Shown here in pieces: positions 1-64,000 of a DNA stretch of 64,000 nt. Position numbers and translations under genes: made by a program. Positions within the stretch are counted from its first letter, which is position 1. Every line of letters begins with the position of its first letter. The notes beneath the pieces were generated by a model. That model had not been told where the DNA came from and did no database searches. It saw nothing but the letters and a program-made list of their open reading frames with translations. Source of the DNA: a virus (Duplodnaviria; Caudoviricetes); the IMG/VR virus record IMGVR_UViG_3300035088_000004, positions 473 to 64,472 of that record; one strand, written 5' to 3'.

Positions 1-685
1 TGAAGTGGGCGGGTTGTTCGGTAGAGATGACAAGGGTTTTGCCGGGTAGGTTAGTTAAACCGAAGTTGCTAGTTTCAATATCGCTCAGCCCTAACACCCC
101 GCATTGCGTGCCCAGCATCGACTCCAGACCGCTGATGAAGGTTGATTTGCCACCGCCAGGTGGACCGTAGAGCCAGACAGCGATCTCGTATTTTGTCAGT
201 CCAGTGATTGCGTATCCGGCGAACTCTTGTAAAAAGACGGCCACCTGCTCGCCTACAACATCCAGTAAGAACTTTAACCAGCAATCGGAAGTTGCGTCGG
301 GATCATAAGCGAAGGGTAGCTTCACCGTGCGATAATTCTCCGGCAAGTGCCCGCGACGTTCGCCAGTGAGAAAATCTAAGGTGCAGTCGTCGAATACCAG
401 CAATCCCTTGTCCCGATCGAATTGATCGTCACGGATGAATCGATGCGCTTTAATGAGATTGAAAAGTGAGTTGATAAGCCCGTTGTCAACTTTGACCGCG
501 ACCTTCCGCTGCGTCATCACTGACTCCTGGATCTCACGTCGAATCAGTAGCTCGGGAATAGTCGGCCAAACACCGTTATCGTACCTGCGCCACTCGCCCA
601 GCCCGTAGATCGTGTTTGGGTAATCGGACAGATACCGATCACGTAGACGGATCTGGCGCAAGTCCAGCTTTAGGGGTACAGGCAT
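1..685 (-). CDS. D5/P4-family SF3 helicase, N-terminal part (D5_N + Walker A), runs off left edge
   Basis: Manual translation from ATG 685: MPVPLKLDLRQ...WRRYDNGVW...TVKLPFAYDPDA...WLYGPPGGGKSTF; missing from ORF track because it is truncated. Confidence 0.9.
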   Translation of the reverse strand, partial: MPVPLKLDLRQIRLRDRYLSDYPNTIYGLGEWRRYDNGVWPTIPELLIRREIQESVMTQRKVAVKVDNGLINSLFNLIKAHRFIRDDQFDRDKGLLVFDDCTLDFLTGERRGHLPENYRTVKLPFAYDPDATSDCWLKFLLDVVGEQVAVFLQEFAGYAITGLTKYEIAVWLYGPPGGGKSTFISGLESMLGTQCGVLGLSDIETSNFGLTNLPGKTLVISTEQPAHF

Positions 686-694
686 TGATTGCCG

Positions 695-889
695 TTAGCT
701 TTTCTTAAAGATTTTGGTTTCGATACCGTTGGTGCGCTTCTTGAACTTGCGCAGTTCTGTCTTTGGGATGCCGAGTCTGCCAAGGATCTTGGTGTACTGC
801 ACACGGTTCTGCTTAATAGCAATGTAAACCGTCGCGTCCTGCACGCCCAGTCGCCGCGCAAACTCTTGTACTGTCAGGAAGTCTCCCAT
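695..889 (-). CDS. Small HTH DNA-binding protein (excisionase/HTH_17-like), leaderless
   Basis: MGDFLTVQEFARRLGVQDATVYIAIKQ; ATG 8 nt after TACTAT. Confidence 0.8.
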   Translation of the reverse strand: MGDFLTVQEFARRLGVQDATVYIAIKQNRVQYTKILGRLGIPKTELRKFKKRTNGIETKIFKKS

Positions 890-897
890 ACTCGCGG

Positions 898-969
898 ATA
901 GTAGCACTGGAAATAATTCTCAGTCAAGTTAAAATAAATGTTGACTTGAGTCAAAGTTGCTGCTAGACT
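898..969. promoter_or_regulatory. Divergent sigma70-type promoter pair with palindromic operator
   Basis: +: TTGACT(941)-17-TAGACT(964); -: TTGACT(927)-18-TACTAT(903); palindrome TTGACTTGAGTCAA at 941-954. Confidence 0.75.
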
Positions 970-1089
970 GCGCTCACCTTGAAACGCGACGCAACATTAA
1001 GATTGACTGCCAAGGATAAGCAGGCTGCAAAAGCCGCGACGCTCGGTATCCACGGGACAGTTCAAGCGGATGGAACGCTTTGAATCATC

Positions 1090-1272
1090 TTGACGGTAGT
1101 GCGGTCGCACTACGGGGATAGCTCAAAGCACCTGACGGATCGTGAGAAGATCTACCGTGCTGGGAACGCCATTGCGGATTGGGTTGGTCTAAGTAGCTGG
1201 ATTGACATTCCGCTGATGCAGTACCCGGAACGGGTCGCGGAGTTTCATCGAATGACTCAAGAGGCGAGTTAG
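1090..1272 (+). CDS. Hypothetical early protein
   Basis: ORF track; position after promoter; start uncertain. Confidence 0.4.
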   Translation: MTVVRSHYGDSSKHLTDREKIYRAGNAIADWVGLSSWIDIPLMQYPERVAEFHRMTQEAS

Positions 1273-1296
1273 CGCCAACGCTCACTATGAAACAGG

Positions 1297-1491
1297 ATGG
1301 AGGATGTAGTAATGGCAATCGATGATGCGCTTGATGTAGGTATCGACTGCGACGAATGTGGCGAGCACGAGAACGTCGATGTCAGTGGCTACGTACATGA
1401 GCAGTTGCGCAAGCGAGGCTGGAAGTTGAACACGTCAGAGGGCGACTTGTGTATGGGATGCGCCATGAAGCAGAAAGACGAGGACGACTAA
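1297..1491 (+). CDS. Small zinc-ribbon protein (CxxC...GW...CxxC)
   Basis: CDEC...RGW...DLCMGC. Confidence 0.65.
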   Translation: MEDVVMAIDDALDVGIDCDECGEHENVDVSGYVHEQLRKRGWKLNTSEGDLCMGCAMKQKDEDD

Positions 1492-1530
1492 CCAGCCGCT
1501 CACTCTAAACCCGATGGGAGGGATTGAACG

Positions 1531-2370
1531 ATGAAACCGACAGAGAAATCACCGGCAATTGATCAGGCGCTTACTGACATCTTTGGCGTCGATCGCAAGG
1601 GAAGCATCGAGGCGGGGCAGTGTGTGTTCTGTCAAGCACCGCTAACCAACTTCCGCAACGCGATCTCAAAATGTGAGGCGGCAATCAGCGGGCAGTGTCA
1701 GAAGTGTCAGGATGAAGTGTTCGGATACGATGAGCCTGATACGCCGCTGCTACCGCCACAGCCGACACGCCAGTTCTACACGCCAACCGACAACGACTTC
1801 GTAATCCAGCGACAGCAGATGATCTCCGGTCGTGGCTCCGCTGAATCCAGACGCTACCACAAATACCTTGGCAGGTCCGGTAAAACGTGGCTTGTAGCTG
1901 ACCAGCCTAATGCGGCAGCGAATATTTACGTCGAAGGTGGACCGAACAGTGACGGATTCGGTGGCTCGACGCTGACCTTCTCGCTGGTTGACGGTGGTGA
2001 AGTCAAGCTGAAAGGTCCGTGGCACGCGAACTCAGACAGCCTGTTTGCCGACACTGATATTGACGTGCGCGATCGACATTATACCTATGTCGTCATCGGT
2101 CGCCGCCGTGAGTCAGGCGAGCACTACGAGTCGATTATCGCCGATGTGTTGTATCGAGATGACGAGCCGCAGCTAGGGTCGTTCCATCGTGGAGATGAGT
2201 TGGCACGACAGTGGGCGCGAGAGATCGGCGCGCAAGTGTTCCTTTACTCCGAGAGCGAAGGCGGTTCATCACATGGTCCAGTACAACCTGACGCCGTGTT
2301 CTACTGGGAGCGGGATGAGAAAGCGACAACCGACCTATCAGCCGCGCAGGATTCGATAGTGAGACGATGA
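1531..2370 (+). CDS. Hypothetical protein with N-terminal Zn finger
   Basis: 279 aa, SD GGAGG, CVFC...CQKC. Confidence 0.75.
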   Translation: MKPTEKSPAIDQALTDIFGVDRKGSIEAGQCVFCQAPLTNFRNAISKCEAAISGQCQKCQDEVFGYDEPDTPLLPPQPTRQFYTPTDNDFVIQRQQMISGRGSAESRRYHKYLGRSGKTWLVADQPNAAANIYVEGGPNSDGFGGSTLTFSLVDGGEVKLKGPWHANSDSLFADTDIDVRDRHYTYVVIGRRRESGEHYESIIADVLYRDDEPQLGSFHRGDELARQWAREIGAQVFLYSESEGGSSHGPVQPDAVFYWERDEKATTDLSAAQDSIVRR

Positions 2371-2397
2371 AACCGATGGAGGGATGGTGGTGATGGA

Positions 2398-2565
2398 ATG
2401 ACCTATGAAGTAACGATAACGATAACCGTGCCGGATGTCGAAAGCGGCTCGGAAGATGATGCGATCAACTTCGTCACCGAGGCTATAGAAGACAGCTTCC
2501 TTCAGCAGGTTCAGTTTCGCAATGGACGGGCAACAGGCGGGAGTGTTGACGATGAAACTGTTTGA
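2398..2565 (+). CDS. Hypothetical protein (55 aa)
   Basis: Manual ORF MTYEVTITITVPDV...; fills the gap between neighbours. Confidence 0.5.
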   Translation: MTYEVTITITVPDVESGSEDDAINFVTEAIEDSFLQQVQFRNGRATGGSVDDETV

Positions 2566-2782
2566 GGTTCTGTACGACGGTGCTTCACGGCCTATCATCC
2601 AGACGCCGACCGGGCGCTGGTTAAGTCTAAGTCAGTTTGAGCATGGCCGCTGGCAACCATACGAGCGGGAAGATAGCGACTGCTGCACAATTGTTGAATC
2701 ACTCAACTGGCTACTGGTCCACGCGCCGGAGATTATACGCGAGTGGGAAGTTGATGACGACGCACCAACGCCCACCAGTTGA
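2552..2782 (+). CDS. Hypothetical protein
   Basis: ORF track frame; likely start MKLFEV after GGGAG. Confidence 0.6.
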   Translation: MKLFEVLYDGASRPIIQTPTGRWLSLSQFEHGRWQPYEREDSDCCTIVESLNWLLVHAPEIIREWEVDDDAPTPTS

Positions 2783-2802
2783 AACCGGGGGAGTGAAGGG
2801 GG

Positions 2803-3198
2803 ATGGACCAAATGGATGACGACGGGCTGACATTGAGCGATATGGCCGCTGACGACTCGTTAGCTTGGCACTCAGACCATCCCGTCTTCTGGCGCTGGTT
2901 TGGTTACTACTGGTTACAGATCCGGTATTTCATCTGGCGTCGCGGCGGTTCGAAACTCTTTTGGTCCATTGGTAAACAACCACCTGCAAAGAAGTGGTGG
3001 ATCAGGTGGTGCTATCCGGGTCACAGCGATCCGTGTCAATCGTGTGGTTACAGTTGGGACTGGGGCGACAACGACGGATGGTTCAAGTGCGAGGGCGGCG
3101 GCGGCTATTCAGGCGGGGATTACACGGTCCACTGGTTCGAGGGCACACAAACCTGTCCACGCTGCCGGATGTCATGGTACTACTCGGATAGTGACTGA
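2803..3198 (+). CDS. Hypothetical Trp/Cys-rich protein
   Basis: 131 aa, CQSC...CPRC. Confidence 0.65.
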   Translation: MDQMDDDGLTLSDMAADDSLAWHSDHPVFWRWFGYYWLQIRYFIWRRGGSKLFWSIGKQPPAKKWWIRWCYPGHSDPCQSCGYSWDWGDNDGWFKCEGGGGYSGGDYTVHWFEGTQTCPRCRMSWYYSDSD

Positions 3199-3235
3199 CC
3201 ACCACCCACCACCAACGACTGAGGAGTGAAGAGAG

Positions 3236-3448
3236 ATGGCTGTCGTTACTGAACAGGGTAAGCATCTTGTGTTACTGGCTCTACGACTCAACTGGAAGCG
3301 TCAGACAGGATTGGAATTACGGCTTGATCAGAACATTGGCGGCGTGATTATGTCGCTGGCCCACGTGGACGAACTGATAGCCGAGCTGATTAGTTGTCGT
3401 GACGTAATAGAGCGCGAGAATAAACGACGGGAGGACTCAGACCGATGA
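3236..3448 (+). CDS. Hypothetical protein
   Basis: SD GAGGAG; ATGA coupling to next gene. Confidence 0.65.
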   Translation: MAVVTEQGKHLVLLALRLNWKRQTGLELRLDQNIGGVIMSLAHVDELIAELISCRDVIERENKRREDSDR

Positions 3449-3831
3449 CGACCTACGAGCTTGACGAGGTGGAACGGCGGGTGTTGGCCGGGGTGCGGGA
3501 TGTTGGACGGGCGGTGTCAATCGCAACTCTCCGAGCCGCCATCCTCGACACCATCGACGCTGGTTGTCATCATCCCGATGGCATGTCGCATGAGTGGCGG
3601 TTTAACTCGGCGAATGAGGAGTTTGCCAACCAGCAACGATGTGACTTTGTGGACCGAGTAGCTGAACGAGTGATCCAGTTGCAAGCGGAGCCGCTGTTGT
3701 ACGACGCGGTGCTGCTGAGTAAGCTGAGCGACGCACAAGCTGAATACAACCGTGGCTACCGCGACGGGTGGGAGGATCGCGTGTTGGATGACGGGGAGAT
3801 GCGACGGAAGGTGGAGGAGGGGGTGAGATGA
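3445..3831 (+). CDS. Hypothetical protein
   Basis: Coupled ORF chain. Confidence 0.7.
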   Translation: MTTYELDEVERRVLAGVRDVGRAVSIATLRAAILDTIDAGCHHPDGMSHEWRFNSANEEFANQQRCDFVDRVAERVIQLQAEPLLYDAVLLSKLSDAQAEYNRGYRDGWEDRVLDDGEMRRKVEEGVR

Positions 3832-4172
3832 ACAAACGAGTGAAGAAACTGTGGTTGAAGGCGCTGCGGAGTGGGAAGTATAAGCAAGGCCGACTGCAAC
3901 TATGCCGATTAAACAATGATGGTAGTAAACGTCATTGCTGTCTTGGTGTATTGGAAGAGGTGGCCGTCGAGCAAGGTATTATCGAATCTTACGAGTGCAG
4001 AAGGGCTACGTTGGACGACGATGTTGCACGTTGGGCAGAACTGGTTGACGGTGACACAGTACGCGACGATCCAATACTCGGTAAAACAGATAGAGCAATG
4101 AAGGCCAGCCGTATGAACGATAGCGGTTATTCGTTCCGTGCTATTGCAAGACGAATTGAGAAGTATCTATGA
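3828..4172 (+). CDS. Phage protein (W..ALRSG.Y.Q...CCLGVL), paralog of 34202-34528
   Basis: Motifs shared with second copy. Confidence 0.8.
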   Translation: MNKRVKKLWLKALRSGKYKQGRLQLCRLNNDGSKRHCCLGVLEEVAVEQGIIESYECRRATLDDDVARWAELVDGDTVRDDPILGKTDRAMKASRMNDSGYSFRAIARRIEKYL

Positions 4173-4360
4173 CCACAACAACCGATAAACCTAACGACAT
4201 GGTATCCAATCTCTTAGGATCATCCATGCTGGTTGCTTGTGTCCGTTGTGGATCGTCGGCGACTTACCGAGGGTCACCGGAGAAGATCAACGAAGCTGCC
4301 AAGGTATTCTACGAACTGCATGAACGGTGCTGGCAACGGCATAAATCAGATAAGGAATAA
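4169..4360 (+). CDS. Hypothetical protein
   Basis: Coupled ORF, CVRC. Confidence 0.6.
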   Translation: MTTTTDKPNDMVSNLLGSSMLVACVRCGSSATYRGSPEKINEAAKVFYELHERCWQRHKSDKE

Positions 4361-4365
4361 GTAAG

Positions 4366-4731
4366 ATGACCACTACACCACCACCCACCACCCCGCCGAC
4401 GGTAGCGCATGATAGCGACGTTCCGACTCCGATAGTCCAGCGGTGGGAACTGAGTCAGAGCTACATGATGGAGTACGCGTCTAGCGGTGAATTCGTGCAG
4501 TACTCAGACTACCTTACGCTACATAGAACTTACTGGAACTTGCTGATCGCTACGGGCAATGTAGCTATTGCTGCGGTAGGCAGTCAGTTCGTTGTTCCCG
4601 AGAGTGGGGTAAAAATGGACTGTATGAATAAGGAGAGGCGGTCTGCGGCTATGACTCCGATGACGCATAATTCATCAACCTGTAGTTGCGAGATGTGCCG
4701 CTGGGCCGATGAGCCGATGAGAAGGCAATAG
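4366..4731 (+). CDS. Hypothetical protein
   Basis: SD AAGGA. Confidence 0.6.
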   Translation: MTTTPPPTTPPTVAHDSDVPTPIVQRWELSQSYMMEYASSGEFVQYSDYLTLHRTYWNLLIATGNVAIAAVGSQFVVPESGVKMDCMNKERRSAAMTPMTHNSSTCSCEMCRWADEPMRRQ

Positions 4732-4742
4732 GAGCGGGGTTA

Positions 4743-5096
4743 ATGACGACTGATCAATTACGTGATGCGCTTAAAGCCGATGACTGGCGTATTGAAACCG
4801 AGGGCTACTCATGGAAACGGACAGGTGTTGGCTGGTGGGCGTGGAAGGTATTCGAAGGCTTTCCCGATTGTACCAGCAATGAGAAGCCGCCCCACGTTGC
4901 GATCCTACCGTGGGTTGTTACGAGTTCAGATCATACGTTTCGTTCAGTTCAATTCACCGTCACCGGAGAAGTGCGTGATCGCTGGGTAGAGTTTCAAGTT
5001 TACAGCGTGCAGTTGGATGAAACACTGGAAGTGCTCCCGTGTGCGGTAGCGATACTGAAAGCGGCTTGGAATGCCGCTGCGAAAGTTGAGGTTTAG
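4743..5096 (+). CDS. Hypothetical protein
   Basis: SD AGGAG; 117 aa. Confidence 0.7.
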   Translation: MTTDQLRDALKADDWRIETEGYSWKRTGVGWWAWKVFEGFPDCTSNEKPPHVAILPWVVTSSDHTFRSVQFTVTGEVRDRWVEFQVYSVQLDETLEVLPCAVAILKAAWNAAAKVEV

Positions 5097-5098
5097 TT

Positions 5099-5620
5099 GT
5101 GGCTGAAGAAGTGAAGGTGACTAGGATTTGGGGAGTTGGCGGCACTCAGCAGAGCCAAGGTCGCGAGCGTATTCGCCGTGCGTTACAGAAACTCCTTCCC
5201 GCTTATGACTTCACCGCCTTTCCTGTCCAGTCACTGCGGCCTTATCAACGAGACGGAGAATTACCTGCGTGGTCTATCGGAGCAAAGCGCAAAACAGACA
5301 ATAAGTATTTTGATGTGTACTGTCACGACACTATGAGCGACTGCTTCCTGTTTGGGTTGCAAGTGGCAACTGAGGCATGGGACTCAATTCAGATAACGGC
5401 AGCATGGCCGGAGCGGACTGCTATTGCCATACGGGAGGATCACAACCCCAATGACGAAAGACAAGGCAACAGCAAATCGTCAGCGTTAGCGCCGATCAAG
5501 GTGTCTGCCGAAGAATGGTATGGCGGTGCGCCCAATCAACACTGTGATGAATGTCGGCGGCTTGGTATTTGTGCTTACCATCGTGATTATCCGCACAACA
5601 TGGGATCGCGTAAGGACTGA
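5099..5620 (+). CDS. Hypothetical protein
   Basis: SD GAGGT; 173 aa. Confidence 0.65.
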   Translation: MAEEVKVTRIWGVGGTQQSQGRERIRRALQKLLPAYDFTAFPVQSLRPYQRDGELPAWSIGAKRKTDNKYFDVYCHDTMSDCFLFGLQVATEAWDSIQITAAWPERTAIAIREDHNPNDERQGNSKSSALAPIKVSAEEWYGGAPNQHCDECRRLGICAYHRDYPHNMGSRKD

Positions 5621-5630
5621 AGGTTAGACC

Positions 5631-5903
5631 ATGAGTAAAGGAACCAGAGGGACGAATCGCTGCAAACAGATCGTTCGTGCTGGACATCGTTGTCCGCGCG
5701 CCGCCAAGCGTGATGGGTTCTGTGATGCCCACTGGCTAATGCGGTTTGGTCATCAATGGGAGACATCCGCGCTCATCTGCGCACGTTGCAATGAACACTG
5801 GCAACCGAGCACTCGAAGCACGTGCTTGCTCAGCCCCTACTTGGACCAGCCTCCCAGCGTCTACCCTGAGCGGATCAGAAACGGAGTAGCTGATGCTAAA
5901 TGA
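5631..5903 (+). CDS. Cys/His-rich zinc-finger-like protein
   Basis: RCKQ...RC...FCDAH, CARC. Confidence 0.6.
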   Translation: MSKGTRGTNRCKQIVRAGHRCPRAAKRDGFCDAHWLMRFGHQWETSALICARCNEHWQPSTRSTCLLSPYLDQPPSVYPERIRNGVADAK

Positions 5904-6252
5904 ACAGGAAGTACAGGAGCGGTGGAGGCTGAAACGCACGCGACAGTGCGCAAAGTGTCCGTGGCGAAAGGATGTAAATCCGCGCGATATTCCGAACGGC
6001 TATTCGGAAACGAAACATCGCGGACTGCAATCCACCATCGCGCGCGATCCGCTGTTATCAATCATGGAGCCAACGCACGCAATGGCTTGCCATGAGACTC
6101 ACGATGCGCATTGCGTAGGATGGATCGTTAACCAAATGGGACCGGGGAATAACATTGGCCTACGTATCCGGCTTGCCTCGTGTGCAAACGTTGGCGAAAT
6201 CAAGTTAACAGGCGAGCAGCACATAACTTTCGCGGAGACGCTACCGAGATGA
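5893..6252 (+). CDS. DUF6283-like Cys/His protein
   Basis: CAKCPWRKD...MACHETH...HCVGW pattern, recognised from memory. Confidence 0.65.
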   Translation: MLNEQEVQERWRLKRTRQCAKCPWRKDVNPRDIPNGYSETKHRGLQSTIARDPLLSIMEPTHAMACHETHDAHCVGWIVNQMGPGNNIGLRIRLASCANVGEIKLTGEQHITFAETLPR

Positions 6253-6602
6253 AGACCACCGAACAACTAAACGAATTGTTGAGTGTGGCTGAGGGTGCCG
6301 CAAAGTTACGACCGGGGCCGTGGTCCGTATGGGATAGCTGCTCGTGGCGGCGAATCGGAACCACCGCGCCGTATGCAGACGGCGACGTGATTTGTCCGGT
6401 TACGCAAAGAGACGGACACCCCGACCTGTTAGCAGAGCGCGAAGTATTGGACCACGTTGCCGCCTTTGATCCAACTACATGTGCAGAGCTGGTACGGGAG
6501 GTAATGCGGCTAAGTCGCGAACTAAATATAGCAAAGGACTTCATTCTTGAGCATCACGGTGCGGAACCGCCACTTGAGCGCGACGCGGAGGAGCAACCAT
6601 GA
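6249..6602 (+). CDS. Ead/Ea22-like early protein
   Basis: PGPW...HVAAFDPTTCAELVREV motif; ATGA-coupled start 6249. Confidence 0.6.
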   Translation: MKTTEQLNELLSVAEGAAKLRPGPWSVWDSCSWRRIGTTAPYADGDVICPVTQRDGHPDLLAEREVLDHVAAFDPTTCAELVREVMRLSRELNIAKDFILEHHGAEPPLERDAEEQP

Positions 6603-6796
6603 CAACTTCATTAGAGCGACAAGGATTCGCTGTGACGCCGCCGGTACTGCGCGGCAGCGGACCGCAAATGGAAGACTACCGCAATTGGGATGACTGGTAT
6701 TTCGCCCGTCAGGTATGGGTCATGGAGCGTATGACGGGACAGGCTGATCTGCGCATGAAAGAAGCAACGGAGAAGGTGAGAATCAAGCGTGACTAA
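6599..6796 (+). CDS. Hypothetical protein
   Basis: SD GGAGG, coupled. Confidence 0.6.
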   Translation: MTTSLERQGFAVTPPVLRGSGPQMEDYRNWDDWYFARQVWVMERMTGQADLRMKEATEKVRIKRD

Positions 6797-7019
6797 CGAA
6801 TCAGAAACGGAAGCAACGGGCAAGATGATCCAGATTGAAGCGTTGGTTCTAAGTTGGGTTGACAACAGCATCGGAGAGGAAGAAGCAATTAAACAGATTG
6901 CCGAGGTTATCAATGCGCTGACTGCCGAAGAAGGCGATCTGATAGTTGGAGCGATTCCATTGCAGGCGTTACCAAACCCGCAACCCCGGCAGCAGGATGG
7001 CGAGGGAGAGAAATCGTGA
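6789..7019 (+). CDS. Hypothetical protein
   Basis: Overlapping ORF chain. Confidence 0.55.
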   Translation: MTNESETEATGKMIQIEALVLSWVDNSIGEEEAIKQIAEVINALTAEEGDLIVGAIPLQALPNPQPRQQDGEGEKS

Positions 7020-7393
7020 GAGAGAGAGAGAGAGAGAGAGAGAGGCACTGTGAAACTTGTACCTGTGGCCTGACTTATATTGAGTGGTCCGATAGAGATG
7101 GATGGGTTGATTTGAACAACTCTGAGTCTGTCGCTGAAGCTATTATAAATTGCTCGCTAGACCATTCATATGACCGGACTGGAGACGGAATTCCTTACGG
7201 CATTCCCGATTCAATACGTAGTGCGTTAGCGCCGGTTGTTGCGAAGCATCTGTCTGCCGTAGAGCCGAAGTGGGAAGATAAGACCGTTTATATGGACCTT
7301 GAAGAAGATAGCGAACGCAGGAGAGAAGCATTCAAGCGGGAATTAATTGAGGCATGCGAGCGCGAAGTGAAAGGTGGTGCAGGTGATAGGTGA
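7016..7393 (+). CDS. Hypothetical protein starting with an (RE)n tract
   Basis: GTGA coupling; 125 aa. Confidence 0.6.
   Translation: MRERERERERHCETCTCGLTYIEWSDRDGWVDLNNSESVAEAIINCSLDHSYDRTGDGIPYGIPDSIRSALAPVVAKHLSAVEPKWEDKTVYMDLEEDSERRREAFKRELIEACEREVKGGAGDR
7018..7043 (+). repeat. (GA)13 microsatellite
   Basis: Read directly. Confidence 0.95.
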
Positions 7394-7500
7394 TCTAAAG
7401 GGGGCGCTAATCGTCTTTTGTATGGCAGTGATCATCCGTGCACTGACTGATCGAATCAAACGCAACCAATAAGCGTTTACACAGTGAAAGGCAAATCACA

Positions 7501-8469
7501 ATGAGCGGGATTGATGACATTCGAGAGCGATGGTCGCGCAGGGATATACCCGAGCAGTTATTTAGCGCGCACGTCAAACAAGATATCGACTACCTTCTCT
7601 CCTGTATAGAAGGCAGTGGTCGGCAATGCCGGAACTGTGGGCGCGAGCTACAGTTCTCCATTGAAAGCGATAGCTATTGCTGCGGCGTTAGATACCTTGC
7701 GTCGGATTTCGTTTCTGCGCCCTCCGGCGTGAAATACGATCCATTCAGACGCGCCACCACCCCAACCGCAGGCAGCGAGCGGTGTGCTGAGTCGAATCCG
7801 CAATGTGTGCATTGCGGACACTCTAAACCAACAAAAAACGGTTTCTGCAATGAGCAAGTACCCGGCGGTTATTGTTGGTGTAAGTGTGTCTTCCCTGCGC
7901 CACCTGAAGCTGAGGTGCTGGTCCGTCGCTCTGACGCGGCGCGATGCGCAGAACTGGTTAACGATTCGATTAAGGCCAAGGGAAAGTTTGCTGCCGCGAT
8001 ACTAATGATGCCGCCGTATCCCGCGCCTGACTGTCCAATCTGCGGCTACGCGATAGACAATCAAGGCTTATGCGTGTTGGACAGTACACATACCTCAACG
8101 TCACCACTCGCTTCCACTCCAGTACCAGCCGAGGCTGCGGCGCGGGAACCACATCCGATTGAGAAGCTGATTCAGCAATGGCGTAACACGCTGTCGCCCG
8201 ATTCGGTTGTTACCGATGAAGATGCCGAAGATTTGGTGCTCAGACTGATTGCAAAACGAGGCCAGCCGAGCACCGCTACTAACAGCGCAGTAGTGGAAGC
8301 AAACGATCTCGTCACCCAAGCCCGAGCATTCAATACTGAGATTGCTAACTGTGGCATCAATCCGCAGCGAGCGCATGAACTGATTGATGAGTTGGCAGGG
8401 GAAGTTGAGCGGCTGACTGCGGTGCTTGATGGGTTGAAACGGAAGGATGATGATAGTCGGTCAGGTTGA
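7501..8469 (+). CDS. Multi zinc-finger hypothetical protein
   Basis: 322 aa; CRNC, CVHC, CWC.C, CPIC clusters. Confidence 0.7.
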   Translation: MSGIDDIRERWSRRDIPEQLFSAHVKQDIDYLLSCIEGSGRQCRNCGRELQFSIESDSYCCGVRYLASDFVSAPSGVKYDPFRRATTPTAGSERCAESNPQCVHCGHSKPTKNGFCNEQVPGGYCWCKCVFPAPPEAEVLVRRSDAARCAELVNDSIKAKGKFAAAILMMPPYPAPDCPICGYAIDNQGLCVLDSTHTSTSPLASTPVPAEAAAREPHPIEKLIQQWRNTLSPDSVVTDEDAEDLVLRLIAKRGQPSTATNSAVVEANDLVTQARAFNTEIANCGINPQRAHELIDELAGEVERLTAVLDGLKRKDDDSRSG

Positions 8470-8483
8470 TGGATAAATAGGTG

Positions 8484-8512
8484 TTGACAACTTGGAAAGT
8501 GTCCGCTAACAT
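8484..8512 (+). promoter_or_regulatory. sigma70-type promoter with imperfect palindrome
   Basis: TTGACA-17-TAACAT; GACAACTT-GGA-AAGTGTC; ATG 8 nt downstream. Confidence 0.7.
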
Positions 8513-8520
8513 GCTGACTC

Positions 8521-8757
8521 ATGCGAACACGGAATGGTTTTAGGCCTTGTCCTAAGTGTAATGGTAGCGGAGAGATCGTTGATCCAGTGGAACAGGGGCG
8601 AAAGATGAGAGCTTTACGAACTGCGTCAGGTAAGACATTACGGGAAGTAGCAAGGGTTGTTAGACATTCTCCCGCTTATATCAGCGATCTGGAACTTGGA
8701 AGACGCGGCTGGAATCAATCCTTAATCGAAAAGTACAAGGCTGCTGTTCGCGCTTAG
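8521..8757 (+). CDS. XRE-family HTH regulator with N-terminal CxxCxGxG, leaderless
   Basis: MRALRTASGKTLREVARVVRHSPAYISDLELGRR. Confidence 0.85.
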   Translation: MRTRNGFRPCPKCNGSGEIVDPVEQGRKMRALRTASGKTLREVARVVRHSPAYISDLELGRRGWNQSLIEKYKAAVRA

Positions 8758-8828
8758 TCAGCAAGCAGTAGCAAAGGGTAACTAGAATACAGGCCGCACA
8801 ATTGCCGCCTGAGAGAGAACACCCGAAC

Positions 8829-9989
8829 ATGTCAGATCACGTCCTAATAACTAAAGAAACATGTCCTTGCGATAAGCGATTAGATGACCAATGTAATGTT
8901 TGCGATGGCGGGTTAGCTATTTGTTCAATTTGCGGGAAGGCTGAAATTGAACTCGCGCAACCATGTACTCCACGCCATCGTTATTCATATTCCCAAATCT
9001 CTACTTACACTTCCTGTCCTACTCTATATAAGCTTAGATATGAAGATTCATTGGTCCATATTAGTGAGAGCGAGCACGACTTGCGCTTTGGCAAGGCCTG
9101 GGATGCGGCGCTAAATGCGCTGTACTCAGGTAGTGGTATTGTACTGGCTAAGTCTGCCTTTATTGAAACCTATCCTCAAGCTGAATATCCCAACGCGCTG
9201 CCCTACTGGTCCCCAGGAAAGACATTCACCGGAGGTCTAGTGGCAATCCAAGAGTATGTAGACAAATGGCGGGACGAAGATCAGTGGTGGGAGATAGTTA
9301 GTGTTCAATCGCGTGACCAGCATGAAACGGATGACGGAGATTCGCGCACGGTAGTATTGGATCTGGTGGTGAGGGATAGGCGGGATGGACTAGTCTATGG
9401 GGTGGACAACAAATCAACCGGGAAATATCTCAATGGCGACTTCTGGCTACAGTTCGATCCACATAGTCAGATTCGTCAGTATGTAGATCACCTCCAGCGC
9501 AAGTATGGCGAGTGTGGCGGGTTCTATATTAACGCTACTAGCTTTCGTACTCGTACAAAAGCCTACACACCGCGCACTGGACCGGACAAAGGTATCCAAC
9601 TCCCGGCGGGAGACTGGCGTGACTTCAAGCGCATGTCGTTTAATCCCAACTCAGACGCGGTTCAAGCCGAGCGCGATAACTTCACTTCTTGGGTGCGGAA
9701 GATTGAACATGATAGAGAGGCTGGACTATGGGGCTACAACACTAACTACTGCAAGCGTGGTCCAATTATCTGCCCTTATCATGCTATTTGCTCCGCTGGC
9801 TATCAGTGGCCACGGGATGCGGAGTTGATTGAAGCGCAATATAGACAAAGATGTATGAGGATAGCAGCGAATGGGGAGCGATGCTGGTTGGAACCAGAGC
9901 ATAAAGGTGAGCATGATGCGACGCGACCTGTGCGGGCGGATTTTCAAATAGACCTGAGTGAGGAGATTGAGGAGGCGGTGAGCGACTAA
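8829..9989 (+). CDS. PD-(D/E)XK (RecB/Cas4-like) exonuclease
   Basis: YSYSQISTYTSCP...VLDLVV...GVDNKST...C..CPY...C; start could be 8802. Confidence 0.85.
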   Translation: MSDHVLITKETCPCDKRLDDQCNVCDGGLAICSICGKAEIELAQPCTPRHRYSYSQISTYTSCPTLYKLRYEDSLVHISESEHDLRFGKAWDAALNALYSGSGIVLAKSAFIETYPQAEYPNALPYWSPGKTFTGGLVAIQEYVDKWRDEDQWWEIVSVQSRDQHETDDGDSRTVVLDLVVRDRRDGLVYGVDNKSTGKYLNGDFWLQFDPHSQIRQYVDHLQRKYGECGGFYINATSFRTRTKAYTPRTGPDKGIQLPAGDWRDFKRMSFNPNSDAVQAERDNFTSWVRKIEHDREAGLWGYNTNYCKRGPIICPYHAICSAGYQWPRDAELIEAQYRQRCMRIAANGERCWLEPEHKGEHDATRPVRADFQIDLSEEIEEAVSD

Positions 9990-11023
9990 TGCCCTATATA
10001 AACAAAGCTGAGTTTCTAAAGCCTAACGGTCTATCCATCTGGCTCAACGGGGGAGCGGGGAGTGGAAAGACACTCCAGGGTATGACTTTTCCAAAGGTAA
10101 TGATTGTCACGTTTGATCCAACTGGGACAGACGTACTACGCCAACCGGAGAACCAGAAGTACATCGACAACCTCGTTATCCATGTACCCTTGAACGGTAT
10201 CCCGCTTAACGAAGTATTCCAGTTTACCGAAACACCCAGCGAGCAGAGTATCTATGGCGCACTCGCGCTGGCGCGTAAACTTGGGCCAATGGGAGAGAGG
10301 CGGATTGAGACAGTATTTCTGGATGGGTTTAACTATCTTGCCACCTTGAAGTGGACGCAGATATGCGAGTCGAAGGGGGTAGTGTGGACTGAGAAGCAGA
10401 CGATGGATCGGAGGGAAGCTGATCAGCGTGGCTGGTATGATGCACTAGGGTCATACTTAGACCATCTGGTCCTGCAAAACCTACTCCCACTAGCGACACG
10501 CGACAGGCTCAATGTGATAGTTAGCTCCCATGTTCAAAGAGAGTCCAAGAACACGATTGAGGGCATTCAGGGAACTAGCACTAAGACAACCGAACTGGCT
10601 AATGCGAGCAAGCGGCAAGTCAACCTGGATTCGGATTTGAGTCCACAGGTCTTAGGCTCATTCCGACAACGCATTGCCGGACTACCGAGTGCAATGATCT
10701 ATTTAGAGGATCGGTTGGAACAAGACAAGGATGGCAAAGAGGTGGTCCAATACTACGCTTATTGTCGTCGCACGAGAAGTGAATCACTGGATACCGTGAT
10801 ACTGGCTAAGAACAGGTTTGGACTGGGAACACTGAGGCTGACGAATGGAAATTTGTACAAGACAATTCTAGCTAAGATTACCAATAACTCTCCTACTAGT
10901 TCTGTTACCGACTCTCCTGCTGGTTCTCTTACAAATAATCCAACGACTACGAATAACGCTGCTCAGTCTCAAGCTGAGAGCACGCCACCAATAACACCAA
11001 CAACTAAAACTAAAGGAGCATAA
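9989..11023 (+). CDS. AAA_24/Sak4-like ATPase (recombination)
   Basis: GGAGSGKT Walker A, TVFLDG Walker B, AKNRFGL; context between nuclease and SSB-like gene. Confidence 0.8.
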   Translation: MPYINKAEFLKPNGLSIWLNGGAGSGKTLQGMTFPKVMIVTFDPTGTDVLRQPENQKYIDNLVIHVPLNGIPLNEVFQFTETPSEQSIYGALALARKLGPMGERRIETVFLDGFNYLATLKWTQICESKGVVWTEKQTMDRREADQRGWYDALGSYLDHLVLQNLLPLATRDRLNVIVSSHVQRESKNTIEGIQGTSTKTTELANASKRQVNLDSDLSPQVLGSFRQRIAGLPSAMIYLEDRLEQDKDGKEVVQYYAYCRRTRSESLDTVILAKNRFGLGTLRLTNGNLYKTILAKITNNSPTSSVTDSPAGSLTNNPTTTNNAAQSQAESTPPITPTTKTKGA

Positions 11024-11026
11024 GCA

Positions 11027-11677
11027 ATGAGTTACGAGAACGATGAAGTCGCAGAGGAAATCGACGATACCCCAAACTGGGTCAAGGAGGGAACTGAGGA
11101 CGATGAGTTTGCTGTAGCGGGTGAAGACATTCACGCGGCCGAGCAGATGGAGCGGTCAGACGTAATTGAACCGGCGAAGGGTGTAGAGGTCTACATTAAG
11201 TCGGTTAAGGTTGATGTCTACACACCGGAGGGTGAGACGGATTGGAAGCTTGCTAACCTGGAACCGATGATTGTGGTAGGAGAGAAGGGGGTGGATGGCA
11301 AGGGTAAGTATAAGAACAAACACTTCTTCCCTCGCATTCTTAGCGCGGTGAACCGTGACAAGTACAACTTCAAGGTCAACGCTGCCGGGAAGGATACAAA
11401 GTACTACGAGCCGGATGGTAATGGATTCGGTGACTACAATGCCTTCCTGACTGCGTTGGGATTTCCGACTAATCCAGCGCCATACAACGATGCGAAGTTT
11501 CGCAAGTCACTGGTAGGCCGTAGGCTGATTGTTGACATCACAAAGGACCGCCGACAGGTCAAGGATAACGTGACAGGTAAGTATGTCTACGTTGACGAAT
11601 ACGAGAACAAACTTATCTATCGTGGTCAACCCAAAGCAGCGGCCAAGCCAGATGTAGCGGAGGCGGCGCAAGCTTAG
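11027..11677 (+). CDS. Probable ssDNA-binding protein
   Basis: Follows Sak4-like gene; beta-rich, acidic end; inferred from context. Confidence 0.55.
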   Translation: MSYENDEVAEEIDDTPNWVKEGTEDDEFAVAGEDIHAAEQMERSDVIEPAKGVEVYIKSVKVDVYTPEGETDWKLANLEPMIVVGEKGVDGKGKYKNKHFFPRILSAVNRDKYNFKVNAAGKDTKYYEPDGNGFGDYNAFLTALGFPTNPAPYNDAKFRKSLVGRRLIVDITKDRRQVKDNVTGKYVYVDEYENKLIYRGQPKAAAKPDVAEAAQA

Positions 11678-12153
11678 TGGACCAGCGCGAGGGTCAATGT
11701 GTGCATTGCGGCAATCCGGCATTGGGGGGCAGTGCCGGTAAAGGGGAGGAGGGTGAGCTAATCTGGTTCACTCTTCCCACCTTTCCCCCGAGCATGAATC
11801 GCTTGCACGATACGAACTACATGATACGTACTGGGGCGGTGAGATTGAATGATCAGGCTGCACTATGGAAGACCAGAACAATACCTTACATTGCTCCCTG
11901 TCGCTGGCCAGTGAGTTGGATGCTGAAGCTGACGCTGGTCTATGAGTCTCCCACGTGGTTGACAAAGGCGGGTAAGTTGAGGCGGATTGACGTACAGAAC
12001 CTGGAGAAGCTGGTTATCGATACTTGTTTTGCTAAGTGGGGCACGGATGATTCAAGACTGGTGGAAGTGACAAGCAAGAAAGCGTGGGGTAGGCAGGAAC
12101 AGATACAAGTATTGCTGGAGAGATCAATGGTTGTGCTGGGTAAGTCTGAATGA
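11677..12153 (+). CDS. RusA-like Holliday junction resolvase (divergent)
   Basis: LPTFPPSMN...RIDVQNLEKLVID...DDSRL. Confidence 0.7.
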   Translation: MDQREGQCVHCGNPALGGSAGKGEEGELIWFTLPTFPPSMNRLHDTNYMIRTGAVRLNDQAALWKTRTIPYIAPCRWPVSWMLKLTLVYESPTWLTKAGKLRRIDVQNLEKLVIDTCFAKWGTDDSRLVEVTSKKAWGRQEQIQVLLERSMVVLGKSE

Positions 12154-12719
12154 GTGGTCTATTTGACAACTGGGATGATGAACAGCCTGTCAGGCTGGTT
12201 GAGCAACCACCAGCACCCGCGGCGTGGCTCGGTTCAGCCTGCGTGTGGGGACCGGCGCAGACACAGGGTAGCAAGCGCGGGTTTGTGCATCCACAGCTTA
12301 AGAGAGTCGTGATAGTTGACGACAACGACAGAGCCTTGAAAGGCTGGCGGCAGGAACTAATCGACGCGATGCAGCGGACTAAGCCGGTTGCGGCGGTGGA
12401 TACCAGCGTGGCGGTTAGTATCGTCGTCTATGTCCTAAGGCCCAGAACCCACTACCGGACGAATGGCGAGTTGAAGCCCAACGCCCCGCGCGTTCCACCA
12501 GCAGGCCGCGACATCGACAAGATTGCTCGCGCCATCTTTGACGCTATGCAGATTGCCCAGTGGGTGACGAACGACGCGCGGGTGAGTGACTTGCATATGC
12601 GGCGGCGCTACGATGACGGGATCGGTGAACGGACCTGGATCTGGGCATGGGCCGTGAGTGAGCCTGATCAGCCGATGCCCACGCTGGATGAGACGATTGA
12701 CGTGGGTGAGGATAGATGA
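12150..12719 (+). CDS. rusA: RusA-family Holliday junction resolvase
   Basis: GPAQTQGSKR...RDIDKIARAIFDAM...NDARV. Confidence 0.8.
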   Translation: MSGLFDNWDDEQPVRLVEQPPAPAAWLGSACVWGPAQTQGSKRGFVHPQLKRVVIVDDNDRALKGWRQELIDAMQRTKPVAAVDTSVAVSIVVYVLRPRTHYRTNGELKPNAPRVPPAGRDIDKIARAIFDAMQIAQWVTNDARVSDLHMRRRYDDGIGERTWIWAWAVSEPDQPMPTLDETIDVGEDR

Positions 12720-12738
12720 TAACGAGAAGGAGTGAACT

Positions 12739-12933
12739 ATGGCGCTGGAACTAACAATCGATTGCTCTTACCATCAGAAAGACGATGACGCACGTCAGGA
12801 AACTATTAGCCTCAATACTATTGACGAACATACGGCGATGCGAATTAAGCAGCAACTTGAACGCAACGGCTGGATAGTGCAGTTCAACGGCGAACACATG
12901 GACACGTACTGCTCAAAGAGATGTGCACGATGA
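12739..12933 (+). CDS. Small zinc-ribbon-like protein
   Basis: SD AAGGAG; RNGW...YCSKRC. Confidence 0.65.
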   Translation: MALELTIDCSYHQKDDDARQETISLNTIDEHTAMRIKQQLERNGWIVQFNGEHMDTYCSKRCAR

Positions 12934-13151
12934 GCGAAGGAGCAAGCGCATACGCGTATAACGATGCTGTTAGGCGGGTTAGAGAACTTGAGAACCTTAA
13001 CTCGCTACTAGCCGAACAAATCGACAGGATGCGAGCTGTTACTACCGTCGCCGAGGTTATTGCCGATTATGGGTTTAGCGTCGCTCGCTACAACGATCTG
13101 CAAACGGTAGTCGATCGGTACCGCAATCAGATGGCCGAGGAGATGAAGTGA
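12930..13151 (+). CDS. Hypothetical coiled-coil protein
   Basis: ATGA coupling. Confidence 0.6.
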   Translation: MSEGASAYAYNDAVRRVRELENLNSLLAEQIDRMRAVTTVAEVIADYGFSVARYNDLQTVVDRYRNQMAEEMK

Positions 13152-13405
13152 CATCACCACGCAACCACTTCAATCCCATCATCCCCGGTGATCGTATCCC
13201 CGGCTCGCGTCTGACGGTGGTGCGACGGAGTGCCCACCCCCGCCTCCCCGGCAAACTCTACTGGGACTGTGTATGCGATTGTGGTAACACCCACACGGTG
13301 TATGACTACTCGCTGAAGTCCGGTGACGTGCGGTCGTGTGGGTGTTTACGCCGCGAGTCGATGGCAAGGGTGGGGCGGGGTGAGGGGCGGGAGGTGGTGA
13401 GATGA
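13148..13405 (+). CDS. Stand-alone domain typical of the N-terminus of phage HNH/AP2 proteins
   Basis: RLTVV...WDCVCDCGN...LKSGDVRSCGC; no nuclease domain follows. Confidence 0.7.
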   Translation: MTSPRNHFNPIIPGDRIPGSRLTVVRRSAHPRLPGKLYWDCVCDCGNTHTVYDYSLKSGDVRSCGCLRRESMARVGRGEGREVVR

Positions 13406-13587
13406 CGATGTGCGAGGGTTGCACTGCTGACGAACACTGGCGTTGCGGTTTGCAGACTTGGTGTCAATGTCCATGTGATGGTTCAACGGACTGCTATGAA
13501 GTTGACCCGGATTCAGGACTTGAGATGATCGAAGGCGACGATGATGACTGCTGCCACTTTCAAGATTGAGCAGAACGGAGACTAACT

Positions 13588-13854
13588 ATGACCAACCTAC
13601 ACGAACTAGCCACCAACGCTGAACTCAACCACTGGCCGCCGCATCTGGGCGTGACCACCGACGCGGAGAAGATTGCCTATCTGGCTGAAGCGTTACGGCA
13701 ATCAGAAGAACAACAAGTAAACGATGGAGAGATACGTGCTGAAATGCAAAATGAAATCGATAAATTGCGCGACGTGGCGCAAGATTTAGAGGAGCGGCTT
13801 GATTCTCTGAGAGACGATCTGGATGCGTTGAAAGAGAAGCTGGACGTTGAATGA
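13588..13854 (+). CDS. Coiled-coil hypothetical protein
   Basis: SD GGAG, heptads. Confidence 0.7.
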   Translation: MTNLHELATNAELNHWPPHLGVTTDAEKIAYLAEALRQSEEQQVNDGEIRAEMQNEIDKLRDVAQDLEERLDSLRDDLDALKEKLDVE

Positions 13855-14978
13855 TCACCATCCCCCGCAAATCGCTACTCGCTGAACTGCACCTATTGCA
13901 ATCGGTGCTGGAAGTTAAACTAACCATGCCGGTGTTGGCGTATGTCAGATTCGAACTGGTTGCCACCACTCTGACTCTAACTGCCACCAACCTCGACGTT
14001 AGCATCACCACGCAGATCGAGGCTGCCGGTGAGCCGTGGAGTGGATGTTTGCCGTTGGCGCAACTATACGCGTTGGTGAAGCTGCTCTACGATGAGACGA
14101 TTACCGTCACGCCGAAGGATGGAATTGTCGAGATCAAAGCTGGACGTGCGCGACATAAGTTACCAACAATGTCGGTCAGTGAATTCCCTGAGATTTCTCA
14201 AGCTAATGAGTCAGGCGTAACCCTACCAGCCGCTACGTTCAACTCCATGCTTTCTAGTATCGCATTTGCTGTTCTTACACCTTCCGATGGTCTGAGTCAA
14301 AGCCAACATCGGTTTACCGGCATCAGCATGATTGTCAGAGATAACCAGCTTTTACTAACCGCTACGAACATCATGCGACTGGCAACTACATCCTGCGCAG
14401 TTGAGTCGGATGCTAGCTTCGACGTAATCATTCCACGACAGGCGATTGGCGGGTTGATGAAGGTTGACGGCGGGGAAGTATCGATCGGTGTGACGGACAG
14501 CTTCCTTCACTTCACCAACGGGCTACGACGGATGCATGTCCGACGGCTGATTGACGATAAGTTCCCTGACTGGCGCTCCATGTTTCCGAAGTCCTACGAA
14601 CACACAGCGGAGCTTGCAACAGGTGAACTAAGCGCAGCCATTAAGCGAGCTATGTTAACTCAGAACGAGCGGCGCAACATGGTGATTGACGGACTGCGTT
14701 GGACCTGGGCCGGTGGCGAGTTGCTGATTGAGACTCGGGGCGGGGATCTCGGCAAGTCGGATGAAGTGGTTGCTGTTACCTGCGCCTCTCTCAACGGATC
14801 ATCTGTGGCGCTAGGGATGAACGGGCAACAGGTGATTGACGCGTTGTCACTGCTGGGCGAGAGAGTGGTGTGTGGTTTCTCGGCTGGTACCTTTGTCGTT
14901 AAGATGAAGCCGCAACAACCATCCCCGGTCAACTTTACCTATTACATCAACACGGTGAGCCTAAAGAACTGGCAATGA
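13851..14978 (+). CDS. dnaN: DNA polymerase III beta sliding clamp homolog
   Basis: 375 aa; MPVLAYV...TATNLDVSI...EFPEI...ATNIMRLA...RLIDDKFPDWR. Confidence 0.9.
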   Translation: MITIPRKSLLAELHLLQSVLEVKLTMPVLAYVRFELVATTLTLTATNLDVSITTQIEAAGEPWSGCLPLAQLYALVKLLYDETITVTPKDGIVEIKAGRARHKLPTMSVSEFPEISQANESGVTLPAATFNSMLSSIAFAVLTPSDGLSQSQHRFTGISMIVRDNQLLLTATNIMRLATTSCAVESDASFDVIIPRQAIGGLMKVDGGEVSIGVTDSFLHFTNGLRRMHVRRLIDDKFPDWRSMFPKSYEHTAELATGELSAAIKRAMLTQNERRNMVIDGLRWTWAGGELLIETRGGDLGKSDEVVAVTCASLNGSSVALGMNGQQVIDALSLLGERVVCGFSAGTFVVKMKPQQPSPVNFTYYINTVSLKNWQ

Positions 14979-15135
14979 AACGTAAACGCTACTACATCAT
15001 CGCGCAACGTTACCCCTGCTATGACGGCTCACGGCCTCTTAGCTTTGCGATCTATCGCGGCAGCACCTTCCTTGCTTACTCATGGTCGCTAGCCCGCGCC
15101 TGGGTTGCTCTGCAATGGATTAAGCGAGGGTGTCA

Positions 15136-17460
15136 ATGAGCTACACTGACTTTCTTGAATCCAAGCGCATCACGGTTGTGCCAAGTGGGTTCACTCCAGC
15201 CGCACTCAACCCGATGCTGTTTGATTTCCAGCGAGACGTAGACTGCTGGGCGCTGGAACGAGGGAAGGCGGCGCTGTTTGAAGATTGCGGTTTGGGTAAG
15301 AGTCCGCAGCAGTTGGTGTGGGCCGAGCAGGTGGTCCATCGCTACAACAAGCCAGTGCTGATCCTTGCTCCACTAGCAGTCAGTAAACAGACTATTCGTG
15401 AAGGTGAGAAGTTCGGTATTGAAGCGCGGCTGGCAAAGGAACAGTCGGATGTCACGACACCCGCGATCTACGTGACTAACTACGAGAAGCTAAATCACTT
15501 TAATCCATCAGTATTCGCCGGGGTTGTGCTCGATGAATCGTCAATCCTCAAGTCGTTCACCGGAGCCACGCGCAACCAGTTGATTGAGTGTTTTGCCAAC
15601 ACGCCGATGAAGCTATGCTGCACCGCTACCCCTGCGCCAAATGACTTCATGGAGTTGGGCAATCACTCTGAGTTCTTAGGCGTGCTTACCCGAACCGAAA
15701 TGCTCTCCACGTTCTTTGTCCATGACGGTGGCGACACTAGCAAGTGGCGGCTTAAGGGTCATGCGGAGGAAGAATATTGGAAGTGGATCTGTCAGTGGGC
15801 GGTCATGCTGCGTCAGCCGTCGGATCTTGGTTACGACAACAATGGATTTGTACTGCCGCAGTTAAATTACCATCATCACGTAGTGAAGAGCGAGAAGGCG
15901 ATTGACGGGTTTCTCTTTCCGGTTGAAGCGCAGACATTGACCGAGCGCCGAGGGGCCCGTCGCGCGTCATTAAATGAACGTGTTGAACTATGTGCGGCGC
16001 TGGTCAATGAGTCCGTCGAACCGTGGCTGATCTGGTGTGACCTTAACGATGAAGGCGACGCGCTGGCGAAGTTAATTCCCGACGCGGTTCAAGTGGCTGG
16101 CAGGGATAAGGACAGTGACAAAGAGTCACGGATGTTCGGGTTTAGCGACGGGCATCATCGCGTGCTGATCAGTAAGCCGTCCATCTGCGGCTGGGGCATG
16201 AATTGGCAGCACTGCGCCAACGTTGCCTTCGTCGGTTTGTCCGACTCATGGGAGCAGTGGTATCAAGCCATCAGGCGAGTCTGGCGGTTCGGTCAAACGC
16301 GTGAAGTCAACTGTCACGTTATCACGTCTGAGGCCGAAGGTGCGGTGGTGCGCAACATCCAGCGCAAGGAGGCCGACGCCGCACGCATGGCAAAGGAGAT
16401 GGTCAAGCATATGAGTGTTTATAATACCGAGGCGGTTAAAGGGACGGTGAGGACGGCAGACAGTTACAAGACGAAAGTTGAAACAGGCGATGGATGGGAG
16501 ATGCATCTTGGCGATTGCGTGGAACAAATCGCTGACGTGAAAGATGAGAGCGTTCACTATTCGATATTTTCTCCACCGTTCATCTCGTTGTATGTTTACA
16601 GTGCGCTAGAGAGAGACATGGGAAATGCCCGGAGCGATGATGAATTTTACACCCACTTTCAGTTTCTTATAAAGGAACTTCATCGCGTACTACTACCGGG
16701 ACGATTGTTATCTTTTCACTGCATGGATATTCCCGCGATGAAAGAACGTGATGGCTATATCGGGCTGAAAGATTTCCCCGGCGATCTAATCCGCATGTTT
16801 CAAGCGCAAGGATTCATCTATCACTCACGAGCGGCTATATGGAAAGATCCGTTAGTTGAGGCAACACGAACAAAAGCACTTGGGCTAATGCATAAACAAG
16901 TTGTTAAGGATAGCGCAATGAGCAGACAAGGATTGCCTGACTATCTTATCACTATGCGCAAACCAGGTGATAACAGTGAGCCAATTTCACGGCCTAAGGG
17001 ATTCATTGAGTTCATTGGTGATGATGAACCAAAGGCGCGTAAGGGTGATCCCGTAATAAGATCCCGCGACATAGAAAAGTATCAGGGAATGACTAGCGAT
17101 GATCCTGTTTACTCACATCAAGTTTGGCGGCGTTATGCGTCTCCTGTGTGGATGGATATAAATCAATCTAACACGTTACAGCGTGAATCCGCACGAGAGG
17201 ATGCTGACGAGAGGCACGTATGTCCTCTACAGTTGCAAGTAATTGAACGCGCACTGGAGCTATGGACCAACGCAAATGACGTAGTCCTTGATCCCTTTGC
17301 CGGCATTGGCTCAACTGGCTATGTCAGCCTGCAACATGGGCGGCGATTCATCGGGTTTGAGTTGAAAGAGAGCTATTTTAAACAGGCAGTTGCTAATCTG
17401 CGGGCTGCTGAGACGGTTACGCAAACAGGATTGTTCGCGGTGGCGGGTGAGAAAAGATGA
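15136..17460 (+). CDS. SNF2-type helicase fused to beta-class amino-DNA methyltransferase
   Basis: DCGLGKS, LDESS, TATP, QAIRRVWRFGQ; then FSPPF (motif IV) and DPFAGIGST (motif I). Confidence 0.9.
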   Translation: MSYTDFLESKRITVVPSGFTPAALNPMLFDFQRDVDCWALERGKAALFEDCGLGKSPQQLVWAEQVVHRYNKPVLILAPLAVSKQTIREGEKFGIEARLAKEQSDVTTPAIYVTNYEKLNHFNPSVFAGVVLDESSILKSFTGATRNQLIECFANTPMKLCCTATPAPNDFMELGNHSEFLGVLTRTEMLSTFFVHDGGDTSKWRLKGHAEEEYWKWICQWAVMLRQPSDLGYDNNGFVLPQLNYHHHVVKSEKAIDGFLFPVEAQTLTERRGARRASLNERVELCAALVNESVEPWLIWCDLNDEGDALAKLIPDAVQVAGRDKDSDKESRMFGFSDGHHRVLISKPSICGWGMNWQHCANVAFVGLSDSWEQWYQAIRRVWRFGQTREVNCHVITSEAEGAVVRNIQRKEADAARMAKEMVKHMSVYNTEAVKGTVRTADSYKTKVETGDGWEMHLGDCVEQIADVKDESVHYSIFSPPFISLYVYSALERDMGNARSDDEFYTHFQFLIKELHRVLLPGRLLSFHCMDIPAMKERDGYIGLKDFPGDLIRMFQAQGFIYHSRAAIWKDPLVEATRTKALGLMHKQVVKDSAMSRQGLPDYLITMRKPGDNSEPISRPKGFIEFIGDDEPKARKGDPVIRSRDIEKYQGMTSDDPVYSHQVWRRYASPVWMDINQSNTLQRESAREDADERHVCPLQLQVIERALELWTNANDVVLDPFAGIGSTGYVSLQHGRRFIGFELKESYFKQAVANLRAAETVTQTGLFAVAGEKR

Positions 17461-17638
17461 CCGCCTTTCCACCACCACCACTCGCGACGAATTCAACGCG
17501 GTGGTTGAGGAGGTGAAGCGGGTCGGGTGCGTGACGCGAGACGACGGCAGAAAGAACCACGTCTTTCTAGACCATAGCAATATCTGCCAGTGTAGGGATG
17601 TTGATTTGAATGCTTATCGAAGGATGGAGTTGAGATGA
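17446..17638 (+). CDS. Hypothetical protein
   Basis: Frame of track ORF 17390-17638, likely GTG start. Confidence 0.45.
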
Positions 17639-17995
17639 CGACAACAACCGAAGCCAAACAATTGCCGCTATCATTTGCGGATTACATGCTCAGTCACATC
17701 GCGCAGGAGGTGCGCGGAGATCATTGTGCGGATTACGAAGGCGCAACACTTTGGTCTCAATGAAAAAGAACCGGGCCAGGATCTTACTAACCAGGAGCGC
17801 GTCCTGTATGAGTTTTGCGATCTCTTGGCTCTGTGTGAAGTTGCACGTGACGCTGGAATACTGCCAGATGTTGCGGGCGGCGTAACTGATGGACGTGTCG
17901 AATCGAAGAAGCTTAAGGCTGAAAAGTTCCGTGAGGTATTCAATTGAGCTAGGACGATTGAGCGCAAACAGTTGAGTGAGCGGAGGATGAAGTGA
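17635..17995 (+). pseudogene. MazG-like NTP pyrophosphatase gene, frameshifted and with an internal stop
   Basis: Removing one G at 17709-17710 gives HIAQECAEIIVRITKAQHFG...YEFCDL; frame continues past TGA 17945 to a stop coupled to the next GTG. Confidence 0.6.
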
Positions 17996-18525
17996 TAGCG
18001 GCGGTGATAAAACAGGTTGTCTACCACGTTGGCGACAAGGTTCGCGTTGTTGAGCCGTTGCAAGTTATCCGTGTAGGTTATCCTCTAACTAAGGAAGATG
18101 CACTGAGGGCAGTCGAAGAAGAATACGCGCAGAAAGTCGCTGATTTTATCGTCAGTGTAACAGGACAACCAATCGGGCTAACCAACACCGATCCGCGACT
18201 CTGCGCCGATCTGATGGACGCGCTAGCATCGTACTGGATTCGCTCCAAAGGATTTGGCGGCAAGGAGCGGAAGATTTACACAGAAGTCAACGAGCGACTA
18301 CGCAACACCTCCGGTTGGACCGTGATAAGTAAGCGCCATGTCAAGACTGGAACCTATTGCGCTGGTGGTTACTCGGGCGGCTATGACGGAGAGCCGGATT
18401 ACGATCCACCGCATCTCAGCGGAGAGCAGACGCACACGCTACTGACCATTGAGCCGCGCGATTGGAAGTTGAGTCTAACTGCGATTGAAATCGAGGCGGT
18501 GAACGTGGAGAAGGAAGCGCAATGA
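17992..18525 (+). CDS. Hypothetical protein
   Basis: SD GGAGG; 177 aa. Confidence 0.75.
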   Translation: MIAAVIKQVVYHVGDKVRVVEPLQVIRVGYPLTKEDALRAVEEEYAQKVADFIVSVTGQPIGLTNTDPRLCADLMDALASYWIRSKGFGGKERKIYTEVNERLRNTSGWTVISKRHVKTGTYCAGGYSGGYDGEPDYDPPHLSGEQTHTLLTIEPRDWKLSLTAIEIEAVNVEKEAQ

Positions 18526-18752
18526 CCACCACCCCTCCTCCACCCACCACTAGACTCGGCATTGCGATTGACTTGGACCAGTTGCGTGGGTTGATGCGGG
18601 AGTTCATCGATGAACAGAAGCGTGACTATCCTGAGCAGCACGAAACAGAATTAGCTTTTGAGGTGTTCCTCCAGTGGCTACGACAGCGGCAGCGTGAATC
18701 ACCCGACAACAACATCCTGACGTTTAGAGTTGAGAAGGGAACAGGTAAATGA
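18522..18752 (+). CDS. Hypothetical protein
   Basis: Coupled ORF. Confidence 0.65.
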   Translation: MTTTPPPPTTRLGIAIDLDQLRGLMREFIDEQKRDYPEQHETELAFEVFLQWLRQRQRESPDNNILTFRVEKGTGK

Positions 18753-19303
18753 GAAGTGATATTTTAACCAAAGACCTACTGGAGCTAAGGGATAAGATCA
18801 ATAAGCTGACCAACGAGCAGCGTGACATTCTTTTAGATCTCGTTGACCCACTGCCTGAGCCACAGGCTGAGCAGAAGACAGCGACGAAGAAAGCAGCTAA
18901 GAAACCAGCTACAACCCGCGAGTACGACCACTGCCTGCGTTGCGGTACGACTAAGCGGGATTCAAGCCACAAGGACCAGGCGTTGCCTGATTATCACGAC
19001 TTCCAATCGTCCAAGGGCAAGTCGGCGCGGGCTGCGGGCATGGCTGAGACGTTGAACAAGAGCCTCCGGTCCCAGCGACGAGTCACGGAGAGCAACTGCG
19101 CTGACTGTGAAATGGCTGAAGATATGCCGATCCACAGTCCTAAAGGCGGGTATCAAACCTATCACCCTTTTCAACCTGCGACGCCTGCTCCCACTGCTCG
19201 CAACCAATCATCAGTGAGTAACGGGGCAGGGTCTACTACAGCGAATTCCGTGGGCGAGACGGTGAGTGCTGGCGATGCTCAAGTCGCTTCAGGGGGTGAT
19301 TGA
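18749..19303 (+). CDS. Protein with two CxxC...H...YHxF modules
   Basis: CLRC...H...YHDF and CADC...H...YHPF. Confidence 0.7.
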   Translation: MRSDILTKDLLELRDKINKLTNEQRDILLDLVDPLPEPQAEQKTATKKAAKKPATTREYDHCLRCGTTKRDSSHKDQALPDYHDFQSSKGKSARAAGMAETLNKSLRSQRRVTESNCADCEMAEDMPIHSPKGGYQTYHPFQPATPAPTARNQSSVSNGAGSTTANSVGETVSAGDAQVASGGD

Positions 19304-19304
19304 G

Positions 19305-19538
19305 ATGATGAATACTCCGCATGATCTCGCAAGACATATCAAGACTGTAAATATAGCAATGTGTGATCGTTGCAGTAATACCGCAGAGATAGAAGGAGAA
19401 CGATCTCGCTACTCTGTGGCAGAGTATCTAATCAAAAAGGGATGGTCTGCATCAGACGATGAGATTGTTTGCGATAAGCACGCACAGTCCGCGCTAACGA
19501 TCAGTGCACAAAGTGCAGTAGGAGGTTCAAGTGAGTGA
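19305..19538 (+). CDS. Small zinc-ribbon protein
   Basis: CDRC...KGW...CDKH. Confidence 0.6.
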   Translation: MMNTPHDLARHIKTVNIAMCDRCSNTAEIEGERSRYSVAEYLIKKGWSASDDEIVCDKHAQSALTISAQSAVGGSSE

Positions 19539-19794
19539 ATTAGCTAACGAGTTCAAAGGTGAGGCCGGAACGATCTATATCGAACAAGCTCGACCCGGTG
19601 ATAATCATCGCTACGAGGTCTGGTTTGAAACCTTCTGTATTCTAGGCGAAGGTGACTCGGAGCTGGAAGCATTAAATGATGCATGGCGTCACACGGGAAA
19701 TATCATGGCGCTGATTGCAGAAGCACGACTTAAAGTTGCCGCAACTGCTGAGGCCGGAAAGCAGCCCGACACCGGAACCAACGACATCAGCTAA
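19531..19794 (+). CDS. Hypothetical protein
   Basis: SD AGGAGG. Confidence 0.7.
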   Translation: MSELANEFKGEAGTIYIEQARPGDNHRYEVWFETFCILGEGDSELEALNDAWRHTGNIMALIAEARLKVAATAEAGKQPDTGTNDIS

Positions 19795-19813
19795 GGGAAA
19801 GGGTGGGTGGATA

Positions 19814-20041
19814 ATGGATGATGATGACACTCCTTATCTCGGTCAGGATCTAATCGATCCCGTCTGCCTGATGCACGGCCAACCGTGGAGCGCCAACCCG
19901 CCGCACTGGGCTGGAAAGTGTTTAATCTGCCAGTTGTGTTTCAAGGTGTTGGATTCAACCGCTGATTGCAATTCGCTACCGGATGGAAGTTACGAAGACG
20001 TTTGTATCGAGTGCGCGAGAAAGGAGCGGGAACAACAATGA
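19814..20041 (+). CDS. Cys-rich hypothetical protein
   Basis: CLICQLC...CIEC. Confidence 0.6.
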   Translation: MDDDDTPYLGQDLIDPVCLMHGQPWSANPPHWAGKCLICQLCFKVLDSTADCNSLPDGSYEDVCIECARKEREQQ

Positions 20042-20199
20042 GAACTGAGGCCGATATTCAGGCGCTTGCTGATCAAGCGGCACTTACTTATGGGAAGGCT
20101 ACGCGGTATCGCAATATGACCTACGAAGATGGAGTTAGAGAAGCGTTGGAGTGGGTACTGGACGAGTCGATTCCTGATGCAGAAGCGCCGCTGGCATAG
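20038..20199 (+). CDS. Small hypothetical protein (MTYEDGVREALEW)
   Basis: ATGA coupling. Confidence 0.6.
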   Translation: MRTEADIQALADQAALTYGKATRYRNMTYEDGVREALEWVLDESIPDAEAPLA

Positions 20200-20208
20200 G
20201 AGACTACG

Positions 20209-20409
20209 ATGGCTATCTGCAATGAATGCCTCGACCACTTCACCCCCGACAACTACCTCGAACTTTGCAACTCGTGCGGTGGGCAGATGGTGGAGCAGTA
20301 CGAGTCGATGCAGCAGTTCAAATCGCCGGTGCTGACGATTGCTGAGCTGTCGAGTCGGGTGGTGTTTGGCGAAGCGTCTACACCGCAACCAGTCTGGAGG
20401 ATAGAATGA
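20209..20409 (+). CDS. Zinc-ribbon hypothetical protein
   Basis: SD AGGAG; CNEC...CNSC. Confidence 0.6.
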   Translation: MAICNECLDHFTPDNYLELCNSCGGQMVEQYESMQQFKSPVLTIAELSSRVVFGEASTPQPVWRIE

Positions 20410-21020
20410 GTGAATATCACAAAATAGAAACACTGTTTGAGCGTGATGCGAACACCTTTAAGGTTGACCCGTCAAAACTTAAGAACCGTACCTACTCGCT
20501 GATTAAGACATGGCAGTTCACCGAGAAGATTGACGGTACGAATATCCGCTGCATTTGGAAAGATGGCGTGCTGCAATTTGGCGGCAAGACCGACAATGCA
20601 CAGGTCCATACCGATCTAATCCGCTGGCTATACGAACATATTCCAGCCGCAAGGATGGCAGAGATCTTTCCTGATAGCGAAGCGGTTATTTACGGTGAGG
20701 GCTACGGCGCAGGTATCCAGAAAGGCGGCTTGTACTCACTGACTAAAAAGTTCATCGTCTTTGACGTGCTTGTCGGCGGCAAGTGGTGGTTAAGTTGGGA
20801 GAATACTTGCGACGTTGCTGCGAAGCTCGATCTTGAAGTGGTACCATTCATTGGCGAAATGACACTTGAAGAAGCAACGGAGATGGTTCGCGCGGGATTC
20901 AAGTCGCGTCTAAATAACGGTCAGATGCAAGCGGAAGGACTAGTGGGTCGCACCGCTGAGCCGCTATTCGACAAGAAAGGTGCGCGGCTAATCGTAAAAC
21001 TTAAGACGAAGGACTTTTAG
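20406..21020 (+). CDS. ATP-dependent RNA ligase (Rnl2-like adenylyltransferase domain only)
   Basis: Motifs TEKIDGTN (I), YGEGYG (III), FIVFDV (IIIa), EGLV (IV), KLK (V). Confidence 0.85.
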   Translation: MSEYHKIETLFERDANTFKVDPSKLKNRTYSLIKTWQFTEKIDGTNIRCIWKDGVLQFGGKTDNAQVHTDLIRWLYEHIPAARMAEIFPDSEAVIYGEGYGAGIQKGGLYSLTKKFIVFDVLVGGKWWLSWENTCDVAAKLDLEVVPFIGEMTLEEATEMVRAGFKSRLNNGQMQAEGLVGRTAEPLFDKKGARLIVKLKTKDF

Positions 21021-21022
21021 CA

Positions 21023-21214
21023 ATGACGGCCAACAAGCCCCAACTCAAAGCCGTGCCGGTTGCTGATGGGCCAGTGCGACCGCCGTTTATCAGTGATGCG
21101 GAGCGGGAAGGGCTGCCGGTGACTAATCAACGAGATACAGGCGCTCCGGTGCTGGACGTAGATGCGGTGTTGAGAGGCGCTTCACCGGATTACGTCAAGA
21201 GCAACCAGCAATGA
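21023..21214 (+). CDS. Hypothetical protein
   Basis: ORF chain. Confidence 0.55.
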   Translation: MTANKPQLKAVPVADGPVRPPFISDAEREGLPVTNQRDTGAPVLDVDAVLRGASPDYVKSNQQ

Positions 21215-21459
21215 CTTGCCCTACCTGTTCCAGTCCGACCCGCGTGATTGATTCCCGTGAAGATGAAGGTGTTAGCAACGTGCGCCGTCGCCGACATGCC
21301 TGTCGATCCTGTGGTACTCGGTTTTCAACCTATGAAGTCACTGCTGATGAGTATAACAAGATGCGAGCAATGCGAATCAACACTACGCAGATTGATTCGA
21401 CGATAGCTACTCTACGATCGATCAAGGCGCAGTTTGGAGCAACTAATGGAAAAGACTGA
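21211..21459 (+). CDS. NrdR-like zinc-ribbon regulator (no ATP cone)
   Basis: MTCPTC...TRVIDSR...RRRRHACRSCGTRFSTYE. Confidence 0.8.
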   Translation: MTCPTCSSPTRVIDSREDEGVSNVRRRRHACRSCGTRFSTYEVTADEYNKMRAMRINTTQIDSTIATLRSIKAQFGATNGKD

Positions 21460-21658
21460 ATATAACTACCTGTTGGAGTTCTGCGTGCAGGTTTCAACCT
21501 TCGTGACAATGATTGGCAAGTTTACCCACGTTGATGAAGCTGAGCGGAAGGAGTTGGAGTTGACGCTATCGGTGTTGCAACGGAAACTTAGCGAGATCAT
21601 GCCCCGCGTGCAGGATCGGGAGGCGGCGGCTGCGACGGAACAGTTTACAGGTTTCTAG
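21446..21658 (+). CDS. Hypothetical protein
   Basis: SD GGAG. Confidence 0.6.
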   Translation: MEKTEYNYLLEFCVQVSTFVTMIGKFTHVDEAERKELELTLSVLQRKLSEIMPRVQDREAAAATEQFTGF

Positions 21659-21663
21659 GCTTA

Positions 21664-21740
21664 TGCCGTGACGCGTAAGCGTATGCCGGGTCTAATCGCT
21701 TCCCAGCGTCGCTCGGTGAAAGTCTGAGACACGGCAACCA
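21664..21740 (+). ncRNA. 77-nt tRNA-like RNA with encoded ACCA end and defective anticodon arm
   Basis: TGCCGTG/CACGGCA stem + A-CCA; GCGT/ATGC D-like stem; CTCGG-TGAAAGT-CTGAG T-like arm. Confidence 0.65.
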
Positions 21741-21795
21741 GTTGGAACAAGTGGGTTATATCAACAACTTTAGATAGAAAGCGAGAATCCTTACA

Positions 21796-22092
21796 ATGAA
21801 ACACCATCGACGAAACCGCATCAGGTACTTGCTGATGACCACAACCATGCTACTGGCAATCCTCGCACTAGCCCTACCTAGCCAACCAGTAGACGCCTTC
21901 GTGCAGGCCGACTGTTACCAATGCATCCGCGACTGCGCTGATGATGCCTGGTGGGAAATGCGGCAGTGCTTGAACAAAGGTGGGACGACTACCGATTGCA
22001 AGGCTGTATACGACAACGCCTACAACGCCTGTCGCGCGTTTATCTGTAACTACGGGTTAGGGTGCGATCTGCCGAGGGTTGATGATTACTGA
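21796..22092 (+). CDS. Secreted 8-cysteine small protein
   Basis: Basic N-terminus, hydrophobic core, VDA cleavage site, then 8 Cys in ~64 aa. Confidence 0.75.
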   Translation: MKHHRRNRIRYLLMTTTMLLAILALALPSQPVDAFVQADCYQCIRDCADDAWWEMRQCLNKGGTTTDCKAVYDNAYNACRAFICNYGLGCDLPRVDDY

Positions 22093-22104
22093 AAGGTGGG
22101 AAAT

Positions 22105-22498
22105 TGACTGGCCCTGACGCGGGGCGCTCCTAAGAAGGTCTACGGGCCGGAGGAGGTCGTACTCGGCAGGGAATTCTTGGGTCGTTGTAAGGACCGAGGG
22201 AATCCGTAGGCAGAAGGTCAAGTGAAAGAGTTGACCGCTCAGAAACGTGGGCCGTAAGGCTGATAAGGAGTACGAGTAACGGCAACTTCCTAACGGGTAG
22301 CAATGGCCCAAGGGTTATTCAGGTGGTCGTAACCGACTGTCAGCGGCATGACTTAATTGGTCGGGGCGCGAGAAGCAGGTGGAAGGCTAACTCGCATGTT
22401 CGATTAGCAACTTAGACATGGAAAGGAGTATCTCGGACCGAAACTACAGCAACAGGTAGAAAGGGAGAGGCGCTTGCTGGAGACGGTGGGCGTCTCTT
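22105..22498 (+). ncRNA. Large (~400 nt) structured non-coding RNA, family unknown
   Basis: No credible ORF; many helices with G-U pairs on + strand, GNRA loops, 8-bp long-range pairing; ends approximate. Confidence 0.7.
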
Positions 22499-22499
22499 G

Positions 22500-22964
22500 C
22501 TATTGGGTGGGATGGTCCAACTCAGCGTAGGAAATGTTATGATACTTCAGCAGTCCGATCAGCTTCTCTTCCTGCTTCTCGTGATGCTTCAGGCGAATGT
22601 CCAACAGCCCATTAGCCTCACGCGAATCAATCAACTCGCCATCCAACTCTTCAGCCTTGTTACGCCAGAATAATATCTGCCCACGCATCTGATCTTCCTT
22701 CGCTTCCCATTCCTGTCGGCGCTCTTCAGCTTTTCTAATAACAGATTGAATTTCACGGAGGGTTTCCAACGTAATGCCCACCGGAGAGATCTCAGTTGCG
22801 ATATGAATGCTGCGAGCCTCTGCGTCAATCTTCCTGATCTCGGCAGGCTCGCGTTTCTTCTTAAACCACAGGGTAGATAAAGTTCCAGCGACAGCAAGGA
22901 CTGCTGTAATCACGTTTGAGAGCAGCAACCATGCGTGAGGAATGGGTGTGGTTTCCTGTTGCAT
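22500..22964 (-). CDS. Single-TM coiled-coil protein (holin/spanin-like)
   Basis: N-terminal TM followed by coiled coil. Confidence 0.7.
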   Translation of the reverse strand: MQQETTPIPHAWLLLSNVITAVLAVAGTLSTLWFKKKREPAEIRKIDAEARSIHIATEISPVGITLETLREIQSVIRKAEERRQEWEAKEDQMRGQILFWRNKAEELDGELIDSREANGLLDIRLKHHEKQEEKLIGLLKYHNISYAELDHPTQ

Positions 22965-22967
22965 CTC

Positions 22968-23420
22968 TCATTGGTCTAGGATCTTATGTAGCCGTGCTAT
23001 CTCCGATCTAATCGCCTCTTGTTCCCTACGGTTGGTGACGGATAGATCGAACGTTGGTTTCAGGTAGCGATCAGGTTTGTTAGCACGCGGGTAGCGATGC
23101 CCGTTACGTTGGGCTGTCTCCGGTGGGTAGACGCGGTTGAAGTCCATCCGCTTGACTCTCCAGAATTCACCGAGACAGGCAGCTTCAGCAGCGTCCGCGT
23201 CTTCAAACACCCCTTCGTCTTCATACCAGCAGAAGGTCAGTTTCTTGCCGTTGATCTCAACTTCATCCAGCGCCGGGATACCGAGCCGGGTGAATGCAAA
23301 GCGATTGAAAGGGAGGTAGACGAAGCGGAAGAAAGCCCGTTTCCACCACGGGCTGCGCGAGTCGATATTGTACTTGCGCTGGCTGACGTGGTGGACTTCG
23401 GTGAGCGCGGTCTGTTGCAT
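22968..23420 (-). CDS. Hypothetical protein
   Basis: Likely start MQQTALTEV; the upstream part of the track ORF overlaps another gene. Confidence 0.65.
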   Translation of the reverse strand: MQQTALTEVHHVSQRKYNIDSRSPWWKRAFFRFVYLPFNRFAFTRLGIPALDEVEINGKKLTFCWYEDEGVFEDADAAEAACLGEFWRVKRMDFNRVYPPETAQRNGHRYPRANKPDRYLKPTFDLSVTNRREQEAIRSEIARLHKILDQ

Positions 23421-23433
23421 TTGAGCAACCACA

Positions 23434-23613
23434 TTATCCTCCGGGGCCGCGACCGGGACTATTGGGATCTCCGGGTGGAGGAGGCACGGGAGGCTCGTCA
23501 GGATCGCTTGTCGGGCTGGTTCCCGGCCTGTTGGGAGTAGTCGGCGGCGGGCCCGGTGGCACGATTGGCTTTTCTGGATCTTGCTTAGTCGATTGTCGAT
23601 CATTGTATTTCAT
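23434..23613 (-). CDS. Proline-rich peptide (59 aa)
   Basis: Manual ORF MKYNDRQSTKQDPEKPIVPPGPPP...; SD AAGGAAGG. Confidence 0.55.
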   Translation of the reverse strand: MKYNDRQSTKQDPEKPIVPPGPPPTTPNRPGTSPTSDPDEPPVPPPPGDPNSPGRGPGG

Positions 23614-23658
23614 CTTGGGCGATTTCCTTCCTTGTTCGATTGGTGGTCTAACTACCTT

Positions 23659-24252
23659 CTAACGTGGCCTTATTGCAAATGCAATTCCTACTACGACTGA
23701 GCCGATGGTTATCAGCGATACGAGCAGGCCAACGGCGATGATTGCATAAGTGACAGTGTTCTTAGCTCCTGTGCCTTTGCCCGCGCCTTCATAACTTGAC
23801 TTCTCCAACGCTGAAATCCGGTTGTTGTATTCCAAGTCGCGAGCCGCATTAGCCTGTGCAAGCGTTGTCGCTGTCGTGTTCAACACCGCCCGAATGTCAT
23901 TAGCGGTTGTCTCCGCTGCTCGTGCTACCAGTTGGACTGCTGCAAGTGTTCGCTCTGCTTCCGTCAGCCTTGCCGTCTCGTCGCTCTTGCGAAACGCTTC
24001 CAGCTTCTGCTGCTCCATCAAATGGATTTCTCTGTCGTGCTTTTGATGAGCATCCGACAGTTTCTCCATCCATCTGATTGTCTCTTCCAGCCGCCGGATC
24101 TCCGCGCCAAGATAGCGATTGTGCATCTCGCGCAGATCGTCCTGACGCTTGTTGGCTGCGCTGGTTAGATCGAGAACGTTCTTTGTCGGATCGATCACGG
24201 CCCCGCCGTAGGCGTCTACCCCTATTCCTGTTGCTGGTAGTTTTCGCGCCAA
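23659..24252 (-). CDS. Coiled-coil protein with C-terminal TM helix
   Basis: IDPTKNVLDL...; C-terminal hydrophobic segment. Confidence 0.75.
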   Translation of the reverse strand: MARKLPATGIGVDAYGGAVIDPTKNVLDLTSAANKRQDDLREMHNRYLGAEIRRLEETIRWMEKLSDAHQKHDREIHLMEQQKLEAFRKSDETARLTEAERTLAAVQLVARAAETTANDIRAVLNTTATTLAQANAARDLEYNNRISALEKSSYEGAGKGTGAKNTVTYAIIAVGLLVSLITIGSVVVGIAFAIRPR

Positions 24253-24267
24253 TCACTTGATCTCCCT

Positions 24268-24483
24268 TCACAACCGCGTCGGCACAACTCCAAACAACAA
24301 GCTAAGCAGGATTAGAATCATCACGATGACAAGTATCACCACCGCAACCTTACGAACAGGCTCCGGCGGGTTGATATACCCGATCAGCCAGTAGATTAAC
24401 CACGCAATCAGGCAGATGACCACGACGTAGATTAGCAACGTGATCAATCCACCTGCCGCGAGGGGTGCGAGTAGGGCTAGCAC
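24268..24483 (-). CDS. Two-TM membrane protein
   Basis: GTG start after GGGGAG; TM-PPEP-TM. Confidence 0.7.
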   Translation of the reverse strand: MLALLAPLAAGGLITLLIYVVVICLIAWLIYWLIGYINPPEPVRKVAVVILVIVMILILLSLLFGVVPTRL

Positions 24484-24496
24484 TGGATTGCTCCCC

Positions 24497-24754
24497 TTAG
24501 ACGATCGGTTCAGCGGGCGGCGGCGTTGGCTCACCTGATGCCGGAGTACCTGCCGTGATAGCGGTGGTAATGTCGTTCGCATCCGCTTCCAACTTGTCAG
24601 CCAGCGCGTTGATATTGGTCGCATCCGCCATGTCATCAGCCGCGATTGCGTCTCTGATTAGCTGTGGAACCGAACTGACGAACGCCAGCACCGAGCCTTT
24701 GACTGTAGACATCCGCTCCACTGAAGCGGTGATTTTTGAAAGGTCAACTGCCAT
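24497..24754 (-). CDS. Hypothetical protein
   Basis: SD GAGGAG. Confidence 0.7.
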   Translation of the reverse strand: MAVDLSKITASVERMSTVKGSVLAFVSSVPQLIRDAIAADDMADATNINALADKLEADANDITTAITAGTPASGEPTPPPAEPIV

Positions 24755-24755
24755 G

Positions 24756-25094
24756 TTATTTCTCCTCTGATTGTTTAGGTTGATTGATTGCCTGATTCAT
24801 TTCCCCGGCGTCCTGATCTAGTTCCGACGCAAGTTGGTCCACCTTGGACTGATCGTCATTGTCGATGATACCGAGAATCAAATCCAGCTTAGCGTTGATA
24901 AATCCCAGGTCGGGGAAATGCACGCCTGTCTCTAGTAGCTCGATGAGATGGTCTACTTTCTGCTCAAGTCGAGCTTCTTTCAGGTTGACGATCGCCTCAG
25001 CAATACGCGCCAGCGCGTTCCTCTGCGCCGTTGCCTGAGTCAGCCATTCCTGAAACTGTGCGGAGGTAAGTTCGATACGCTCAAAGTCGCTCAT
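24756..25094 (-). CDS. Hypothetical helical protein
   Basis: SD GAGG. Confidence 0.7.
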   Translation of the reverse strand: MSDFERIELTSAQFQEWLTQATAQRNALARIAEAIVNLKEARLEQKVDHLIELLETGVHFPDLGFINAKLDLILGIIDNDDQSKVDQLASELDQDAGEMNQAINQPKQSEEK

Positions 25095-25104
25095 TGATTA
25101 ACCT

Positions 25105-25398
25105 CTACGGCCACTGCGTTCCGACCCCTATTACCGGCAACGGCTTCGGATTCCTTTGGCAAACACTTGCATCGCCGTTCATAACCAGCTGCGGATAATT
25201 CGGCAGTGGGTTGAGTGCTGCGGCTAATGCACGCAAGGTACGATCATCACTCCCATCAGCACACAGTTGCTTGAACTTAGCCTGCGCCTCACCCCGCGAC
25301 ATGATAACAGCAGGTTGATTGGCGTCAATGGTTACGGCGACAGTTGGGCCTTGGGCCAGTGCCGCCGCAATGACGATGCCGATTAGTCCGTTGGTCAT
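25105..25398 (-). CDS. Secreted hypothetical protein
   Basis: Signal peptide ...AAALA-Q. Confidence 0.65.
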   Translation of the reverse strand: MTNGLIGIVIAAALAQGPTVAVTIDANQPAVIMSRGEAQAKFKQLCADGSDDRTLRALAAALNPLPNYPQLVMNGDASVCQRNPKPLPVIGVGTQWP

Positions 25399-25417
25399 AA
25401 GTGTTTAGTTCAACCCA

Positions 25418-26154
25418 ACGCGCCCCGTGCCTGTTCCGGTATAGCCGTTCCGCAGTTATCCCGTTGCTGGCTGCCGGGGGCGCGTCAGAGTCGGGGCTGC
25501 GAGTGGGAAGCGGCAAAACCATAGATCCGAAGATCCACGTCTAAGCGCGTCTTACGAAATCGCGCTCCATCCCACTCGCATTGTCAAAGGTTGCGCGGCG
25601 CGTGGGTCACATTGAAGTGTTCATCTATCACGCCTTCTCATCGCCTCCATGACAGAAGACCGCGCATCAAGTTGAGGCGTCAGTAGCTATCTGACCTTAC
25701 CACGTAGCAAGCTCGCTAATCTGCATTGCGTACGGCCTCAGTGTCAATCCCCGCAACACCGCATGTCTCCCAACAAGAGGCTGCTCAACTCCTATCCAGC
25801 CATGAATCAAGCGTCCCGGTTACGGTGTTGCGGGAAAGGGGTTGGGCTGAAGCACCGGGCTTATCCCTCGATTAATCGTTGTACCGCGTTGTTATCGACA
25901 CAGCCAACAATCACCAGCGCCCCAGCCCACAATCAATGAACCGGAGGTCAGGTAGGGCTACAGGGAGGGCTCCGTGCGCCGTTCCTTACTTATGCTGGGC
26001 ATCGCTCCGGTTCAAATTAGATTACATAGCCTAGCGCCTCAGTCGTAGCCATCTTTACCCTTCTGGGTTGGCGACTTTAACCGCGATGGCGTGCTGTTTC
26101 GGACTTCGCTACGACGCGAGCTTACTAAGCATCTCCACGGAAAGGCTATGTAAT
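25418..26154 (-). ncRNA. Tandem array of eight stem-closed structured RNA units
   Basis: Eight consecutive units each bounded by its own perfect 6-12 bp inverted repeat, 6-12 nt linkers, internal UUCG/GNRA hairpins and G-U pairs mostly favouring the - strand. Confidence 0.75.
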
Positions 26155-26174
26155 GTTAATTCAGAGTTCAAAGA

Positions 26175-26285
26175 TCAGTGTGTCACTGCGATTATAATCA
26201 ACAGCACCATCATCATCCCAACACTCACCAACCCCGGCGTCGGAGGCGTGCAGGCGTGGTGGATGAAGCGGGTGAAGGTGGTCAT
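26175..26285 (-). CDS. 36-aa hydrophobic peptide
   Basis: Manual ORF MTTFTRFIHH...MMMVLLIIIAVTH; ATGA coupling, SD AGGAG. Confidence 0.5.
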   Translation of the reverse strand: MTTFTRFIHHACTPPTPGLVSVGMMMVLLIIIAVTH

Positions 26286-26509
26286 TGGCTGCTGGCTCCT
26301 ATTAACTTGCCGACTATCCCCAACGGCAACACAACAGCTACAAACAACACCAACCCAGCAACTCTCCCAACTACCCCGATCAACTTATCTCCAACCTCTA
26401 CGTCAAGCCGATCCGGCGTGATGATGGTGGTGAGCAGGTGGAGTGGGTGACGCAGATAGACAGCATCATCATCCAACTCAGCCATACAACCAGCAACCAA
26501 CTCACTCAT
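26282..26509 (-). CDS. Small membrane protein
   Basis: C-terminal TM. Confidence 0.55.
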   Translation of the reverse strand: MSELVAGCMAELDDDAVYLRHPLHLLTTIITPDRLDVEVGDKLIGVVGRVAGLVLFVAVVLPLGIVGKLIGASSQ

Positions 26510-26741
26510 GGCCCGCTCGCTTCAATGCGTCATTCTCAGCCCTAAACTGCGCGTATGTCGCCGCTGCATCAGCCAGCACTTCAGCACGCGTCTTACCTGT
26601 CGCCTGCTGCCGTCTGGCAATCTCAGCTTCAGCGATGCCTATCAGTTTCTGGCCCAACACGCCGAGTTCGGGATGACCACTAAGTCCGGCGAGGATGGGC
26701 AGTGCCTGTTGCAGACCGGCAATAATGTCGGAGAAGTTCAT
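26502..26741 (-). CDS. Hypothetical protein
   Basis: Coupled ORF, SD GAGGGAG. Confidence 0.7.
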   Translation of the reverse strand: MNFSDIIAGLQQALPILAGLSGHPELGVLGQKLIGIAEAEIARRQQATGKTRAEVLADAAATYAQFRAENDALKRAGHE

Positions 26742-27190
26742 TTGACTACTCCCTCTATCGTATCAAGATGCTTGTCGAGTGAGCTGACCGCCTTCTGCGC
26801 CTTGAACGGCAACAGGTCAGCTAACACGCTGGAGTACAACTGTCGCAACTCGGCGAGATTGTCTCTGACGAATTGCAAGTCCTGTGGCGGCAGCGTGCCT
26901 TGCGGGTACTTCTTGTCGAGTGCGATTAGCGAGTCATTGAACTTCTCACCCTTGTCGCCGATGGTTCCGAGCTTGTTGGCGATGCGATCCTTGGCGTCAA
27001 GCGGCATTTTGCCTGCTGTGTAGAATTCAGCAACCACGCGATTAGCCAACAACACATCATGGGCCAGTTCATTCGACGCATTGGCCATGCGGTCTAAGTC
27101 GCTGGATGACGGGCAAGCGGTGGCAAGTAGGGCGACTGTGACAATCGCTGCGCAGAGTGCAGGTGATCGATACCGTTGGATTCTCTTCAT
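26738..27190 (-). CDS. Lipoprotein
   Basis: Lipobox LATA-C after hydrophobic core. Confidence 0.75.
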   Translation of the reverse strand: MKRIQRYRSPALCAAIVTVALLATACPSSSDLDRMANASNELAHDVLLANRVVAEFYTAGKMPLDAKDRIANKLGTIGDKGEKFNDSLIALDKKYPQGTLPPQDLQFVRDNLAELRQLYSSVLADLLPFKAQKAVSSLDKHLDTIEGVVK

Positions 27191-27468
27191 CGACTAGCCT
27201 CTTCCTGTTTAATCACTTCACTAACGGTAGCGGTAGATGGTCCGGCAATGGCCCGCTCAATCTGCGCGTTGGCTTTCTCAACTGGAACGACTTGCGAGCG
27301 GGTGAGCAGGATGTTGAAGAAGCCGACAATCACGCTCACCAGCAACATCACCTGCGCCACCTGATCGCCAGTCCAGTGGATTAAGCCGAAGATGATTAAC
27401 GTCGGGATAATTGCCCGGACCACTTCGGATAACCCGCCGAGTATGGCCGCTGGTTCATGATTCAGCAT
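27187..27468 (-). CDS. Putative holin (2 TM)
   Basis: EPAAI...TM...TM...RSQVVPV pattern. Confidence 0.65.
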   Translation of the reverse strand: MLNHEPAAILGGLSEVVRAIIPTLIIFGLIHWTGDQVAQVMLLVSVIVGFFNILLTRSQVVPVEKANAQIERAIAGPSTATVSEVIKQEEASR

Positions 27469-27547
27469 AGGCAGTCTCCAGTTTGATTGTAGCGAGGTTG
27501 GTCATTAACCACTGATGTTACACCGCGCCGGGGTGAATGTCACGGAT

Positions 27548-29740
27548 TTATTGCACGGTTATCGCTATGTTCTTAGTCCCACATGGCCCGCTGATCGTCA
27601 CCACCGCCGACTTCTTCTTTGCCGCCAGCGAGAACTCAACAATCGCACTGCCAAGGTTGACTGGTTGCAGGGCGGGCGTCACCGTCACCTGACCCGAGGT
27701 TGATGTAGCTGAAACCGTGGAACTCTTTGGAATCCCGGTTAATGTGACAATCAGCTTGCCTGTTCCCCACGCTGGGATGACTGGACTATTCGTGGTCATC
27801 ACGCAGAGGGGTGGTGTAGGCGTCGGTTGTGGCGTTGGTTGCGGCGTCGTTGTTGGCGTCGGACTACTACCCGGCGTTGGACTGGCAATCGGTGTAGCGG
27901 TCGGTGTCGGAGTAGCCACAGCACCCGGCTCCACGTCACCCGCTCCAGCCCACGCATCTCCGGTCCACCTGTACCACGGGCCGAGGACTCCCTGCACGTA
28001 GACTGCTCCGTCGAACCATTTGTACATCAGGCCAAAGCCGCCGCCGGTGTGGATACCGTTACGCAGGGTTTCCCTGTTCAGCCCCAACGTCCACGTCCCA
28101 CCTGAACTATCGGTAATCGTCGCTCCTGTCGCTCCATCGGCAGATACGTTGCCCGATGGCGTTGATTGCAGGATGGGCGGGGTTGGGGTTGGCGTGGGAG
28201 TCGCTGTCACACTCGGCAGTGGGCTTGCTGTCGGCGATGGTAACGGCCCACCTGTCCCACCCAGCCGCCAAGCAAGATACCGCCCGCCTGAGCGATACGA
28301 TTCGTCATACTCCTTGCCTCGGTAATGGGCCAACCCGCGATAGCCGTCCTTACCGCTGTACGTCGCGTCAAATATCTCATCCCCCCACTTGCGGAATTTG
28401 TCGTCCAAAGTGATTGAGTATGCATAGCCGAATTGACTAATTGCCGTCGCATTCAATTGTCGGGCATCAGAGACTAGATTGCCGTCAGCGGGAGGAAACG
28501 GATTTGACGCGCTACCACATCCTGTTTCACATGAGAATCCGGTATTAAACTTCCCGTGAACAAAGTAATACATCGTGCGCCAACCATTCGGGTTGTAGCT
28601 GTGGAGGTACTCATGCTCGACTGACTTGAGGATTGCCGCTTTGACGATAGGATCACCTGTCAGACGATGGACTGCGATCATCCCCTCGTTGAGAATGCCA
28701 ACTTGAAACGGTTGTTCAATGCCTGTCATGCCGTCAAGTGCCCCGGGACTTGAATCCTCGATACTAAATCGATACGAACCGTCATCGCTCTGTAACGCGG
28801 CATAGTAACTAACCGCGCTTCTCAACACCTTCGCAAGAAACTCTGCGCGAATAGCCGGGTCAGGATCAACTGCCGCTTCATTTGCGGCGTACAGAGTCAT
28901 AAACCCGCCGTCTCGCACACCGTAGTACAAGCCCGCCTTTGTTGGGTCTTTCTGAGTCCAGTTTGTGGGTGCTTCCACCCAGCTATTGAACTGGTATCGA
29001 ACGTAATCCCTGATCCACGGCCACATCTCCGGTCTGCCGTCTAAGGCGCGGAGTATTAAGCCGTTAAGACTAATCGAGCGCGGCGCAAGGGACTCTCCGC
29101 TTAACGAAACAAGATTCTTGCCATAGTCGATGACAGGTTGACTCCACCACGAATCATTTACCTTCCGTGCACAATCCAAAAACCGTTGATCACCTGTTCG
29201 GTAGTAGGTTTCATAACTCACATAGCCGAAGTCGTAGTAGTTCATGAACCCCTGATAGTTATCCATCTCGCTTGCTGATGGAGAAGCAATCGACTGCCCG
29301 GTCAATGTCGTCCCCTGCCACGGGAGCGTCAACGTCAACTGCGTATCACTCTCAACCGACGCTTTGATCTTGACGATCCTGCCTGCCGCCCCATTGCCGA
29401 TAATCGCGTAGTCCTTTACCTCGGTTAGAAAGTGGGTGTTGGAGCCGATGACGATCTTACTACCGTTGGTAACTGCAACTGTGCCGCTAATCACCACGTT
29501 CCCCGGCGTGTGGGCCACGTCAGGAAAGGCGGAGCACAAAGTCAACCCACGCTCGACGGCGGTTGAGTCAAACCAACTTGCGCCGGGGATTGTCGATGTG
29601 CCTGACTTGACCTGCGGCCCGATGATGAAGGCGACTTCAGCGGAGGGGAAGGTTACGGCATCGGTTTGTGCAGCAGAGTGGTGGACAGTGAATCCGGCAA
29701 CTGTAACAGCCACCGTTACAAATATAGCAAGTAGTCTCAT
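27548..29740 (-). CDS. Large secreted multidomain protein (aromatic-rich helical domain, Pro/Thr linkers, small beta domains), possibly carbohydrate-active
   Basis: Signal peptide MRLLAIFV...SAA-Q; PTPTPTP linkers; start is ATG 29740 with AAGGA SD. Confidence 0.8.
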   Translation of the reverse strand: MRLLAIFVTVAVTVAGFTVHHSAAQTDAVTFPSAEVAFIIGPQVKSGTSTIPGASWFDSTAVERGLTLCSAFPDVAHTPGNVVISGTVAVTNGSKIVIGSNTHFLTEVKDYAIIGNGAAGRIVKIKASVESDTQLTLTLPWQGTTLTGQSIASPSASEMDNYQGFMNYYDFGYVSYETYYRTGDQRFLDCARKVNDSWWSQPVIDYGKNLVSLSGESLAPRSISLNGLILRALDGRPEMWPWIRDYVRYQFNSWVEAPTNWTQKDPTKAGLYYGVRDGGFMTLYAANEAAVDPDPAIRAEFLAKVLRSAVSYYAALQSDDGSYRFSIEDSSPGALDGMTGIEQPFQVGILNEGMIAVHRLTGDPIVKAAILKSVEHEYLHSYNPNGWRTMYYFVHGKFNTGFSCETGCGSASNPFPPADGNLVSDARQLNATAISQFGYAYSITLDDKFRKWGDEIFDATYSGKDGYRGLAHYRGKEYDESYRSGGRYLAWRLGGTGGPLPSPTASPLPSVTATPTPTPTPPILQSTPSGNVSADGATGATITDSSGGTWTLGLNRETLRNGIHTGGGFGLMYKWFDGAVYVQGVLGPWYRWTGDAWAGAGDVEPGAVATPTPTATPIASPTPGSSPTPTTTPQPTPQPTPTPPLCVMTTNSPVIPAWGTGKLIVTLTGIPKSSTVSATSTSGQVTVTPALQPVNLGSAIVEFSLAAKKKSAVVTISGPCGTKNIAITVQ

Positions 29741-29745
29741 TTGAC

Positions 29746-29754
29746 TATTTCCTT
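29746..29754 (+). repeat. Left target-site duplication TATTTCCTT
   Basis: Identical 9-mer at 33483-33491. Confidence 0.9.
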
Positions 29755-29863
29755 GGCTTTGCCTCAAAAAGGTCTAAACACCTTCGTTTGCCTCAAAAAT
29801 CAAGTTGACCGATCTTCGCGCCGCGATTCGCGGCCAACCTGAGTTTGAGGCAAAGGATAGAAT

Positions 29864-29950
29864 TTAGATCTTAACTCCCATCGCGTTTAGCAACTGTTCC
29901 TCTTCAAACGTTAATTTACCCTCCGTGAATCTGAGAAACAGGTCAAGCAT
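29864..29950 (-). CDS. 28-aa micropeptide
   Basis: MLDLFLRFTEGKLTFEEEQLLNAMGVKI with SD GAGGA. Confidence 0.45.
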   Translation of the reverse strand: MLDLFLRFTEGKLTFEEEQLLNAMGVKI

Positions 29951-30483
29951 GGTCGATTCCTCTTATACAGGTTTCGGTCGTGTAGGGGCTGGTGAGTGCT
30001 TCGAACACTTGCCAGTCCCGCTTCTAGCGAGGCCAACCACTATAGAGACATTGTTTCACACATGCAAGGGCCAATCCGAAATAATTCTTGATCAAAAATC
30101 CTGCGTGATTTACTCTTAGCGTGTCGTAAGCCCTACATTGTGGACGTTCTTCCGACAAGGTTGGAATGGACGTGACAAGAAACAAGGACGATGCGGGCGA
30201 GAACGATGTGTGCTGTTCTTTTACAACCAATCCCAGTTGAGTCTGATTTATATACCCTGGCCTAAGGCTAAGGGGGTTCTCATCAGCCCAAGGCTGACAA
30301 AAACATATTAGGCAACCGTTCTTGTCTTGCCTAAGGTAAATCAAAGCTCGCTGTGCAAAAACTAGGAGACGCGGTACGTCTACCCTTTTTGCATGGCGGG
30401 CTTTTTTAGTTTGGACTTAGAACAGTTCGGCGTTCTTAACTTAAAGAAAGGGCTCACTTTATCGAGAGCTAAATCCTTAAATT

Positions 30484-30513
30484 GAAAAAGACTGGCGGCA
30501 ACCAGTCTCTTTC
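30484..30513 (-). terminator. Probable intrinsic terminator
   Basis: GAAAGAGACTGG-TTGCCG-CCAGTCTTTTTC on - strand. Confidence 0.5.
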
Positions 30514-30608
30514 AGAAAGCAAAATTGACGATGAATCAAAAACCGCAAAGGCGGCACCCTCTTGGTGTCGGCATAGTAACTCGAAGCCCGATTACTGTGC
30601 AAGAGAAA

Positions 30609-30722
30609 ATGTCGGACCAAACTAAAAGCGTTAAGGCTACGATCCTGCGCCTCGCGTCGGCGACAATTCGCGTTAGAGAATTACCGACAGGCGAATTGAT
30701 TATCGAGATCGAGCCGCCATAG
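30609..30722 (+). CDS. 37-aa beta-rich micropeptide
   Basis: MSDQTKSVKATILRLASATIRVRELPTGELIIEIEPP; converges on transposase at hairpin 30728-30756. Confidence 0.45.
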   Translation: MSDQTKSVKATILRLASATIRVRELPTGELIIEIEPP

Positions 30723-30758
30723 GATTCGTGCAAGCCCTGTGAGGCGGGCTACGCACAA

Positions 30759-31994
30759 TTACGCGGCGTGAGCTTCCGAAAAGTCTACGTCAATTCCTAA
30801 CTCATGCTGTGACTGAATGACTACGCAGAGATTGTGGCAAAGCACCTTGCACAGTGCTTCGTTAATCTGCGCCGTGAGTGTCTTACTGCGAAGTCTCTGC
30901 CCAAACTTCGACTTGATCATGTGGAACGTCGTTTCAACGTTGGACCGCTTGTGATAGTGCGTCAAGAATTCTTCGCGGTGGTCTGTGTAGAATTCCAGCA
31001 TTCGAGTCCACAGCGTTGACTTTGGACCATAGTTGGTCTGTGCTTTGGAATTGGACTTGAACGGGATGTAAGGGATGGCCTTATGCCGCAAAGTCGTTAA
31101 TAGATTCTCTCCGCTTAAATAGGCTTTGTCTGCGCTCACTTCTTTCAGCGTGAAACCGTTTCCGGCAGTCGCTTCGAGCAAAGGCTTGAAGTAACCGTGA
31201 TCGTTTGAGTATCCATCGCTTATCTCAACGGACGTAACCACGTTGGTTTTTACCCCACACATCAGATGCACCTTGATCCACATGCGCCGATCTTCTTCCT
31301 TGCCATACTTCACATCTAGCCAACGCGTGAATTGACCTGTGCTGAACCCCGAACTATCAACCGCGAAGTCTGATTCAATCGATTTGAGCGGCTGTGCACT
31401 CAACTTGATCAACTCATACAAGTACGGTGTCAATGCTTCGGCTTCGAGGTAACGAAAGACTGAATTATATGAAGGCATCTGAGACAGAAAGCCGCGTCTT
31501 CTCGCTTCCTGTAGATCACTCTGAAAGCGGCGACCTGAAACCGTAGAATAAACTTTGAACGTGCTGGCGAAGATAATGTCAGCCAACGATAGACGCGGCC
31601 TCCCGCGATGCTGCACAGGCTCAGGGATGTTTCTGCATAGTTCGTAGAGCAATGCCTGTAGCTGTGACTTCTCTTGGGTCTGAGCGGCATTGTACGCGGG
31701 CCAATTCTGCGTGTAGGTCTTGCGCGTGACCTTGACCGTTTCGGTTGTGATGGTCGCGCCGTCTGCGGTCTGCTCGCGTTGGATCGTGTATTCGACTGCA
31801 AAGATATGCTTGCATCTGGCGCTAGTGAATTCGTGATCACGGCAAGTGCAACTCGGCTTTTCAGCGTCCAGCGCAACGGTGTACTTTTCCTGCTTATTGC
31901 TTTGTGAGGGAACAAGCCAAAGATTGCCTTTGCCTTGGCGCGTCAGTTTGGTTTTAGCGGCTATTTCAAGACCTTTGATCTCGCGTGGTTCCAT
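30759..31994 (-). CDS. DDE transposase (IS4/IS5 superfamily) with N-terminal SWIM zinc finger
   Basis: CTC...CKH SWIM; AVDSSG, SADKAY, YHKRSNVETTFHMIK (Y-2-R-3-E-6-K); start 31994 has AAGGAG SD. Confidence 0.92.
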   Translation of the reverse strand: MEPREIKGLEIAAKTKLTRQGKGNLWLVPSQSNKQEKYTVALDAEKPSCTCRDHEFTSARCKHIFAVEYTIQREQTADGATITTETVKVTRKTYTQNWPAYNAAQTQEKSQLQALLYELCRNIPEPVQHRGRPRLSLADIIFASTFKVYSTVSGRRFQSDLQEARRRGFLSQMPSYNSVFRYLEAEALTPYLYELIKLSAQPLKSIESDFAVDSSGFSTGQFTRWLDVKYGKEEDRRMWIKVHLMCGVKTNVVTSVEISDGYSNDHGYFKPLLEATAGNGFTLKEVSADKAYLSGENLLTTLRHKAIPYIPFKSNSKAQTNYGPKSTLWTRMLEFYTDHREEFLTHYHKRSNVETTFHMIKSKFGQRLRSKTLTAQINEALCKVLCHNLCVVIQSQHELGIDVDFSEAHAA

Positions 31995-32130
31995 TATGAG
32001 CATCTCCTTGCCTTTAAGAAGCGATTCGCTCACAATGTCTTTACCGGAGATCAAGTGCGAGCAATCGCGTTTGATTTTCAAAAGGGCCTTAGCGGTTACA
32101 GCCGTTAGGGCCTTTGCTTTTCGATGAGGG

Positions 32131-32201
32131 AATTATACGTGCGCGGGTACGTATAAGTCAAGGCGAATGGTTGACTTCTACGAAGGCGGGCACGTATAAT
32201 T
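32131..32201. promoter_or_regulatory. Mirror-image divergent promoters
   Basis: Both strands read TTGACTTnTACG-N6-GCACGTATAATT (TTGACT-18-TATAAT). Confidence 0.8.
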
Positions 32202-32207
32202 GCAGCC

Positions 32208-32405
32208 ATGCCAAGACAAAAGAAAAAGAATGCGGCAGCGGTCGCTCTAGGGCGTAGAGGCGCTAGGAAAGGCGGTCTGGCTCGCGCAGCAAGCTTAACA
32301 GCGGAAGAGCGTAGCGAGAGCGCCAAAAGGGCAGTAGCGGCCCGGTGGGAACGGTATAGAGAGAAGTTAGACCGCAAGCGTCCGGGTGATTCATCCGGCA
32401 GCTAA
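32208..32405 (+). CDS. Small basic protein (G..GG.ARA..LT.EERS..A..A..ARW), leaderless
   Basis: 65 aa; ATG 7 nt after TATAAT. Confidence 0.8.
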   Translation: MPRQKKKNAAAVALGRRGARKGGLARAASLTAEERSESAKRAVAARWERYREKLDRKRPGDSSGS

Positions 32406-32407
32406 AT

Positions 32408-33418
32408 CTAATGTCGCGGAAAAAACTTGTTCAAAGGATCACTATGCGCCGCAGATGGATTGGCCTTGCGTCTTATCTTTTCCAACTTAGATTGTTCTCG
32501 TTGGGCCTTTACGTCCGGTCGATGCAATAGCTCTGTTATTTTCTTCGCCGGAATGACGAGAGCGATCCCCATATTTAGAGGCGAGAGCGTTGCGTCATGT
32601 CCATTGATTTTCACGTCCTGTTCCCCCGGATAAAACCCTTGAATAATTCCTATACAGTGACTTACCTCCCATGACGGACGGGAACTAGTTCGTTCCTCGT
32701 AAACTTTCGTCGGTCGCAGGAACACCGGGGAACCGCTTTGACCGCCCCATGACGCTATCTCTACCAAGAATGCTTCGATCTCTTGGTAGATGTCAGGTTC
32801 TATCTCTGCTGTGATCTTCTCACCTATTGCTGGAACTAGAGCGATGTGCCCAAAACGGGCCACTGGAGTCGCCGCGTGGTCACTACCTGAATGATGATCG
32901 AAAAGTCCGATGCTAAACACTTCATCTCCAGAGCCGTATCTGAGCGGACTAGGATGATCGGCTGGAAATTGATTCATGGGGTAGTAGTGATCCGCGTAAG
33001 AACGTAATTCTGTATGATCTATCAATTCGATATCGAACTTTTCAAACTCACCCTTCCACATAAACTCCAGCGGAACTACAGCCACATCGCTACTCGGATC
33101 ACAGAACCAATCGCCTTTTAGTATAGGCTTATCTTCTTTACCGCCGCGCTTCAAGTTAAGTCGGATCTGGACATCCGAGTCAAAGATCGAATGCCTGGTG
33201 GTCACGGCATATACCGCCATATCCCATTTCATTAGAACAAAAAATACCGTGGAAACAGGTTCGTTATTCTCAATGAGAAAGGTAGCGGTCTTGGTAATAT
33301 CTGGATTTATAAACACGCGTAGATGTCCCCACTTATCAAGTATGGGTTTCCATCGCCAACTATTCCATCTCGGATCTTGGTAGTAGAGTAGCGGCTCATG
33401 CCGCAGATTATGCGGCAT
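32408..33418 (-). CDS. Trypsin-like serine protease (transposon cargo)
   Basis: Triad motifs VTTRH, SDVAVV, GGQSGSPVF; no signal peptide. Confidence 0.85.
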   Translation of the reverse strand: MPHNLRHEPLLYYQDPRWNSWRWKPILDKWGHLRVFINPDITKTATFLIENNEPVSTVFFVLMKWDMAVYAVTTRHSIFDSDVQIRLNLKRGGKEDKPILKGDWFCDPSSDVAVVPLEFMWKGEFEKFDIELIDHTELRSYADHYYPMNQFPADHPSPLRYGSGDEVFSIGLFDHHSGSDHAATPVARFGHIALVPAIGEKITAEIEPDIYQEIEAFLVEIASWGGQSGSPVFLRPTKVYEERTSSRPSWEVSHCIGIIQGFYPGEQDVKINGHDATLSPLNMGIALVIPAKKITELLHRPDVKAQREQSKLEKIRRKANPSAAHSDPLNKFFPRH

Positions 33419-33481
33419 TAGTTGCCCCCTTTAAATCGGTCAATCTGCTTTTTGGGGCAGACGCCGTTATTAAGGCAAAGC

Positions 33482-33733
33482 CTATTTCCTTCCATTATTA
33501 TGACGACTGTTGATTTGTTTGATTGCGCCGGTCTTTACAACATCCTCGACACGCACCTTGTAAAAAATACACAGCTTAGCCAGCGTGTCGCCTGTCGGCG
33601 CAGCCCGTCCTGTCTCAATCTGCCAGAGTGTCTGTCGCGTGATATTCAGTGCTTCCGTAACACTCTGCACCGTGCGCTCACCCCGCGCCTGCCTGATACG
33701 CTTATAATCGATTACCGTGTCCGCTGGTTTCAT
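33482..33733 (-). CDS. XRE-family HTH regulator, leaderless
   Basis: RIRQARGERTVQSVTEALNITRQTLWQIETGRAAP; ATG 33733 is 7 nt after TAGACT. Confidence 0.85.
   Translation of the reverse strand: MKPADTVIDYKRIRQARGERTVQSVTEALNITRQTLWQIETGRAAPTGDTLAKLCIFYKVRVEDVVKTGAIKQINSRHNNGRK
33483..33491 (+). repeat. Right target-site duplication TATTTCCTT
   Basis: Abuts right TIR. Confidence 0.9.
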
Positions 33734-33740
33734 TGCTCGC

Positions 33741-33860
33741 AGTCTAATCCTGTCATTCAGCCACGTCAATGCTAATTTACAGGCCGGAAACGGTCGGTTG
33801 AAAATAATTGCTGAATAGTTGTAACGAGCTATTGACATGAATAAGAGTCAGGTGTATAGT
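33741..33860. promoter_or_regulatory. Divergent promoter pair with shared ATTGAC-N10-G(A/T)CAG site
   Basis: -: TTGACG(33769)-17-TAGACT; +: TTGACA(33832)-17-TATAGT. Confidence 0.75.
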
Positions 33861-33902
33861 GGATTCCGTTGAGGGGTTAAAGGGGCTGGAACGGAGAATC
33901 AA

Positions 33903-34205
33903 ATGGCAAGTATCGGACGGGGAAATTTGAGATGCAAAGTTCAGGGGTGTAATCGAGTGCGTCCGTATTGGGCAGATGAGTGCAAGGGACACCGCAAGGC
34001 AAAGCCAAAGGTGGACACCAACAAACCAACCTTCTGCGGCAACCGAGAGTCAGGCTGTGGCGCTGAACTGACGGAGGCCGATTTCGAGAATGGCGCATGT
34101 ACGCAGTGCTCGTATCCGCTCGGAGTATCCGGCCTCCCACTTGAGCATCAACTGCTCCTGTCACTACGGGAGATTCAAAGCCAGCGGGATGAGGAGGTTG
34201 CATGA
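33903..34205 (+). CDS. Zinc-finger hypothetical early protein
   Basis: SD GGAG; several Cys pairs. Confidence 0.7.
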   Translation: MASIGRGNLRCKVQGCNRVRPYWADECKGHRKAKPKVDTNKPTFCGNRESGCGAELTEADFENGACTQCSYPLGVSGLPLEHQLLLSLREIQSQRDEEVA

Positions 34206-34528
34206 TGAATGAACGAGTTAAAAAGCTATGGGTTGACGCACTGCGGAGCGGCAAGTACAGGCAATGCAGGGCTAGATTAAAAGTTCACGGCAATCGGGAC
34301 AATGGCCCATCTTATTGCTGTCTCGGAGTTCTGGAAGAAATCGCGAAAGATGAGGGTGTTATAAGCGGCTACGATGCGGCTGGACTGGTACTTGATAAAA
34401 CAGTTATGGGTTGGGCCGAATTAGAAACTGCCGATCCAAGAGTGGGTGACGGACAATCACTTACCGCGCTGAACGATAGCGGTAGCGGTTTTTGGTTTAT
34501 CGCTGAACAAATTGAACAGCATCTTTAA
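34202..34528 (+). CDS. Phage protein, paralog of 3828-4172
   Basis: MNERVKKLWVDALRSGKYRQ...CCLGVLEE...LNDSG. Confidence 0.8.
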   Translation: MMNERVKKLWVDALRSGKYRQCRARLKVHGNRDNGPSYCCLGVLEEIAKDEGVISGYDAAGLVLDKTVMGWAELETADPRVGDGQSLTALNDSGSGFWFIAEQIEQHL

Positions 34529-34530
34529 CT

Positions 34531-34713
34531 ATGGACCACCTAACCCCCGATATAATCTATAGCTACCCGCTCATCCTCGTCATGGAAGATTGCTACGTCC
34601 CTGAATCAGCCTGCGCGGTGATAGGCGCGTTTATCGGAGTTGATGAAGAGTCGGCAGCGGTAACGATTAAGCTGATGGCCGTAGACGCAGAGCGGCAGTT
34701 GACTAACAACTAA
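34531..34713 (+). CDS. Hypothetical protein
   Basis: ORF chain. Confidence 0.5.
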   Translation: MDHLTPDIIYSYPLILVMEDCYVPESACAVIGAFIGVDEESAAVTIKLMAVDAERQLTNN

Positions 34714-34725
34714 GGAGCAACCACC

Positions 34726-34980
34726 ATGTTCATCGACATCGAACGCGTAGATCCACCAGCACAGGGAATCCAGCTAATGAACCAAGCTGAACGGAACAAG
34801 TTGATTGAGGATGCTAATCACCTCGCCTACAACTACATCCTGCATTCCGGCGCTTACAAGCGACTGTCCGGGGAACAGTGGGACGCGTTGGCTGGACTGA
34901 TCGCCCTACGACTACTGGGCACGATGGATCGGATGGTGGATGAGGCGGTTGGGCAGTTGGGTGAGAAGGGACGGAAATAG
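34726..34980 (+). CDS. Hypothetical protein
   Basis: SD TAAGGAG. Confidence 0.7.
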   Translation: MFIDIERVDPPAQGIQLMNQAERNKLIEDANHLAYNYILHSGAYKRLSGEQWDALAGLIALRLLGTMDRMVDEAVGQLGEKGRK

Positions 34981-34982
34981 CA

Positions 34983-35387
34983 ATGGGATTAGACACAACA
35001 CACGGTTGCTGGAGTGGGCCATATTCGCAATTTGCGCGCTGGCGGCAATGGTTGAGTTTATTCGTAATGACGGATCGCGGTGAAGCAGGCGATGAGGCCG
35101 CCCGGAAGATTAGCCATATGGGCGCTACAGCAGAGGCGATAGACCGAGCGTGGGCCGAAGGCCATTATGACGATCAGTTAATTCCGATTAACGTGCTTAT
35201 GAACCATTCAGACTGCGACGGTGAAATTGCTGCCGAGGTTTGCGGACCGTTAGCTGACGCGCTCGAAGCACTCGTTAAGCACATGCCACAACGGGGTATC
35301 TACGATGAGAAGCGCCCCGCCACTGAACGATTTATCAATGGACTACGCAAAGCAGCGGCAGCGGGCGAAAGCGTCAAATTTCACTAA
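34983..35387 (+). CDS. Phage protein (MGLDTTHGCW...HSDCDGEI)
   Basis: 134 aa ORF with a motif typical of phage early genes. Confidence 0.75.
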   Translation: MGLDTTHGCWSGPYSQFARWRQWLSLFVMTDRGEAGDEAARKISHMGATAEAIDRAWAEGHYDDQLIPINVLMNHSDCDGEIAAEVCGPLADALEALVKHMPQRGIYDEKRPATERFINGLRKAAAAGESVKFH

Positions 35388-35481
35388 CAACCACTGCGGC
35401 AATTTGCCCCACTAGCAACTTCCATGTACACTCCACACCACGCTCTAACAGAAACAGTGAACAAAGGGATACTCGCCTAAC

Positions 35482-35709
35482 ATGTTACGCACGCTCTTTA
35501 TCGTCATCGCTCTCTCCTTCTCAATCGCATCACAGGAACCAGTGGAAATACCGGGACCGGAACAGTGTCCGGTAGTAATCACCGCGACAGGTGAAATTGT
35601 CCATCAATGCGATCCGCTGCTTGATCCGGGAGCTGGACCAGCGCCAGTGGGGCCGGGTGGGTGTGTGGTTGGGCAAGCGCAACCCTGTCTGGTTGAAGGC
35701 GCGAACTAA
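35482..35709 (+). CDS. Secreted small 4-Cys protein
   Basis: Signal peptide MLRTLFIVIALSFSIA. Confidence 0.6.
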   Translation: MLRTLFIVIALSFSIASQEPVEIPGPEQCPVVITATGEIVHQCDPLLDPGAGPAPVGPGGCVVGQAQPCLVEGAN

Positions 35710-35741
35710 CCGCCGACAATCAGCCTGACTCAACTCAACCA

Positions 35742-37346
35742 CTACACCAGTATCCCGTAGATCCTCGCATCGGTGATCGTCCCCGACGAGCCGAGGATAA
35801 CCGCGTGGACATACAGCGGATAGACGCTGGGCAGCAGGGCAGTTGAGGCTTTGCGCAGGATGGTGACAATGCCGGAGCGGATGCGCTCGTAGTAGACCCA
35901 GGTGCCGTCTGAGCGGAGTTGATAAACATCCCCGGCGCTGTACGTCTGCCCGCCAGTTGAGTAGCCGCCACCATCCATCCACAGACGCGCTGTCCCGTCG
36001 CTAAACAGATTGAAGCCGTAGCGAATGTCTGTGAGATTAGTCCCCGTGTTTACGCTACTGACGCCAAACACTCGGATTTTATTCGTCTCCAGTACCCCGC
36101 AACGAACCTTCCAGATGCCGGGACCGGCGATCGCTTTTGTCGAACTGCCTCCAGCATCAGGAGACCCGTCTGTACCACCAGTCTTTTGAATTCCGCTAGG
36201 TACGGCGGGAGTGACATTCGCCGTGCCTGTCCAGCTAACCCCTTCCTCCACGCCGTAGTTTGCTTCATAGGCGTAAGGGAACGAGCCGTTGAGAACCTGT
36301 TCAACCGCCTGCGCCTGCATCGCATTACCAGCATCGTTCGGGTGCAGGTAGGTGCTGCTCTCGCTCAACATTTCGCCTCGACTCAGCACCGCCGTACCTT
36401 CGACTAGAATTGCCCACGATGAGCGATTGCGAGCGATTGTACGAATCTGTTCGCGATAGGCTTCCAGTAGATCGCCGAAGGAATTCGCCACCTCACTCTC
36501 TTTGAAGAACGGTGTCTGACAGTAGATCTTGATGAGTGGCAACGCCGTGTGAATGTCGTCTAAAGTTGCCGCATAGGCCGTGCCGAAGTTCACCGCTGAC
36601 CACAAGCTTGCGTTGTAGTCATTCACGCCGATCAGAAACCAGATAGCCGACGGTTTCATTGCTACCAGCTTCGCGACGAACGCAGCCCGCAAGCCCGACG
36701 TGTTCGTATCATCCCACAGCGTTCGACCCGACGCCGCTTCTATCGTGACGGATCTGGTTGTCATCTTCCGCAACATGTTCGGCCACGCGGTGTCTATGTT
36801 CTTTCCGGTGCTTCCCCCACCCCCACCTTGCGAGGTTGAATCACCGTAGACCAGCAGGCGAGATGGAGATTCAGGAGGCAGTTTCATCGCCGCCGTGTTG
36901 AACGTGCAGCCGACCAGGTAAATGCCAACTATGACACCCGATGACATGGAGTTTGTGCCGCCTGTTATAAAAATCAGCTTCCGTCCTGACGGCAAAGACT
37001 GGGTAAGAGTTTCAGCGTGCGCGCCAGTTGTCGGAGTGAGTCCGGGGCTTGCGTAAACCGTACCGTTAACCCATACCTGCACGGCGGCAGATGAACTGGT
37101 CGAGTCGCTTGCGTATACGTCAATGTCAACGCTGGTGGCGTCGGTGACGAACACTGCACGGGCTAGAGGGGAATGCTGGTTGTATCCGGTTTGAGCAACC
37201 CAATAACCGTTGTCCCACAGGTCGCCTGCGCCGAAGGTGAACGAGGTATCAATCCCACCTGTGCCGGAGTCGATTGCGTCGCACACGTCCCGCAACTGCG
37301 CGAGTATGAATCTATCAGGGCCGGGTATCAGATCTTTAAGCGCCAT
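35742..37346 (-). CDS. Tail fibre/receptor-binding protein with SGNH/GDSL esterase domain
   Basis: VYGDSTSQG, ASG, IGVND, LHPND; last gene of tail operon. Confidence 0.8.
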   Translation of the reverse strand: MALKDLIPGPDRFILAQLRDVCDAIDSGTGGIDTSFTFGAGDLWDNGYWVAQTGYNQHSPLARAVFVTDATSVDIDVYASDSTSSSAAVQVWVNGTVYASPGLTPTTGAHAETLTQSLPSGRKLIFITGGTNSMSSGVIVGIYLVGCTFNTAAMKLPPESPSRLLVYGDSTSQGGGGGSTGKNIDTAWPNMLRKMTTRSVTIEAASGRTLWDDTNTSGLRAAFVAKLVAMKPSAIWFLIGVNDYNASLWSAVNFGTAYAATLDDIHTALPLIKIYCQTPFFKESEVANSFGDLLEAYREQIRTIARNRSSWAILVEGTAVLSRGEMLSESSTYLHPNDAGNAMQAQAVEQVLNGSFPYAYEANYGVEEGVSWTGTANVTPAVPSGIQKTGGTDGSPDAGGSSTKAIAGPGIWKVRCGVLETNKIRVFGVSSVNTGTNLTDIRYGFNLFSDGTARLWMDGGGYSTGGQTYSAGDVYQLRSDGTWVYYERIRSGIVTILRKASTALLPSVYPLYVHAVILGSSGTITDARIYGILV

Positions 37347-37355
37347 TAGTTCTCT

Positions 37356-40300
37356 CTATGGTCTGGTAAACGTTGCGTACAGCCAATCGCTCGGAGGTCC
37401 AAGGGGATGCGACGATTTTTTACGCACACCAACGAAGATGTCAGTTGGCAGTGAGCCGTAATCCTCCACTTGCATGTCTCCAGTGTAAGCATATTCCGGG
37501 ATGTTACGTATCCAGCGAACATTGCGCACTCCAACTGTTACCGTGGTCCCGGCGATATTAAAGGCTGGACTATTGGCTATTCGCACTTGATACAGCAAAT
37601 CCATGTCCAACTTGAACGGCGACACCCACCACGGATTTGAAGATGCGCCGTTGTAGTTGACGTAGAAGACAATCGTTCCATCGGCTTGCACGCTGACAGC
37701 TAATCGATCACCGGAAGTCAGTTGATATTCAAGTGGACCGGACGGCGTACCTTCCGGTCTTGCAAGTATCGGAGAACCTATCTCGAAGTTCAGCCGCTCA
37801 AACTGCCAGCCAGCCATTGCCGCCCCCGTAGGATCTGTTATGCCAAAGTTGTCGTTGAGGCCGAAGAAGTTTGGAACTAACACGTTTGTCAACGGATCAA
37901 ACCCAAGCGGTACCTGCATCTCGATAAACACGCCGCCCGTCAGTTTTAGTGAAGGCGAGTTGACTGTGACAATCAATTCAGACGTGTTCCACTGGGCCTT
38001 CGTGTACAAAGCATCAAAGCCGCCGGGATCAACGTAAGTGTAAGACGTTAGAGGCAAACTCAGCCCAAAGGGATCGTCGGCTATCAGCGGCGGCGTATTG
38101 CTGACTCGCGCGAGATCTAAAGGCTTAATAGTAACCGGACCACGTAGAACAGTCCCGCCTCCGCTCGCTGCGCTTCTGATAACCAATTCAAAAGCGTCAT
38201 CCGCTGTCGGCACTGCGGTCAGGTTGTCCAGCCAGTCCAGCGCCAGACTCCCGTTCGCCAGATCAAACGTGCCCGTGATCGAATCAATCGGCAACGCTTT
38301 CAATATCTGCCCGGTCCATGTAAAGGAAATCGGCGTGGCATCGGCAACGTCCTGATTGGTAGTGACAACCTTGTAATTGAAAGGGAGATTCAACCTGTCA
38401 GTGCTGAGCGGGATTAGCTTCTCAGCCCCGTTGATCAACACGACTCGCTCACCTGCACTATGTGTGACGGCGCTTTTAGTATTGAAGCGGGCGCGGAAGA
38501 GATTGCTAACGGTGATATTCACCCCGGCGCGAGTGACAGTTTTCGCCTGCACGTACTCGTTGCCGACGAGGAGTAAGTTGCGATAGGGGTTGGCAACCAG
38601 ATCGGCCTCAGTGCAAGTAACAAGCGACGGGAACGGATCTTCGTACTTGAACGAGAAAGTGACGGTGTTGGCGGTGTCGATTGGGATAGTATTTGAGACG
38701 GAGCCAAGCGTGGTTGATGCCGTGCCGATAGTCGCAGGCACGTCCCCACTGGTAATGAACGTATACCCATCACCAAAGTCGGCCCACAACGCCCAGCCGC
38801 GTGCATCTCCATCGATACCTAAATCGTGAGTGACCACAAGGTAGAAACCGGGAGTCAGCGCGTCCCTGTCGTGTAGCGGCGGCGAGTCGATGAACTGCGC
38901 GATAGAATCCTTCGTCTGAACGTATTTCAACGTTGATGCAAGGGGAATTCGATGCGCGCCAACGTCATCAGAGAACATCTCAGTTGAGTAGCGACGGGCG
39001 GTGTTGATCTCAACATCGTGATTCGGCTTGATGCGTAGGTCTTCGATTCGAGTGACCACGTTGATCAGCCCGCCTGAATCGTCTGACGCGCAGATCACGT
39101 CACCTTCTTCCAGTACCAACCCCTGTGGTCCTGTGGCGAGGGAGTTGAACCAGTCACCCTCACGATTCTTCGACAGCAACCAGCCGCCGATTCTTGCCAC
39201 TTGGTCCACTGAATCCACGGCTGAGAGGTCTACGTCAAGCGGATAAACCTTCTTCACCTGGTCCTGATGAGTGCGATCGTTGAACTTGAACGGAGTGAGG
39301 GCGAAATCGTTCTTCGCATCGCGAAAGTTGCCCTTGATCTGGTTGACGGAGGATTGCTTTGAGCCGAGGGGCCATTTGTAGCTGTCCTTTTTGACATTTG
39401 CTCGGGTGAGCCCGGCTTGCTGGAGTACGGTGGAGCCGAATTCGGTAAATACGGCTGATCCGCTGGCAACAGTCGCTCCGGCGGTTGTGGGCCAAGTTGG
39501 CTCGGTTGCGCCAGTCGTCCCATCCGTCGTCACCTTGTACTTGTGGCCGTTGAGCGTGGTGGGTAGGTAGATGTCATTGAGGACTACAGCCGATGACCCT
39601 TGCCACGCTGCGTAAACATCCTGCGAGTTGGTGGCAAAGGAGAAGGCGACGCGGATTAGCTCTTCGGCTGTCGTGTTGGAACTGGGTGGGATAGCTGCAC
39701 CCGGTAACGGCAAACTGTTAATCGAGAAGTTGCTGTTGTTCGTCCGCGAGACAATAAACTTCAAGTTCGTCGAGTTCGCCTTCTCGCTGATGTAGAAGTC
39801 GCGTGACGTTCCAGTGAGTGCCGGGAGGGATGATAGGTTGATTTGCTGATTCGCAGTTAGGGTGATCGACGCGAGCGGGGTTAGCGCAGTTGAGCCACTT
39901 GCTGTCACGTCCGCATATGCAACCCTGTACACCCCGGCAGCTAATGCACCAGCCGCAGCAGCCACAGTCGGTGCGGCAGATGGATCGCTGATGCCAATCG
40001 TATGAGGCAGCAACAACGCCGGAACAGTCAGCGCCCCGTGTAAACACTGGAGCGTGATGACCGTCGGCGTCGAGACGCTCCACACGGCTCGGATGAACTT
40101 GTTTAGCCGCTGATTCGCGTTGATGTAGTGGCTGAGCATCGCGGCGGTTGTTCCTGTCGTATCACCAGCATCCAGCGTGTAGGTGACTGCGATCCCGTTG
40201 ATTGTTGCTGTAACCGTGTTTCCCGCCGCTGGAGTCCCGCCGATGGTGATCGTCCCACTGGCTTGAACGGTTGTAGACCCTCCGGTAAGCGTCGCTCCTG

Positions 40301-42140
40301 ACGCAGCAATCGTCACTGTGCCGGTTTTCGACACCGCCAGCGTGACAGAGTTGCCGGAGGTGGAGAAAACGGCTGCTGTAGGAGTGCGCACCTCGCTGGT
40401 GGTCAACCCAAAGCCCAGCAGCACCCGCCCTTGTAAAAGATCCGGTCCGATTTTCCATGGGGTTACATCAAGCAGGGGGATAGCAGTGTCGCCAATTGCC
40501 GTAGCAGTTCTAAGTCGGGTTGAATCTGAAGGTTGTTCGGACCGGATTTCATACCTGCCAAACTTGTTCACGCGCATGAACAGCTTGGCAACGGGGAAGA
40601 CGATTTTATAGAGCAGATCGACGGCGCGGATCTCCTCGGTTAAGGGAAAGTTAGCAGTGTAACGTTTGCGCAACGGCTTCTGAGCAATGAACGTCGGGTC
40701 AGTTGGATCGGACGGATCAGGCAACGGGTCGCCCGGGTCAAGTGGGATGTACGGGCCATCGTCAATAATCGGGTCAAGTGGATCGCCGAAGCTATCAAAC
40801 TTTACACCCTGCGTGTTGATGTTGCCGGTTGGCAGAAAGCGTTTGAACTCGATCCCGGCCTGCGTGATGTCTGGACCAACAATCGGAATAACCTGCGTAT
40901 TCGTGTTATCAACCAGCGGCGCATCACAATGTAGCGCCGTTCGCCACAACACGGCATCTTCCATAAACGCAGGGTCGATATTCACCCACTTGGCTGAAGT
41001 AAGGATAAACCGGGCAATGTGCACCGGGTTGTCGGTCCACCCGGACAAGGAATACACACCCGACGAGTTAGGCAACGGCACCACCCGCCCGCGTATCACC
41101 CCCGTCACCGTCACTGGACCATCTTCTCGCGCCAGCGCCTCATCCGGGTCAGGGGCGAGACTGACGGCATCGATGTAGGCAAGGTGAGAGAACATCAGCC
41201 CGGCACCGAGGTCCGTTATCCATGTATTCCCTGTGTTCGTCCCGGTCCCACCTGCATCGCCAAGGTGGATACCCGGCGCACGTCCAAGGAAGTTGCTTTC
41301 CGGGTCTGACCACCCTTCATTCCTCGTCTTGAGATTATCTATCCCTGCAATCGGCCCCTTGCATACAGCCATGAGGAAATCAACGTGTGTACCTTTGTCG
41401 GCCCACTGGATGGGAATCAACTCCATCTGCACGCGCCCAAAGACTTCCGGGACGATTTGACCAAGCGGCGTGCTGTCAATTGAACTCCATTGCTGGGTGG
41501 TGTAGACAGTCTTGCGGCGTCCGAACAGGCGTCCGAAGAAGGAAGTGGAAGGGACCACCTGTGGAAAGGTGTTGGACCCGGTGATTGCATTGAATGGGAT
41601 GCCCTCGAATAGCGGATCGCTCGGCAACCGCCCATCAGGATCATCAGCTTGGAATTTGTCCGGTGGAACTGTTTGATTGATGTTGCCGAAGTCCTGATGG
41701 GCTTGGAGTGTGAATGACCCTTTGTCGATGTCGCTGGGCTTGTCACAACGGCCCACAAATAGCACGAGACTGTCGGTTGTCACCGGTGGAGCTACACAGC
41801 GGATGACGAGAAACATCCCCTCAATGTTCTGCGTCTGCGCGAATGTGGCCATGTAGCGGCTGATGTTCGAGAAGTTGAGAGTGACGTTGTTGGTCTTCTC
41901 TCCCATGTTCCGCGTAATATCACCGCGACCTTGGCCGTCACCTTTCAACTCCCGTCGATAGGCCAACCCGTTCCACGTAATCTCTTCAGCAGCAAACTTC
42001 TCCAATGCATCCGCAGGGGCAAAACCACCAACTCCCGGCACATAGTTGTGCGAATAGAACTCGTACAAGTCCACGAGATCGCGTGGCTCAAACTGGCCTT
42101 TATCAAGTTCGGTTTGTAACGCGGAGTTTACCTGCTGCAT
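37356..42140 (-). CDS. Tail tip/hub (central fibre) protein
   Basis: 1594 aa after Dit-like gene; VPEVFG, WTDNPV, LEEGDVI patterns. Confidence 0.8.
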   Translation of the reverse strand: MQQVNSALQTELDKGQFEPRDLVDLYEFYSHNYVPGVGGFAPADALEKFAAEEITWNGLAYRRELKGDGQGRGDITRNMGEKTNNVTLNFSNISRYMATFAQTQNIEGMFLVIRCVAPPVTTDSLVLFVGRCDKPSDIDKGSFTLQAHQDFGNINQTVPPDKFQADDPDGRLPSDPLFEGIPFNAITGSNTFPQVVPSTSFFGRLFGRRKTVYTTQQWSSIDSTPLGQIVPEVFGRVQMELIPIQWADKGTHVDFLMAVCKGPIAGIDNLKTRNEGWSDPESNFLGRAPGIHLGDAGGTGTNTGNTWITDLGAGLMFSHLAYIDAVSLAPDPDEALAREDGPVTVTGVIRGRVVPLPNSSGVYSLSGWTDNPVHIARFILTSAKWVNIDPAFMEDAVLWRTALHCDAPLVDNTNTQVIPIVGPDITQAGIEFKRFLPTGNINTQGVKFDSFGDPLDPIIDDGPYIPLDPGDPLPDPSDPTDPTFIAQKPLRKRYTANFPLTEEIRAVDLLYKIVFPVAKLFMRVNKFGRYEIRSEQPSDSTRLRTATAIGDTAIPLLDVTPWKIGPDLLQGRVLLGFGLTTSEVRTPTAAVFSTSGNSVTLAVSKTGTVTIAASGATLTGGSTTVQASGTITIGGTPAAGNTVTATINGIAVTYTLDAGDTTGTTAAMLSHYINANQRLNKFIRAVWSVSTPTVITLQCLHGALTVPALLLPHTIGISDPSAAPTVAAAAGALAAGVYRVAYADVTASGSTALTPLASITLTANQQINLSSLPALTGTSRDFYISEKANSTNLKFIVSRTNNSNFSINSLPLPGAAIPPSSNTTAEELIRVAFSFATNSQDVYAAWQGSSAVVLNDIYLPTTLNGHKYKVTTDGTTGATEPTWPTTAGATVASGSAVFTEFGSTVLQQAGLTRANVKKDSYKWPLGSKQSSVNQIKGNFRDAKNDFALTPFKFNDRTHQDQVKKVYPLDVDLSAVDSVDQVARIGGWLLSKNREGDWFNSLATGPQGLVLEEGDVICASDDSGGLINVVTRIEDLRIKPNHDVEINTARRYSTEMFSDDVGAHRIPLASTLKYVQTKDSIAQFIDSPPLHDRDALTPGFYLVVTHDLGIDGDARGWALWADFGDGYTFITSGDVPATIGTASTTLGSVSNTIPIDTANTVTFSFKYEDPFPSLVTCTEADLVANPYRNLLLVGNEYVQAKTVTRAGVNITVSNLFRARFNTKSAVTHSAGERVVLINGAEKLIPLSTDRLNLPFNYKVVTTNQDVADATPISFTWTGQILKALPIDSITGTFDLANGSLALDWLDNLTAVPTADDAFELVIRSAASGGGTVLRGPVTIKPLDLARVSNTPPLIADDPFGLSLPLTSYTYVDPGGFDALYTKAQWNTSELIVTVNSPSLKLTGGVFIEMQVPLGFDPLTNVLVPNFFGLNDNFGITDPTGAAMAGWQFERLNFEIGSPILARPEGTPSGPLEYQLTSGDRLAVSVQADGTIVFYVNYNGASSNPWWVSPFKLDMDLLYQVRIANSPAFNIAGTTVTVGVRNVRWIRNIPEYAYTGDMQVEDYGSLPTDIFVGVRKKSSHPLGPPSDWLYATFTRP

Positions 42141-42527
42141 TTAAGGGTATTTGACTAAGCCAACGACTCGCTGCTGGTTGTGTAATCCAACGTGCTGTGG
42201 GCGCTCGTACTTCTCATAACGGACTCCAGAGTAAAGCGTCCCGTCTCTATCACGATAGTTGAATGAGAAAGCCGACAGACCGTCTGGTCCAACTTTCGCG
42301 CTCAACGCATGCGCATCAAGTATCGCGACCAGCGCCGCGCTCTTCCCGGTGTAGATCAGTGCCCAGCGTTTTATCCCGCTACCGCCATTTTGCAATTTGA
42401 AGTCTCTCCCGCCGTCATCATATTCGGTGAATCCCACTTGAAACACCTCCGGCTGGAGTTGATACCAGATGTTGGGAAAGGGATTGCTACTGGATACCGA
42501 GGGCAATGGAAATTCGGCTACAGGCAC
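42141..42527 (-). CDS. Distal tail-like minor tail protein
   Basis: 128 aa between tape measure and tip genes. Confidence 0.65.
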   Translation of the reverse strand: MPVAEFPLPSVSSSNPFPNIWYQLQPEVFQVGFTEYDDGGRDFKLQNGGSGIKRWALIYTGKSAALVAILDAHALSAKVGPDGLSAFSFNYRDRDGTLYSGVRYEKYERPQHVGLHNQQRVVGLVKYP

Positions 42528-42532
42528 AGTCT

Positions 42533-45244
42533 CTACCCCTTTATTTCCGACAGAATCATCTGTCTGATTGGTCCATTGTTACGATGATCGTCCAACGTCA
42601 CCTGTACAATCGCGCCCGGCTCCTGTTTGACGTTAACGAGCAGGGTAATCGCCTGCTGGTTGCGCGACGTGCGGTCTAAGTCAACTGGTTTAGGCGAGCT
42701 TGAGCTTGTCGCAGGCACTCGACTACCGCCGCCCGACCCACCACCACTCGACGCCGTACTCCCGGGCCCTTTACCATTGAACGAGTTGCCTGCTATCGCT
42801 CGGCCTGCTAGTCCGGCAATCGCAGCCACAGCGGCGAATTTAGCGGCGGCAATGCCATGTTGCGCAGCGGAGGCGAAGTTGCCGAAGGCGAGATCGCCGA
42901 TCGCGTAGGCTGCGTGTAGGGCCGCTTGCACAAGGGCTTGAGCAGCGATGGAGGCGAGCGTCTCAGCCAGCGCGCGTTTGAGTGCCTTACCAATCGATTC
43001 ACCGTACAACACCCAGGCGCGAGCGGCATCGCCCAGCCCATCAGCAAGCGACTCCATTGCAAATTTGACGGTGGTGGTCGCAAAGGTCGAGAAATCCTCC
43101 AGCATCAGCCGGAGATGCGACAACCCATCTTCCCACATGCTGAAGTCCGGTGGTGGCGGCAGGCCGATGGTCGCGTCCGGGTCAAACACTTTGCGTGGGT
43201 CCAACTCCGGCACTTTACCAGTCCCCGGCCCCGGCACAACTGCCGCCTGCTCGCGCATCAGGTCGAGCATCTCTTTCATGCGCTCAATGGAGTCGATGAG
43301 ATGGGCGCGGTAGCGTAACCACTCCTCGTCAATCCTGTGGATCGCACCCGGCACAAGGGAGATCTTCGCGATGAACTCCTCCGTCTCCTGCACCGCGCTC
43401 TTTGGGCCGAATTGCAGTTCACGCAACGTCTCAGCCTGCTCCCGCATGAACTGAGTCACGCTCTCAGCAGCGGCCTCCGTCGCCTGCTTCTGCTTCTCTA
43501 TCTCAGCCTTGATTAACTTGTCAGTCTCAATCCGCTGCTTAGCAAGATCGATTAGTTGAGCCGCGATGATGATTTGTTGGCGTAGCGAGGCGTTGGTGTC
43601 TTTGTACTGTGTGTCAAGGAGCTGCTGAGCTATCTCCTGCGCTTTGGTGACGGATGTCAGACCGCGCAACTCGCCTTGCAACTGACGTAACAGCGAGATG
43701 CCGGGATCGGCCTTTGCTTTCGTCTTCTTGGTGAGGTCATCCTCCGTCTCCTCTACCCGCTTCTTCTGTGCAATCCCGCCGCCAAAGCCAACGTCAACCC
43801 CAACCTTTTGCTGAGCATTGGCCAGCGCCTTGGCCCGCTCCTCAGCTTCCCGGTAGACATCGGCGATGGTCTTGACTATATTCGCCTGCGCGTCGAACGC
43901 TTTAGTGGCTGAAACTGCCGCTTCGCGTAGTTCATTCTGTGCAACTTTGTGAAACTCTGCGGCCTTGGCGGCGTCACCTTGCGCGGATTTAATCGCGGCC
44001 AACGCTTCGTTGAGGATTGCTGCTGACAGGTGTGAGCCTTCTCGTAGCAGTTCGACTACAAACGTCACTTCGCCGGAGATGGTTGCAGCAACGATCCTGA
44101 TTGCGTCTCGTACCGAGTGAATCAACTCCACCAACCCGTCGAATATCGTGGCTGAGACTTGCCCGACAGTCTCGAGATTCTTTTTGAACTCAACGGAACT
44201 CTGTGACGCCTCGCTGAAGTGAACAGCAGTTTGAGTCAACTTTTCGAACAGTGGGGCGAATGCGGTTGCTGATGTCTGTAGCAGCGCGTCTTTGATGTTG
44301 GACATCGCGCCGGAGAAGGTCTTCGACTGCGCCTCCATCAGCCCGCCGAAGTTCTGTTGGGAAAACTTCTGAAACGCGTCGATAAAGACCTTGGATGAGA
44401 TCTGCCCATCCTTAACCAGATCGTTTATTTCAGATCGGGACTTGTGCAGTGTCTCTTGCAGGATCTTAAACGCCGGAATACCAGCCTCGGCAAGCTGGTT
44501 CAACTCCTGCGTCATTACCTTGCCCTTGGATTGGATCTGCGAGAGGGCAAGAGTGACCCGATCCAACCGCTCAGACCCACCACCAGCCGCAGCAACCGCA
44601 TTGCCAACATCGGTCAGGATGGGTATCACCTGTTCAGCGCGAAAACCCAACGCCTGCATCCGTTGCGACGCATCAATCAACTCAGCGAATTGAAACGGTG
44701 TTTTCAGCGCGAACTGTTGCAACTCCTTCAGATGGTCCTGCGCCAACTGCGCACTGCCCATCATCGTGGTGAAGGCGATCTGCGTGGTTTGTAGCTTGTT
44801 GGAATAGTCCAGCCACGCCTCACCGGCTTGGCGAATCTCGTTGATAGCAGACACGCCGACGAGGGCGGTTACGCCGCCGACGGCACCGCTGATGAATGCG
44901 GAACGACGTGCCTGAGACGCGGCCTGCGCAGCCTCCACCTGTCTTGCTGCTTCACGCGCTATTCTGACCTGCTCCCGCTCCTCAGCCCGCCATTGTGCAA
45001 TCAACGCAGCACTCCGCTGGCGCTGGAGGGAAAGCGCCGCATTCATCCGTGCCCGCTCTTCCCGCTCCAGTGTCTTCGTCTGCTTCGTTGCTTCAGACGC
45101 AAGTTGTCGATTCGTATCCCGCGCAGACGACACCTGCGACGTGCTGAACTTCGACAGATCAGCGCGTATCTCTGCTATCACGCCTTTTAACTGGCGCGGG
45201 TCGCCGTTGAACTTGAGTATTATTTCGGAGGTGCTAGTGGCCAT
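42533..45244 (-). CDS. Tape measure protein
   Basis: FALKTPFQF...ALSQIQSKGKVMTQELNQLAEAGIP...GAMSNIKD. Confidence 0.92.
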   Translation of the reverse strand: MATSTSEIILKFNGDPRQLKGVIAEIRADLSKFSTSQVSSARDTNRQLASEATKQTKTLEREERARMNAALSLQRQRSAALIAQWRAEEREQVRIAREAARQVEAAQAASQARRSAFISGAVGGVTALVGVSAINEIRQAGEAWLDYSNKLQTTQIAFTTMMGSAQLAQDHLKELQQFALKTPFQFAELIDASQRMQALGFRAEQVIPILTDVGNAVAAAGGGSERLDRVTLALSQIQSKGKVMTQELNQLAEAGIPAFKILQETLHKSRSEINDLVKDGQISSKVFIDAFQKFSQQNFGGLMEAQSKTFSGAMSNIKDALLQTSATAFAPLFEKLTQTAVHFSEASQSSVEFKKNLETVGQVSATIFDGLVELIHSVRDAIRIVAATISGEVTFVVELLREGSHLSAAILNEALAAIKSAQGDAAKAAEFHKVAQNELREAAVSATKAFDAQANIVKTIADVYREAEERAKALANAQQKVGVDVGFGGGIAQKKRVEETEDDLTKKTKAKADPGISLLRQLQGELRGLTSVTKAQEIAQQLLDTQYKDTNASLRQQIIIAAQLIDLAKQRIETDKLIKAEIEKQKQATEAAAESVTQFMREQAETLRELQFGPKSAVQETEEFIAKISLVPGAIHRIDEEWLRYRAHLIDSIERMKEMLDLMREQAAVVPGPGTGKVPELDPRKVFDPDATIGLPPPPDFSMWEDGLSHLRLMLEDFSTFATTTVKFAMESLADGLGDAARAWVLYGESIGKALKRALAETLASIAAQALVQAALHAAYAIGDLAFGNFASAAQHGIAAAKFAAVAAIAGLAGRAIAGNSFNGKGPGSTASSGGGSGGGSRVPATSSSSPKPVDLDRTSRNQQAITLLVNVKQEPGAIVQVTLDDHRNNGPIRQMILSEIKG

Positions 45245-45438
45245 TGGTTTCTGTTACAATATCAGCCAGTTGGAACGTGTGACGAGTCCATGCTTTAGAA
45301 AGCGGTAGGAATGCTTAGCTGAACGCGTAGGCCCGACTGCGCCGCCTCGTCCATCTTGTTATTCAACTCAGCAACCAACACTTGGATCGTGTTCACAAGT
45401 AGCGACTGCTGCTCTTGAATCACTGCGTCAATCATTGC

Positions 45439-45756
45439 CTATCTCCGCGCTAACATCGATCGCGCAATTAGCTCATCATCAGACGGCGGTAAAGTTGAGT
45501 GTTCAGACGCATCTAACGGAACCTGATCATCCGACTCCACCACTTCCCCACCAAACATCACCATCCAGAACTCCCTGTCCCGCTTCTCCCGCTGCCCTTC
45601 ACGGGTCGCCAACTCCGTCTGGATGTACAGCGCCGCTTCCCGATCAAGCTCCTGCGCCGCTGACCAGTCCCTGATCTGCATCCTTTGACTCGGGCTCTGC
45701 GACGGGAACGTGTACGCCGTCCACGCCATCTCCTGAAACGCCGGACTCTTCAGGAA
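45439..45756 (-). CDS. Frameshifted (GT-type) extension of tail assembly chaperone
   Basis: +1 frame open from ACC-TTT-CCT at 45752-45760. Confidence 0.6.
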   Translation of the reverse strand, partial: FLKSPAFQEMAWTAYTFPSQSPSQRMQIRDWSAAQELDREAALYIQTELATREGQREKRDREFWMVMFGGEVVESDDQVPLDASEHSTLPPSDDELIARSMLARR

Positions 45757-46189
45757 AGGTTTCGAGGTCCGCAACCTCCACCTCCCCGGTCCCAACACCG
45801 ACTGCAACCTTGCGAGCGAAGTATTTATGCATCCCGTAGTTGTAGAGGGGCCAGAAGTCCAGTCCGGTGTCATCCGGTCCCATCTCACCCAGCAATGGAT
45901 CAGGGTTCAACACCAACTTCGGCGATTCGACCATCGCGACGAGTAGATCACGCGCAACGGCAACCAGATCGTCATCGGAGATATGCTCAGCCATTTCCTT
46001 GTGGAACTCTTCATCCGTCTGCCCCGGCTTGCGCTTGGGTAAGTCACCGTCACCACTAAACGTGCGAGGCGAGCGGCCCAGGCGCAGGGTAAACTCCGGC
46101 CCCGGCGGTCGCAGCAGCACCTCCTGACCCGACGGGCAAGTCCACTTCTCCGACCGTCTCGGCTTCCAGCCATTTCCATTGTTTGACAT
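45644..46189 (-). CDS. Tail assembly chaperone
   Basis: CPSGQEVLLR; position between tail tube and tape measure genes. Confidence 0.75.
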   Translation of the reverse strand: MSNNGNGWKPRRSEKWTCPSGQEVLLRPPGPEFTLRLGRSPRTFSGDGDLPKRKPGQTDEEFHKEMAEHISDDDLVAVARDLLVAMVESPKLVLNPDPLLGEMGPDDTGLDFWPLYNYGMHKYFARKVAVGVGTGEVEVADLETFPEESGVSGDGVDGVHVPVAEPESKDADQGLVSGAGA

Positions 46190-46441
46190 AAACGACTCCT
46201 ATCAATTTGATGATGACCGTTGAGCAGGACGCTCGATGAAGTTGGGCCAGCGGGTGGCGTAACAGAGTGAAGGATTAAACTATAAATCAGTTGCAGGGTG
46301 CGTGTCTATAGTGGGATGTGGGATAATCGGCGGCATGGACAACCATCAGCACACCCCAATTGACGTTTACTCCGAGCGTTTTATCGATCCTATCATGGTA
46401 CTGTGTTCATCATGCGGAACACTTCTCGGTGCGACCTGACT

Positions 46442-46654
46442 ATGATCAATGAATCAATCAGCAAAGTGACAATTACCTCATGGCTGTTCTACGGCGCGAC
46501 TATTCGCATGACGCAGGTATTGAACGGACATGACGAGGTGATAAGGGGATACTTGCGATTATGTTTGCCGTTTGGATTGCGAATCCCGCCTCTCTACTTA
46601 GCCGCAATCTGCTACCGAATACGACAATGCATTTATGGACCTGTGATGTTCTGA
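46442..46654 (+). CDS. Hypothetical protein antisense to the tail operon (moron-like)
   Basis: ORF in a 500-bp gap; preceded by a 34-aa ORF at 46335. Confidence 0.4.
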   Translation: MINESISKVTITSWLFYGATIRMTQVLNGHDEVIRGYLRLCLPFGLRIPPLYLAAICYRIRQCIYGPVMF

Positions 46655-46703
46655 CCAGCAGCGAGAGAGACCGAAGTGAGGCTCCAGCGTAAAAGTTAAA
46701 TCA

Positions 46704-47303
46704 TCAGATCTGTTTCCAGGCGTTCCCAAGTTGATCGACGGCTGCGCGGGTAGTGATACCATACCCTTTAAATGCAACCGGGTTATTGCCCAGCCCTTTA
46801 CGCTTCACCTGATTTGCAATCCCGGCGTCATTCACCGCCTTGTACAGATTGTAAATCATAAACTTGGTTGCGTCGGCTTTCGTCGGGAAGATCAACGCCA
46901 CGCCAAGATAAGTGATAGTTGTAATGCCAAGCGTGATCTGCTCATAGCCTGCCGCCGTGCTGTAAGTGCCAAAACCGGATACAAGATGCTGCAAGACGCC
47001 AGTAACATCCTGTGTCTGAGCGAGGTTTGCAGCGAGTCCCACGTCGAGGTCTGTGACGATCGTTTCAACGGGCACCAGCACTTCATCAAGTTTCTGATCT
47101 TCCGTAGTCTTCTTTGCCGTCCACTCCCAGCCATCAGTAGTGTGACCGAGATGCTTGGCCGATGGATTGGCGGTAGCATCCGGCGTGCCGTCAGTAAAGA
47201 GGGAGATACGCGACCCTGCGCCGGGAGTAGCCAAACCAACCCAAAACCAGCCGTAACCGGAAGAGATTTTAGTTGCGTCAAAGTTCAGTGCTGTGCCTGC
47301 CAT
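46704..47303 (-). CDS. Major tail tube protein
   Basis: HLGHTTDG motif, size and position. Confidence 0.8.
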   Translation of the reverse strand: MAGTALNFDATKISSGYGWFWVGLATPGAGSRISLFTDGTPDATANPSAKHLGHTTDGWEWTAKKTTEDQKLDEVLVPVETIVTDLDVGLAANLAQTQDVTGVLQHLVSGFGTYSTAAGYEQITLGITTITYLGVALIFPTKADATKFMIYNLYKAVNDAGIANQVKRKGLGNNPVAFKGYGITTRAAVDQLGNAWKQI

Positions 47304-47309
47304 AGTAGG

Positions 47310-47729
47310 TTAGCCTTTCTTGAGCCGCTCCAGCGCCTCACCGACTGCGTTGATTAAGTTGTCCTGATGTTGAGCCGCTTGCTGATGGTGGTGCTTGCCG
47401 TAGGGATCAAGCTCGCTGCCGTCCGTGAAGTCAATCCCGCTCTCTGCCGACTTCTTATGCGCCTTGGCTGAATGCTCGAGACTGCGAATGTCGAGCGTTT
47501 GATTAAGATCGACATTGCCAAAGCCTCCAGCTCGTGCCACATCCTCGAAAATCTTCTTGGCCACCTGCTCATCGCCCGTTTCATTGAACAACTGGCGATA
47601 GGTGACTGCCGCACGTTCACCCGTCACCGGATCAATCCCCGGTGCAGTGCCTTTCTCTTTAGCCAGCCGCTTACTGGCTGCAAACTGTGAATTGACTTCC
47701 GGGTCTGTTAGGTCTTTAGCATCTGCCAT
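47310..47729 (-). CDS. Hypothetical virion-operon protein
   Basis: ORF chain. Confidence 0.7.
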   Translation of the reverse strand: MADAKDLTDPEVNSQFAASKRLAKEKGTAPGIDPVTGERAAVTYRQLFNETGDEQVAKKIFEDVARAGGFGNVDLNQTLDIRSLEHSAKAHKKSAESGIDFTDGSELDPYGKHHHQQAAQHQDNLINAVGEALERLKKG

Positions 47730-48241
47730 TACGTTTCTCCAAACCTTACTTTGATTTCAAACTGCACTGGCGCTGTAAACCCACCATCCTTTTTAACCCC
47801 GTGGCCGAAGTGCTGATCGTTGATGGTTAGTGCGTGCTCCAGTCGATCGGCAACTGGTGGGAGGCATTCGAGAATCCCGCGCCTGACCACCGCTCGAAAT
47901 GCCCGCGTGTACTTCTCAGCTTTTCTTAACACGGCGGCTATGGTCGTGTCATCAACTACAATCGCCGCCGCCACTGTCAACTCCTGCTCCAGCCACTCGC
48001 CCGAGTCGGAGTCAGCTGATGACATTCGCTCAAGGGATAAACTCAGCAGCGGGTAGCGAAACTCTCCCGGTTTGCCTCGCACCATCGCGGCGAAGTCGGG
48101 TAGATTGTCCGTCAGCACCCCGCCGTGGTCCAACTGGTCGAAGAAGTCCAACGCTGGTTTCATGTCGCGATGGACGACGATCATCAACTTATCAATGAAC
48201 TGCGATTGCCCTGATTCGACGTACTCGGGTGTCCATGTCAC
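47729..48241 (-). CDS. Probable tail terminator
   Basis: Position; YPLLSL beta/alpha pattern. Confidence 0.6.
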   Translation of the reverse strand: MTWTPEYVESGQSQFIDKLMIVVHRDMKPALDFFDQLDHGGVLTDNLPDFAAMVRGKPGEFRYPLLSLSLERMSSADSDSGEWLEQELTVAAAIVVDDTTIAAVLRKAEKYTRAFRAVVRRGILECLPPVADRLEHALTINDQHFGHGVKKDGGFTAPVQFEIKVRFGET

Positions 48242-48697
48242 TTAGCTGAACGCTCCTGTAACTACCTGCATCAGGTAATCCCCAGCGATGGACTCGTACC
48301 TGCCAATATCCGGCGGGGCAAATGGATCACGCGCTGGCATACGGGAGGTTCCTGTCCGGTGCAGTCCCGCCTTGAAATCGCTGGTTCCAAACTCAGCGGC
48401 GAGGTCGCTCACATGATGAATGTTGCCTGCTGCACCCTGTTCCGTCAGCGACTTGAACAGCGCGTCTGTCGCTCGTAGCAGCGGCTTGCTACCAAATTGC
48501 TGTTGCTTTCTTACTGCATACGCCGGAGTCAACCCAACCCACGGTTCACTGGCAAACCACGCGACTTCCTGCGAGTAGAACTCTTTGCCCAGCAATTCAA
48601 ACAACGGGCGCAGGCTGGATAGCGCGTTGTCAATTCGCGCCAGCCCGCCGAGCGCCTGATCCAATCCAACAACCTGATGAGTCTGTTCGATCATCAC
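48242..48697 (-). CDS. Virion morphogenesis/tail completion protein (Mu gpG-like)
   Basis: WVGLTPAY...LLRATDALFKSL...H.TGTSRMPARDPF. Confidence 0.75.
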   Translation of the reverse strand: MMIEQTHQVVGLDQALGGLARIDNALSSLRPLFELLGKEFYSQEVAWFASEPWVGLTPAYAVRKQQQFGSKPLLRATDALFKSLTEQGAAGNIHHVSDLAAEFGTSDFKAGLHRTGTSRMPARDPFAPPDIGRYESIAGDYLMQVVTGAFS

Positions 48698-48702
48698 GAT
48701 TC

Positions 48703-48800
48703 AGGCGGGGCATCAGCAGGAGCTTGAAACCTGCCCCTACGGAGGTCCAACCTGTCTCGCAACAGATCCGCTCCGCATGTGCCTCTACACCATTGCCCCA
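48703..48800 (-). ncRNA. tRNA-derived RNA with a hairpin inserted in the anticodon loop
   Basis: GGGGCA/TGCCCC; D stem GTGT/ACAT; CGGAG/CTCCG; GCAGG-TTTCAAGCT-CCTGC. Confidence 0.65.
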
Positions 48801-48815
48801 TAGAATAATAATCAA

Positions 48816-49229
48816 TCATTGATAGCCTTGTATCACTAACACAGCATTCAACTCCAGCAACGGACTAACGCTATCTTCATCGATCACCGGCCTCTCAAAC
48901 ACCAGCACCGGCGTCCGACCACGCGCCTTGACTCGTAGTTGGTGACGCGGGGTGATTGCTACGTTGACCGCCGTTCGTGCCATCCGCAGGCGATGTGATG
49001 CAATGTACGACTCACCACCAACCGTCATCTCTTTCCCTTTACCCAGCCCTTTGTACGTGATGCCAACGTTAGTAGCCACCGGCGTTGGATTCAGCGTCAC
49101 CGAATCACCCGCTGCACCACCATCAACAAACAACGGCGCGTAGATGTCGCATTCGTCAAAGAGGATCTCATTGCCTTCTATCGCAAGTTCGTTCCTGACT
49201 TCCTCAATCGCTTCAGCAAGGTCGTTCAT
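48816..49229 (-). CDS. Head closure (stopper) protein
   Basis: Position and beta-rich pattern; start uncertain. Confidence 0.6.
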   Translation of the reverse strand: MNDLAEAIEEVRNELAIEGNEILFDECDIYAPLFVDGGAAGDSVTLNPTPVATNVGITYKGLGKGKEMTVGGESYIASHRLRMARTAVNVAITPRHQLRVKARGRTPVLVFERPVIDEDSVSPLLELNAVLVIQGYQ

Positions 49230-49234
49230 ACCCG

Positions 49235-49555
49235 TCAATCGCAAACGCTGTTATCAAACCCGATGCCAACCGGAATGTAGAAAATACCACCTGATCCGGC
49301 ATCGGAAACTGGTAGATCCAGCCGTCGTCTGACCCGGCGAATCAGTGCTCGTCGATCTCGCTTCTTATTGAGATCAACTCCCCCGCCGGTGTAAATCAGG
49401 TGCTTGTTCTTCACCACGTCCCACAGGTCGATGTCATCCACCATCGCCGCTTCCTGTGCCGCATTCATCTCCGCGCAGAGGGATTCGACGGTAGCGAACG
49501 TCTTGTCTCCTACCATCTCCCGAACGGATTCGATCTGTGCGGGTGAAAGGGCCAT
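49235..49555 (-). CDS. Head-tail adaptor-like protein
   Basis: Helical, 106 aa, after capsid genes. Confidence 0.6.
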   Translation of the reverse strand: MALSPAQIESVREMVGDKTFATVESLCAEMNAAQEAAMVDDIDLWDVVKNKHLIYTGGGVDLNKKRDRRALIRRVRRRLDLPVSDAGSGGIFYIPVGIGFDNSVCD

Positions 49556-49735
49556 CTACTTTTTATCAACCTTCGTTTCCGGCGTCGGCTTGTCTTTCAG
49601 CACACCACCAACAGTGTAATTCTGATTCGGCGTTGGATCAGGCACGCTGCCCGCAAATCCCTGATCAGTCTCCTTGTCAACCTGTTTCTGCACTTCCTGT
49701 GCACCGAGATCGTCATCAGCCTTCTTAGTCGTCAT
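49556..49735 (-). CDS. Small capsid-operon protein (59 aa)
   Basis: Manual ORF MTTKKADDDLG...PDPTPNQNYTVGGV; SD GGGAG. Confidence 0.65.
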   Translation of the reverse strand: MTTKKADDDLGAQEVQKQVDKETDQGFAGSVPDPTPNQNYTVGGVLKDKPTPETKVDKK

Positions 49736-49903
49736 AGCTTGTGTCTCCCTTTGGTCCCTTGATTGCCGGTTTAGTCTTCAGGCAAAGCTGCCGCCGCGCG
49801 TAGTCATCGCCTTTCAACTTCCGCGCAAGAGTTTGTTGGAACTCCTGCCGCCGCTCGCACTGCCTGCGATATTCAGCCGCTCGCTGGTCTTCGTCGGTCA
49901 CTG

Positions 49904-50320
49904 TTACGACCCTGCTGTACGGCTGATGTCAATCTGCACCGTGCCGCCGGGATCAACAACTCCAGTGCCGGTTGCGGTGGAGACGAATGCGAGCACGTCA
50001 CCGGCTGCGATGGTCGTCGCACCTGAAACAACTGATAAGGTGAACGCCTTCTCGTCGAACGCAACGAGATTGACGCCGGTGGTTAGAGCCAGTGTGCCAA
50101 TCACCGTCGTTCCAGCACCGGATTGACCCTTGTTGACGACGGTAAAAGTCCGCGCGTTGGTGTTGTCACCCGTAGCCGCCGCGTCGGGTGTGTAGCTAAT
50201 ACCCGTCACCGTGCCCGCAACCGGAGCCTTGCCGAGTGAAAAGGAGTCGGTGGCAGCGATTGTTGCGCCAGGAACGGTGTTTCGTAGCGATGTGACTAAA
50301 GGTGCGCCTTCGTTGGCCAT
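49904..50320 (-). CDS. Capsid decoration-like protein
   Basis: Ala/Thr/Gly beta-rich, directly after MCP. Confidence 0.65.
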   Translation of the reverse strand: MANEGAPLVTSLRNTVPGATIAATDSFSLGKAPVAGTVTGISYTPDAAATGDNTNARTFTVVNKGQSGAGTTVIGTLALTTGVNLVAFDEKAFTLSVVSGATTIAAGDVLAFVSTATGTGVVDPGGTVQIDISRTAGS

Positions 50321-50353
50321 AGTTTTATCCTTCCGTTAGTTTAGCTCGCTAGC

Positions 50354-51292
50354 TTAAGCAGGCGAACGAAGTACGCCAACCGGATAGCGGTTAGCCTCAA
50401 CCTGGTTGTCATAGCTGATCGGATTGGCAACCTGCCACGCCGCGCGGAACGTCAGGCGCATCGCAACCATGTCCTGCTGGGCCAGGTTGTAGACAATCGC
50501 TCCGGTGTTGTCCTGAATGACTGCCTGATCGAGTAGCTTGTAGGTCATGTCACGTCGGACGGCTAAGACGAACTGCGACCAGTCACCCGCGAATAGCTCG
50601 GCAGCACTCGCGCCTGTCGGCCACAACCCGTTCATAGCATAAACAATCGGCTCACCCTCAAGCGTGTTGGTGGCGATGTCGAGGAGCTTCTGACCATCCG
50701 TCGCGCGGGCGTTACGCAGAAAGCGGCGATAGGAGCGCGTGGTGACGAAGCCGTTGACATCGAACCCGTCAAGCTCCACCGTGCCCATCACGTCGGAAAT
50801 GTCGGTGGCAATCCCACCAGCAGCGGCGTTGTTGGTTCCACGAGCGACCACGTTACCGGCTGAGACGGCGTTGGCCGTGATGTCAGTGGGCCATGAACTG
50901 GGCTTGTTCACGCCGAAGAAGACTGCCGCGTCGAGTGTTCGCCCGACTGCTTCCTCCAGCTTGGGTCGAATCTCACCCCATACGTCGAAACTGGCATCCT
51001 CCAGCACCGCTTCAGGGATGGGAACGATGCAGGCGATTTCCTCGGCGTTGAGAAACTTGTTGCCCCACGCGACCTCCGTGGTCTGCTTCAGGCCCGTATC
51101 GCCGTTGACGAAGTAGGCAATCGGGAGCGCAGACAGCACCGGCATGCGTTGCTGGTTGGTGGCCATAGTCGCCCGTCGCATCAACGTCAGTGCAGCGGAT
51201 TCTTTGGTCGTGTTTTGAATTATCTCCGACGCTACATCTTCAGGGATGAGAGCCTGTGCGTCGGTACGGGAAATGATGTTGTCGTAAGCCAT
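50354..51292 (-). CDS. Major capsid protein (HK97 fold)
   Basis: ALIPEDV...AEEIACIVPIPE...GDWS...NLAQQDMVAMR. Confidence 0.92.
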   Translation of the reverse strand: MAYDNIISRTDAQALIPEDVASEIIQNTTKESAALTLMRRATMATNQQRMPVLSALPIAYFVNGDTGLKQTTEVAWGNKFLNAEEIACIVPIPEAVLEDASFDVWGEIRPKLEEAVGRTLDAAVFFGVNKPSSWPTDITANAVSAGNVVARGTNNAAAGGIATDISDVMGTVELDGFDVNGFVTTRSYRRFLRNARATDGQKLLDIATNTLEGEPIVYAMNGLWPTGASAAELFAGDWSQFVLAVRRDMTYKLLDQAVIQDNTGAIVYNLAQQDMVAMRLTFRAAWQVANPISYDNQVEANRYPVGVLRSPA

Positions 51293-51306
51293 CGCGGCTA
51301 GCTCCT

Positions 51307-51957
51307 TTAGGAGTTATAGCCAGCCTGTTGACGGATCATCGTGTTCATGTCGAACTTTGCGGGCTGTCCATTGCCCTCTCCGCCATTAGCTGAGCCTGTG
51401 CGTTTGGCCTGCTCTGCCTTGAGAGATGGCATGTAGTCCGCCCAATTCTTTTCGGCGTACTGCTCCAGCGGAGTTTCCTTGTCTCCGTCCTTCACGTAAG
51501 CGACTTTGCGCTTGTCGCGACCCTCTTCTTTGACGATGAACTGGAGATTGCCCCCAGCGGCCTTAACCCGATCTTCGAGGATCTTGAACTTCAGCTTACT
51601 ACCGCCAATTCCAACATCTGCGACCTCGCGCAGTGTGTCTCGAAGCTTCAATCCCTTGTTTTCGTCTTCGAGGGTTGGGTAGGCGTCGATACGATCCTTT
51701 AGCTCCTTCGGTGTGCCCAACGCTTTGTAGGCTTCATAGGCTTTAGCATCGTCTCCGGTGAGAATGACCGCACCTTCAGCAGGTAGCTTCCCCTGCAAGG
51801 TGGTCAACTGCTCACCCAACTGGCGCTTCGCCTCTCGTAGTTGAAAGTTTTCATCAAACAACTGGGTAGCGAAGGCCATTGCGTCACCATTCATCTTAGT
51901 CAGGCGACTTTGGAATGCTTGAGTTGGGTCCACTTGGCCGGGATCGTCTGCTGCCAT
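51307..51957 (-). CDS. Capsid scaffolding protein
   Basis: Coiled coil ending ...DMNTMIRQQAG, directly before MCP. Confidence 0.75.
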   Translation of the reverse strand: MAADDPGQVDPTQAFQSRLTKMNGDAMAFATQLFDENFQLREAKRQLGEQLTTLQGKLPAEGAVILTGDDAKAYEAYKALGTPKELKDRIDAYPTLEDENKGLKLRDTLREVADVGIGGSKLKFKILEDRVKAAGGNLQFIVKEEGRDKRKVAYVKDGDKETPLEQYAEKNWADYMPSLKAEQAKRTGSANGGEGNGQPAKFDMNTMIRQQAGYNS

Positions 51958-52001
51958 TCATCAACCTCCGTGAGAATAAAATCACATTTTCCGCTAACTG
52001 T

Positions 52002-52499
52002 CTACATGTTTTCACTGGTGGCCGACTGCTCATACGACTGCTTACCCTTCCCCGCCACGCCACGAAACGACTGCCCGTCCATGATCAGCCGGGTCAAATC
52101 CTGTGTCACCGACTCGCATCTTTCCCTCACTTGTTCGCGAGTTGACTTGCTGAACTTCTCCGCTTCACTCTCAGGAATGAGTAACTTGAGAATATCGCGG
52201 GTGTAATCCGACAGCGGGGCAACGTACAGGTGCATTAACTCATGGACCAGTGACTCACGTTTGAAATCATCCGTCTGGTCCAACCACGATGCGTAAACAT
52301 TCATTCGTGCCCAACGATAGTCGTAGTAGGCGGTGATATCAGCAACGGTTGAGTCATTGCCCGTGTCACCCGCACACCATGCAACCCAGACGTGCGAGCA
52401 CCAGTCGGGGACAAGATAAGTGAGGGGATCGAGATAGCGATGGAGTTCAGGGAGGACAAGCGCCGGAGTCTCTTCGTAAAAGCGAATCTTGCTGCTCAT
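52002..52499 (-). CDS. HExxH zinc metallopeptidase-like protein
   Basis: ESLVHELMHL...CESVTQ. Confidence 0.7.
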   Translation of the reverse strand: MSSKIRFYEETPALVLPELHRYLDPLTYLVPDWCSHVWVAWCAGDTGNDSTVADITAYYDYRWARMNVYASWLDQTDDFKRESLVHELMHLYVAPLSDYTRDILKLLIPESEAEKFSKSTREQVRERCESVTQDLTRLIMDGQSFRGVAGKGKQSYEQSATSENM

Positions 52500-52783
52500 T
52501 GGGCCGTGTCCGTGTCCGCTCGTGCAAACAGTCTCACCAACTCACGTACCTTGCCCCGATCACCTTCAGCAACTTCAAACACCACGCCGCGTTTCATCTC
52601 ACGAAAGAAGGCGATGGGCTCAGTTGTGTCACGCAACTTCCACAGCAGCCGCTGGATGATGAAGTCGCATTCGGCATCGGTGAGGGTTGATTGGTCCATC
52701 GCTTCCTTATCCGGCTCACAATCAGGACAGGAACCGTTGGGACCAAATGAAGTATGTGGTGCTGTTCGCGTCTTAGTTTTCAT
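52496..52783 (-). CDS. Hypothetical protein
   Basis: Coupled ORF. Confidence 0.6.
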   Translation of the reverse strand: MKTKTRTAPHTSFGPNGSCPDCEPDKEAMDQSTLTDAECDFIIQRLLWKLRDTTEPIAFFREMKRGVVFEVAEGDRGKVRELVRLFARADTDTAQ

Positions 52784-54111
52784 TACGTGTTAGCACCCAT
52801 CGGCGGCTGAATCGGCGGCTTGGCAGCAACCACCTTCGCACGCTCCTCGGTAAACTTCGCCACTTCACTATCAGAATAACCCAACTCCTTCTGCACTGTC
52901 TCCAGATCTATCCCCAGCCCATCAACCTTCTTCACCGCGTTGTCGATCTCGTTAGCCTCGTTGCGTGGCGTAGTATCAATCCACACCGGTTCAGGTTCAG
53001 TTTCTTTGATACCGACAATCTCCAACGCAAACCGCATCACATCCGACCAGACCATACCCCAAGCGTCTTGACGATCTTCTACCTTAGCCAGCATTGGACC
53101 ATCAGCGGTCTTCATCGACTCGCCTGATGGTGGTGTGCCCTCCAGTGTAAAGTAGTGCAGCGGCGTACGTGACACTCGTGCAATCTCTTTCCGAAAGTCG
53201 TTAATGACGGTGACGAACTGGTTAAGGTCGCCGGTTGGGAATGCGCCGAACGATGCTTTGTCACTAGTCGTGCCCCACACCCCGCCAGCCATTAGCTTGT
53301 ACTTCTTCGCCGCCGTCTCTTCGTCCATCTCCTCCAGCCCTATGGCCCACCGTTGCGGGATACCGTAGAATTCCGAGCCCACCAACATATCGGCAATGGA
53401 CTTGTTCAGCGCGTTCTGCAACGGAATAGGCTCAGCTAACTCGCTCTTGCCTAACTGGCCCACGCTGGTGCGATTGCCAAAGTGGAAGACGGGAACTTTG
53501 TCATAGGGATTGTCCAACGGCCAGCCGGGATCGCCGTCATCCTGATGCTGGATGAATAGTTTCTGATTAGTGGACAGTCCGGCTTGAGTGCGACTACGCG
53601 TGACGTACTTTTCAATCCGATCGCGATAGTAGAGATTGACACGAGCGAACTTGTCGGAGGTGATCCACGCCTTAGCCGCTTTGACGATGTAGCCCGGTTG
53701 CTCGTCATCGTACTGGATGACGATACGTGATGCCCGGTTCGGGTAGAGCACCGGAAAGCCGTCCCCATCGGGCCAGACGACCACATAAGCATCCCCTTCG
53801 ATAAACGAGTCGAGGTGCACCTCGCCGGATCGCTTCTTCATTCGATTGCGACGCCAGATCTCCGTGGCTTGTTCGGTTGCCTGATCGTTAGCGAGACTGA
53901 ACGAACCCAGCTTGAGTCGATCACGCGGCGTCTCGACGATTACCGGCATGAGGTTGTCGGCAAAGGCTGAGAAGAGCGAACCAAAGGTACTTTTAAACTT
54001 CTCAGTTGCGAATGACAGTTGATGATCGCCGTCGTAGTAGTCACGCGCAATCTTGTAGCGATTGGCAAGGCGGGCGAATTCGGATAAGGCCCATTTGAGG
54101 TCTTCGGTCAT
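52783..54111 (-). CDS. Portal protein (SPP1 gp6-like)
   Basis: YYDGDH, GDAYVVVW, NPYDKVPVFHF, PSGES. Confidence 0.9.
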   Translation of the reverse strand: MTEDLKWALSEFARLANRYKIARDYYDGDHQLSFATEKFKSTFGSLFSAFADNLMPVIVETPRDRLKLGSFSLANDQATEQATEIWRRNRMKKRSGEVHLDSFIEGDAYVVVWPDGDGFPVLYPNRASRIVIQYDDEQPGYIVKAAKAWITSDKFARVNLYYRDRIEKYVTRSRTQAGLSTNQKLFIQHQDDGDPGWPLDNPYDKVPVFHFGNRTSVGQLGKSELAEPIPLQNALNKSIADMLVGSEFYGIPQRWAIGLEEMDEETAAKKYKLMAGGVWGTTSDKASFGAFPTGDLNQFVTVINDFRKEIARVSRTPLHYFTLEGTPPSGESMKTADGPMLAKVEDRQDAWGMVWSDVMRFALEIVGIKETEPEPVWIDTTPRNEANEIDNAVKKVDGLGIDLETVQKELGYSDSEVAKFTEERAKVVAAKPPIQPPMGANT

Positions 54112-54114
54112 TGA

Positions 54115-55542
54115 TTACCAGGAGATTAACTTAGGCTTCGGATCGGTCAACTCGTTGAATGCCCCGCTCGCTGCATCCATTTCATCATCATGCGGTAGTT
54201 CCGGCTGACCGTGCATATGATTCAACCAGCGAGTATTCCAATCGCCGCGCAGGAGCTTGACATTGCCAACGAGAGCTTGTGCCGCCAATCCTTTCGCTCG
54301 GACAATCTTATCACCTTCCGGCCTGACTCCGGCACAATCGTAGCCAGCGAGTAACTGCACGAGATGAAGATTATCACGTACACCCGACGCACCACCTTCA
54401 ATCTCCCAACGAGCCTTGCAAGTCTTCCCGTCCTGACTGGCAGTGTTCTTAATCAGGTTGTCGGCATCAGTTGGACCAATCTGCGCTGCTTGTGCGTCGA
54501 GTACGTAGTAAATCCCATGCACCTTCTTCATCTTACACCCGGCAGTGTAATCAGGATCGATGGTCTTGTTGGTCTTGGCAAGCATCTTCTTCTCAGTTGC
54601 CGCCAAGTCCCAAAACCTGACTTCTTCACCACCCGCCGGAACCGCATCAACAATCTCAAACCATGCGCGATTGAATATCTTCCCCGCCGTGGCAACAATC
54701 TTCCAGTTACCGCCAAGCAAGCGTTCGCGATCGACAAACGACAGCGCACGCAGGTTAGCCAGATACCCCGGATCTTTCTGCATGAGGATCTGATTGTCGG
54801 ATAGTTTGGCCGGGATGAAGGTTAGAGACTTCGGCTCCTCATCAGGCGAGTCACGGGTTAGCTCCTCTTTCGTATCAGCCCAAACAAGTTCATTGTCACG
54901 CCGAATGAACCAACGCACGACACCTGATCGCTCTTCAATTGGAAACCCGGTGTCCTGATCGATCCACCAGGCGATTAACTCAGCAACCCAGCTATCAGCA
55001 TCGGGGTTGACAGTCGCGCGGATGTATGGATGTACACCACAAGTCGAGCGATTACGCGAGAACATGTACCAAAACTGCGAGGCGCTGAAGTGTTCGAGTT
55101 GATCGAAGCCGATAAAGGGAACCTGCGCGCCTTGCCAGTCGTGAACGTCGAGATCGTATTGCAAGTGGGCAAACTTGAGCTTGGCTCCAGCGGGAAACTT
55201 CCATTCCAACACCGATTGACGGGGTTCAGCGTTGAGCAGTGGATAGATCTGCGCCGACTCATCCCATAGACCACCTTGATTGCGAATCTGTGGTGAAGTA
55301 CGCCGGAAGATCACGCCGCCAAACTGCGGGTTAGACATGTGCTTCAGCGGCTGCATGAGCAAGGCCCACGTTTTACCACCACCGGCAGCACCGCCGAAGA
55401 TAACTATATCTGCATCACTGGCGAGGAAGGTTTGTTGTGGGCCGGGTTGGGGGCGGGGGAGCAGGTCTTCAATGGACTGATTCACCGCTGCTGCTTGCGT
55501 CGCTCGATCGATTCGATCCGCTATCGGCCACAGATGGACCAT
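54115..55542 (-). CDS. terL: Terminase large subunit
   Basis: GGAAGGGKT, FDQLEHF, ATVNP, RFWDLAA, HDDEMDA; start may be 55542 or 55605. Confidence 0.93.
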   Translation of the reverse strand: MVHLWPIADRIDRATQAAAVNQSIEDLLPRPQPGPQQTFLASDADIVIFGGAAGGGKTWALLMQPLKHMSNPQFGGVIFRRTSPQIRNQGGLWDESAQIYPLLNAEPRQSVLEWKFPAGAKLKFAHLQYDLDVHDWQGAQVPFIGFDQLEHFSASQFWYMFSRNRSTCGVHPYIRATVNPDADSWVAELIAWWIDQDTGFPIEERSGVVRWFIRRDNELVWADTKEELTRDSPDEEPKSLTFIPAKLSDNQILMQKDPGYLANLRALSFVDRERLLGGNWKIVATAGKIFNRAWFEIVDAVPAGGEEVRFWDLAATEKKMLAKTNKTIDPDYTAGCKMKKVHGIYYVLDAQAAQIGPTDADNLIKNTASQDGKTCKARWEIEGGASGVRDNLHLVQLLAGYDCAGVRPEGDKIVRAKGLAAQALVGNVKLLRGDWNTRWLNHMHGQPELPHDDEMDAASGAFNELTDPKPKLISW

Positions 55543-55888
55543 CTTCAGCGACGGCGGCAAGTTTTGTGAGATCGAGCTTGATTCCATCTGTTTCACTCTG
55601 CGCAAACTTCAACCACTCAAGTAGATCTTTCTCAGTTTCCGGTATTCCATCCTTGATCCTTGCCCTGACAACGCGGTTGGTGATACGTAACCGTTCCGCT
55701 CGACTGGCAGTTGCTATCATCAGCGATAGTCGATCAACTTCAGCAGCAAAGGTTTCATCAGCCAACCAGTTGCGGATAGTACGATCAGTAACACCGATGT
55801 CTTTGGCCGTGTCCTGCTGCGTGTAGCCCTCAGCCAGCGCAAGAGCCGCCTTAGTTCGTTCTTCAGTCCATTCAAAAGCGGAAACCAT
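55469..55888 (-). CDS. terS: Terminase small subunit (HTH)
   Basis: HTH YTQQDTAKDIGVTDRTIRNW; overlaps start of terL. Confidence 0.8.
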   Translation of the reverse strand: MVSAFEWTEERTKAALALAEGYTQQDTAKDIGVTDRTIRNWLADETFAAEVDRLSLMIATASRAERLRITNRVVRARIKDGIPETEKDLLEWLKFAQSETDGIKLDLTKLAAVAEDGPSVADSGSNRSSDASSSGESVH

Positions 55889-55944
55889 TCGGAAATTATT
55901 TTATCCTCCACCTGTCCATCACTTCTCTTTGATCTTCACGTTGG

Positions 55945-56304
55945 TTACGCGACAGCTTGCTCCTTGGGCGGCAGAAACTTCTCACTGTTCCAACTCTCAA
56001 CAGCGAGTTGTGGAGTGAATCCCTGCGCACGACGGTCGGGACAAACGAGACAGCCAACTTCGTAGATGGTCATCGCCTGACCTTTGATTGCCACCTGCTG
56101 CTCCATGCCGTGGGGAGGGTTATCGCATGTCTTACATGCTTCAGCACCGGCTGAGATTGTCGCCACAAGTTCGGCTTGCAGTTGCTTGATCTTCTGCGAC
56201 AGTGGGTATAACTCAGCAGCAGCCACTGAGTTGACTTTGTCCTGATACTCCGCGCGGGCTGATTCGATTTCAGTTTTAATCTGCTTGATGTCTCGCATAT
56301 TCAC
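55945..56304 (-). CDS. Zinc-ribbon protein (Lar-like C-terminus)
   Basis: CKTC...VGCLVC...AVESWN. Confidence 0.6.
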   Translation of the reverse strand: MNMRDIKQIKTEIESARAEYQDKVNSVAAAELYPLSQKIKQLQAELVATISAGAEACKTCDNPPHGMEQQVAIKGQAMTIYEVGCLVCPDRRAQGFTPQLAVESWNSEKFLPPKEQAVA

Positions 56305-56307
56305 TCC

Positions 56308-56721
56308 CTACTGATGCGTAATTGCTCCACCGCTGCCGTCGAAGTCAACAGTAAAGGTCTCGCCGTTTGCTAAGCTGATTGATGAGCCGTAATCATAGAA
56401 TCCAACCAGCGGATCAAGTGGCGATGTTGGTGTGTTATTGAATAGCACCGCATAACGAAATGGACCAACGGCACCGGTTGCGGTGAGCACAAGATCAGCG
56501 AGAATGAGCTTGTAGATGCCGGAGGTTTGAACCGATGATGACGTTGTAACGTTACGACTCGACAGGTTGGTGTAGGAGATCTCGGTAATGTCGGCGATGA
56601 CTGAGTTCGCAGCAACGGGGGCCGTGTTCGTCAGTGCGATCGTGAATTGATCCGCGCCCATGTTATGGACCTTTTCATAAACGTCTTCTGCGAACTGATT
56701 AAACTTTTGGAAACTCGCCAT
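56308..56721 (-). CDS. Virion-associated beta-rich protein
   Basis: MASFQKFNQF...LVGFYDYGSSISLANGETFTVDF. Confidence 0.7.
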   Translation of the reverse strand: MASFQKFNQFAEDVYEKVHNMGADQFTIALTNTAPVAANSVIADITEISYTNLSSRNVTTSSSVQTSGIYKLILADLVLTATGAVGPFRYAVLFNNTPTSPLDPLVGFYDYGSSISLANGETFTVDFDGSGGAITHQ

Positions 56722-56730
56722 GTGATTCTC

Positions 56731-57087
56731 CTATCCCGCCTGCCTGACTTCCGGGATGATAGTCAGTTTACCCCGAGCCAGTGTGTGATCTGCGCCGTCG
56801 GTCAGATCGTAAAACAACACCACTGGAGGGCTGAGTTTGTTAGGCAACGCCTGCGTGTCGGCTTTATTGATCTCAATCTGTGCCTGTGCTGGCGTGTTGG
56901 CATCGCCTGCTACTGTCACTGCAATCCCTGCTCCGAGTGCTTTGGAAATGATTGCGTTGTCATCGGTGTCGTTAAGCTTCTTCTTAGCCGTGAAATGCAA
57001 TTCAGCAGCAGCGGTAAACGGCGTGATGACGGCGAGCAGCCGCTCGTTATCACCACGCTGGATTTCAAGATCCTGTTCTACGGCCAT
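56731..57087 (-). CDS. BppU-N-like Ig-fold protein
   Basis: LEIQRGDN...FTAK...ADTQAL...YDL...GKLTI. Confidence 0.7.
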   Translation of the reverse strand: MAVEQDLEIQRGDNERLLAVITPFTAAAELHFTAKKKLNDTDDNAIISKALGAGIAVTVAGDANTPAQAQIEINKADTQALPNKLSPPVVLFYDLTDGADHTLARGKLTIIPEVRQAG

Positions 57088-59153
57088 TTGGTAATAATCG
57101 CACTCGGTTTGTCGATAACTACGATAGTTGCAGCAGCCCGCGTGACTAAAGATAGCACGGCTGTAGGTTTTTCGACCACAGAAATGATTGCGAAGGGCTG
57201 GAGAGTAAGATCGATACCGCTGAAGTTAAGGGTGACGGACCCGCCGGAGAAGGTGAATAGTCCGGTTGCAACAGGGAGAGTGCGAGACGCTAACAGGTTG
57301 ACTGACTGACCGCCGAGAGCGAACAACCCCGACGCGGCAGTCAGCGTGCGGCTGGTTGTCAGTTGTGCGGGTTGTCCGGTGAACTGGTAGCTGCCGGATG
57401 TGGCAGTGAACACACGCGATGCTCTAAGTCCTGCAACGTTCCCGGTGGTGGTAAATGATCCTGCGTTGAGATGGAAAGATCTGGCAGCTAATAGCCCAAC
57501 ACTCTGCCCGCTGGACGTGAACGCTCCGGTGCTTGCTACGAGCGTTAGAGCGGCGGCTTGCGTGAGCGTTGCACCGTTACCTGCCAGGTTAAACGATCCA
57601 GTTATCGTGCTAAGTGATCGGGACGCTCTAAGGTTTGTAGTGGTTCCGGCTAAATTGAATGTGCCCACCACCCCCGACAAACGTCTGGACGCAATTAGAT
57701 TCGTTGTGTTGCCTGCCAATGAGAAAGATGCCACGGATGCAGCTAGTCTTCGTTGGTCCACCAGACCAGTAGTATTGCCTATGTAAGTGAAAGAGCCGGA
57801 TGTTACTGGCAGTCTTCTACCGAAGAGAAGGGATGCAGCATTACCGGCAAGGATAAAACCGCCCGAACTTGCGGCAAGCACATGATTGATTCGGAAAGAA
57901 ACAGCATTGCCAGTGAGGTTGAATGCGCCTGTTGCAGCGGAGAGGGTTAGCGATGAAATCTTAGTAAGTGTCGCGGCATTCCCGGTGAGATTAAATGGAC
58001 CAGTTGTCGTTGCAAGAGCGCGCGATGCTCGCAACCCGGCGCTCTGACCTGTTTGTGTGAAGCTGCCGGATGTAACGGATAGTAACACAGTCCTTCGCAA
58101 ACCCGCTGCATTGCCAGATAGAATGAAAGCCCCTGTAACCACGGACGCACGAAAGCCGTGTGATAGAGATGCTGCTACACCGCTTTCAGTAAACGGTGCG
58201 GTTGTTGCCGTGAGTTTGCGTGCAGCTAGCAATCCCGCCACATTACCTGTCTCAGTAAATGGACCAGCTACAGCAGCCAGCTTATGCCCAACAGTCAACC
58301 CCGCGCTGTTCCCTGTCTCATTAAACACGCCTGTCGTAACAGATAGTTTATGGCCGAGCTTGAGATTCGCTGTATTCCCTGTTGCTGAGAACGTGCCGGT
58401 TGACGTAGTGAGACGATGATCGACTCTGAGTGCGGCCGCGTTACCAGTTGACGTGAACGCTCCGGTGGACGCGACAAGGTAGTATGCTGCCGTTGCCGCA
58501 TCAATCAACTCCCTGTCAAACCAGCCGATTGCCACAAGGTCGCCGTCAAACCAAACATCCCCGCGTAGTTCAGCGTCGAACACAGCAATGTTCACGGGGA
58601 CCGGGGTTGCTGTAACTACCTCTTCGACTGAGACGTGCGCGAGGGTCGAGAAGCCTGACTGTACGCCGGGTGAGCCGATGACGACGAAGAGGGTAGTGGA
58701 GGCGAAGACGGCTTCAAGATAGGTGTTACTAGCGGGCCATGCGGCTGCTGACCAGTCAGTCCCGTTAGCGTCGTCGTAGTGCCCTGCTGCTGTGCCGCCG
58801 GTATCGTCAATCGTCGCGATGACAGTTGTGTTGTCGAGGATCTGCGCGTACTGGTAAGCCTGCGATCCGGTGTCACCTAAGCCGAGACGGACACGACAGG
58901 TGGCAGTGTTGGGTAAGTCGATTCGCAGGGTGGATTGGGCACTGTTGTTGCTTTTGTAGTTGATGCCTGCGATGCGACGATCAGCACCGGAGTCGCGATC
59001 GGCAGCCCCGGTGAGTAGGCCAGCCGACCAGCCGAAGGTTGCGCCGCCGCGTGTTGTCGGGTAGTTGTCACCTGCCAGGATGTAAGTCTCGTTCGTCCCA
59101 TCGGTAACGAAGGTCGAGGTGGAACGACAGTTTATTCCGATTGCAAAAGGCAT
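57078..59153 (-). CDS. Fibre-like protein with ~19 tandem 22-aa repeats
   Basis: Repeat LxxxxGxFxxxGxxxxLxxxRx. Confidence 0.8.
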   Translation of the reverse strand: MPFAIGINCRSTSTFVTDGTNETYILAGDNYPTTRGGATFGWSAGLLTGAADRDSGADRRIAGINYKSNNSAQSTLRIDLPNTATCRVRLGLGDTGSQAYQYAQILDNTTVIATIDDTGGTAAGHYDDANGTDWSAAAWPASNTYLEAVFASTTLFVVIGSPGVQSGFSTLAHVSVEEVVTATPVPVNIAVFDAELRGDVWFDGDLVAIGWFDRELIDAATAAYYLVASTGAFTSTGNAAALRVDHRLTTSTGTFSATGNTANLKLGHKLSVTTGVFNETGNSAGLTVGHKLAAVAGPFTETGNVAGLLAARKLTATTAPFTESGVAASLSHGFRASVVTGAFILSGNAAGLRRTVLLSVTSGSFTQTGQSAGLRASRALATTTGPFNLTGNAATLTKISSLTLSAATGAFNLTGNAVSFRINHVLAASSGGFILAGNAASLLFGRRLPVTSGSFTYIGNTTGLVDQRRLAASVASFSLAGNTTNLIASRRLSGVVGTFNLAGTTTNLRASRSLSTITGSFNLAGNGATLTQAAALTLVASTGAFTSSGQSVGLLAARSFHLNAGSFTTTGNVAGLRASRVFTATSGSYQFTGQPAQLTTSRTLTAASGLFALGGQSVNLLASRTLPVATGLFTFSGGSVTLNFSGIDLTLQPFAIISVVEKPTAVLSLVTRAAATIVVIDKPSAIITKWP

Positions 59154-59549
59154 CTAGAACACTCGATCGTGTGCGGCAACCATACTGAGAATTGAGTTGC
59201 CCATTGAAGTGATGTCCGCTGCTGAAGTGATTACCGCCGCTTGTTGAAAGTTGGCTGCCGCTTTTAATTCGCTGTAGATGTCTTGAGCCTCAGTTGCCGA
59301 GAGTGAGAGAGCGGCTAAGCCCGCCTGCGCACTGGCCCATAGCGCCGGGGTGGTGCGGATTCGCAAAGCCCAGCCTAAGCGGATCTGATACTGCGCAGCA
59401 TCGGCGGTAATCACCGTTGCAATCTGCTGCACCGTGCGATTGGCCGTCGCGGCGATATACGCCGACGCGTTCGCCCGCATATCAGCCCGCAGATTCTCAA
59501 AGTTCATGTGAGTTTGAAAGACCAGCAAGATGTCTGCGAAAGTTGCCAT
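59154..59549 (-). CDS. Hypothetical helical protein
   Basis: SD GGGAG. Confidence 0.7.
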   Translation of the reverse strand: MATFADILLVFQTHMNFENLRADMRANASAYIAATANRTVQQIATVITADAAQYQIRLGWALRIRTTPALWASAQAGLAALSLSATEAQDIYSELKAAANFQQAAVITSAADITSMGNSILSMVAAHDRVF

Positions 59550-59570
59550 TGGTAGTCACTCCCTTGCCTG

Positions 59571-59607
59571 AAAACTAAAAGAGCCGGGCCGTTGAGTAGC
59601 CCGACCC
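59571..59607 (-). terminator. Intrinsic terminator
   Basis: GGGTCGGGC-loop-GCCCGGCTC-TTTTAGTTTT. Confidence 0.65.
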
Positions 59608-59640
59608 GTTGGGTAGTCGATTCGTCTATCAGCCTACAAC

Positions 59641-60483
59641 CTAATTATCAACTTCCCAGATTCTCAGCCATGAACCCGCCTTAACAGTTAGGCCGGACGC
59701 CACGGCAACCTCCGATGCGCAGCGAATTGCAAACGTACCGTCAGCAGAGGGTTGAATGAATCCAGACAGGATTGCCAGCATATTCACCGCACCTGGGCCA
59801 GTTGTTTCAACTACCGCCGCCGTATCTCGCGCTGTTACCATCGCACTGCTACCGTAAGCGGCGGCTGTGACGCTGGAGGTTATCTGCTGAATCGCGCAGA
59901 GATCCAAAACGGTTGGAGCCGCGCCGATATTGACGCCAAACTGCGCGCCGGTAGTAGTCGCGTTAGTCTGGTGGTAGAGATGACACTCAAAAGCGTACTT
60001 CTTGCCGCTGAGCAAGTTCTGCGTTAGCCCGGTAACATCAGCGAATGAAGTCGTCGCGTTGACCACATCGCTGACCACTCGCAACTTAGCGTCGAGCTTC
60101 GGCGTCGTGACTCGCTCCACACCGTTGACATCGAACACTCGAAAACCAACACCTTCGACAAACGATGACCGTTCACCTGCGAGTAACGTCACCTCGTGCA
60201 GCTTGATTACGTTCGTCCCGTCAGTATGATTAACCGTCACCAGCACCGAGCTTGAGGCGTGGACGTTAGCGATGTGCAGTTGTTTGACGTTGCGGATGGT
60301 GCTGGCTGCCGGTGAGGCAACGATGTCGGTTGTCGTGGCGGTGACGATCTTCGAGTTGGTACGGCCCGGAGTCGCTACTGCCGGGGAACCAGTGATGTCA
60401 ACCCAACTGGCATGGACATCGACATCGACGGCTGCGTTGGTTACGAGACGAATCTTGTCGGAGGTTGATGTAAGTAATAGCAC
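59641..60483 (-). CDS. Two-domain beta-rich virion (fibre-like) protein
   Basis: 280 aa, Thr/Val/Ala rich, ...LTVKAGSWLRI. Confidence 0.7.
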   Translation of the reverse strand: MLLLTSTSDKIRLVTNAAVDVDVHASWVDITGSPAVATPGRTNSKIVTATTTDIVASPAASTIRNVKQLHIANVHASSSVLVTVNHTDGTNVIKLHEVTLLAGERSSFVEGVGFRVFDVNGVERVTTPKLDAKLRVVSDVVNATTSFADVTGLTQNLLSGKKYAFECHLYHQTNATTTGAQFGVNIGAAPTVLDLCAIQQITSSVTAAAYGSSAMVTARDTAAVVETTGPGAVNMLAILSGFIQPSADGTFAIRCASEVAVASGLTVKAGSWLRIWEVDN

Positions 60484-60588
60484 CGCGATAGAAGCTAAGC
60501 TATTACCAGCGGTTTAGGCAAGGGGATTGTTTGGTGATTGCGATGGTTGCCCGTGCTTCACGAATGTTTTCGTATTCGTAATCGTGTT

Positions 60589-60840
60589 TCATCGTAACCA
60601 CCCCTGCACTACAACCGTCACGATCAGCAATAGGAAGTAGATTGCAACTACACTCCAACGTGATAATAAACGCAGAATGTAAACAATGAACCATGCGGCG
60701 ATTGCCGGAATAACGCTGACGAACGCCGCGTAGCCGAGACGTGGGAAGGGGCTGCGACCAGAGAGGAGCGCGTAGATGAGCAGTGTCAAGGTGAAAGTGA
60801 TCACCGTTGCTGCTGTTAGTATTCGTCCGCGTTGACTCAT
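60589..60840 (-). CDS. Three-TM membrane protein
   Basis: Three hydrophobic segments. Confidence 0.65.
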   Translation of the reverse strand: MSQRGRILTAATVITFTLTLLIYALLSGRSPFPRLGYAAFVSVIPAIAAWFIVYILRLLSRWSVVAIYFLLLIVTVVVQGWLR

Positions 60841-60894
60841 CGCTTCTGTCGCCCTATTCCCTCACCCGCCAGTGGCGGGTCGGGTTGTTGCTAG

Positions 60895-61053
60895 TTAGCT
60901 GTCATCCTCATCGTCGAATTCGTTGAAGTCTTCCAAGGTTGCGCCGGAACAATCCAGACATAGAAAACCATTCGCGCTGCCAGCGTCTGAAAGGACCGCA
61001 ACTATCGCCGCGCCGCAACTCTCGCATTTCGGTTCTCTTTTACGTCTATCCAT
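60895..61053 (-). CDS. Small zinc-finger protein (52 aa)
   Basis: Manual ORF CESC...CLDC with acidic tail. Confidence 0.55.
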   Translation of the reverse strand: MDRRKREPKCESCGAAIVAVLSDAGSANGFLCLDCSGATLEDFNEFDDEDDS

Positions 61054-61058
61054 CTCTC

Positions 61059-61253
61059 TCACCTCTGCGACGGGCGCGCGGTTGCGTTGCGTGGGTAATC
61101 CTTCGGTTCGTAAGTTTCCAGTGCCCGCTCCTCAATCAAATACCATCCCGGCGCGATGATCTTCGCCTTGAGCCGCTTATCCTTAATCGCTTTGTGGACA
61201 GCTTGGCGGCTGATTCCAAGTCGTTCCGCTGCCTGTGATGGTGTTAGTGCCAT
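61059..61253 (-). CDS. HTH_17/excisionase-like DNA-binding protein, leaderless
   Basis: LTPSQAAERLGISRQAVHKAIKDKRLKA...GWYLI. Confidence 0.85.
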   Translation of the reverse strand: MALTPSQAAERLGISRQAVHKAIKDKRLKAKIIAPGWYLIEERALETYEPKDYPRNATARPSQR

Positions 61254-61260
61254 GAACGGG

Positions 61261-61360
61261 ATATTACTCGTCTTTGTTTACCGTGTCAAGATACCAGTTG
61301 AAAATAATTTACATAGATGACAAGATTTATGTTGACAACGTAAACTAACAGGAGTACCAT
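61261..61360. promoter_or_regulatory. Divergent promoter pair sharing operator TTGACAnnGTAAAC
   Basis: -: TTGACA(61289)-17-TAATAT; +: TTGACA(61332)-17-TACCAT. Confidence 0.8.
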
Positions 61361-61396
61361 GCAGATTGTTTGATTGCCGAGTGAGAGGAGATTGAG

Positions 61397-61606
61397 ATGA
61401 TGGCAACACGAATTGACGAAGTTGTACGAATTCCTTTTTCAGACCTAATTAGCCATGACGTTGAGTGGCTTAACGACTACGTATCCGAGCAGATCACAGG
61501 CAGTCGGGTAGCCCTTGAAGACATTGGCTATAAGGCCGAATCCGTGGACGGTGATCAGATTGTGCTACGTGTAAACGGCGAAGTTAACGAAGCCGGAGAG
61601 GAGTAG
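61397..61606 (+). CDS. Hypothetical early protein
   Basis: SD GAGGAG. Confidence 0.7.
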   Translation: MMATRIDEVVRIPFSDLISHDVEWLNDYVSEQITGSRVALEDIGYKAESVDGDQIVLRVNGEVNEAGEE

Positions 61607-61653
61607 GACCACCTTCACGATGAACGAGATGGAGGGAAGGGGAAGAGGAGACG

Positions 61654-61911
61654 ATGATGGACACGCAATGCTGTGACATTTGTGCGCTGAATCACACAAC
61701 CGACGATCACTACAGTATCAGGCCGATTAAGGTCAAGGCGTTTCGACGTGCGGATCTAACAGATACCGAAAAGTCTTACATCAACGAACTGTGGCACTTG
61801 AGCCGAGTTGAAAGTCGTGAACGCCATGCGCGTATGTCTTATGTCGCTAAGTGGTTTCGACGTAAGTTTACAACTACCGACTACAGTGACAAAGCACTTT
61901 TAGTTCACTGA
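61654..61911 (+). CDS. Hypothetical protein
   Basis: SD GAGGAG. Confidence 0.6.
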   Translation: MMDTQCCDICALNHTTDDHYSIRPIKVKAFRRADLTDTEKSYINELWHLSRVESRERHARMSYVAKWFRRKFTTTDYSDKALLVH

Positions 61912-61951
61912 ATCCAGCTAACCATCCCTTCACCTTGGGAGACGAAAGGAA

Positions 61952-62152
61952 TTGATGATGATGGAGACGATGACGGTTACTAATCCATACTCCGAATGGC
62001 AGCGAGTGTCGGACATAAACCGCTGGCGCTGCTACGTGTCGCTCTGGCGCAAAGAGCAGGTTGAGCGACATCTGTGTGATGAGTGTCACGCGGCAGGGTT
62101 TGTGGCTGATGACGGGATTTCCAGCGCCGATCCATATCCAACATCAGACTGA
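61952..62152 (+). CDS. Hypothetical protein
   Basis: SD AAGGA; start uncertain. Confidence 0.5.
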   Translation: MMMMETMTVTNPYSEWQRVSDINRWRCYVSLWRKEQVERHLCDECHAAGFVADDGISSADPYPTSD

Positions 62153-62220
62153 CAGGTAAAAACGTCCTGACGGGGCAAGAAACGCTGAAAACAAGCTACC
62201 AGACTGAGAGGAGACAACCA

Positions 62221-62691
62221 ATGTTCAACGATGAGAGTTATCGAAATGCGGTGCTGGCGAGAGGGGGGAGGAAACAGGAAGTTTGCGGAGTGGCAAATCC
62301 CGGCGGCGTTCCGTGTACAAAGCCGAAAGGCCACGAGGTCGGGCACGACATGGCAAGCTACGGACCTGAGACGCCAACTCAACCCGCGCCGGCTGGTGGC
62401 GAGTGGCGCGTTGAAGCTGAGCCTGTACACGGTTGGCGGGTGATTGAAAGCGCAACCGGACGGAAAGTCGCGGGGAATATCTACTACGAGGAAGACGCGC
62501 GGCAGATCGTCGCCGAGCACAACGCGATGCCGAAGCTGGTGGAGGCGTTGCAAGAGCTTGTAGATCTCATGGAAGAAGTCAGGCAGGGAGAATATGTGCC
62601 GGATTCGTTTACTACACAGCCTGCGCGTATCGCCCTCGCAGCACTAGCAACCACCACCCAGCCGGACGCGGGGGAGGGGCAGGAGCAATGA
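62221..62691 (+). CDS. Hypothetical early protein (DARQIVAEHNAMPKLVEAL)
   Basis: SD GAGGAG. Confidence 0.7.
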   Translation: MFNDESYRNAVLARGGRKQEVCGVANPGGVPCTKPKGHEVGHDMASYGPETPTQPAPAGGEWRVEAEPVHGWRVIESATGRKVAGNIYYEEDARQIVAEHNAMPKLVEALQELVDLMEEVRQGEYVPDSFTTQPARIALAALATTTQPDAGEGQEQ

Positions 62692-62924
62692 TTACCTACG
62701 AAGAATTTACTACGCCGCGCGGCAAGTGGGAAATACGGGTCAAATTGAACAAGAAACCTGTCGGGGCAATCCGCCTAGCCGAAGGAGGCTTTCGCTACTT
62801 TCCACGCGGAGCTAAGCGAGGATTTGCAGGCGAGTTGTTCAAGACCGTCCGTGAAGTCCAACACAGCCTGGAGAATGACAGTGATGATGACACAACCACC
62901 AGCAGACAGGAGCGGGAGGGATAA
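62688..62924 (+). CDS. Hypothetical protein
   Basis: Coupled ORF. Confidence 0.65.
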   Translation: MITYEEFTTPRGKWEIRVKLNKKPVGAIRLAEGGFRYFPRGAKRGFAGELFKTVREVQHSLENDSDDDTTTSRQEREG

Positions 62925-63202
62925 TGAAGACGATTTGGAAGTTTCCACTTGCGATGGTAAGTCCGCAGCGAGTTGATATGCCGGAGGGCGCGCAGATCCT
63001 GACGGTACAAGCTCAAGGTGATTTCGGTTGCATATGGGCGCTGGTTGATCCCGACGTGGAGAAACAATCTCACTACTTCGAGATCTATGGCACGGGTCAA
63101 GTCGTGACAGACGATGGAGTAACTGAGCGCCCCTATGTAGGTACGTTTCAGACAGACCAATTCGTCTGGCATGTGTTTGAGAGAGTCGATGAACAACAGT
63201 GA
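62924..63202 (+). CDS. Phage protein (KTIWKFPL...WALVDP...YVGT...VWHVF)
   Basis: SD GGAGG; motif familiar from phage proteins. Confidence 0.75.
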   Translation: MKTIWKFPLAMVSPQRVDMPEGAQILTVQAQGDFGCIWALVDPDVEKQSHYFEIYGTGQVVTDDGVTERPYVGTFQTDQFVWHVFERVDEQQ

Positions 63203-63242
63203 TCGCTGCCGGGAGCTGTACGAATTGTGGGGTGGAGTTGCA

Positions 63243-63626
63243 ATGAGTGTCACTGTCACCTGTCCCTACTGCAACTCTGCCGCACGGCTTGTCACTGGCG
63301 CTGTGATCTACCCACATCGATCCGATCTGCACAAGAAGAGGTTTTACCTCTGCGCGCCGTGTCAGGCTTGGGTCGGCTGTCATCCCGGCACTGAGCGACC
63401 GCTGGGCAGGCTGGCTGATGAACAACTACGGGCAGCCAGAGTCCGTGCCCACGCCTACTTCGACCAACTCTGGCAGTCGGGACAGATGAAGCGGAAAGAT
63501 GCCTACGCCTGGTTAGCCGAGCAACTGGGAATCGAGGTGAAGAAATGTCATATCAGTTGGTTCGACGTGCAGCAGTGTGAGCGGGTGGTAGAAGCGTGTC
63601 AAAACATCCCAATTTCATCAGATTGA
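63243..63626 (+). CDS. DUF3268-like zinc-finger protein
   Basis: CPYC...CAPCQAWVGCHPGT.RPLGRLAD...AHAYFDQLW. Confidence 0.8.
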   Translation: MSVTVTCPYCNSAARLVTGAVIYPHRSDLHKKRFYLCAPCQAWVGCHPGTERPLGRLADEQLRAARVRAHAYFDQLWQSGQMKRKDAYAWLAEQLGIEVKKCHISWFDVQQCERVVEACQNIPISSD

Positions 63627-63656
63627 CCGCTGTGTTATTCATTGTTGTTCCGACTG

Positions 63657-63767
63657 TAGGGAGGCAAGGGAGGGTTAACCTATTTACCTGCTATATTTTA
63701 CCTCGCGTAGCGCGATAGTAATAGACTATAAATAGAGAATGCCTCCCTATCCTCCCTATCCTCCCTA
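63657..63767. repeat. Opposed 9-bp iterons around an AT-rich core; candidate replication origin
   Basis: AGGGAGG x2 and CCTCCCTA x3. Confidence 0.6.
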
Positions 63768-63776
63768 GTTGTACGA

Positions 63777-64000
63777 TTACGAGGCACTTAGTTTAAGCCC
63801 GCGATAGTAAACGTTGCCAATCTTGACTTTATGGAATCCAAGGCGCTGCATTTCTTCTGAGAAGCGAGGCGAGGCAAGGGGTTTATGGCCGGTGTCGGAG
63901 CACCATTCGCGATAAGTCTCATACAACTTTTGCGCTTGTATTCGCTCGGTAGAATCGGCCTCGCAACGCTCCTCAACAAACATCCTCGGAATATCATTGT
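63777..64000 (-). CDS. C-terminal winged helix of the D5/P4 helicase (continues off right edge)
   Basis: FVEERC...LYETYREWC...FSEEMQRLGF...YYRGLKL. Confidence 0.85.
   Translation of the reverse strand, partial: NDIPRMFVEERCEADSTERIQAQKLYETYREWCSDTGHKPLASPRFSEEMQRLGFHKVKIGNVYYRGLKLSAS

What the first reader, a model, noticed from the sequence alone, without database searches (positions are those of the whole stretch)
22105..22498. ~400-nt highly structured RNA at the junction of convergent operons
Seen on the + strand: GTCTACGGG/TCCGTAGGC (22138-46/22203-11), GGTCAA/TTGACC (22216-36), GGCC-GTAA-GGCT, GAGTAAC/GTTATTC (22274-80/22314-20) enclosing a GCAA hairpin, and a long arm at about 22347-22420 containing GCGAG/CTCGC. 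A terminal 15-bp stem with six G-U pairs and a GAGA loop lies at 22465-98. TCGTACTC (22157-64) is complementary to GAGTACGA (22268-75), a possible pseudoknot. Established: large phage ncRNAs such as GOLLD and ROOL often lie near tRNAs. Inference: a divergent member of one of these or a new large RNA class, possibly a ribozyme or scaffold.
Basis: partly seen in the sequence, partly recalled or inferred. Interest (0 to 1): 0.75.

Follow-up and report, generated by a model that had tools for sequence, protein, structure and literature searches.

The report
Candidate structured RNA cassette in soil phage
The 400-base gap between two converging gene blocks of a soil phage most likely encodes a previously undescribed folded RNA ending in a terminator-like hairpin, but only a few related sequences could be seen, so its function remains a guess.

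Summary
The window is a complete 64.5-kb phage genome with terminal repeats. Bases 22093-22499 are non-coding: every + frame has stops, and the antisense 84-aa ORF has no homologue.

Folding beyond chance is confined to the + strand. It applies to a 5' three-way-junction domain (22126-22292, z -4.07) and the terminal hairpin. The middle part, 22293-22462, folds no better than shuffles.

No Rfam family matches and there is no tRNA or tmRNA, so it is not GOLLD, ROOL, RNase P or an intron.

The only relatives seen are short contigs from soil and rhizosphere runs. Near-identical copies sit beside more diverged flanks. One divergent copy keeps two hairpins through multiple changes, including a GUAA-to-UUCG tetraloop swap.

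All searches of viral, metagenome, genome, phage and plasmid collections found nothing.

Verdict: probably a real, new, strand-specific RNA element that moves as a cassette. Function is unknown. A 12-bp match between one loop and the upstream gene's start codon is a testable lead. Interest is moderate.

The parts
22103..22500 (+). The whole non-coding cassette: candidate structured RNA plus terminal hairpin
   Evidence: Stops in all + frames. Contigs from other samples stop matching at about 22102 (X4) and at 22500 (X2), that is at the two flanking stop codons. No Rfam match.
22126..22131 (+). 5' strand of the predicted outer closing helix (pairs with 22424-22429)
   Evidence: Mean pair probability 0.91 in the partition function. 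Prediction only, with no comparative test.
22137..22148 (+). Small hairpin with a C-UACG-G tetraloop
   Evidence: Pair probability 0.90. UNCG-type loop on the + strand only.
22149..22290 (+). Three-way-junction domain: a long closing stem (22149-65 with 22273-90) carrying three arms
   Evidence: z -4.07 for 22126-22292, with the MFE taking 11% of the ensemble. Helix probabilities 0.86-1.0.
22166..22211 (+). Arm 1, with an 8-nt apical loop at 22184-22191
   Evidence: Bases 22182-22193 are complementary to the upstream gene's start region, 12 pairs and -16.4 kcal/mol.
22216..22236 (+). Arm 2, a hairpin with apical GAAAG
   Evidence: Probability 1.0. In the divergent contig (X3 record 6) six substitutions and one insertion change the stem, yet a hairpin with the same apical GAAAG can still form. 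This was worked out by hand from the table.
22237..22271 (+). Arm 3, ending in the GGCC-GUAA-GGCU hairpin (22250-61)
   Evidence: Probability 0.88-0.99. The divergent contig has 22249 G>C, 22250 G>A, 22252 and 22254 deleted, 22256 A>T and 22257 A>C. Together these give a 6-pair stem closed by a UUCG tetraloop (worked out by hand).
22293..22462 (+). Middle and 3' part: conserved in close copies but with no predicted structure beyond chance
   Evidence: z +0.23. 0 changes in 151 nt (X4), 2 in 151 (X2) and 4 in 266 (X3). No ORF longer than 13 codons that starts with ATG (read by eye).
22465..22498 (+). Terminal 15-pair hairpin with a GAGA loop: probable terminator of rightward transcription
   Evidence: Probability 0.99, 6 G-U pairs. 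On the - strand only 6 pairs remain. The base of the stem resembles the hairpin at the same junction in related phage L004, which is followed by UUUUGCUU. Here the tail is U-poor and the terminator scan found none.
21796..22092 (+). Upstream gene: 98-aa protein with a hydrophobic N-terminus and 8 cysteines
   Evidence: 20 of 24 variable sites seen in other samples are third codon positions, so it is a real gene. No Pfam, PHROG or PADLOC match. No relative in viral contigs.
21788..21799 (+). Start-codon region of the 98-aa gene, complementary to loop 22182-22193
   Evidence: Inverted repeat I2. Best of 99 gene starts and, apart from the loop's own antisense, the best site in the genome.
22500..22964 (-). 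Convergent downstream gene (154 aa, unknown function), whose stop codon abuts the terminal hairpin
   Evidence: There are 5 relatives in viral contigs at 53-64% identity, none with the RNA.

Best explanation
The intergenic stretch 22103-22500 is a genuine RNA element read from the + strand. It is made as the last part of the rightward transcript, after the 98-aa gene, and ends at the 15-pair hairpin 22465-98, which acts as the terminator and as a 3' cap.

Its core is a roughly 145-nt three-way junction (22149-22290) held by a long stem and topped by stable tetraloops. The following 170 nt are conserved in sequence but not visibly folded.

The element behaves as a separate cassette that is exchanged among soil phages independently of its neighbours.

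Most likely mode of action (inferred, not shown): a stable 3'-UTR-derived RNA that works through RNA contacts. The one concrete candidate contact is pairing of the arm-1 loop (22182-93) with the start-codon region of the 98-aa gene (21788-99). That pairing would lower the gene's translation in cis or in trans.

Shown here: non-coding status, strand specificity, a fold better than chance for the 5' domain, hairpins kept in a divergent natural copy, and cassette boundaries.

Inferred: that it is transcribed, where its ends lie, and what it does.
For: 1. Non-coding.
- Stops in all three + frames.
- The antisense 84-aa ORF has no Pfam or PHROG match and no homologue among 5.8 billion proteins.
- The divergent copy carries +1, -1 and -1 indels inside that ORF.

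2. Strand.
- z -3.6 on the + strand against -0.7 on the - strand.
- 23 G-U pairs among 120 predicted pairs, 6 of them in the terminal stem.
- 3 of the 4 tetraloops in the fold are UACG, GUAA and GAGA. Chance gives about 4e-4 if loops were random, although the energy model favours such loops.

3. Fold.
- The 5' domain has z -4.07, with 0 of 200 shuffles as good.

4. Comparative.
- In a contig about 83% identical over 22190-22309, all 14 listed differences (11 of its 20 substitutions plus its 3 indels) fall in 22220-22257, which spans the two hairpins and the short junction between them.
- Both hairpins stay foldable. One changes from a GUAA loop to a UUCG loop, with 22249 G>C creating a new pair and 22250 G>A turning a G-U pair into A-U.
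- The apical GAAAG (22224-28) shows no listed change. In the junction 22237-48 the only listed change is 22246 C>A.

5. Close copies from three other studies (X2, X3, X5).
- At most 9 changes in 609 nt of the RNA, against 40 in 606 nt of the adjacent gene (Fisher p 3.5e-6).
- Contigs X2 record 2 and X5 record 12 bridge the stop codon.
- The two RNA-region changes that could be placed (22321, 22417) lie in predicted unpaired positions.

6. Cassette behaviour.
- One X4 contig carries the 98-aa gene followed by unrelated sequence from about 22102.
- One X2 contig carries the RNA followed from 22501 by unrelated sequence.
- 5 phages sharing the 154-aa gene and 44 sharing the RNA ligase lack the element.

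7. Loop-to-start-codon match.
- 12 pairs, -16.4 kcal/mol. It is the best of 99 gene starts (the next is -10.2) and the best site genome-wide apart from the loop's own antisense.
Against: - No transcript evidence of any kind.
- There is only one divergent homologue. It is a 151-nt contig at depth 2, and 9 of its 20 substitutions were not listed, so no proper covariation test was possible.
- The runs were found through 31-mers of the RNA stretch itself. 'RNA more conserved than its flanks' is therefore biased by how the runs were chosen. Recent transfer of the cassette would explain it as well as purifying selection.
- Contigs from one run need not come from one genome.
- The fold z-score is matched by 7 of 512 background windows.
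- The middle 170 nt fold no better than chance.
- The terminal hairpin lacks a U-tract, and the terminator scan reported none.
- The loop-to-start match is post hoc. About 1.3 inverted repeats of 12 nt with one mismatch are expected by chance in this 1.1-kb region (my estimate). My rough corrected p is 0.01-0.03.
- The loop appears to differ in the divergent copy: the 30-letter loose end reads differently at that place.
Confidence: 0.5

Rival explanations
1. An ordinary spacer plus a terminator. On this view the stretch is non-functional intergenic DNA left by mosaic recombination at an operon junction. Only the terminal hairpin would have a role. The apparent structure and conservation would come from G-rich composition, chance, and recent spread of this piece of DNA.
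For: - Related phages have unrelated spacers of 165-206 nt, and 700 nt in L003, at the same junction, each with a terminal hairpin.
- The middle 170 nt fold at chance level.
- 7 of 512 background windows fold as well as the 5' domain.
- The conservation contrast is biased by how the runs were chosen (picked runs by words of this stretch).
- No homologue was found in any collection searched.
Against: - The divergent copy keeps two hairpins through 14 listed differences, including a swap between the two classic stable RNA tetraloop types.
- 3 of 4 tetraloops are GNRA or UNCG on the + strand only.
- The 5' domain has a well-defined fold, with the MFE taking 11% of the ensemble.
- The stretch is present in at least 4 further studies, with different flanks.
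Confidence: 0.2
2. A new class of large, trans-acting ornate RNA that folds as a whole (about 400 nt) through tertiary contacts that a secondary-structure program cannot see. It would act as a protein-binding scaffold, a self-assembling particle or a ribozyme, in the way proposed for GOLLD and ROOL.
For: - Several stable tetraloops and a three-way junction.
- The unfolded-looking 3' half is nevertheless nearly invariant in close copies.
- Cassette-like spread among phages.
- GOLLD and ROOL are also phage-associated. This is recalled, together with the abstract starts listed for PMC5737381 and 10.1101/2024.12.08.627333.
Against: - No match to either family or to any ribozyme model.
- Much smaller than GOLLD or ROOL (sizes recalled).
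- No tRNA neighbours.
- Half of the element shows no structure signal.
- No evidence for tertiary contacts or catalysis.
Confidence: 0.15
3. A cis-acting control element for the operon junction. The folded 5' domain would sense a ligand or a protein and set how much rightward transcription stops at the 22465-98 hairpin. That in turn would set how much antisense RNA is made against the convergent 154-aa operon. This would be riboswitch-like or antitermination-like control of antisense transcription.
For: - The layout is a folded domain, then a spacer, then a terminator-like hairpin that directly faces a convergent gene.
- The weak U-tract fits a leaky, regulatable terminator.
- The loop 22448-55 contains CAGCAA, which is complementary to UUGCUG in the 5' arm of the terminal stem (read).
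Against: - 170 nt lie between the domain and the hairpin, which is long for an expression platform.
- The 6-nt alternative pairing is well within chance.
- No known aptamer matches.
- No comparative support.
Confidence: 0.08
4. A DNA-level element, such as a replication origin that uses an R-loop formed by a G-rich transcript, or a recombination site.
For: - The + strand is G-rich: 143 G against 81 C in 407 nt.
- The cumulative GC skew peaks at 22-23 kb.
- Recombination breakpoints lie at both edges.
Against: - No iterons or tandem repeats and no AT-rich unwinding stretch.
- The skew turn coincides with the change in gene direction.
- The kept features (G-U pairs, GNRA and UNCG loops) matter for RNA, not for duplex DNA.
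Confidence: 0.05
5. Protein-coding: the antisense 84-aa ORF (22057-22311, - strand) or a small + strand ORF is the real feature.
For: An 84-aa open frame with a TTG start exists on the - strand.
Against: - No Pfam or PHROG match.
- No homologue in the 5.8-billion-protein collection.
- It overlaps the real 98-aa gene by 36 nt.
- The divergent natural copy has a net -1 indel inside it.
- The + strand ORFs are at most 13 codons (read).
Confidence: 0.02

Closest known systems
GOLLD and ROOL large phage-associated RNAs
   Same: A non-coding, multi-helix RNA encoded by a phage, with no known function, and apparently mobile among phages.
   Different: No match to either covariance model. It is about 400 nt, of which only about 200 show structure, against roughly 600-800 nt for those families (sizes recalled). 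No tRNA genes are nearby. It occurs in soil phages.
3'-UTR elements that pair with their own mRNA's start region (Staphylococcus aureus icaR type; recalled, no paper read here)
   Same: A sequence downstream of the stop codon is complementary to the translation start region of the same gene: 12 pairs between 22182-93 and 21788-99.
   Different: Here the complementary bases sit in the apical loop of a large three-way-junction domain. The element is a separable cassette. The pairing is untested and may be chance.
phi29 packaging RNA (pRNA)
   Same: A phage-encoded RNA built around a three-way junction with a long closing helix.
   Different: No match to the Rfam model. This phage has a T4-type large terminase, an SPP1-type portal and an HK97-type capsid protein, not a phi29-type packaging system. 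The RNA lies at the end of the replication-gene block, 30 kb from the packaging genes.
Intrinsic (Rho-independent) terminators at convergent operon junctions
   Same: The terminal G+C-rich 15-pair hairpin directly follows the last rightward sequence and abuts the convergent gene's stop codon. A hairpin with the same stem base stands at this junction in related phage L004.
   Different: The U-tract is missing (the tail reads GCUAUUGGG) and the consensus scan did not call it. About 360 nt of conserved extra RNA lie in front of it.

Membership tests
GOLLD RNA | Score at or above the Rfam covariance model's threshold | tested here: not met
   0 matches in the whole window at gathering thresholds. 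Nothing up to E = 10 in 21900-22700. That the model is in Rfam 15 is recalled, not checked by a call.
GOLLD RNA | Frequent neighbourhood of tRNA genes in phages or prophages (recalled) | tested here: not met
   ARAGORN found 0 tRNA or tmRNA genes in 64 kb.
ROOL RNA | Score at or above the Rfam covariance model's threshold | tested here: not met
   as for GOLLD.
Group I / group II introns | Match to the intron covariance models, and interruption of a host gene whose exons join in frame | tested here: not met
   No model match. The stretch lies between the stop codons of two convergent genes, so there is no exon to rejoin.
RNase P RNA / tmRNA | Match to the covariance models; tRNA-like end and tag frame for tmRNA | tested here: not met
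phi29-type pRNA | Match to the Rfam model, and a phi29-type packaging motor in the same genome | tested here: not met
   No model match. The phage has a T4-type terminase and an SPP1-type portal.
Intrinsic terminator (terminal hairpin only) | G+C-rich stem-loop | tested here: met
   15 pairs with probability 0.99.
Intrinsic terminator (terminal hairpin only) | Run of U directly after the stem | tested here: not met
   The tail is GCUAUUGGG, and the scan found 0 terminator-like sites in 21400-23100. The related hairpin in L004 does have UUUUGCUU.
Conserved structured RNA (general criterion) | Compensatory changes that keep helices across homologues | tested here: inconclusive
   Two hairpins are kept in the one divergent contig available (worked out by hand). 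There were too few sequences for a statistical covariation test.
Conserved structured RNA (general criterion) | The RNA is made in the cell | not testable with these tools
A northern blot or RNA-seq of infected cells is needed.
3'-UTR to start-region pairing (works-like comparison) | Complementarity between the 3' element and the gene's own start region beyond what other genes show | tested here: met
   -16.4 kcal/mol against -10.2 for the next best of 99 gene starts. The effect on translation was not tested.

The most novel reading that the evidence does not exclude
A new family of large tertiary-folded phage RNA. It would be a roughly 400-nt cassette, with a three-way-junction core and an invariant 3' half, that hops between soil phages on its own. 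It would act in trans as a ribozyme, a self-assembling RNA particle or a decoy for a host protein, making it a soil-phage counterpart of GOLLD and ROOL.
Probability: 0.15. Interest if true: 0.75.

Novelty: new variant of a known kind. Interest (0 to 1): 0.45.

Why it matters
Phage-encoded structured RNAs with no match to any described family are still rare. The few large ones known (GOLLD, ROOL) turned out to have unusual architectures.

If this element is real, it adds a soil-phage RNA family that travels as its own cassette. That hints at a selectable function carried by RNA alone.

The loop-to-start-codon complementarity gives a simple first hypothesis that can be falsified at the bench.

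If the element is only a spacer with a terminator, the case is a useful caution. Fold scores of this size occur in 1-2% of windows of the same genome.

Tried and rejected
Known RNA families
- Rfam at gathering thresholds on the whole window: 0 matches.
- Rfam up to E = 10 on 21900-22700: only a chance sroH fragment at 22640-78.
- ARAGORN: 0 genes.

Searches for homologues (all empty)
- blastn 'distant' against 50,697 phage records and 72,556 plasmids.
- Exact patterns in viral contigs: a 21-mer and an 18-mer, 0 hits each.
- A 20-mer in metagenome contigs: 2 hits, L008 and L009. Each shares only 20-21 nt and lies inside an ORF of about 200 aa, so I took both as chance. An apparent wider resemblance in the MAFFT alignment was not borne out by blastn.
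- Spaced-seed trick: I gave open stretches of the RNA region to the search for related loci as if they were proteins. These were + frame 22191-22412 and - frame 22133-22318, in viral contigs and genome contigs. There were 43, 365, 600 and 600 pattern hits, and none was confirmed.
- Synteny route: 5 phages with the 154-aa gene, 80 with the terminase of which 37 contigs were searched, and 44 with the RNA ligase.
  - blastn and nhmmer found nothing.
  - A covariance model of 22147-22292 found nothing in 32 records. In the window it found only itself plus one 8-bit chance match at 6311-6373 (E 2.7).
- The 98-aa protein has no relative in viral contigs.

Expression
- No RNA holder was listed by the look-up of sequencing runs, so nothing can be said about expression.

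Other checks
- The 700-nt gap at the same junction in L003 shows no fold signal.
- A duplex scan of the whole RNA against all gene starts did not discriminate: shuffled RNAs scored as well.
- The sigma-70-like site at 21769-97 overlaps the start codon, and as many such sites are expected by chance. I rejected it as the promoter.
- CsrB-like decoy idea: I counted about 13 GGA motifs, but that is what the base composition predicts (hand estimate), and most lie in stems.
- 11-nt tetraloop receptor idea: CCUAAG at 22129-34 lacks the matching UAUGG strand.
- Neighbouring genes gave no functional hint (Pfam, PHROG and PADLOC).

Tools that were not available
Full report
**What the window is**

The window is bases 473-64472 of a 64,472-bp virus record with direct terminal repeats, estimated complete. 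It is a tailed phage with a T4-type large terminase, an SPP1-type portal and an HK97-type capsid protein on the - strand at 50-56 kb. Replication and nucleotide-metabolism genes lie on the + strand up to 22 kb: a sliding clamp, a PD-(D/E)XK nuclease, a helicase-methylase fusion, an RNA ligase and an NrdR-like zinc ribbon.

The finding lies exactly where the rightward block ends and a leftward block of unknown genes ends. The rightward block ends with the stop codon of a 98-aa gene at 22090-92. The leftward block ends with the stop codon of a 154-aa gene at 22500-02. At 407 nt, this is one of the largest non-coding gaps in a tightly packed genome.

The stretch is non-coding:
- All three + frames are broken by stops, and the longest ATG-started + frame is 13 codons.
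- The antisense 84-aa ORF overlaps the real upstream gene.
- That ORF has no Pfam or PHROG match and no homologue among 5.8 billion clustered proteins.

Folding beyond chance is real but partial, and it is strand-specific:

| Stretch | Strand | z | Shuffles as good |
|---|---|---|---|
| 22093-22499 | + | -3.6 | 0 of 100 |
| 22093-22499 | - | -0.7 | 24 of 100 |
| 22103-22462 (no terminal hairpin) | + | -2.28 | 2 of 100 |
| 22103-22462 | - | -0.44 | 39 of 100 |
| 22126-22292 (5' domain) | + | -4.07 | 0 of 200 |
| 22293-22462 (middle and 3' part) | + | +0.23 | 111 of 200 |

The signal sits in the 5' domain 22126-22292, whose MFE takes 11% of the ensemble, and in the 15-pair terminal hairpin.

As a calibration I scored 512 windows of 167 nt across both strands of the genome. 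Seven reach z <= -3.9. The fold score alone therefore places the domain in the top 1-2%, which is not unique.

**Anatomy**

- An outer helix, 22126-31 with 22424-29 (probability 0.91), encloses the rest.
- A small C-UACG-G hairpin lies at 22137-48.
- A long interrupted stem (22149-65 with 22273-90) carries a three-way junction with three arms:
  - Arm 1 is 22166-22211, with an 8-nt loop.
  - Arm 2 is 22216-36, with an apical GAAAG.
  - Arm 3 is 22237-71, ending in GGCC-GUAA-GGCU.
Without covariation I cannot decide between them.
- The region 22293-22462 has only low-probability helices.
- The terminal hairpin 22465-98 has probability 0.99.

Of the four tetraloops in the fold, three (UACG, GUAA, GAGA) belong to the GNRA or UNCG types when read on the + strand. 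None does on the - strand. 23 of 120 predicted pairs are G-U.

**Known families**

cmscan of the whole window at gathering thresholds gave 0 matches. A permissive scan of 21900-22700 up to E = 10 gave only a 39-nt chance match to sroH outside the stretch. ARAGORN found nothing. GOLLD, ROOL, RNase P, tmRNA, group I/II introns, pRNA, the known ribozymes and the riboswitches are therefore excluded as far as Rfam 15 models can tell.

**Relatives**

This was the weak point. Nothing was found in any of the following:
- blastn against phage and plasmid records.
- Three exact-pattern scans. The two metagenome hits share only 20-21 nt and lie inside ORFs.
- Four spaced-seed scans using open frames of the RNA region.
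- Three synteny routes, searched with blastn, nhmmer and a covariance model of the 5' domain: 5 phages with the 154-aa gene, 37 of the 80 contigs with the terminase, and 44 with the RNA ligase.

The five phages that share the 154-aa gene (53-64% identity) have unrelated spacers at this junction. These are 165 nt in L002, 206 nt in L004 and about 700 nt in L003. L004's spacer ends in a hairpin whose stem base resembles the one here and which is followed by UUUUGCUU. The terminal hairpin therefore looks like the junction's terminator, and the rest of the stretch is extra.

**The comparative evidence**

A word index of public runs listed 11 soil, rhizosphere and freshwater metagenome runs from 11 studies. 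One may be the source of the window. I laid the contigs of four others (X2-X5) on 21400-23100.

(a) *The 98-aa gene is real.* 20 of its 24 variable sites are third codon positions (p 7e-7). About a fifth of third positions differ in X2 and X5.

(b) *Close copies of the RNA stretch are nearly unchanged.*
- In X2, X3 and X5 there are at most 9 changes in 609 nt of the RNA, against 40 in 606 nt of the gene (p 3.5e-6).
- Two contigs bridge the stop codon.
- The two changes I could place (22321 and 22417) fall in predicted unpaired positions.
- Caveat: the runs were picked by exact words of the RNA stretch itself, and contigs of one run need not be one genome. This contrast shows either constraint or recent transfer of the piece, and I cannot separate the two.

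(c) *The edges of similarity coincide with the two stop codons.*
- An X4 contig has the gene followed by unrelated sequence from about 22102.
- An X2 contig has the RNA followed from 22501 by different sequence, which read backwards again ends a gene with a stop codon.
- The stretch therefore behaves as a cassette.

(d) *One divergent copy keeps two hairpins.* X3 record 6 is a 151-nt contig at depth 2. It aligns to 22190-22309 with 20 substitutions and 3 indels.
- All 14 listed differences lie in 22220-22257, which spans arms 2 and 3 and the short junction between them. The apical GAAAG shows no listed change, and in the junction 22237-48 only 22246 C>A is listed.
- In arm 3:
  - 22249 G>C creates a pair with G22262.
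  - 22250 G>A turns a G-U pair into A-U.
  - The two deletions, together with 22256 A>T and 22257 A>C, convert the GUAA loop into UUCG closed by C-G.
- In arm 2, six substitutions and an inserted C replace the A-U-rich upper stem with a G-C one in a shifted register.
- I worked these out by hand from the table.
- Nine of this contig's substitutions were not listed, so the rest of it cannot be judged.
- The three indels give a net -1 shift inside the antisense ORF.

A swap between the two classic stable tetraloop families at the same place is the kind of change seen in real structured RNAs. It is the strongest single argument here, but it rests on one shallow contig.

**How it probably works**

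What is shown: a non-coding, + strand-specific, partly well-folded element. Two of its hairpins survive divergence, and it moves independently of its neighbours.

What is inferred: it is transcribed as the tail of the rightward transcript and capped by the 22465-98 hairpin, giving a stable 3'-UTR-derived RNA.

One concrete lead emerged. The 12 nt centred on the arm-1 loop (22182-93) can pair with 21788-99, which contains the start codon of the 98-aa gene directly upstream. The duplex has 12 pairs including one G-U and -16.4 kcal/mol. This is the best of 99 gene starts (the next is -10.2). Apart from the loop's own antisense, it is the best site in the genome on either strand.

It is post hoc. 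About one such inverted repeat is expected by chance in the 1.1-kb region. After rough correction for the number of loops and plausible targets I put it at p 0.01-0.03. The loop also appears to read differently in the divergent copy (loose end). That would fit a target-matched loop, or would mean nothing at all.

I put 0.5 on 'genuine RNA element of this general kind'. The translational-pairing mechanism is the leading sub-hypothesis but is unproven.

Rivals, in order:
- A spacer plus terminator with chance structure (0.2).
- A larger trans-acting ornate RNA or ribozyme (0.15).
- A cis control of termination and antisense read-through (0.08).
- A DNA-level element (0.05).
- Protein-coding (0.02).

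**Novelty and score**

If real, this is an RNA family with no counterpart in Rfam 15. I searched the paper library twice. I saw only listings and the starts of abstracts, and found nothing describing it. Those searches were by general terms and cannot exclude a description in print. Supplements were not consulted.

It is a new family within a known kind (phage structured non-coding RNA or 3'-UTR element), not a new kind of system. Interest is moderate at 0.45:
- The comparative hint is attractive.
- The family looks rare.
- No function follows from its context: the neighbours have no Pfam, PHROG or PADLOC assignment.
- Half of the claimed '400-nt highly structured RNA' shows no structure signal.

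Noticed in passing
window 32001-32167 (+), 7751-7917 (-), 29751-30417 (both strands): In the 167-nt background scan these windows fold far better than shuffles: z -6.1, z -5.6, and z -4.1 to -4.7. The 29.7-30.4 kb pair is strong on both strands, so it is probably DNA-level inverted repeats. It flanks a 106-aa ORF just downstream of a DDE transposase gene.
   Followed up: no
window 30759-32081 (-): A 440-aa protein with a SWIM zinc finger and a DDE transposase domain (Pfam E 1e-23). This looks like an insertion sequence sitting inside the phage genome.
   Followed up: no
window 15130-17460 (+): A 776-aa fusion of an SNF2/helicase-like N-terminal part (weak matches) with an N6/N4 DNA methylase domain.
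   Followed up: no
window 20406-21020 (+) and 21211-21459 (+): An RNA ligase (PF09414, E 2.5e-19) and an 82-aa protein with an NrdR-type zinc ribbon lie 0.6-1.7 kb upstream of the RNA element. 44 IMG/VR phages share the ligase at 38-80% identity, but none shares the RNA.
   Followed up: partly
window 21796-22092 (+): The 98-aa gene product has a hydrophobic N-terminal segment and 8 cysteines. It has no family match and no relative in viral contigs. Variants of it occur in at least three other soil or rhizosphere studies, with almost only third-position changes, so it is an expressed-looking orphan gene.
   Followed up: partly
window 22369-22379 and 22571-22581: An 11-nt perfect inverted repeat between the RNA's 3' half and the coding region of the convergent 154-aa gene. 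About 0.14 such repeats are expected by chance in the 1.1-kb region. It could pair only if rightward transcription reads through the terminal hairpin.
   Followed up: no
L003 4475-5173: A related phage has a gap of about 700 nt with no long ORF at the same operon junction. It has no sequence similarity to the element here and shows no fold signal on either strand (z about -0.5 to +2.4 in sliding windows).
   Followed up: yes
L009 278-351: A nearly perfect 74-nt palindromic hairpin in an unrelated metagenome contig. It gave spurious matches to two microRNA precursor models, both below their thresholds.
   Followed up: no
window 25399-26067 and 285-688: Two other large gaps without ORFs (669 nt and 404 nt). 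The first lies between divergent gene blocks and is probably a promoter region. Neither was examined.
   Followed up: no

What the first reader, a model, noticed from the sequence alone, without database searches (positions are those of the whole stretch)
25418..26154. Tandem array of eight unrelated, individually stem-closed small RNAs
Seen: a ~740-bp gap without a credible gene is tiled by eight units, each bounded by its own perfect inverted repeat. The units are 25418-25485 (ACGCGCCCC), 25498-25580 (TGCGAGTGGGA), 25592-25666 (TGCGCGG), 25673-25740 (TGAGGC), 25750-25834 (CCCGCAACACCG), 25843-25929 (TGGGCTG), 25937-26014 (TGAACCGGAG) and 26021-26154 (ATTACATAGCCT). Seven are tRNA-sized (68-87 nt). 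Five begin TG and end CA. Linkers are only 6-12 nt, and four of seven linkers plus both flanks contain TTGA on the - strand. Interiors differ but fold on the - strand: unit 2 has GTGGATC-TTCG-GATCTAT and a GTAA loop, unit 6 is a G-U-rich rod, and unit 8 is multibranched. Unit 7 folds better on +. Because no primary repeat exists, repeat and CRISPR finders would miss it. Inference: a polycistronic cassette cut into separate small RNAs, with architecture conserved and payload variable. Possible roles are decoys for host RNA-binding or defence proteins (retron/DRT ncRNA or type III antitoxin mimics, GGA-loop sponges), guides, or substrates for circularisation. I know of no described family that fits.
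Basis: partly seen in the sequence, partly recalled or inferred. Interest (0 to 1): 0.92.

Follow-up and report, generated by a model that had tools for sequence, protein, structure and literature searches.

The report
Swappable folded-RNA cassettes in soil phage
A soil phage carries, inside its lysis-gene operon, a gene-free row of eight different, separately folded small-RNA modules, and related phages carry other subsets of them, which points to exchangeable non-coding RNA genes whose job is still unknown.

Summary
Window 25418-26154 is tiled by eight stem-closed units. The chain (closing-stem sum 74) beats 300 of 300 shuffles (maximum 30), and the next-best chain in the 64 kb scores 33. 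All eight fold as separate domains in the 776-nt minus-strand fold.

They match no known class. ARAGORN finds no tRNA, even at 75% threshold, and Rfam gives no hit. The phage has no reverse transcriptase, Y1 transposase, integrase or Ro60.

A close relative (L004) keeps only units 7, 6 and 5. They are 100, 95 and 93% identical, against 79-88% for the flanking genes. None of 10 differences breaks a minus-strand pair. L004 lacks unit 8 and has an endolysin gene where units 4-1 lie. Contigs of four soil or rhizosphere runs show further module swaps near unit borders.

Best reading (0.55): minus-strand, operon-embedded, exchangeable ncRNA modules punctuated by a TTGA motif, probably cut into small RNAs. 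Expression, processing and function are untested. A link to the phage RNA ligase is not supported in general.

Earlier notes of this scan describe similar arrays in other phages; I found none in print.

The parts
26155..26174 (-). Leader between the stop of the 36-aa micro-ORF and unit 8. It holds the first TTTGAAC punctuation motif.
   Evidence: L004 has two TTTGAAC copies a few bases apart at the place where the window has unit 8 between them.
26021..26154 (-). Unit 8: 134 nt, 12-bp perfect closing stem, multibranched interior.
   Evidence: MFE -46.5, z -2.7. Absent from L004.
25937..26014 (-). Unit 7: 78 nt, 10-bp closing stem, three-way junction. The TTGA motif overlaps its 5' edge.
   Evidence: z -3.2. 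78 of 78 nt identical in L004. Three different upstream contexts join at 26016.
25843..25929 (-). Unit 6: 87 nt. A 7-bp perfect closing stem extends to a 16-bp outer helix and a 16-bp inner helix with 9 G-U pairs. It is specific to the minus strand.
   Evidence: MFE -45.3 on minus against -22.5 on plus, z -6.1. It has 4 transitions against L004: 3 in stems, all pair-keeping, and 1 in a loop.
25750..25834 (-). Unit 5: 85 nt, 12-bp perfect closing stem (14 bp in the fold), a long hairpin and a small GGGA-loop hairpin.
   Evidence: z -4.2. All 6 differing alignment columns against L004 are unpaired.
25673..25740 (-). Unit 4: 68 nt, 6-bp closing stem, cloverleaf-like fold with a 5-bp/7-nt-loop arm next to the 3' strand. 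It is not a tRNA.
   Evidence: z -1.2. No ARAGORN call even at 75% threshold. Together with unit 3 it is identical (25563-25773, 0 differences) in a contig of run X2.
25592..25666 (-). Unit 3: 75 nt, 7-bp closing stem, two internal hairpins.
   Evidence: z -1.2. Identical in the X2 contig. It forms as a separate domain in the 776-nt fold.
25581..25591 (-). Linker 3>2. It holds TTTGACAATG, the same 10-mer that carries the start codon of the endolysin gene of L004, so it marks a recombination joint.
25498..25580 (-). Unit 2: 83 nt, 11-bp closing stem, three-way junction with a C-UUCG-G hairpin and a GUAA-loop hairpin. Both loop types read so only on the minus strand.
   Evidence: MFE -39.9 on minus against -31.2 on plus, z -5.3.
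25418..25485 (-). Unit 1: 68 nt, 9-bp closing stem, irregular rod.
   Evidence: z -1.8 on minus and -2.5 on plus. Units 1-2 differ by 2 letters and 1 gap in 187 nt in a contig of run X4.
25399..25417 (-). Trailer with the last TTGAAC motif, ending at the ATG of the 97-aa secreted-protein gene (25105-25398, minus strand).
   Evidence: The 97-aa protein has 15 homologues among public proteins besides itself.

Best explanation
The stretch is a row of eight independent, structured non-coding RNA modules read from the minus strand. It forms part of the long minus-strand late operon: tail-fibre-like 739-aa gene, holin-like gene, lipoprotein, small membrane proteins, the array, then a 97-aa secreted protein.

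Shown:
- The tiling, and the independent folding of each unit.
- The lack of any ORF, tRNA or Rfam family.
- Presence or absence and swapping of whole units between closely related phages.
- Higher sequence conservation of the kept units than of the neighbouring genes.
- Substitutions that keep minus-strand pairs.
- A TTGA(A/C/T) motif just 5' of most units. Two of the recombination joints seen against L004 lie at this motif.

Inferred:
- The operon transcript is cut in the short, U-rich single-stranded linkers, or in the closing helices, by host endonucleases (RNase E/Y-type or RNase III-type).
- Each stem-closed unit survives as a stable small RNA.
- Each acts in trans on a host or phage factor, as a decoy, sponge or protein-binding RNA.
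- Each is therefore an accessory module of its own, which would explain the free exchange.

The job of any single unit is unknown.
For: Tiling: 8 units, stem sum 74, against 300 shuffles with a maximum of 30. The next-best chain in the window scores 33.

Folding: 8 of 8 closing stems form in both the MFE and the centroid of the whole 776-nt minus-strand fold, z -3.5. Units 2, 5, 6 and 7 have z of -3.2 to -6.1, with 0-1 of 200 shuffles folding as well.

Strand:
- Unit 6 is 22.8 kcal/mol better on minus. The background difference for about 400 random 85-nt segments of the window has sd 6.0 and minimum -15.
- Unit 2 has UUCG and GUAA tetraloops on minus only.
- All neighbouring genes are on minus.
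- No promoter-like or terminator-like site lies inside the array.

Comparative:
- L004 matches 26016-25735 at 95.4%. The adjacent coding DNA matches at 88.1%, 85.8% and 79.5%.
- Unit 7 is identical in 78 of 78 nt.
- The 6 differing columns of unit 5 are all unpaired, although 60 of 86 columns are paired.
- The 4 changes in unit 6 are 3 pair-keeping stem transitions and 1 loop change.
- Unit 8 and units 4-1 are missing from L004, which has a Peptidase_M74 endolysin gene there.

Metagenome contigs:
- Units 3-4 are identical in X2, but the contig differs before 25563.
- Units 1-2 are about 99% identical in X4.
- Contigs of X3, X4 and X5 run on past 26016 into a shared sequence unlike unit 8.
- A joint replaces the inside of unit 6 with 67 other letters in X3 and X5.
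- Coding pieces nearby, from the same runs, are 81-92% alike.

Punctuation: 6 of the 8 minus-strand TTGA in 772 nt lie in the 59 nt of linkers, at a unit edge, or in the downstream flank.
Against: There is no RNA evidence at all, so transcription, ends and stability are inferred.

Only one relative (L004) gave readable sequence, and it covers three units. There are 0 double-sided compensatory changes. The changes in unit 5 are clustered and may be one or two events. The higher identity could reflect recent exchange rather than constraint.

Units 3 and 4 fold no better than shuffles (z -1.2). Units 1, 4 and 7 fold slightly better on plus.

The more distant relative G001 has no comparable array (best chain 43, from 6-7-bp stems only) and no homologue of any unit.

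No target was found in the phage or in candidate host genomes.

The joints were laid at 80% likeness, and one has a side of 29. The tool warns that such joints can come from other organisms.
Confidence: 0.55

Rival explanations
1. The array is a cis-acting RNA spacer. The stacked stable domains work only within the operon mRNA, as processing sites, 3'-exonuclease blocks or insulators. They would set the relative amounts or timing of the upstream holin, lipoprotein and membrane genes and the downstream gene (endolysin in L004, the 97-aa protein here). No free small RNA would have a job of its own.
For: The array lies between cistrons of one operon, with no promoter-like or terminator-like site of its own. 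In L004 three units sit directly ahead of the endolysin gene. The upstream genes are tightly coupled by ATGA or GTGA overlaps, so the array is the one break in coupling.
Against: Eight different, elaborately branched domains are more than a stabiliser or processing site needs. Unit sequences are kept better than the genes (unit 7 at 100%, units 3-4 at 100% in X2), which simple hairpins would not need. Units come and go between close relatives without the neighbouring genes changing.
Confidence: 0.2
2. The units are substrates of the phage's own RNA ligase (20406-21020, Pfam RNA_ligase). After excision their paired ends would be joined into circles, or nicked units would be repaired. The result would be exonuclease-proof RNAs.
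For: The ligase is real (PF09414, 70.5 bits). The relative without an array, G001, also lacks the ligase. One locus with a 71%-identical ligase (L110) has two adjacent strongly stem-closed units (z -4.5 and -5.6) and a weak tRNA-like element directly upstream of the ligase gene.
Against: In 44 loci with ligase homologues (742 kb), none has more than 3 units closed by 9 bp or more within 800 nt. The counts are 0 units in 2 loci, 1 in 6, 2 in 22 and 3 in 14, against 5 here. None shares array sequence. The ligase lies 4.4 kb away on the other strand in another operon. It is below the cut-offs of both the Rnl2 and the DRB0094 NCBIfam models. The co-absence in G001 is a single case.
Confidence: 0.07
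3. The array has no function. It is debris of repeated illegitimate recombination in a hypervariable accessory slot.
For: The slot is clearly recombination-prone. L004 and the window differ by whole blocks, with a shared 10-mer at one joint. G001 has protein genes there instead.
Against: Debris would not give a tiling 13 sd above shuffles or 8 of 8 independent domains. It would not be better conserved than the flanking genes, and its substitutions would not avoid breaking pairs.
Confidence: 0.08
4. The hairpins work at the DNA level. Folded single strands would serve as recombination sites, like integron attC sites or IS200/IS605 ends, and would drive the cassette exchange.
For: Exchange is unit-wise, with a short conserved motif at the borders. 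Unit sizes fall in the attC range (recalled: 57-141 bp).
Against: The phage has no tyrosine recombinase and no Y1 transposase. The unit ends do not fit the attC core sites (recalled RYYYAAC/GTTRRRY; read off). Unit 6 needs 9 G-U pairs, which are mismatches in DNA and on the other strand. The UUCG and GNRA loops are RNA features.
Confidence: 0.05
5. The array is a decayed or highly aberrant tRNA gene array.
For: Seven units are 68-87 nt with end-pairing and short spacers, like phage tRNA clusters. Unit 4 folds as a cloverleaf. Units 2, 3 and 6 are followed by N-C-C.
Against: ARAGORN gives 0 calls at default settings. At 75% threshold it makes 130 calls in the window but none inside 25429-26642. 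No Rfam tRNA match appears at E<=10. Closing stems are 9-16 bp rather than 7. No T-loop or anticodon loop is present. The 'ACC' after unit 6 reads 'AUC' in L004.
Confidence: 0.03

Closest known systems
Phage T4 small stable RNAs RNAC and RNAD (species 1 and 2) of the T4 tRNA region
   Same: Phage-encoded small non-coding RNAs with no known role, made together with neighbouring genes. They are classed as late RNAs. Source: passages of PMC3014915 and PMC9697503.
   Different: The T4 RNAs sit in a cluster of real tRNA genes, and there are two of them. Here there are eight unrelated units, no tRNA gene in the whole phage, and a site inside a lysis-type operon. That the T4 RNAs have paired ends and are cut by tRNA-processing enzymes is my recollection, not checked.
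Bacterial and phage Y RNAs (YrlA) bound by Ro60
   Same: Small RNAs closed by a stem of their 5' and 3' ends, with a variable module. They are found in phages too and can occur several in a row. Source: abstract of PMC4201824. The row arrangement is recalled.
   Different: Y RNAs lie near a Ro60 gene and carry a tRNA-like domain. The phage has no TROVE/Ro60 gene, gives no Rfam Y RNA or YrlA match, and has no tRNA-like domain.
Phage tRNA gene arrays
   Same: Unit size, short spacers, co-transcription, and unit-wise gain and loss between relatives (the last point is recalled).
   Different: No unit is a tRNA by ARAGORN or Rfam.
Prophage-encoded anti-sRNAs (AgvB, AsxR) of EHEC lambdoid prophages
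   Same: A precedent for phage accessory small RNAs that act as decoys for host regulators. Source: abstract of PMC4104026.
   Different: Those are short, Hfq-bound, single genes that mimic a known target. Here no target or mimicry was found.
Integron cassette arrays (attC)
   Same: A row of unrelated modules, each with its own imperfect palindrome, exchanged unit by unit at short conserved border motifs.
   Different: Integron cassettes carry ORFs and need an integrase. Here there is no integrase and no attC core sites, and the structures are RNA-specific.
Processing stems of rRNA operons and T7 early-mRNA RNase III sites (recalled)
   Same: Polycistronic RNA in which products or segments are bracketed by stems that nucleases use.
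   Different: Those stems flank long rRNAs or mRNAs. Here the bracketed products would themselves be the small RNAs.

Membership tests
tRNA | Cloverleaf with 7-bp acceptor stem, T-loop, anticodon loop; detectable by ARAGORN or the Rfam tRNA model | tested here: not met
   ARAGORN gives 0 genes. At 75% threshold it makes 130 calls in the window, none inside 25429-26642. No tRNA-clan hit at E<=10.
Any Rfam family (ribozymes, Y RNA/YrlA, pRNA, GOLLD/ROOL, riboswitches) | Covariance-model match | tested here: not met
   0 matches at gathering score in the whole window. At E<=10 over 25000-26600 there are 3 chance-level hits. Only one lies in the array: a 21-nt pseudoknot model, E 7.9.
Y RNA / YrlA | Encoded near a Ro60 (TROVE) gene | tested here: not met
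   PF05731 gives 0 matches at E<=1 in the complete phage; the control rang in 2 genomes.
Retron or DRT non-coding RNA | Adjacent reverse transcriptase gene | tested here: not met
   PF00078 gives 0 matches at E<=1 in the phage.
Integron attC cassette array | Tyrosine recombinase (IntI) and core sites RYYYAAC/GTTRRRY at the ends of each palindrome | tested here: not met
   PF00589 gives 0 matches. The unit ends read off one search do not fit the core sites, which are recalled from memory.
IS200/IS605-type elements or their miniature derivatives | Y1 (HuH) transposase; the same end hairpins repeated in the genome | tested here: not met
   PF01797 gives 0 matches. No unit recurs elsewhere in the phage: the longest shared exact word is 13 nt.
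CRISPR array / ToxI-type repeat array | Direct repeats of one sequence | tested here: not met
   Only two weak 2-copy direct matches and one 12-nt 1.9-copy tandem.
CsrA/RsmA sponge RNA | Many GGA motifs displayed in hairpin loops | tested here: not met
   17 GGA against 9.7 expected, with 6 of 17 mostly unpaired.
Phage stable small RNAs of the T4 RNAC/RNAD kind | Discrete stable RNAs processed from a phage transcript | not testable with these tools
   No RNA run was listed. Only the structure and the operon setting are known.
Protein-coding gene (including a decayed FG-GAP repeat gene) | Conserved open frame or significant protein similarity | tested here: not met
   ORFs inside the gap are at most 65 aa, and neither they nor the 117-aa plus-strand ORF that reaches into unit 8 have a Pfam match. 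The 58-aa plus-strand ORF stays open in L004, but 3 of the 4 unit-6 changes alter residues and a stretch is frame-shifted. tblastn of three host-family repeat proteins gives best E of 0.09-0.6, no better than five control pieces (0.018-0.27).

The most novel reading that the evidence does not exclude
The locus is an 'RNA cassette slot': a phage-borne library of exchangeable, individually stem-closed small RNAs. Each would be a separate counter-measure, such as a decoy or inhibitor for a host RNA-binding defence or regulatory protein. The cassettes would be shuffled between soil phages at a short TTGA border motif, much as integrons shuffle gene cassettes. They might be made nuclease-proof by the phage's own minimal RNA ligase.
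Probability: 0.1. Interest if true: 0.9.

Novelty: new variant of a known kind. Interest (0 to 1): 0.62.

Why it matters
Phage genomes are annotated almost wholly by their proteins. Here 1.2% of a complete phage genome is a set of eight elaborate RNA folds. They are better conserved than the genes around them, and close relatives trade them like accessory genes. If the units are free small RNAs, they form a class of phage accessory functions that gene callers, tRNA finders, Rfam and repeat or CRISPR finders all miss.

Their cassette-like turnover is the pattern expected of host-interaction or counter-defence factors. The probable host group (Pyrinomonadaceae, Acidobacteriota) is abundant in soil and almost unstudied for phage biology.

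Similar rows have been noted by this scan in unrelated phages. The phenomenon may therefore be general, and a concrete, comparatively tractable example with natural variants is useful.

Tried and rejected
Expression. The look-up of sequencing runs listed 23 holders, and no RNA holder was listed. Nothing can be said on transcription.

Cover of unit 8. In the four laid runs, no contig covers 26059-26119. The absence of unit 8 from L004 rests on L004's own continuous sequence.

More relatives:
- The 97-aa protein alone and an alignment of 15 of the 16 listed proteins (the 160-aa P0004 left out) gave no locus in viral contigs or genome contigs.
The contigs of the 15 homologues could not be read.
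It gave L004-L008, and only L004 reaches the array.
- Exact-pattern scans of IMG/VR for units 7, 5, 4 and 2 found nothing.
- blastn against cultured-phage records found nothing.
- The variant contigs of runs X3, X4 and X5 (units 1-5 at about 93%, units 6-7 at about 90%) would have given covariation data. Their letters are not returned by read laying, and 135 differences were not shown.

Host or target search:
- The array against 5 Acidobacteriota genomes gave a best E of 0.11.
- Against 201 genomes of that family, 5 had short matches at E 0.002-0.006 per genome, where about one is expected. One of the 5 is the unpublished genome G019.
- Three of the four hit loci that I opened (L101, L102, L104) hold matches to the unit-8 stretch, inside 1000-aa ORFs. 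They correspond to a GDFNRDG-type repeat motif on the plus strand of unit 8.
- The protein-level test was no better than controls, so I rejected the idea of a decayed repeat-protein gene.

Other ideas rejected:
- Promoters in the linkers. TTGACA or TTGAAC look like -35 boxes, but the scan finds no promoter-like site in the array, I saw no consistent -10 at 16-18 nt, and these hexamers are spread over the whole genome.
- TTG-started mini-ORFs of 9-20 codons behind each TTGA. These lengths are what chance gives, and there is no ribosome-binding site.
- A general TTGA punctuation. Next to 435 closed units in the 44 ligase loci the motif is no commoner than at random places (7.8% against 5.8%).
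- GATAR or GTAAG as a shared loop motif. This was a post-hoc idea with weak support, and GATAG in unit 5 is lost in L004.
- tRNA-like 3' ends (N-C-C after units 2, 3 and 6). This is not kept in L004 after unit 6.
- A comparable array in G001. There is none.

Literature. Five searches found no paper that describes rows of unrelated stem-closed RNAs in phages. Most subscription journals are not in that library. No supplements were opened.
Full report
SETTING. The window is nearly all of a complete 64,472-bp uncultured phage genome with direct terminal repeats. Genes from 29767 down to 22500 lie on the minus strand:
- a 739-aa protein with a tail-fibre-like segment, and a holin-like 93-aa protein (PHROGs)
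- a 150-aa lipoprotein-like protein
- 79-aa and 75-aa proteins
- a 36-aa membrane micro-protein (26175-26285), whose ATG overlaps the stop of the gene before it
- the flagged gap
- a 97-aa protein with a signal-like N-terminus (25105-25398)

The micro-ORF is real. In relative L004 it differs by one residue and one codon, although the DNA is only 88% identical.

The phage has no tRNA gene. Its DDE/SWIM transposase has relatives at 77-87% identity in genome records titled Pyrinomonadaceae, Blastocatellia or Acidobacteriota. The host is therefore probably a soil acidobacterium. This is an inference from a mobile element.

A dynamic-programming search looked for chains of units of 60-140 nt, each with a perfect closing stem of 6 bp or more and gaps of at most 15 nt. 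Three hundred dinucleotide shuffles of the stretch give a mean of 13.1, sd 4.6 and a maximum of 30. The next-best chain in the whole window scores 33.

Five of the window's 26 perfect inverted repeats of 9 bp or more lie in these 0.74 kb. In the fold of the whole 776-nt minus-strand RNA, all eight closing stems form in both the MFE and the centroid structure (z -3.5 against 20 shuffles).

Taken singly, units 2, 5, 6 and 7 are clearly better than shuffles on the minus strand (z -5.3, -4.2, -6.1, -3.2). Units 8 and 1 are moderately better (-2.7, -1.8). Units 3 and 4 are not (-1.2 each). There are no direct or tandem repeats worth the name. No ORF in the gap has a family match.

WHICH STRAND. Unit 6 decides for minus: -45.3 against -22.5 kcal/mol, with 9 G-U pairs. 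That difference of 22.8 lies beyond all of about 400 random 85-nt segments of the window (sd 6.0, minimum -15). Unit 2 has a C-UUCG-G and a GUAA tetraloop hairpin on minus only. Units 2 and 5 are 8-9 kcal/mol better on minus.

Units 1, 4 and 7 are 1-4 kcal/mol better on plus, which is within noise. The operon runs on minus, and no promoter-like or terminator-like site lies in the array. I take the RNA as minus-strand. Folding alone leaves units 1, 3, 4, 7 and 8 open.

WHAT IT IS NOT.
- Not tRNAs. ARAGORN finds none. When its threshold is dropped to 75% it makes 130 calls across the window, yet none falls inside 25429-26642.
- Not an Rfam family. Nothing reaches gathering score in the window, and only chance-level hits appear at E<=10.
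- The complete phage has no reverse transcriptase, Y1 transposase, tyrosine recombinase or Ro60. This removes retron or DRT RNAs, IS200/IS605-type ends, integron attC sites and Y RNAs as memberships.
- GGA motifs are few and mostly paired.
- The array shares no word longer than 13 nt with the rest of the phage on either strand.

COMPARATIVE EVIDENCE. A protein search with the lipoprotein found one 81.8-kb relative at 72% identity (L002/L007, called G001) and several short metagenome contigs.

G001 has small protein genes in the syntenic interval. It has no homologue of any unit and no comparable array anywhere. At the equivalent spot it does carry one 123-nt unit closed by a 13-bp stem.

L004 is close. 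It matches the tail-fibre gene at 79.5%, the lipoprotein-to-75-aa block at 85.8% and the micro-ORF at 88.1%. It matches 26016-25735 at 95.4%.

That last block is units 7, 6 and 5:
- Unit 7 is identical in 78 of 78 nt, unit 6 is 95.4% identical, and unit 5 is 93.0% identical.
- In unit 5, all 6 differing columns are unpaired, although 60 of 86 columns are paired.
- In unit 6, 3 of the 4 changes are in stems and each keeps the pair on the minus strand (G-U to A-U, C-G to U-G, G-U to G-C). The fourth is in the apical loop.

None of the 10 differences breaks a predicted pair. None is a two-sided compensatory change either, and the unit-5 changes are clustered. This is suggestive, not proof.

UNIT-WISE GAIN AND LOSS. 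L004 lacks unit 8. Where the window has TTTGAAC, unit 8, then TTTGAAC, L004 has the two TTTGAAC copies a few bases apart.

After unit 5, L004 keeps the first six letters of unit 4, then runs through two small hairpins into a 145-aa Peptidase_M74 endolysin gene. The window has no such gene. The start of that gene lies in the 10-mer TTTGACAATG, which in the window is the linker between units 3 and 2. Units 4 and 3 on one side of this joint, and units 2 and 1 with the 97-aa gene on the other, therefore stand where L004 has a short leader and the endolysin gene.

Contigs of four public soil or rhizosphere runs laid on 24900-26700 add more forms:
- A contig of X2 is identical over 25563-25773 (units 3 and 4, 0 differences) but unlike the window before 25563.
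- A contig of X4 covers units 1-2 with 2 differences and 1 gap in 187 nt.
- Contigs of X3 and X5 cover units 1-5 and 1-4 in one piece at about 93%.
- Contigs of X3, X4 and X5 that cover unit 7 run on past 26016 into a shared sequence unlike unit 8. X2 shows the L004-type junction there.
- In X3 and X5 a joint replaces 25850-25931 (the inside of unit 6) with 67 other letters.
- Coding pieces of the same runs nearby are only 81-92% alike.

These were laid at 80% likeness, and one joint has a side of 29, so single joints need care. The overall picture is of conserved modules in changing company, with breaks at or near unit borders. It agrees with L004.

PUNCTUATION. On the minus strand TTGA occurs 8 times in 772 nt. 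Four lie inside linkers, one straddles the start of unit 7, one is in the downstream flank, and two are inside unit 5. Another lies in the upstream flank. The linkers total 59 nt.

The motif reads (A/T/C)TTGA(A/C/T) and sits 0-3 nt ahead of units 7, 6, 4, 3 and 2. All three upstream contexts of unit 7 join exactly at its TTTGAAC.

It is not a general promoter-like signal of this phage. It is not a general companion of stem-closed units in other phages. I read it as the 5' border of each module. It may be a single-stranded U-rich nuclease site, a microhomology for exchange, or both. This is an inference.

THE LIGASE QUESTION. The ligase is real (PF09414, 70.5 bits) but divergent. It is below the cut-offs of the Rnl2 and DRB0094 models and has no match among solved structures.

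G001 lacks both the array and the ligase. Forty-four IMG/VR loci carry homologues of the ligase. None has an array like this one within the fetched flanks. The largest number of units closed by 9 bp or more within 800 nt is 0 in 2 loci, 1 in 6, 2 in 22 and 3 in 14, against 5 here. None shares sequence with the array.

One locus, L110, does have two adjacent strongly closed units (z -4.5 and -5.6), a TTTGAAC and a weak tRNA-like element just upstream of its ligase gene. The link stays a minority reading.

HOW IT MOST LIKELY WORKS. Shown: a minus-strand, operon-embedded row of eight autonomous RNA folds. They are conserved in sequence and pairing where present, and are gained, lost and replaced as units. 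Inferred: host endonucleases free the units, and the stem-closed products persist and act in trans. Each would be an accessory function, which would explain the moron-like turnover. I put this at 0.55.

A purely cis role in the operon mRNA gets 0.2. Ligase substrates get 0.07, debris 0.08, DNA-level sites 0.05, and decayed tRNAs 0.03.

COMPARISON WITH WHAT IS KNOWN. The nearest described things are listed here. The array fails every membership test that I could run, so it works 'like' a phage small-RNA cluster without belonging to a described family.
- The two small RNAs of unknown role in the T4 tRNA region (passages of PMC3014915 and PMC9697503).
- Y RNAs of bacteria and phages (abstract of PMC4201824).
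- Prophage anti-sRNAs, as a precedent for decoy function (abstract of PMC4104026).

Five literature searches found no description of such rows.

This scan's own earlier notes report similar rows of stem-closed or swappable RNA cassettes in other phages, several of them next to lysis genes. Those are unchecked AI notes. They are not independent support, but they suggest the pattern is recurrent.

VERDICT. The feature is real and is more than chance. It is non-coding and RNA-structured, with good comparative signs of modular exchange. Its function and even its expression are unknown. It is a new variant of a known kind (phage small-RNA clusters). Interest 0.62.

Noticed in passing
L004:3212-3649, against window 25399-25740: The close relative L004 has a 145-aa Peptidase_M74 (MepA-like) endolysin gene where the window has units 4-1 and the 97-aa gene. 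The window has no homologue of it (tblastn best E 4.2). The joint is the shared 10-mer TTTGACAATG. This leaves the window phage without a recognisable endolysin at this locus.
   Followed up: partly
window 26175-26285 (-): An unlisted 36-aa membrane micro-ORF whose ATG overlaps the stop of the 75-aa gene. It is conserved in L004 with one residue change and one codon indel at 88% DNA identity, so it is a real gene. The array begins 20 nt after its stop.
   Followed up: yes
window 22322-22392 (+) and L002:5068-5138: A 71-nt piece of the structured region at 22.1-22.5 kb recurs at 79% identity in relative G001. There it lies in the interval syntenic to the array and on the operon strand. It contains a hairpin with 4 two-sided compensatory pairs. 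In G001 it sits just after a 123-nt unit closed by a 13-bp stem (G001 16410-16532). RNA modules seem to move between these two loci.
   Followed up: partly
window 21664-21744 (+): A stem-closed, cloverleaf-like element with a 7-bp acceptor-like stem, a 5-bp arm with a 7-nt loop, and ACCA at its 3' end. ARAGORN does not call it even at 75% threshold, and it has no Rfam hit. Its fold z is only -1.45.
   Followed up: partly
L110:9735-9987: In a phage contig with a 71%-identical RNA ligase, the 280 nt just upstream of the ligase gene hold several elements. There are two adjacent stem-closed units (11-bp and 13-bp closing stems; z -4.5 and -5.6), a TTTGAAC, and a weak tRNA-like element ending in ACCA (14 bits to two tRNA-like Rfam models).
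   Followed up: partly
window 30759-32081 (-): The DDE/SWIM transposase of the insertion element in this phage has relatives at 77-87% identity in many Pyrinomonadaceae, Blastocatellia and Acidobacteriota genome records. This gives a host lead for an otherwise unplaced phage.
   Followed up: partly
window 26059-26090 (unit 8) and 25885-25916 (unit 6), plus strand: Matches of 24-32 nt (88-96%) occur to long repeat-protein ORFs of Pyrinomonadaceae-family genomes. The unit-8 stretch reads GDFNRDG on the plus strand, like FG-GAP-type repeats. Protein-level similarity is no better than controls, so this is probably chance.
   Followed up: yes
window 25763-25939 (+) and L004:2982-3158 (-): A 58-aa plus-strand ORF across units 5-6 stays open in L004 through two frame-compensating indels. 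About ten residues are frame-shifted, and 3 of the 4 unit-6 changes alter residues. It has no ribosome-binding site and no Pfam match. I judged it not to be a gene.
   Followed up: partly

Follow-up and report, generated by a model that had tools for sequence, protein, structure and literature searches.

Insertion sequences of the IS5 family are textbook examples of the minimal IS, and members of the IS903 group duplicate 9 bp of target DNA. Tn7 resists insertion beside a resident copy, and the Mutator/MULE transposases of eukaryotes join a DDE transposase to a SWIM zinc finger. IS903B has ends (GGCTTTGTTGAATAAATC) that begin GGCTTTG and a length of 1057 bp given over to a 322-aa transposase, just as the preliminary description of the present locus had stated for IS903; in the copy examined here the flanks differ and no 9-bp duplication is seen. 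In a transporter IS (tIS), or unit transposon, a single pair of inverted repeats encloses one transposase and the passenger genes that go with it (PMC9330008). The ISAjo2-type "dif site hunters" of the IS1202 family, as described by Harmer, Pong & Hall (2023, PMC10132070), insert a fixed short distance from an arm of chromosomal dif.

The window (the whole stretch of 64,000 nucleotides analysed) comes from a complete 64.5-kb record of a tailed soil phage, which encodes a terminase, a portal, a major head protein and a tape-measure protein. The segment 29755-33482, present once in this phage genome, is very probably a single intact unit transposon ("transporter IS") with an IS903-like SWIM-DDE transposase, sitting off-target in a phage and belonging to a clade whose relatives target a dif-like site. 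The domains, the bounded relatives and the completeness of the phage record all support the preliminary reading of a single-transposase, passenger-carrying element within a phage.

Limits, ends and contents of the element

The element is bounded by imperfect 16-bp terminal inverted repeats (TIRs) that agree at 14 of 16 positions (88% complementary), the reverse complement of the right one being GGCTTTGCCTTAATAA. Directly adjoining both is an exact 9-bp duplication; a match of this kind is expected for any one pair of 9-mers with a chance of ~1/262,144, and 3728 bp lie between its two copies, precisely the limits first proposed. The minus-strand reading of the left copy is the ribosome-binding site of a downstream phage gene of 730 aa, whose ATG is at 29740-29738 on the minus strand. 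The left subterminal unit has a counterpart at 33435-33466; besides the TIR, the two ends therefore have this unit in common. Across the family 40 of 88 ends carry a second copy of the motif, where 0.23 would be expected; its offsets are phased (22/33/42/52), and these subterminal repeats co-vary with the terminal motif. The inverted third copy at the left end pairs with 29769-29797 in a long hairpin spanning 29769-29872.

Table 1. Features of the element and its borders, in window coordinates
Feature	Position	Strand	Remarks
Left duplication copy, TATTTCCTT	29746-29754		minus strand reads AAGGAAATA
Left TIR, GGCTTTGCCTCAAAAA	29755-29770	+	same terminal motif at the ends of 43 related elements
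Subterminal repeat	29787-29813	+	second exact TTTGCCTCAAAAA (29787-29799), then conserved TTGACCGAT (29805-29813)
Inverted third copy of terminal motif	29844-29855	-	self-inverse match
28-aa remnant ORF, MLDLFLRFTEGKLTFEEEQLLNAMGVKI	29864-29950	-	
Outward-reading promoter-like module	29951-30071	-	alignment of 14 copies from 13 elements
Structured non-coding stretch	30250-30530	-	z = -6.4 (minus strand) and -4.6 (plus strand)
Transposase, 411 aa	30759-31994	-	
DDE domain of transposase	30828-31376		D213, D289, E354; Y347-R350-E354-K361 (Pfam DDE_Tnp_1, 1.4e-23)
SWIM finger of transposase	31782-31883		C49, C51, C61, H63 (Pfam SWIM, 4.2e-6)
Hairpin with 15-bp stem	32082-32115		between transposase promoter and transposase start codon
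Divergent promoter-like pair	32131-32201		TTGACT, 18 nt, TATAAT; each 11/12 matches
Basic protein, 65 aa	32208-32405	+	PHROG 2384, 2.1e-7
Serine protease (cargo), 336 aa	32408-33418	-	distant relative of Trypsin_2
Right TIR	33467-33482	-	contigs of another metagenome (X2) cease matching exactly at 33482
Right duplication copy, TATTTCCTT	33483-33491		overlaps last codons and stop codon of phage HTH gene (33482-33838)

One transposase is encoded; its only Pfam domains are a DDE domain like that of IS903 and, at the N-terminus, a SWIM zinc finger. The preliminary description had recognized this gene, its YREK motif and its SWIM finger, all of which Pfam and residue conservation uphold, but the listed open reading frame is most likely too long: the predicted start is M30, at window position 31994, which is preferred because most homologues have 404-416 aa. 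The frame is open and retains every catalytic and zinc-binding residue; a comparison of 48 homologues that reaches down to 37% identity shows no variation at C49/C51/C61/H63 or at D289/E354/R350/K361, and the motif residues as a whole are invariant or at least 90% conserved. An AF2 model (pLDDT 89.5) has the DDE transposases ISCth4, piggyBac and Tn5 as its top fold matches, with TnsB in 22nd place or lower (TM-score 0.17-0.18). Among the annotated elements of the plasmid collection IS903B is the nearest (25% identity over residues 97-388, E 2e-14); the alignment pairs D213 and D289 as well as Y347, R350 and E354 of the Y-R-E-K block, and an NWP-YN motif is common to both proteins.

The small basic protein, the protease and the structured stretch noticed at the outset are all there. 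The protease is intact; H76, D111 and S228 (in GQSGSP) are invariant in 21 sequences, and 8 of its 56 homologues carry PF13365; a PADLOC match to PDC-S45 (1.1e-7) covers residues 209-297 only. The basic protein has tblastn matches in 7 of 43 other elements, five of them upstream of and divergent from the transposase by coordinate comparison, and its motif is the N-terminus of P63C-domain proteins in related elements. Of the two divergent promoter-like sequences, both within a 31-nt inverted repeat, that at 32161-32132 faces the transposase and that at 32171-32200 the basic protein; the hairpin at 32082-32115 is terminator-like on both strands and may serve as an attenuator. The structured stretch, for which Rfam holds no matching family, contains a terminator-like hairpin with a U-run (~30484-30513) downstream of the transposase gene. 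In the outward-reading module TTGCAT (30067-30062), a 17-nt spacer and TATAGT (30044-30039) are conserved, and its ~90-nt leader has a conserved hairpin (RNAalifold). Two micro-ORFs had also been listed; the one at 29864-29950 is the remnant of a gene, namely the C-terminus of a ~105-aa end-proximal gene (cluster 1) that is whole in 10 related elements and has lost ~250 bp in the phage copy.

The cargo belongs to the element because another metagenome run (X2) contains segments of the element without the phage flanks: four segments of the element, among them 32514-33454 with the protease, occur with zero differences (100% identity), and depth is zero in the sampled flanking phage bins 28700-29087, 33550-33743 and 33938-34325. 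The preliminary description had allowed that related phages might keep the interval without the transposase; the X2 segments favour the transposon instead. Three X2 contigs match up to 33482 and then run into other DNA, which reads CAAAACAAC followed by a dif-like motif, ATAATATGTATTATCAGACGC; they are not tied to this exact element, since its last ~48 bp are common to relatives. Empty-site alleles, suggested early on as a check, were not seen in reads or related phages, nor was a joint; three related phage contigs have only the 730-aa gene in common and offer no syntenic empty site for comparison.

Relatives, their target site and arrays

The family is large and lives mainly in Pyrinomonadaceae and Blastocatellia (Acidobacteriota). 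Among 8000 scored candidate transposases 7993 fall at E <= 1e-3; cluster representatives at 50% identity number 5791 at E <= 1e-3 and 1056 at E <= 1e-30. Of 77 related-transposase loci, 43 have GGCTTTGCC ends with 9-bp duplications, exact in 42 and one mismatch off at L050, so that homologues do have such ends, a point on which the preliminary description had staked its reading. The search required a 9-bp duplication and a GGCTTTGCC end in which no more than one mismatch was allowed, and the invariance of terminal-repeat positions 1-9 is therefore partly built in. Nearest pairing yields 52 units, 49 with a transposase. Bounded relatives measure 2261-7855 bp (2.3-7.9 kb), with none below 2.2 kb among 44, and their cargo, catalogued as had been proposed, is highly variable and includes methyltransferases, M78 peptidase regulators of the RosmerTA-like kind, PIN domains and proteases. 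"Poorly described", as the group had been called, would fit the literature searched, with ISfinder and TnCentral outside that search: it holds no paper on a SWIM-DDE transposon family, and no report of an IS903-group tIS or of a tIS with a SWIM transposase.

The clade of the window's element targets a specific site, the 9 bp that border the variable arm of a dif-like sequence. At 21 of the 77 loci the distance between an IR-like element end and ATAATATGTATTATCAGACGC is exactly 9 bp. In 5 of 5 genomes this motif occurs once; in the family sample it occurs in 69 of 151 genomes, with exactly one copy in 68 of the 69, and a reversed-pattern control gives 0 matches in that sample. In the only complete chromosome (7.49 Mb) it lies 121 kb from the point opposite dnaA and at the plus-to-minus switch of GC skew (skew is positive in 10 of 10 windows to one side and negative in 9 of 10 to the other, p = 1.8e-4); a second genome has the switch at the motif with p = 0.017, and coarse sampling of skew over whole chromosomes is noisy. 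When motif sites are collected without regard to transposases, 28 of 30 are empty, with conserved arms about a variable 6-bp centre, the 11-6-11 layout of Acinetobacter dif (PMC10132070, in Table 5 of that source). By its position and architecture the motif is a putative dif site and a candidate for XerC/D binding.

Elements stack head to tail around one and the same 9-mer at the dif-like site, where they are found in both orientations. Among 50 end-to-start junctions spaced 0-60 bp apart, 27 are spaced by exactly 9 bp, and where the spacer is longer it consists of the 9-mer repeated in tandem. The 9-mer is that of the local site, differs between genomes and equals the outer part of one dif-like arm. 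The family is not uniform in its targeting: a second clade adjoins a different single-copy motif, which shows no skew switch, and ~10 of 46 compiled sites have neither motif and no neighbouring element. In the window the best match to the dif-like motif has 7 of 21 mismatches and the insertion flanks have 17 and 14; because no such motif adjoins the phage insertion, the phage copy is read as an off-target hop. The large family, its usual dif-like chromosomal home and the off-target position of the phage copy all go beyond what the preliminary description could have noticed.

Proposed course of events and its rivals

The transposase would bind the terminal 16-bp repeat and the phased subterminal copy at each end; the element would then be cut out and pasted in with a 9-bp stagger. 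For this clade the usual target would be the 9 bp bordering a dif-like site's variable arm at the replication terminus, presumably read by some part of the protein. The duplication regenerates the target site, so that further elements would insert at the same 9-mer and form head-to-tail arrays. The phage copy was probably acquired from a host chromosome during infection; the element would have entered in one piece, duplicating 9 bp of target, and its serine protease, divergent basic protein, outward promoter module and hairpin-rich non-coding DNA would have travelled along. In this course of events the element's anatomy, its family, the arrays and where the target site lies are observed. We lean, with modest confidence, to an undescribed SWIM-DDE family that homes to dif, builds terminus arrays on a self-regenerated 9-bp target, leaves tandem 8-9-bp excision footprints and carries defence-like and regulatory cargo with occasional escape into phage.

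The notion that the phage copy is a true family member turned immobile relic, having lost its mobility with the ~105-aa gene or otherwise, is unlikely. The copy could be defective if that gene is needed; the gene is cut to 28 codons, the phage holds one copy and no empty-site allele was found. Against this, the duplication is exact, the transposase is open with its catalytic and zinc-binding residues kept, a second metagenome has both segments at 100% identity and ends that are joined to different DNA, and the cluster-1 gene is called in just 10 of 43 bounded relatives, many doing without it. It is more doubtful still that the pile-ups at the dif-like site are the work of Xer recombination, as with Xer-exploiting integrative elements, with the transposase and the 9-bp repeats incidental. 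The arrays do directly adjoin the dif-like site, and their spacer is part of its arm; yet sites without the motif, the phage copy among them, keep the 9-bp duplications and the same inverted repeats, and the spacer varies by genome, as expected of a staggered-cut duplication. As to the phage copy itself, an Xer-exploiting element (IMEX, with its own dif-like site and no transposase) is rejected, since a transposase is present and no dif-like sequence better than 7 of 21 mismatches is. Hardly credible, finally, is a chance or composite arrangement in which the TIRs are accidental or stem from different elements and the protease and basic protein are ordinary phage genes: the want of a syntenic empty site leaves room for it, but the exact duplication, a layout common to 43 of 77 relatives, the subterminal unit shared by both ends and the protease segment found elsewhere without cover of the sampled phage stretches all speak against it.

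On the preferred reading, that of a dif-homing SWIM-DDE family, the rebuilding of the target by each duplication would, if dif targeting is true, be a mechanism for gene arrays at the terminus. Cargo that includes methyltransferases, M78 regulators, PIN domains and proteases means that such arrays could be exchangeable accessory or defence islands, in soil Acidobacteriota that are abundant and poorly studied. The phage copy indicates that cargo of this sort can pass from a host's chromosome into a virus, and it ties an uncultured phage to a Pyrinomonadaceae-like host; if the family is what we take it to be, host genes would thereby have a direct way into viral genomes.

Comparison with known systems

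With the IS5 family and its IS903 group the element shares an IS4/IS5-type DDE domain containing the block Y-(2)-R-(3)-E-(6)-K, TIRs starting GGC and a 9-bp duplication; it departs from the ~1-kb transposase-only layout, and the best NCBIfam IS5 model, transpos_IS5_2, scores 123.7 bits, below the cut-off of 140. Like IS903B it has ends beginning GGCTTTG and a single transposase gene. Unlike IS903B it has an extra ~96-residue N-terminal SWIM domain, phased subterminal repeats at its ends and, in its 3728 bp, a protease and a basic protein as cargo, and its clade is site-specific. An IS903-like core has been joined with a zinc finger, multi-site ends and exchangeable kilobase cargo, and in the window's clade has also gained a specific chromosomal home. 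The SWIM finger does not make the element a MULE/Mutator: that assignment is rejected, the catalytic domain being DDE_Tnp_1 (IS4/IS5 type) and the finger N-terminal. As in a tIS or unit transposon, a transposase and passengers lie within one TIR pair and one duplication, tIS being a descriptive class and not a lineage.

The likeness to Tn7 at attTn7 (in part after PMC10132070) lies in a single-copy safe chromosomal site, multi-site ends and occasional insertion into mobile DNA; here there are no TnsA-, TnsC- or TnsD-like genes, the one transposase is of a different lineage, and elements stack repeatedly at the site. [quoted passage not shown] Those IS are described there as 1.5 kb long and without cargo, with a TnsB-like transposase, TGT/ACA ends, a 5-bp duplication and one orientation, whereas here an IS5/IS903-like SWIM transposase goes with GGC ends, a 9-bp duplication overlapping the arm, insertion in either orientation, a cargo of 1-6 kb and stacking in arrays. 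Membership in the IS1202 family is accordingly rejected (DDE_Tnp_1 plus SWIM, GGC ends, 9-bp duplication). At the 21 loci of the relatives an end lies a fixed 9 bp from the motif, a putative dif arm, the window's own copy not being at dif; if dif targeting holds, DDE transposases would have come to "dif hunting" a second time, independently of the IS1202 family.

Boundaries, ends and transposase of the phage copy

The element is delimited in the window by two 16-nt terminal inverted repeats, which match at 14 of 16 positions, and by a 9-mer that abuts both repeats on the outside (Table). The inverted repeats, the exact 9-bp duplication and the 3728-bp length of the preliminary description are all confirmed in the window sequence; the unit is present as a single copy in the virus record. 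That record is 64,472 bp long, has direct terminal repeats and a completeness rated 100%, and encodes large terminase, portal, major head protein, tape measure and tail protein. The element had therefore been correctly described as sitting in a phage. On one side it is bordered by the stop codon of an HTH gene, on the other by the start of a 730-aa gene. The duplicated 9-mer, read on the minus strand as AAGGAAATA, is the ribosome-binding site of the 730-aa gene, and the insertion leaves both this site and the HTH stop codon intact. The 730-aa protein has a signal-peptide-like N-terminus and Pro/Thr-rich linkers; its tail-fibre PHROG matches span only residues 84-154, and Pfam and NCBIfam contain no match for it. 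The phage also encodes a fusion-like 776-aa protein that matches DNA helicase and DNA methyltransferase PHROGs.

Each end of the element has a second unit inside the terminal repeat, and a third, inverted copy of the terminal motif near the left end makes a long hairpin. The arrangement extends to relatives: at 40 of 88 family ends the terminal 12-mer of that end recurs as a second direct copy (at most 2 mismatches), where interior windows predict 0.23. These copies are offset by 22, 33, 42-43 or 52-53 nt, a spacing of roughly one helical turn. Where the terminal motif differs (e.g., at loci L035 and L051), the inner copy varies together with it, which argues that one protein surface reads both.

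The transposase ORF matches Pfam DDE_Tnp_1 (1.4e-23) and SWIM (4.2e-6). Translation most likely starts at M30, giving a product of 411 aa, because most homologues are 404-416 aa long. Among the best-covering matches in a plasmid collection, sampled down the ranking, most are IS903B-family transposases, with a Burkholderia IS5-family transposase on top; the best NCBIfam model, transpos_IS5_2, scores 123.7 bits, below its cut-off of 140. The IS903B transposase aligns with residues 97-388 (25% identity, E 2e-14), matching NWP-YN, D213, D289 and, of the YREK block, Y347, R350 and E354, and the SWIM finger lies within the first ~96 residues, a stretch without counterpart in IS903B. In 48 homologues, down to 37% identity, C49, C51, C61, H63, D289, R350, E354 and K361 are invariant and D213 and Y347 are at least 90% conserved; the YREK motif and N-terminal SWIM finger attributed to this DDE transposase thus hold. 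An AlphaFold model built from the 48-homologue alignment (pLDDT 89.5, pTM 0.75) comprises a small N-terminal domain rich in beta structure, a linker of low confidence, a helical region and an RNase-H-like core. The solved structures that match it best are the ISCth4, piggyBac and Tn5 transposases, with low TM-scores of 0.29-0.42; a sequence search of the PDB gave no match. In some relatives (P0193, P0206, P0214, P0218, P0223 and other cluster representatives) the alignment begins only at about residue 88-95 and the N-terminus is different or longer; their IS903-like core seems to be joined to N-terminal domains other than SWIM.

Features of the element, its phage surroundings and its relatives
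Feature	Position	Strand	Remark
776-aa protein	15130-17460	plus	
730-aa gene	27548-29740	minus	tail-fibre-like PHROG matches; start borders insertion
Duplication, left	29746-29754		TATTTCCTT
Terminal repeat, left	29755-29770		GGCTTTGCCTCAAAAA
Inner unit, left	29787-29799		TTTGCCTCAAAAA, then TTGACCGAT
Third motif copy	29844-29855		inverted
Leader module	29943-30070		
Structured stretch	30250-30530		downstream of transposase
65-aa ORF	30525-30722		
Transposase ORF	30759-32081		most likely start at 31994
Inner unit, right	33435-33466		mirror of left unit
Terminal repeat, right	33467-33482		reverse complement GGCTTTGCCTTAATAA
Duplication, right	33483-33491		TATTTCCTT
HTH gene	33482-33838	minus	HTH_31/HTH_3; stop codon borders insertion
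Segments held by run X2	29995-30437, 30626-30812, 31360-31502, 32514-33454		zero differences
Flanking bins of zero depth in X2	28700-29087, 33550-33743, 33938-34325		
Contig breaks in run X1	29965-29994, 31761-31790		leader module; SWIM-coding region
Viral transposase relatives	L079:810-2024, L080:6001-7182		69% and 46% identity
MITE-like units	L042:1035-1133, L046:6160-6258, L055:6650-7074		99, 99 and 425 bp
Tandem-copy spacers	L013:8543-8574, L047:3905-3937, L023:7323-7361, L041:3942-3966, L020:10428-10446, L061:1015-1040		2-5 copies, 7-9 nt; one inverted in L061
Second-clade repeats	e.g. L036:9098-9130, L056:8439-8471		right flank

Cargo and mobility

Two further contents of the preliminary description, a protease and a small basic protein, are borne out. 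The 336-aa protease has 56 homologues, 8 of them with Trypsin_2, and its H76, D111 and S228 (within GQSGSP) are invariant in 21 aligned sequences. The PADLOC candidate-defence model PDC-S45 matches it only over residues 209-297 (1.1e-7), which is read as a shared fold and not as a sign of a role in defence. Pfam and NCBIfam hold no match for the protease, the basic protein or the 65-aa ORF at the other side of the transposase gene. The protease is absent from all 43 other bounded elements; the basic protein (65 aa) recurs in 7 of these 43, in 5 of them just upstream of and divergent from the transposase by coordinate comparison, and elsewhere its motif forms the N-terminus of P63C-domain proteins.

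Two divergent promoter-like sites (11/12 matches each) lie between basic protein and transposase within a 31-nt inverted repeat, and a hairpin with a 15-bp stem follows them, before the transposase start; we infer a transposase promoter that would be both regulated and attenuated. The structured non-coding stretch that had been noted folds far better than shuffled sequence (z = -6.4 and -4.6) and includes a terminator-like hairpin. It matches no Rfam family; a sub-threshold snoRNA-like match (E = 0.8) was rejected. Near the left end, promoter-like boxes (TTGCAT and TATAGT, 17 nt apart) and a leader of ~90 nt form a module that is conserved in 14 copies with a common hairpin; it occurs in the window and 13 related elements (alignment A3). 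In relatives the gene that follows the module encodes a protein of ~105 aa (10 elements) or one of 96 aa (3 elements); the two proteins are mutually unrelated and neither matches Pfam or PHROG. The window copy is missing about 250 bp here and retains only the last 28 codons of the ~105-aa gene. Its leader module points out of the element and faces the 730-aa phage gene, encoded on the same strand, whose expression it might maintain.

Cargo and element move together: X2, a soil metagenome run from a sample other than the probable source run X1, has segments of the element, identical in sequence, and the flanking phage bins are uncovered. Three X2 contigs match to exactly 33482 and then read CAAAACAACATAATATGTATTATCAGACGC, although they may represent a sibling element because the last ~48 bp are common to relatives. 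A contig of a ~92% relative in run X4 ends its match exactly at 29755. Runs X3 and X4 hold small shares only and were left out of habitat claims. Contigs of X1 break within the leader module and the SWIM-coding region, which suggests that several related elements co-exist in the source community. Related phages offer no comparable empty site: three viral contigs (L081-L083) share only the 730-aa gene, at 63-67% identity, and are otherwise non-syntenic. Neither the HTH gene nor a 25-nt string of the left flank matched anything viral, and no joint across 29754/33492 occurs in the four runs kept as contigs, a form that drops rare variants and is uninformative on absence.

A family of elements and its target sites

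Relatives of the transposase are numerous. Significance was reached by 7993 of 8000 scored candidates, and an exhaustive search of 50%-identity cluster representatives yielded 5791 at E <= 1e-3, 3266 at E <= 1e-10 and 1056 at E <= 1e-30. The 75 genome loci compiled are mostly from Pyrinomonadaceae and Blastocatellia MAGs, with remoter ones in Eremiobacterota, Gemmataceae, one actinobacterium and several archaea; two viral contigs bring the loci to 77. The boundaries of one viral element (L079) are not settable because the contig end cuts it. Of the 77 loci, 43 show a GGCTTTGCC end with no more than one mismatch on the upstream side of the transposase, the complement of that end on the downstream side, and a 9-bp duplication around the pair; the duplication is exact in 42 and has one mismatch in L050. 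The invariance of the end motif is partly built in, because these 9 nt were the search pattern; positions 10-16 of the terminal repeat and the subterminal unit were not imposed. Pairing each start with the nearest matching end gives 52 units, 49 with a transposase and 3 MITE-like; the latter adjoin full elements and keep the family ends and 9-bp duplications. The sizes of 44 units, with the window's among them, range from 2261 to 7855 bp (median 4280), the two largest (L013 and L016) probably containing two elements each. A bare IS would need only ~1.4 kb, a length that none of them approaches.

Gene content other than the transposase is highly variable, with 119 ORF clusters being singletons. 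The 131 cargo ORFs of at least 110 aa match 43 Pfam families in all, among them P63C, Peptidase_M78 and HTH_3 (4 each), TPR repeats and response-regulator receivers (3), DNA methylases of two kinds (2 each), Trypsin_2 (2), PIN (2), and DUF488, DUF3800, Nmad2 and NT5C. PADLOC adds RmrA plus capP-like M78 proteins (4), type II methyltransferases (3) and mad2 (3). These counts are a rough catalogue only, because ORFs were taken by a simple longest-ORF rule and short ones dropped. The element had been taken for a single-transposase passenger carrier with IS903-like ends; its domains and ends, the same layout in 43 of 77 loci and the cargo in X2 make that interpretation correct. The family to which it belongs is large and apparently undescribed; its members are cargo transposons whose IS903-like transposase bears a zinc finger.

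Compilation of the flanks reveals where many of these elements reside: the 9-bp duplication is followed by ATAATATGTATTATC. This 21-nt motif (at most 2 mismatches) adjoins an IR-like end in 22 of 77 loci, exactly 9 bp away in 21 and 17 bp in one; a further motif-like match in archaeal L076, with no adjoining repeat, is probably due to chance. Sequences beyond the motif are unrelated between loci. It is single-copy in 5 of 5 genomes, and in a same-family sample it occurs in 69 of 151 genomes (one of them the unpublished G148), 68 with exactly one copy and one with two at contig ends; a reversed control pattern occurs in none. In the complete chromosome G001 (7,491,284 bp) it is located at 6,993,245, with dnaA at 3,368,551, that is, 121 kb (1.6% of the chromosome) from the point opposite dnaA. 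Coarse whole-chromosome skew (twenty 20-kb samples) was too noisy to place the terminus, and dense sampling was used instead. Across twenty 20-kb windows around the G001 motif, skew is positive in 10/10 on the low side and negative in 9/10 on the high side (U = 100, p = 1.8e-4); in a second genome the counts are 7/10 and 9/10 (p = 0.017). Thirty motif sites were fetched regardless of transposases, and 28 of them are empty. They consist of a variable 9 nt ending in AC (28/30), ATAA, six central bp that vary, and TTATC[A/G]GAC[G/C]C, which is conserved. Such an 11-6-11 arrangement, here with one of the arms well conserved, is that of dif; Table 5 of PMC10132070 gives Acinetobacter baumannii dif as TGTTCGTATAA-tgtata-TTATGTTAAAT. 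Layout, copy number and position make it very probable that this motif is the dif site of the chromosome. Elements of the window's clade would thus target the replication terminus, where they accumulate in arrays.

Stacking is precise. Among 50 end-to-start junctions within 60 bp across the 77 loci, 27 (in 24 loci) are exactly 9 bp apart, and the spacer is the outer duplication, so that arrays read 9-mer, element, 9-mer, element, 9-mer. Beside the dif-like site there are two elements in G001 and at least three in genome G002, and both orientations relative to dif occur. Since the duplication rebuilds the arm and 9-mer next to dif, the target stays intact for the next insertion. Spacers of other lengths (17-19, 24-26, 32-33 and 39 bp) consist of the local 9-mer repeated in tandem as 8-9-nt copies, and such copies also occur on the outer side of some elements. 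These spacers look like excision footprints, which are seldom seen in bacteria; replication slippage is the alternative source of such tandem copies. Excision footprints, if that is what they are, would imply cut-and-paste movement with end-joining.

A second clade, its transposases 55-60% identical, has its own address. At 13 loci (L032, L033, L036-L041, L050, L051, L053, L056, L068) the duplication is followed by two ~18-nt TGGATACNNGGTNNCCA-like direct repeats. Of 5 genomes, 4 have exactly one copy of this motif, and genome G029 contains both it and the dif-like motif, so it is a different site. It shows no skew switch (p = 0.24), against a terminus mark, and ordinary genes that differ between loci lie beyond it, against the end of another transposon. 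Site-specificity may be general in the family, of which dif is not the only target.

The phage copy and known systems

The phage insertion site was considered as a degenerate dif and rejected: the registers beside the duplication have 17 and 14 mismatches, and the window contains no dif-like sequence, its best match having 7 mismatches in 21. Judged by its flanks, the phage copy is an off-target insertion. About 10 of 46 compiled family sites likewise have no neighbouring element and neither motif, so the element is able at some rate to insert at other places. A phage replicating in an element-carrying host would be an available target, and from where the relatives live we infer transfer from host to phage. 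What makes the single phage copy of interest is chiefly the family and the targeting to which it leads.

Full-text searches of the literature brought up no SWIM-bearing IS5-type transposase and no such dif-associated cargo transposon. In its catalytic domain, end sequence and duplication length the window element is an IS5-family member of IS903-like type; it differs from IS903-group IS as usually defined in size, domain architecture, end structure, cargo and targeting. The IS903B copy examined is 1057 bp long with ends GGCTTTGTTGAATAAATC and has the terminal repeat alone, to which the window family adds subterminal copies. Transporter IS, as the descriptive class is presented in PMC9330008, fits the window element. 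The relatives of the window element resemble in their behaviour the ISAjo2-type dif hunters (IS1202 family) described in PMC10132070; compared with these, their transposase is unrelated and their geometry different, and cargo and arrays are added.
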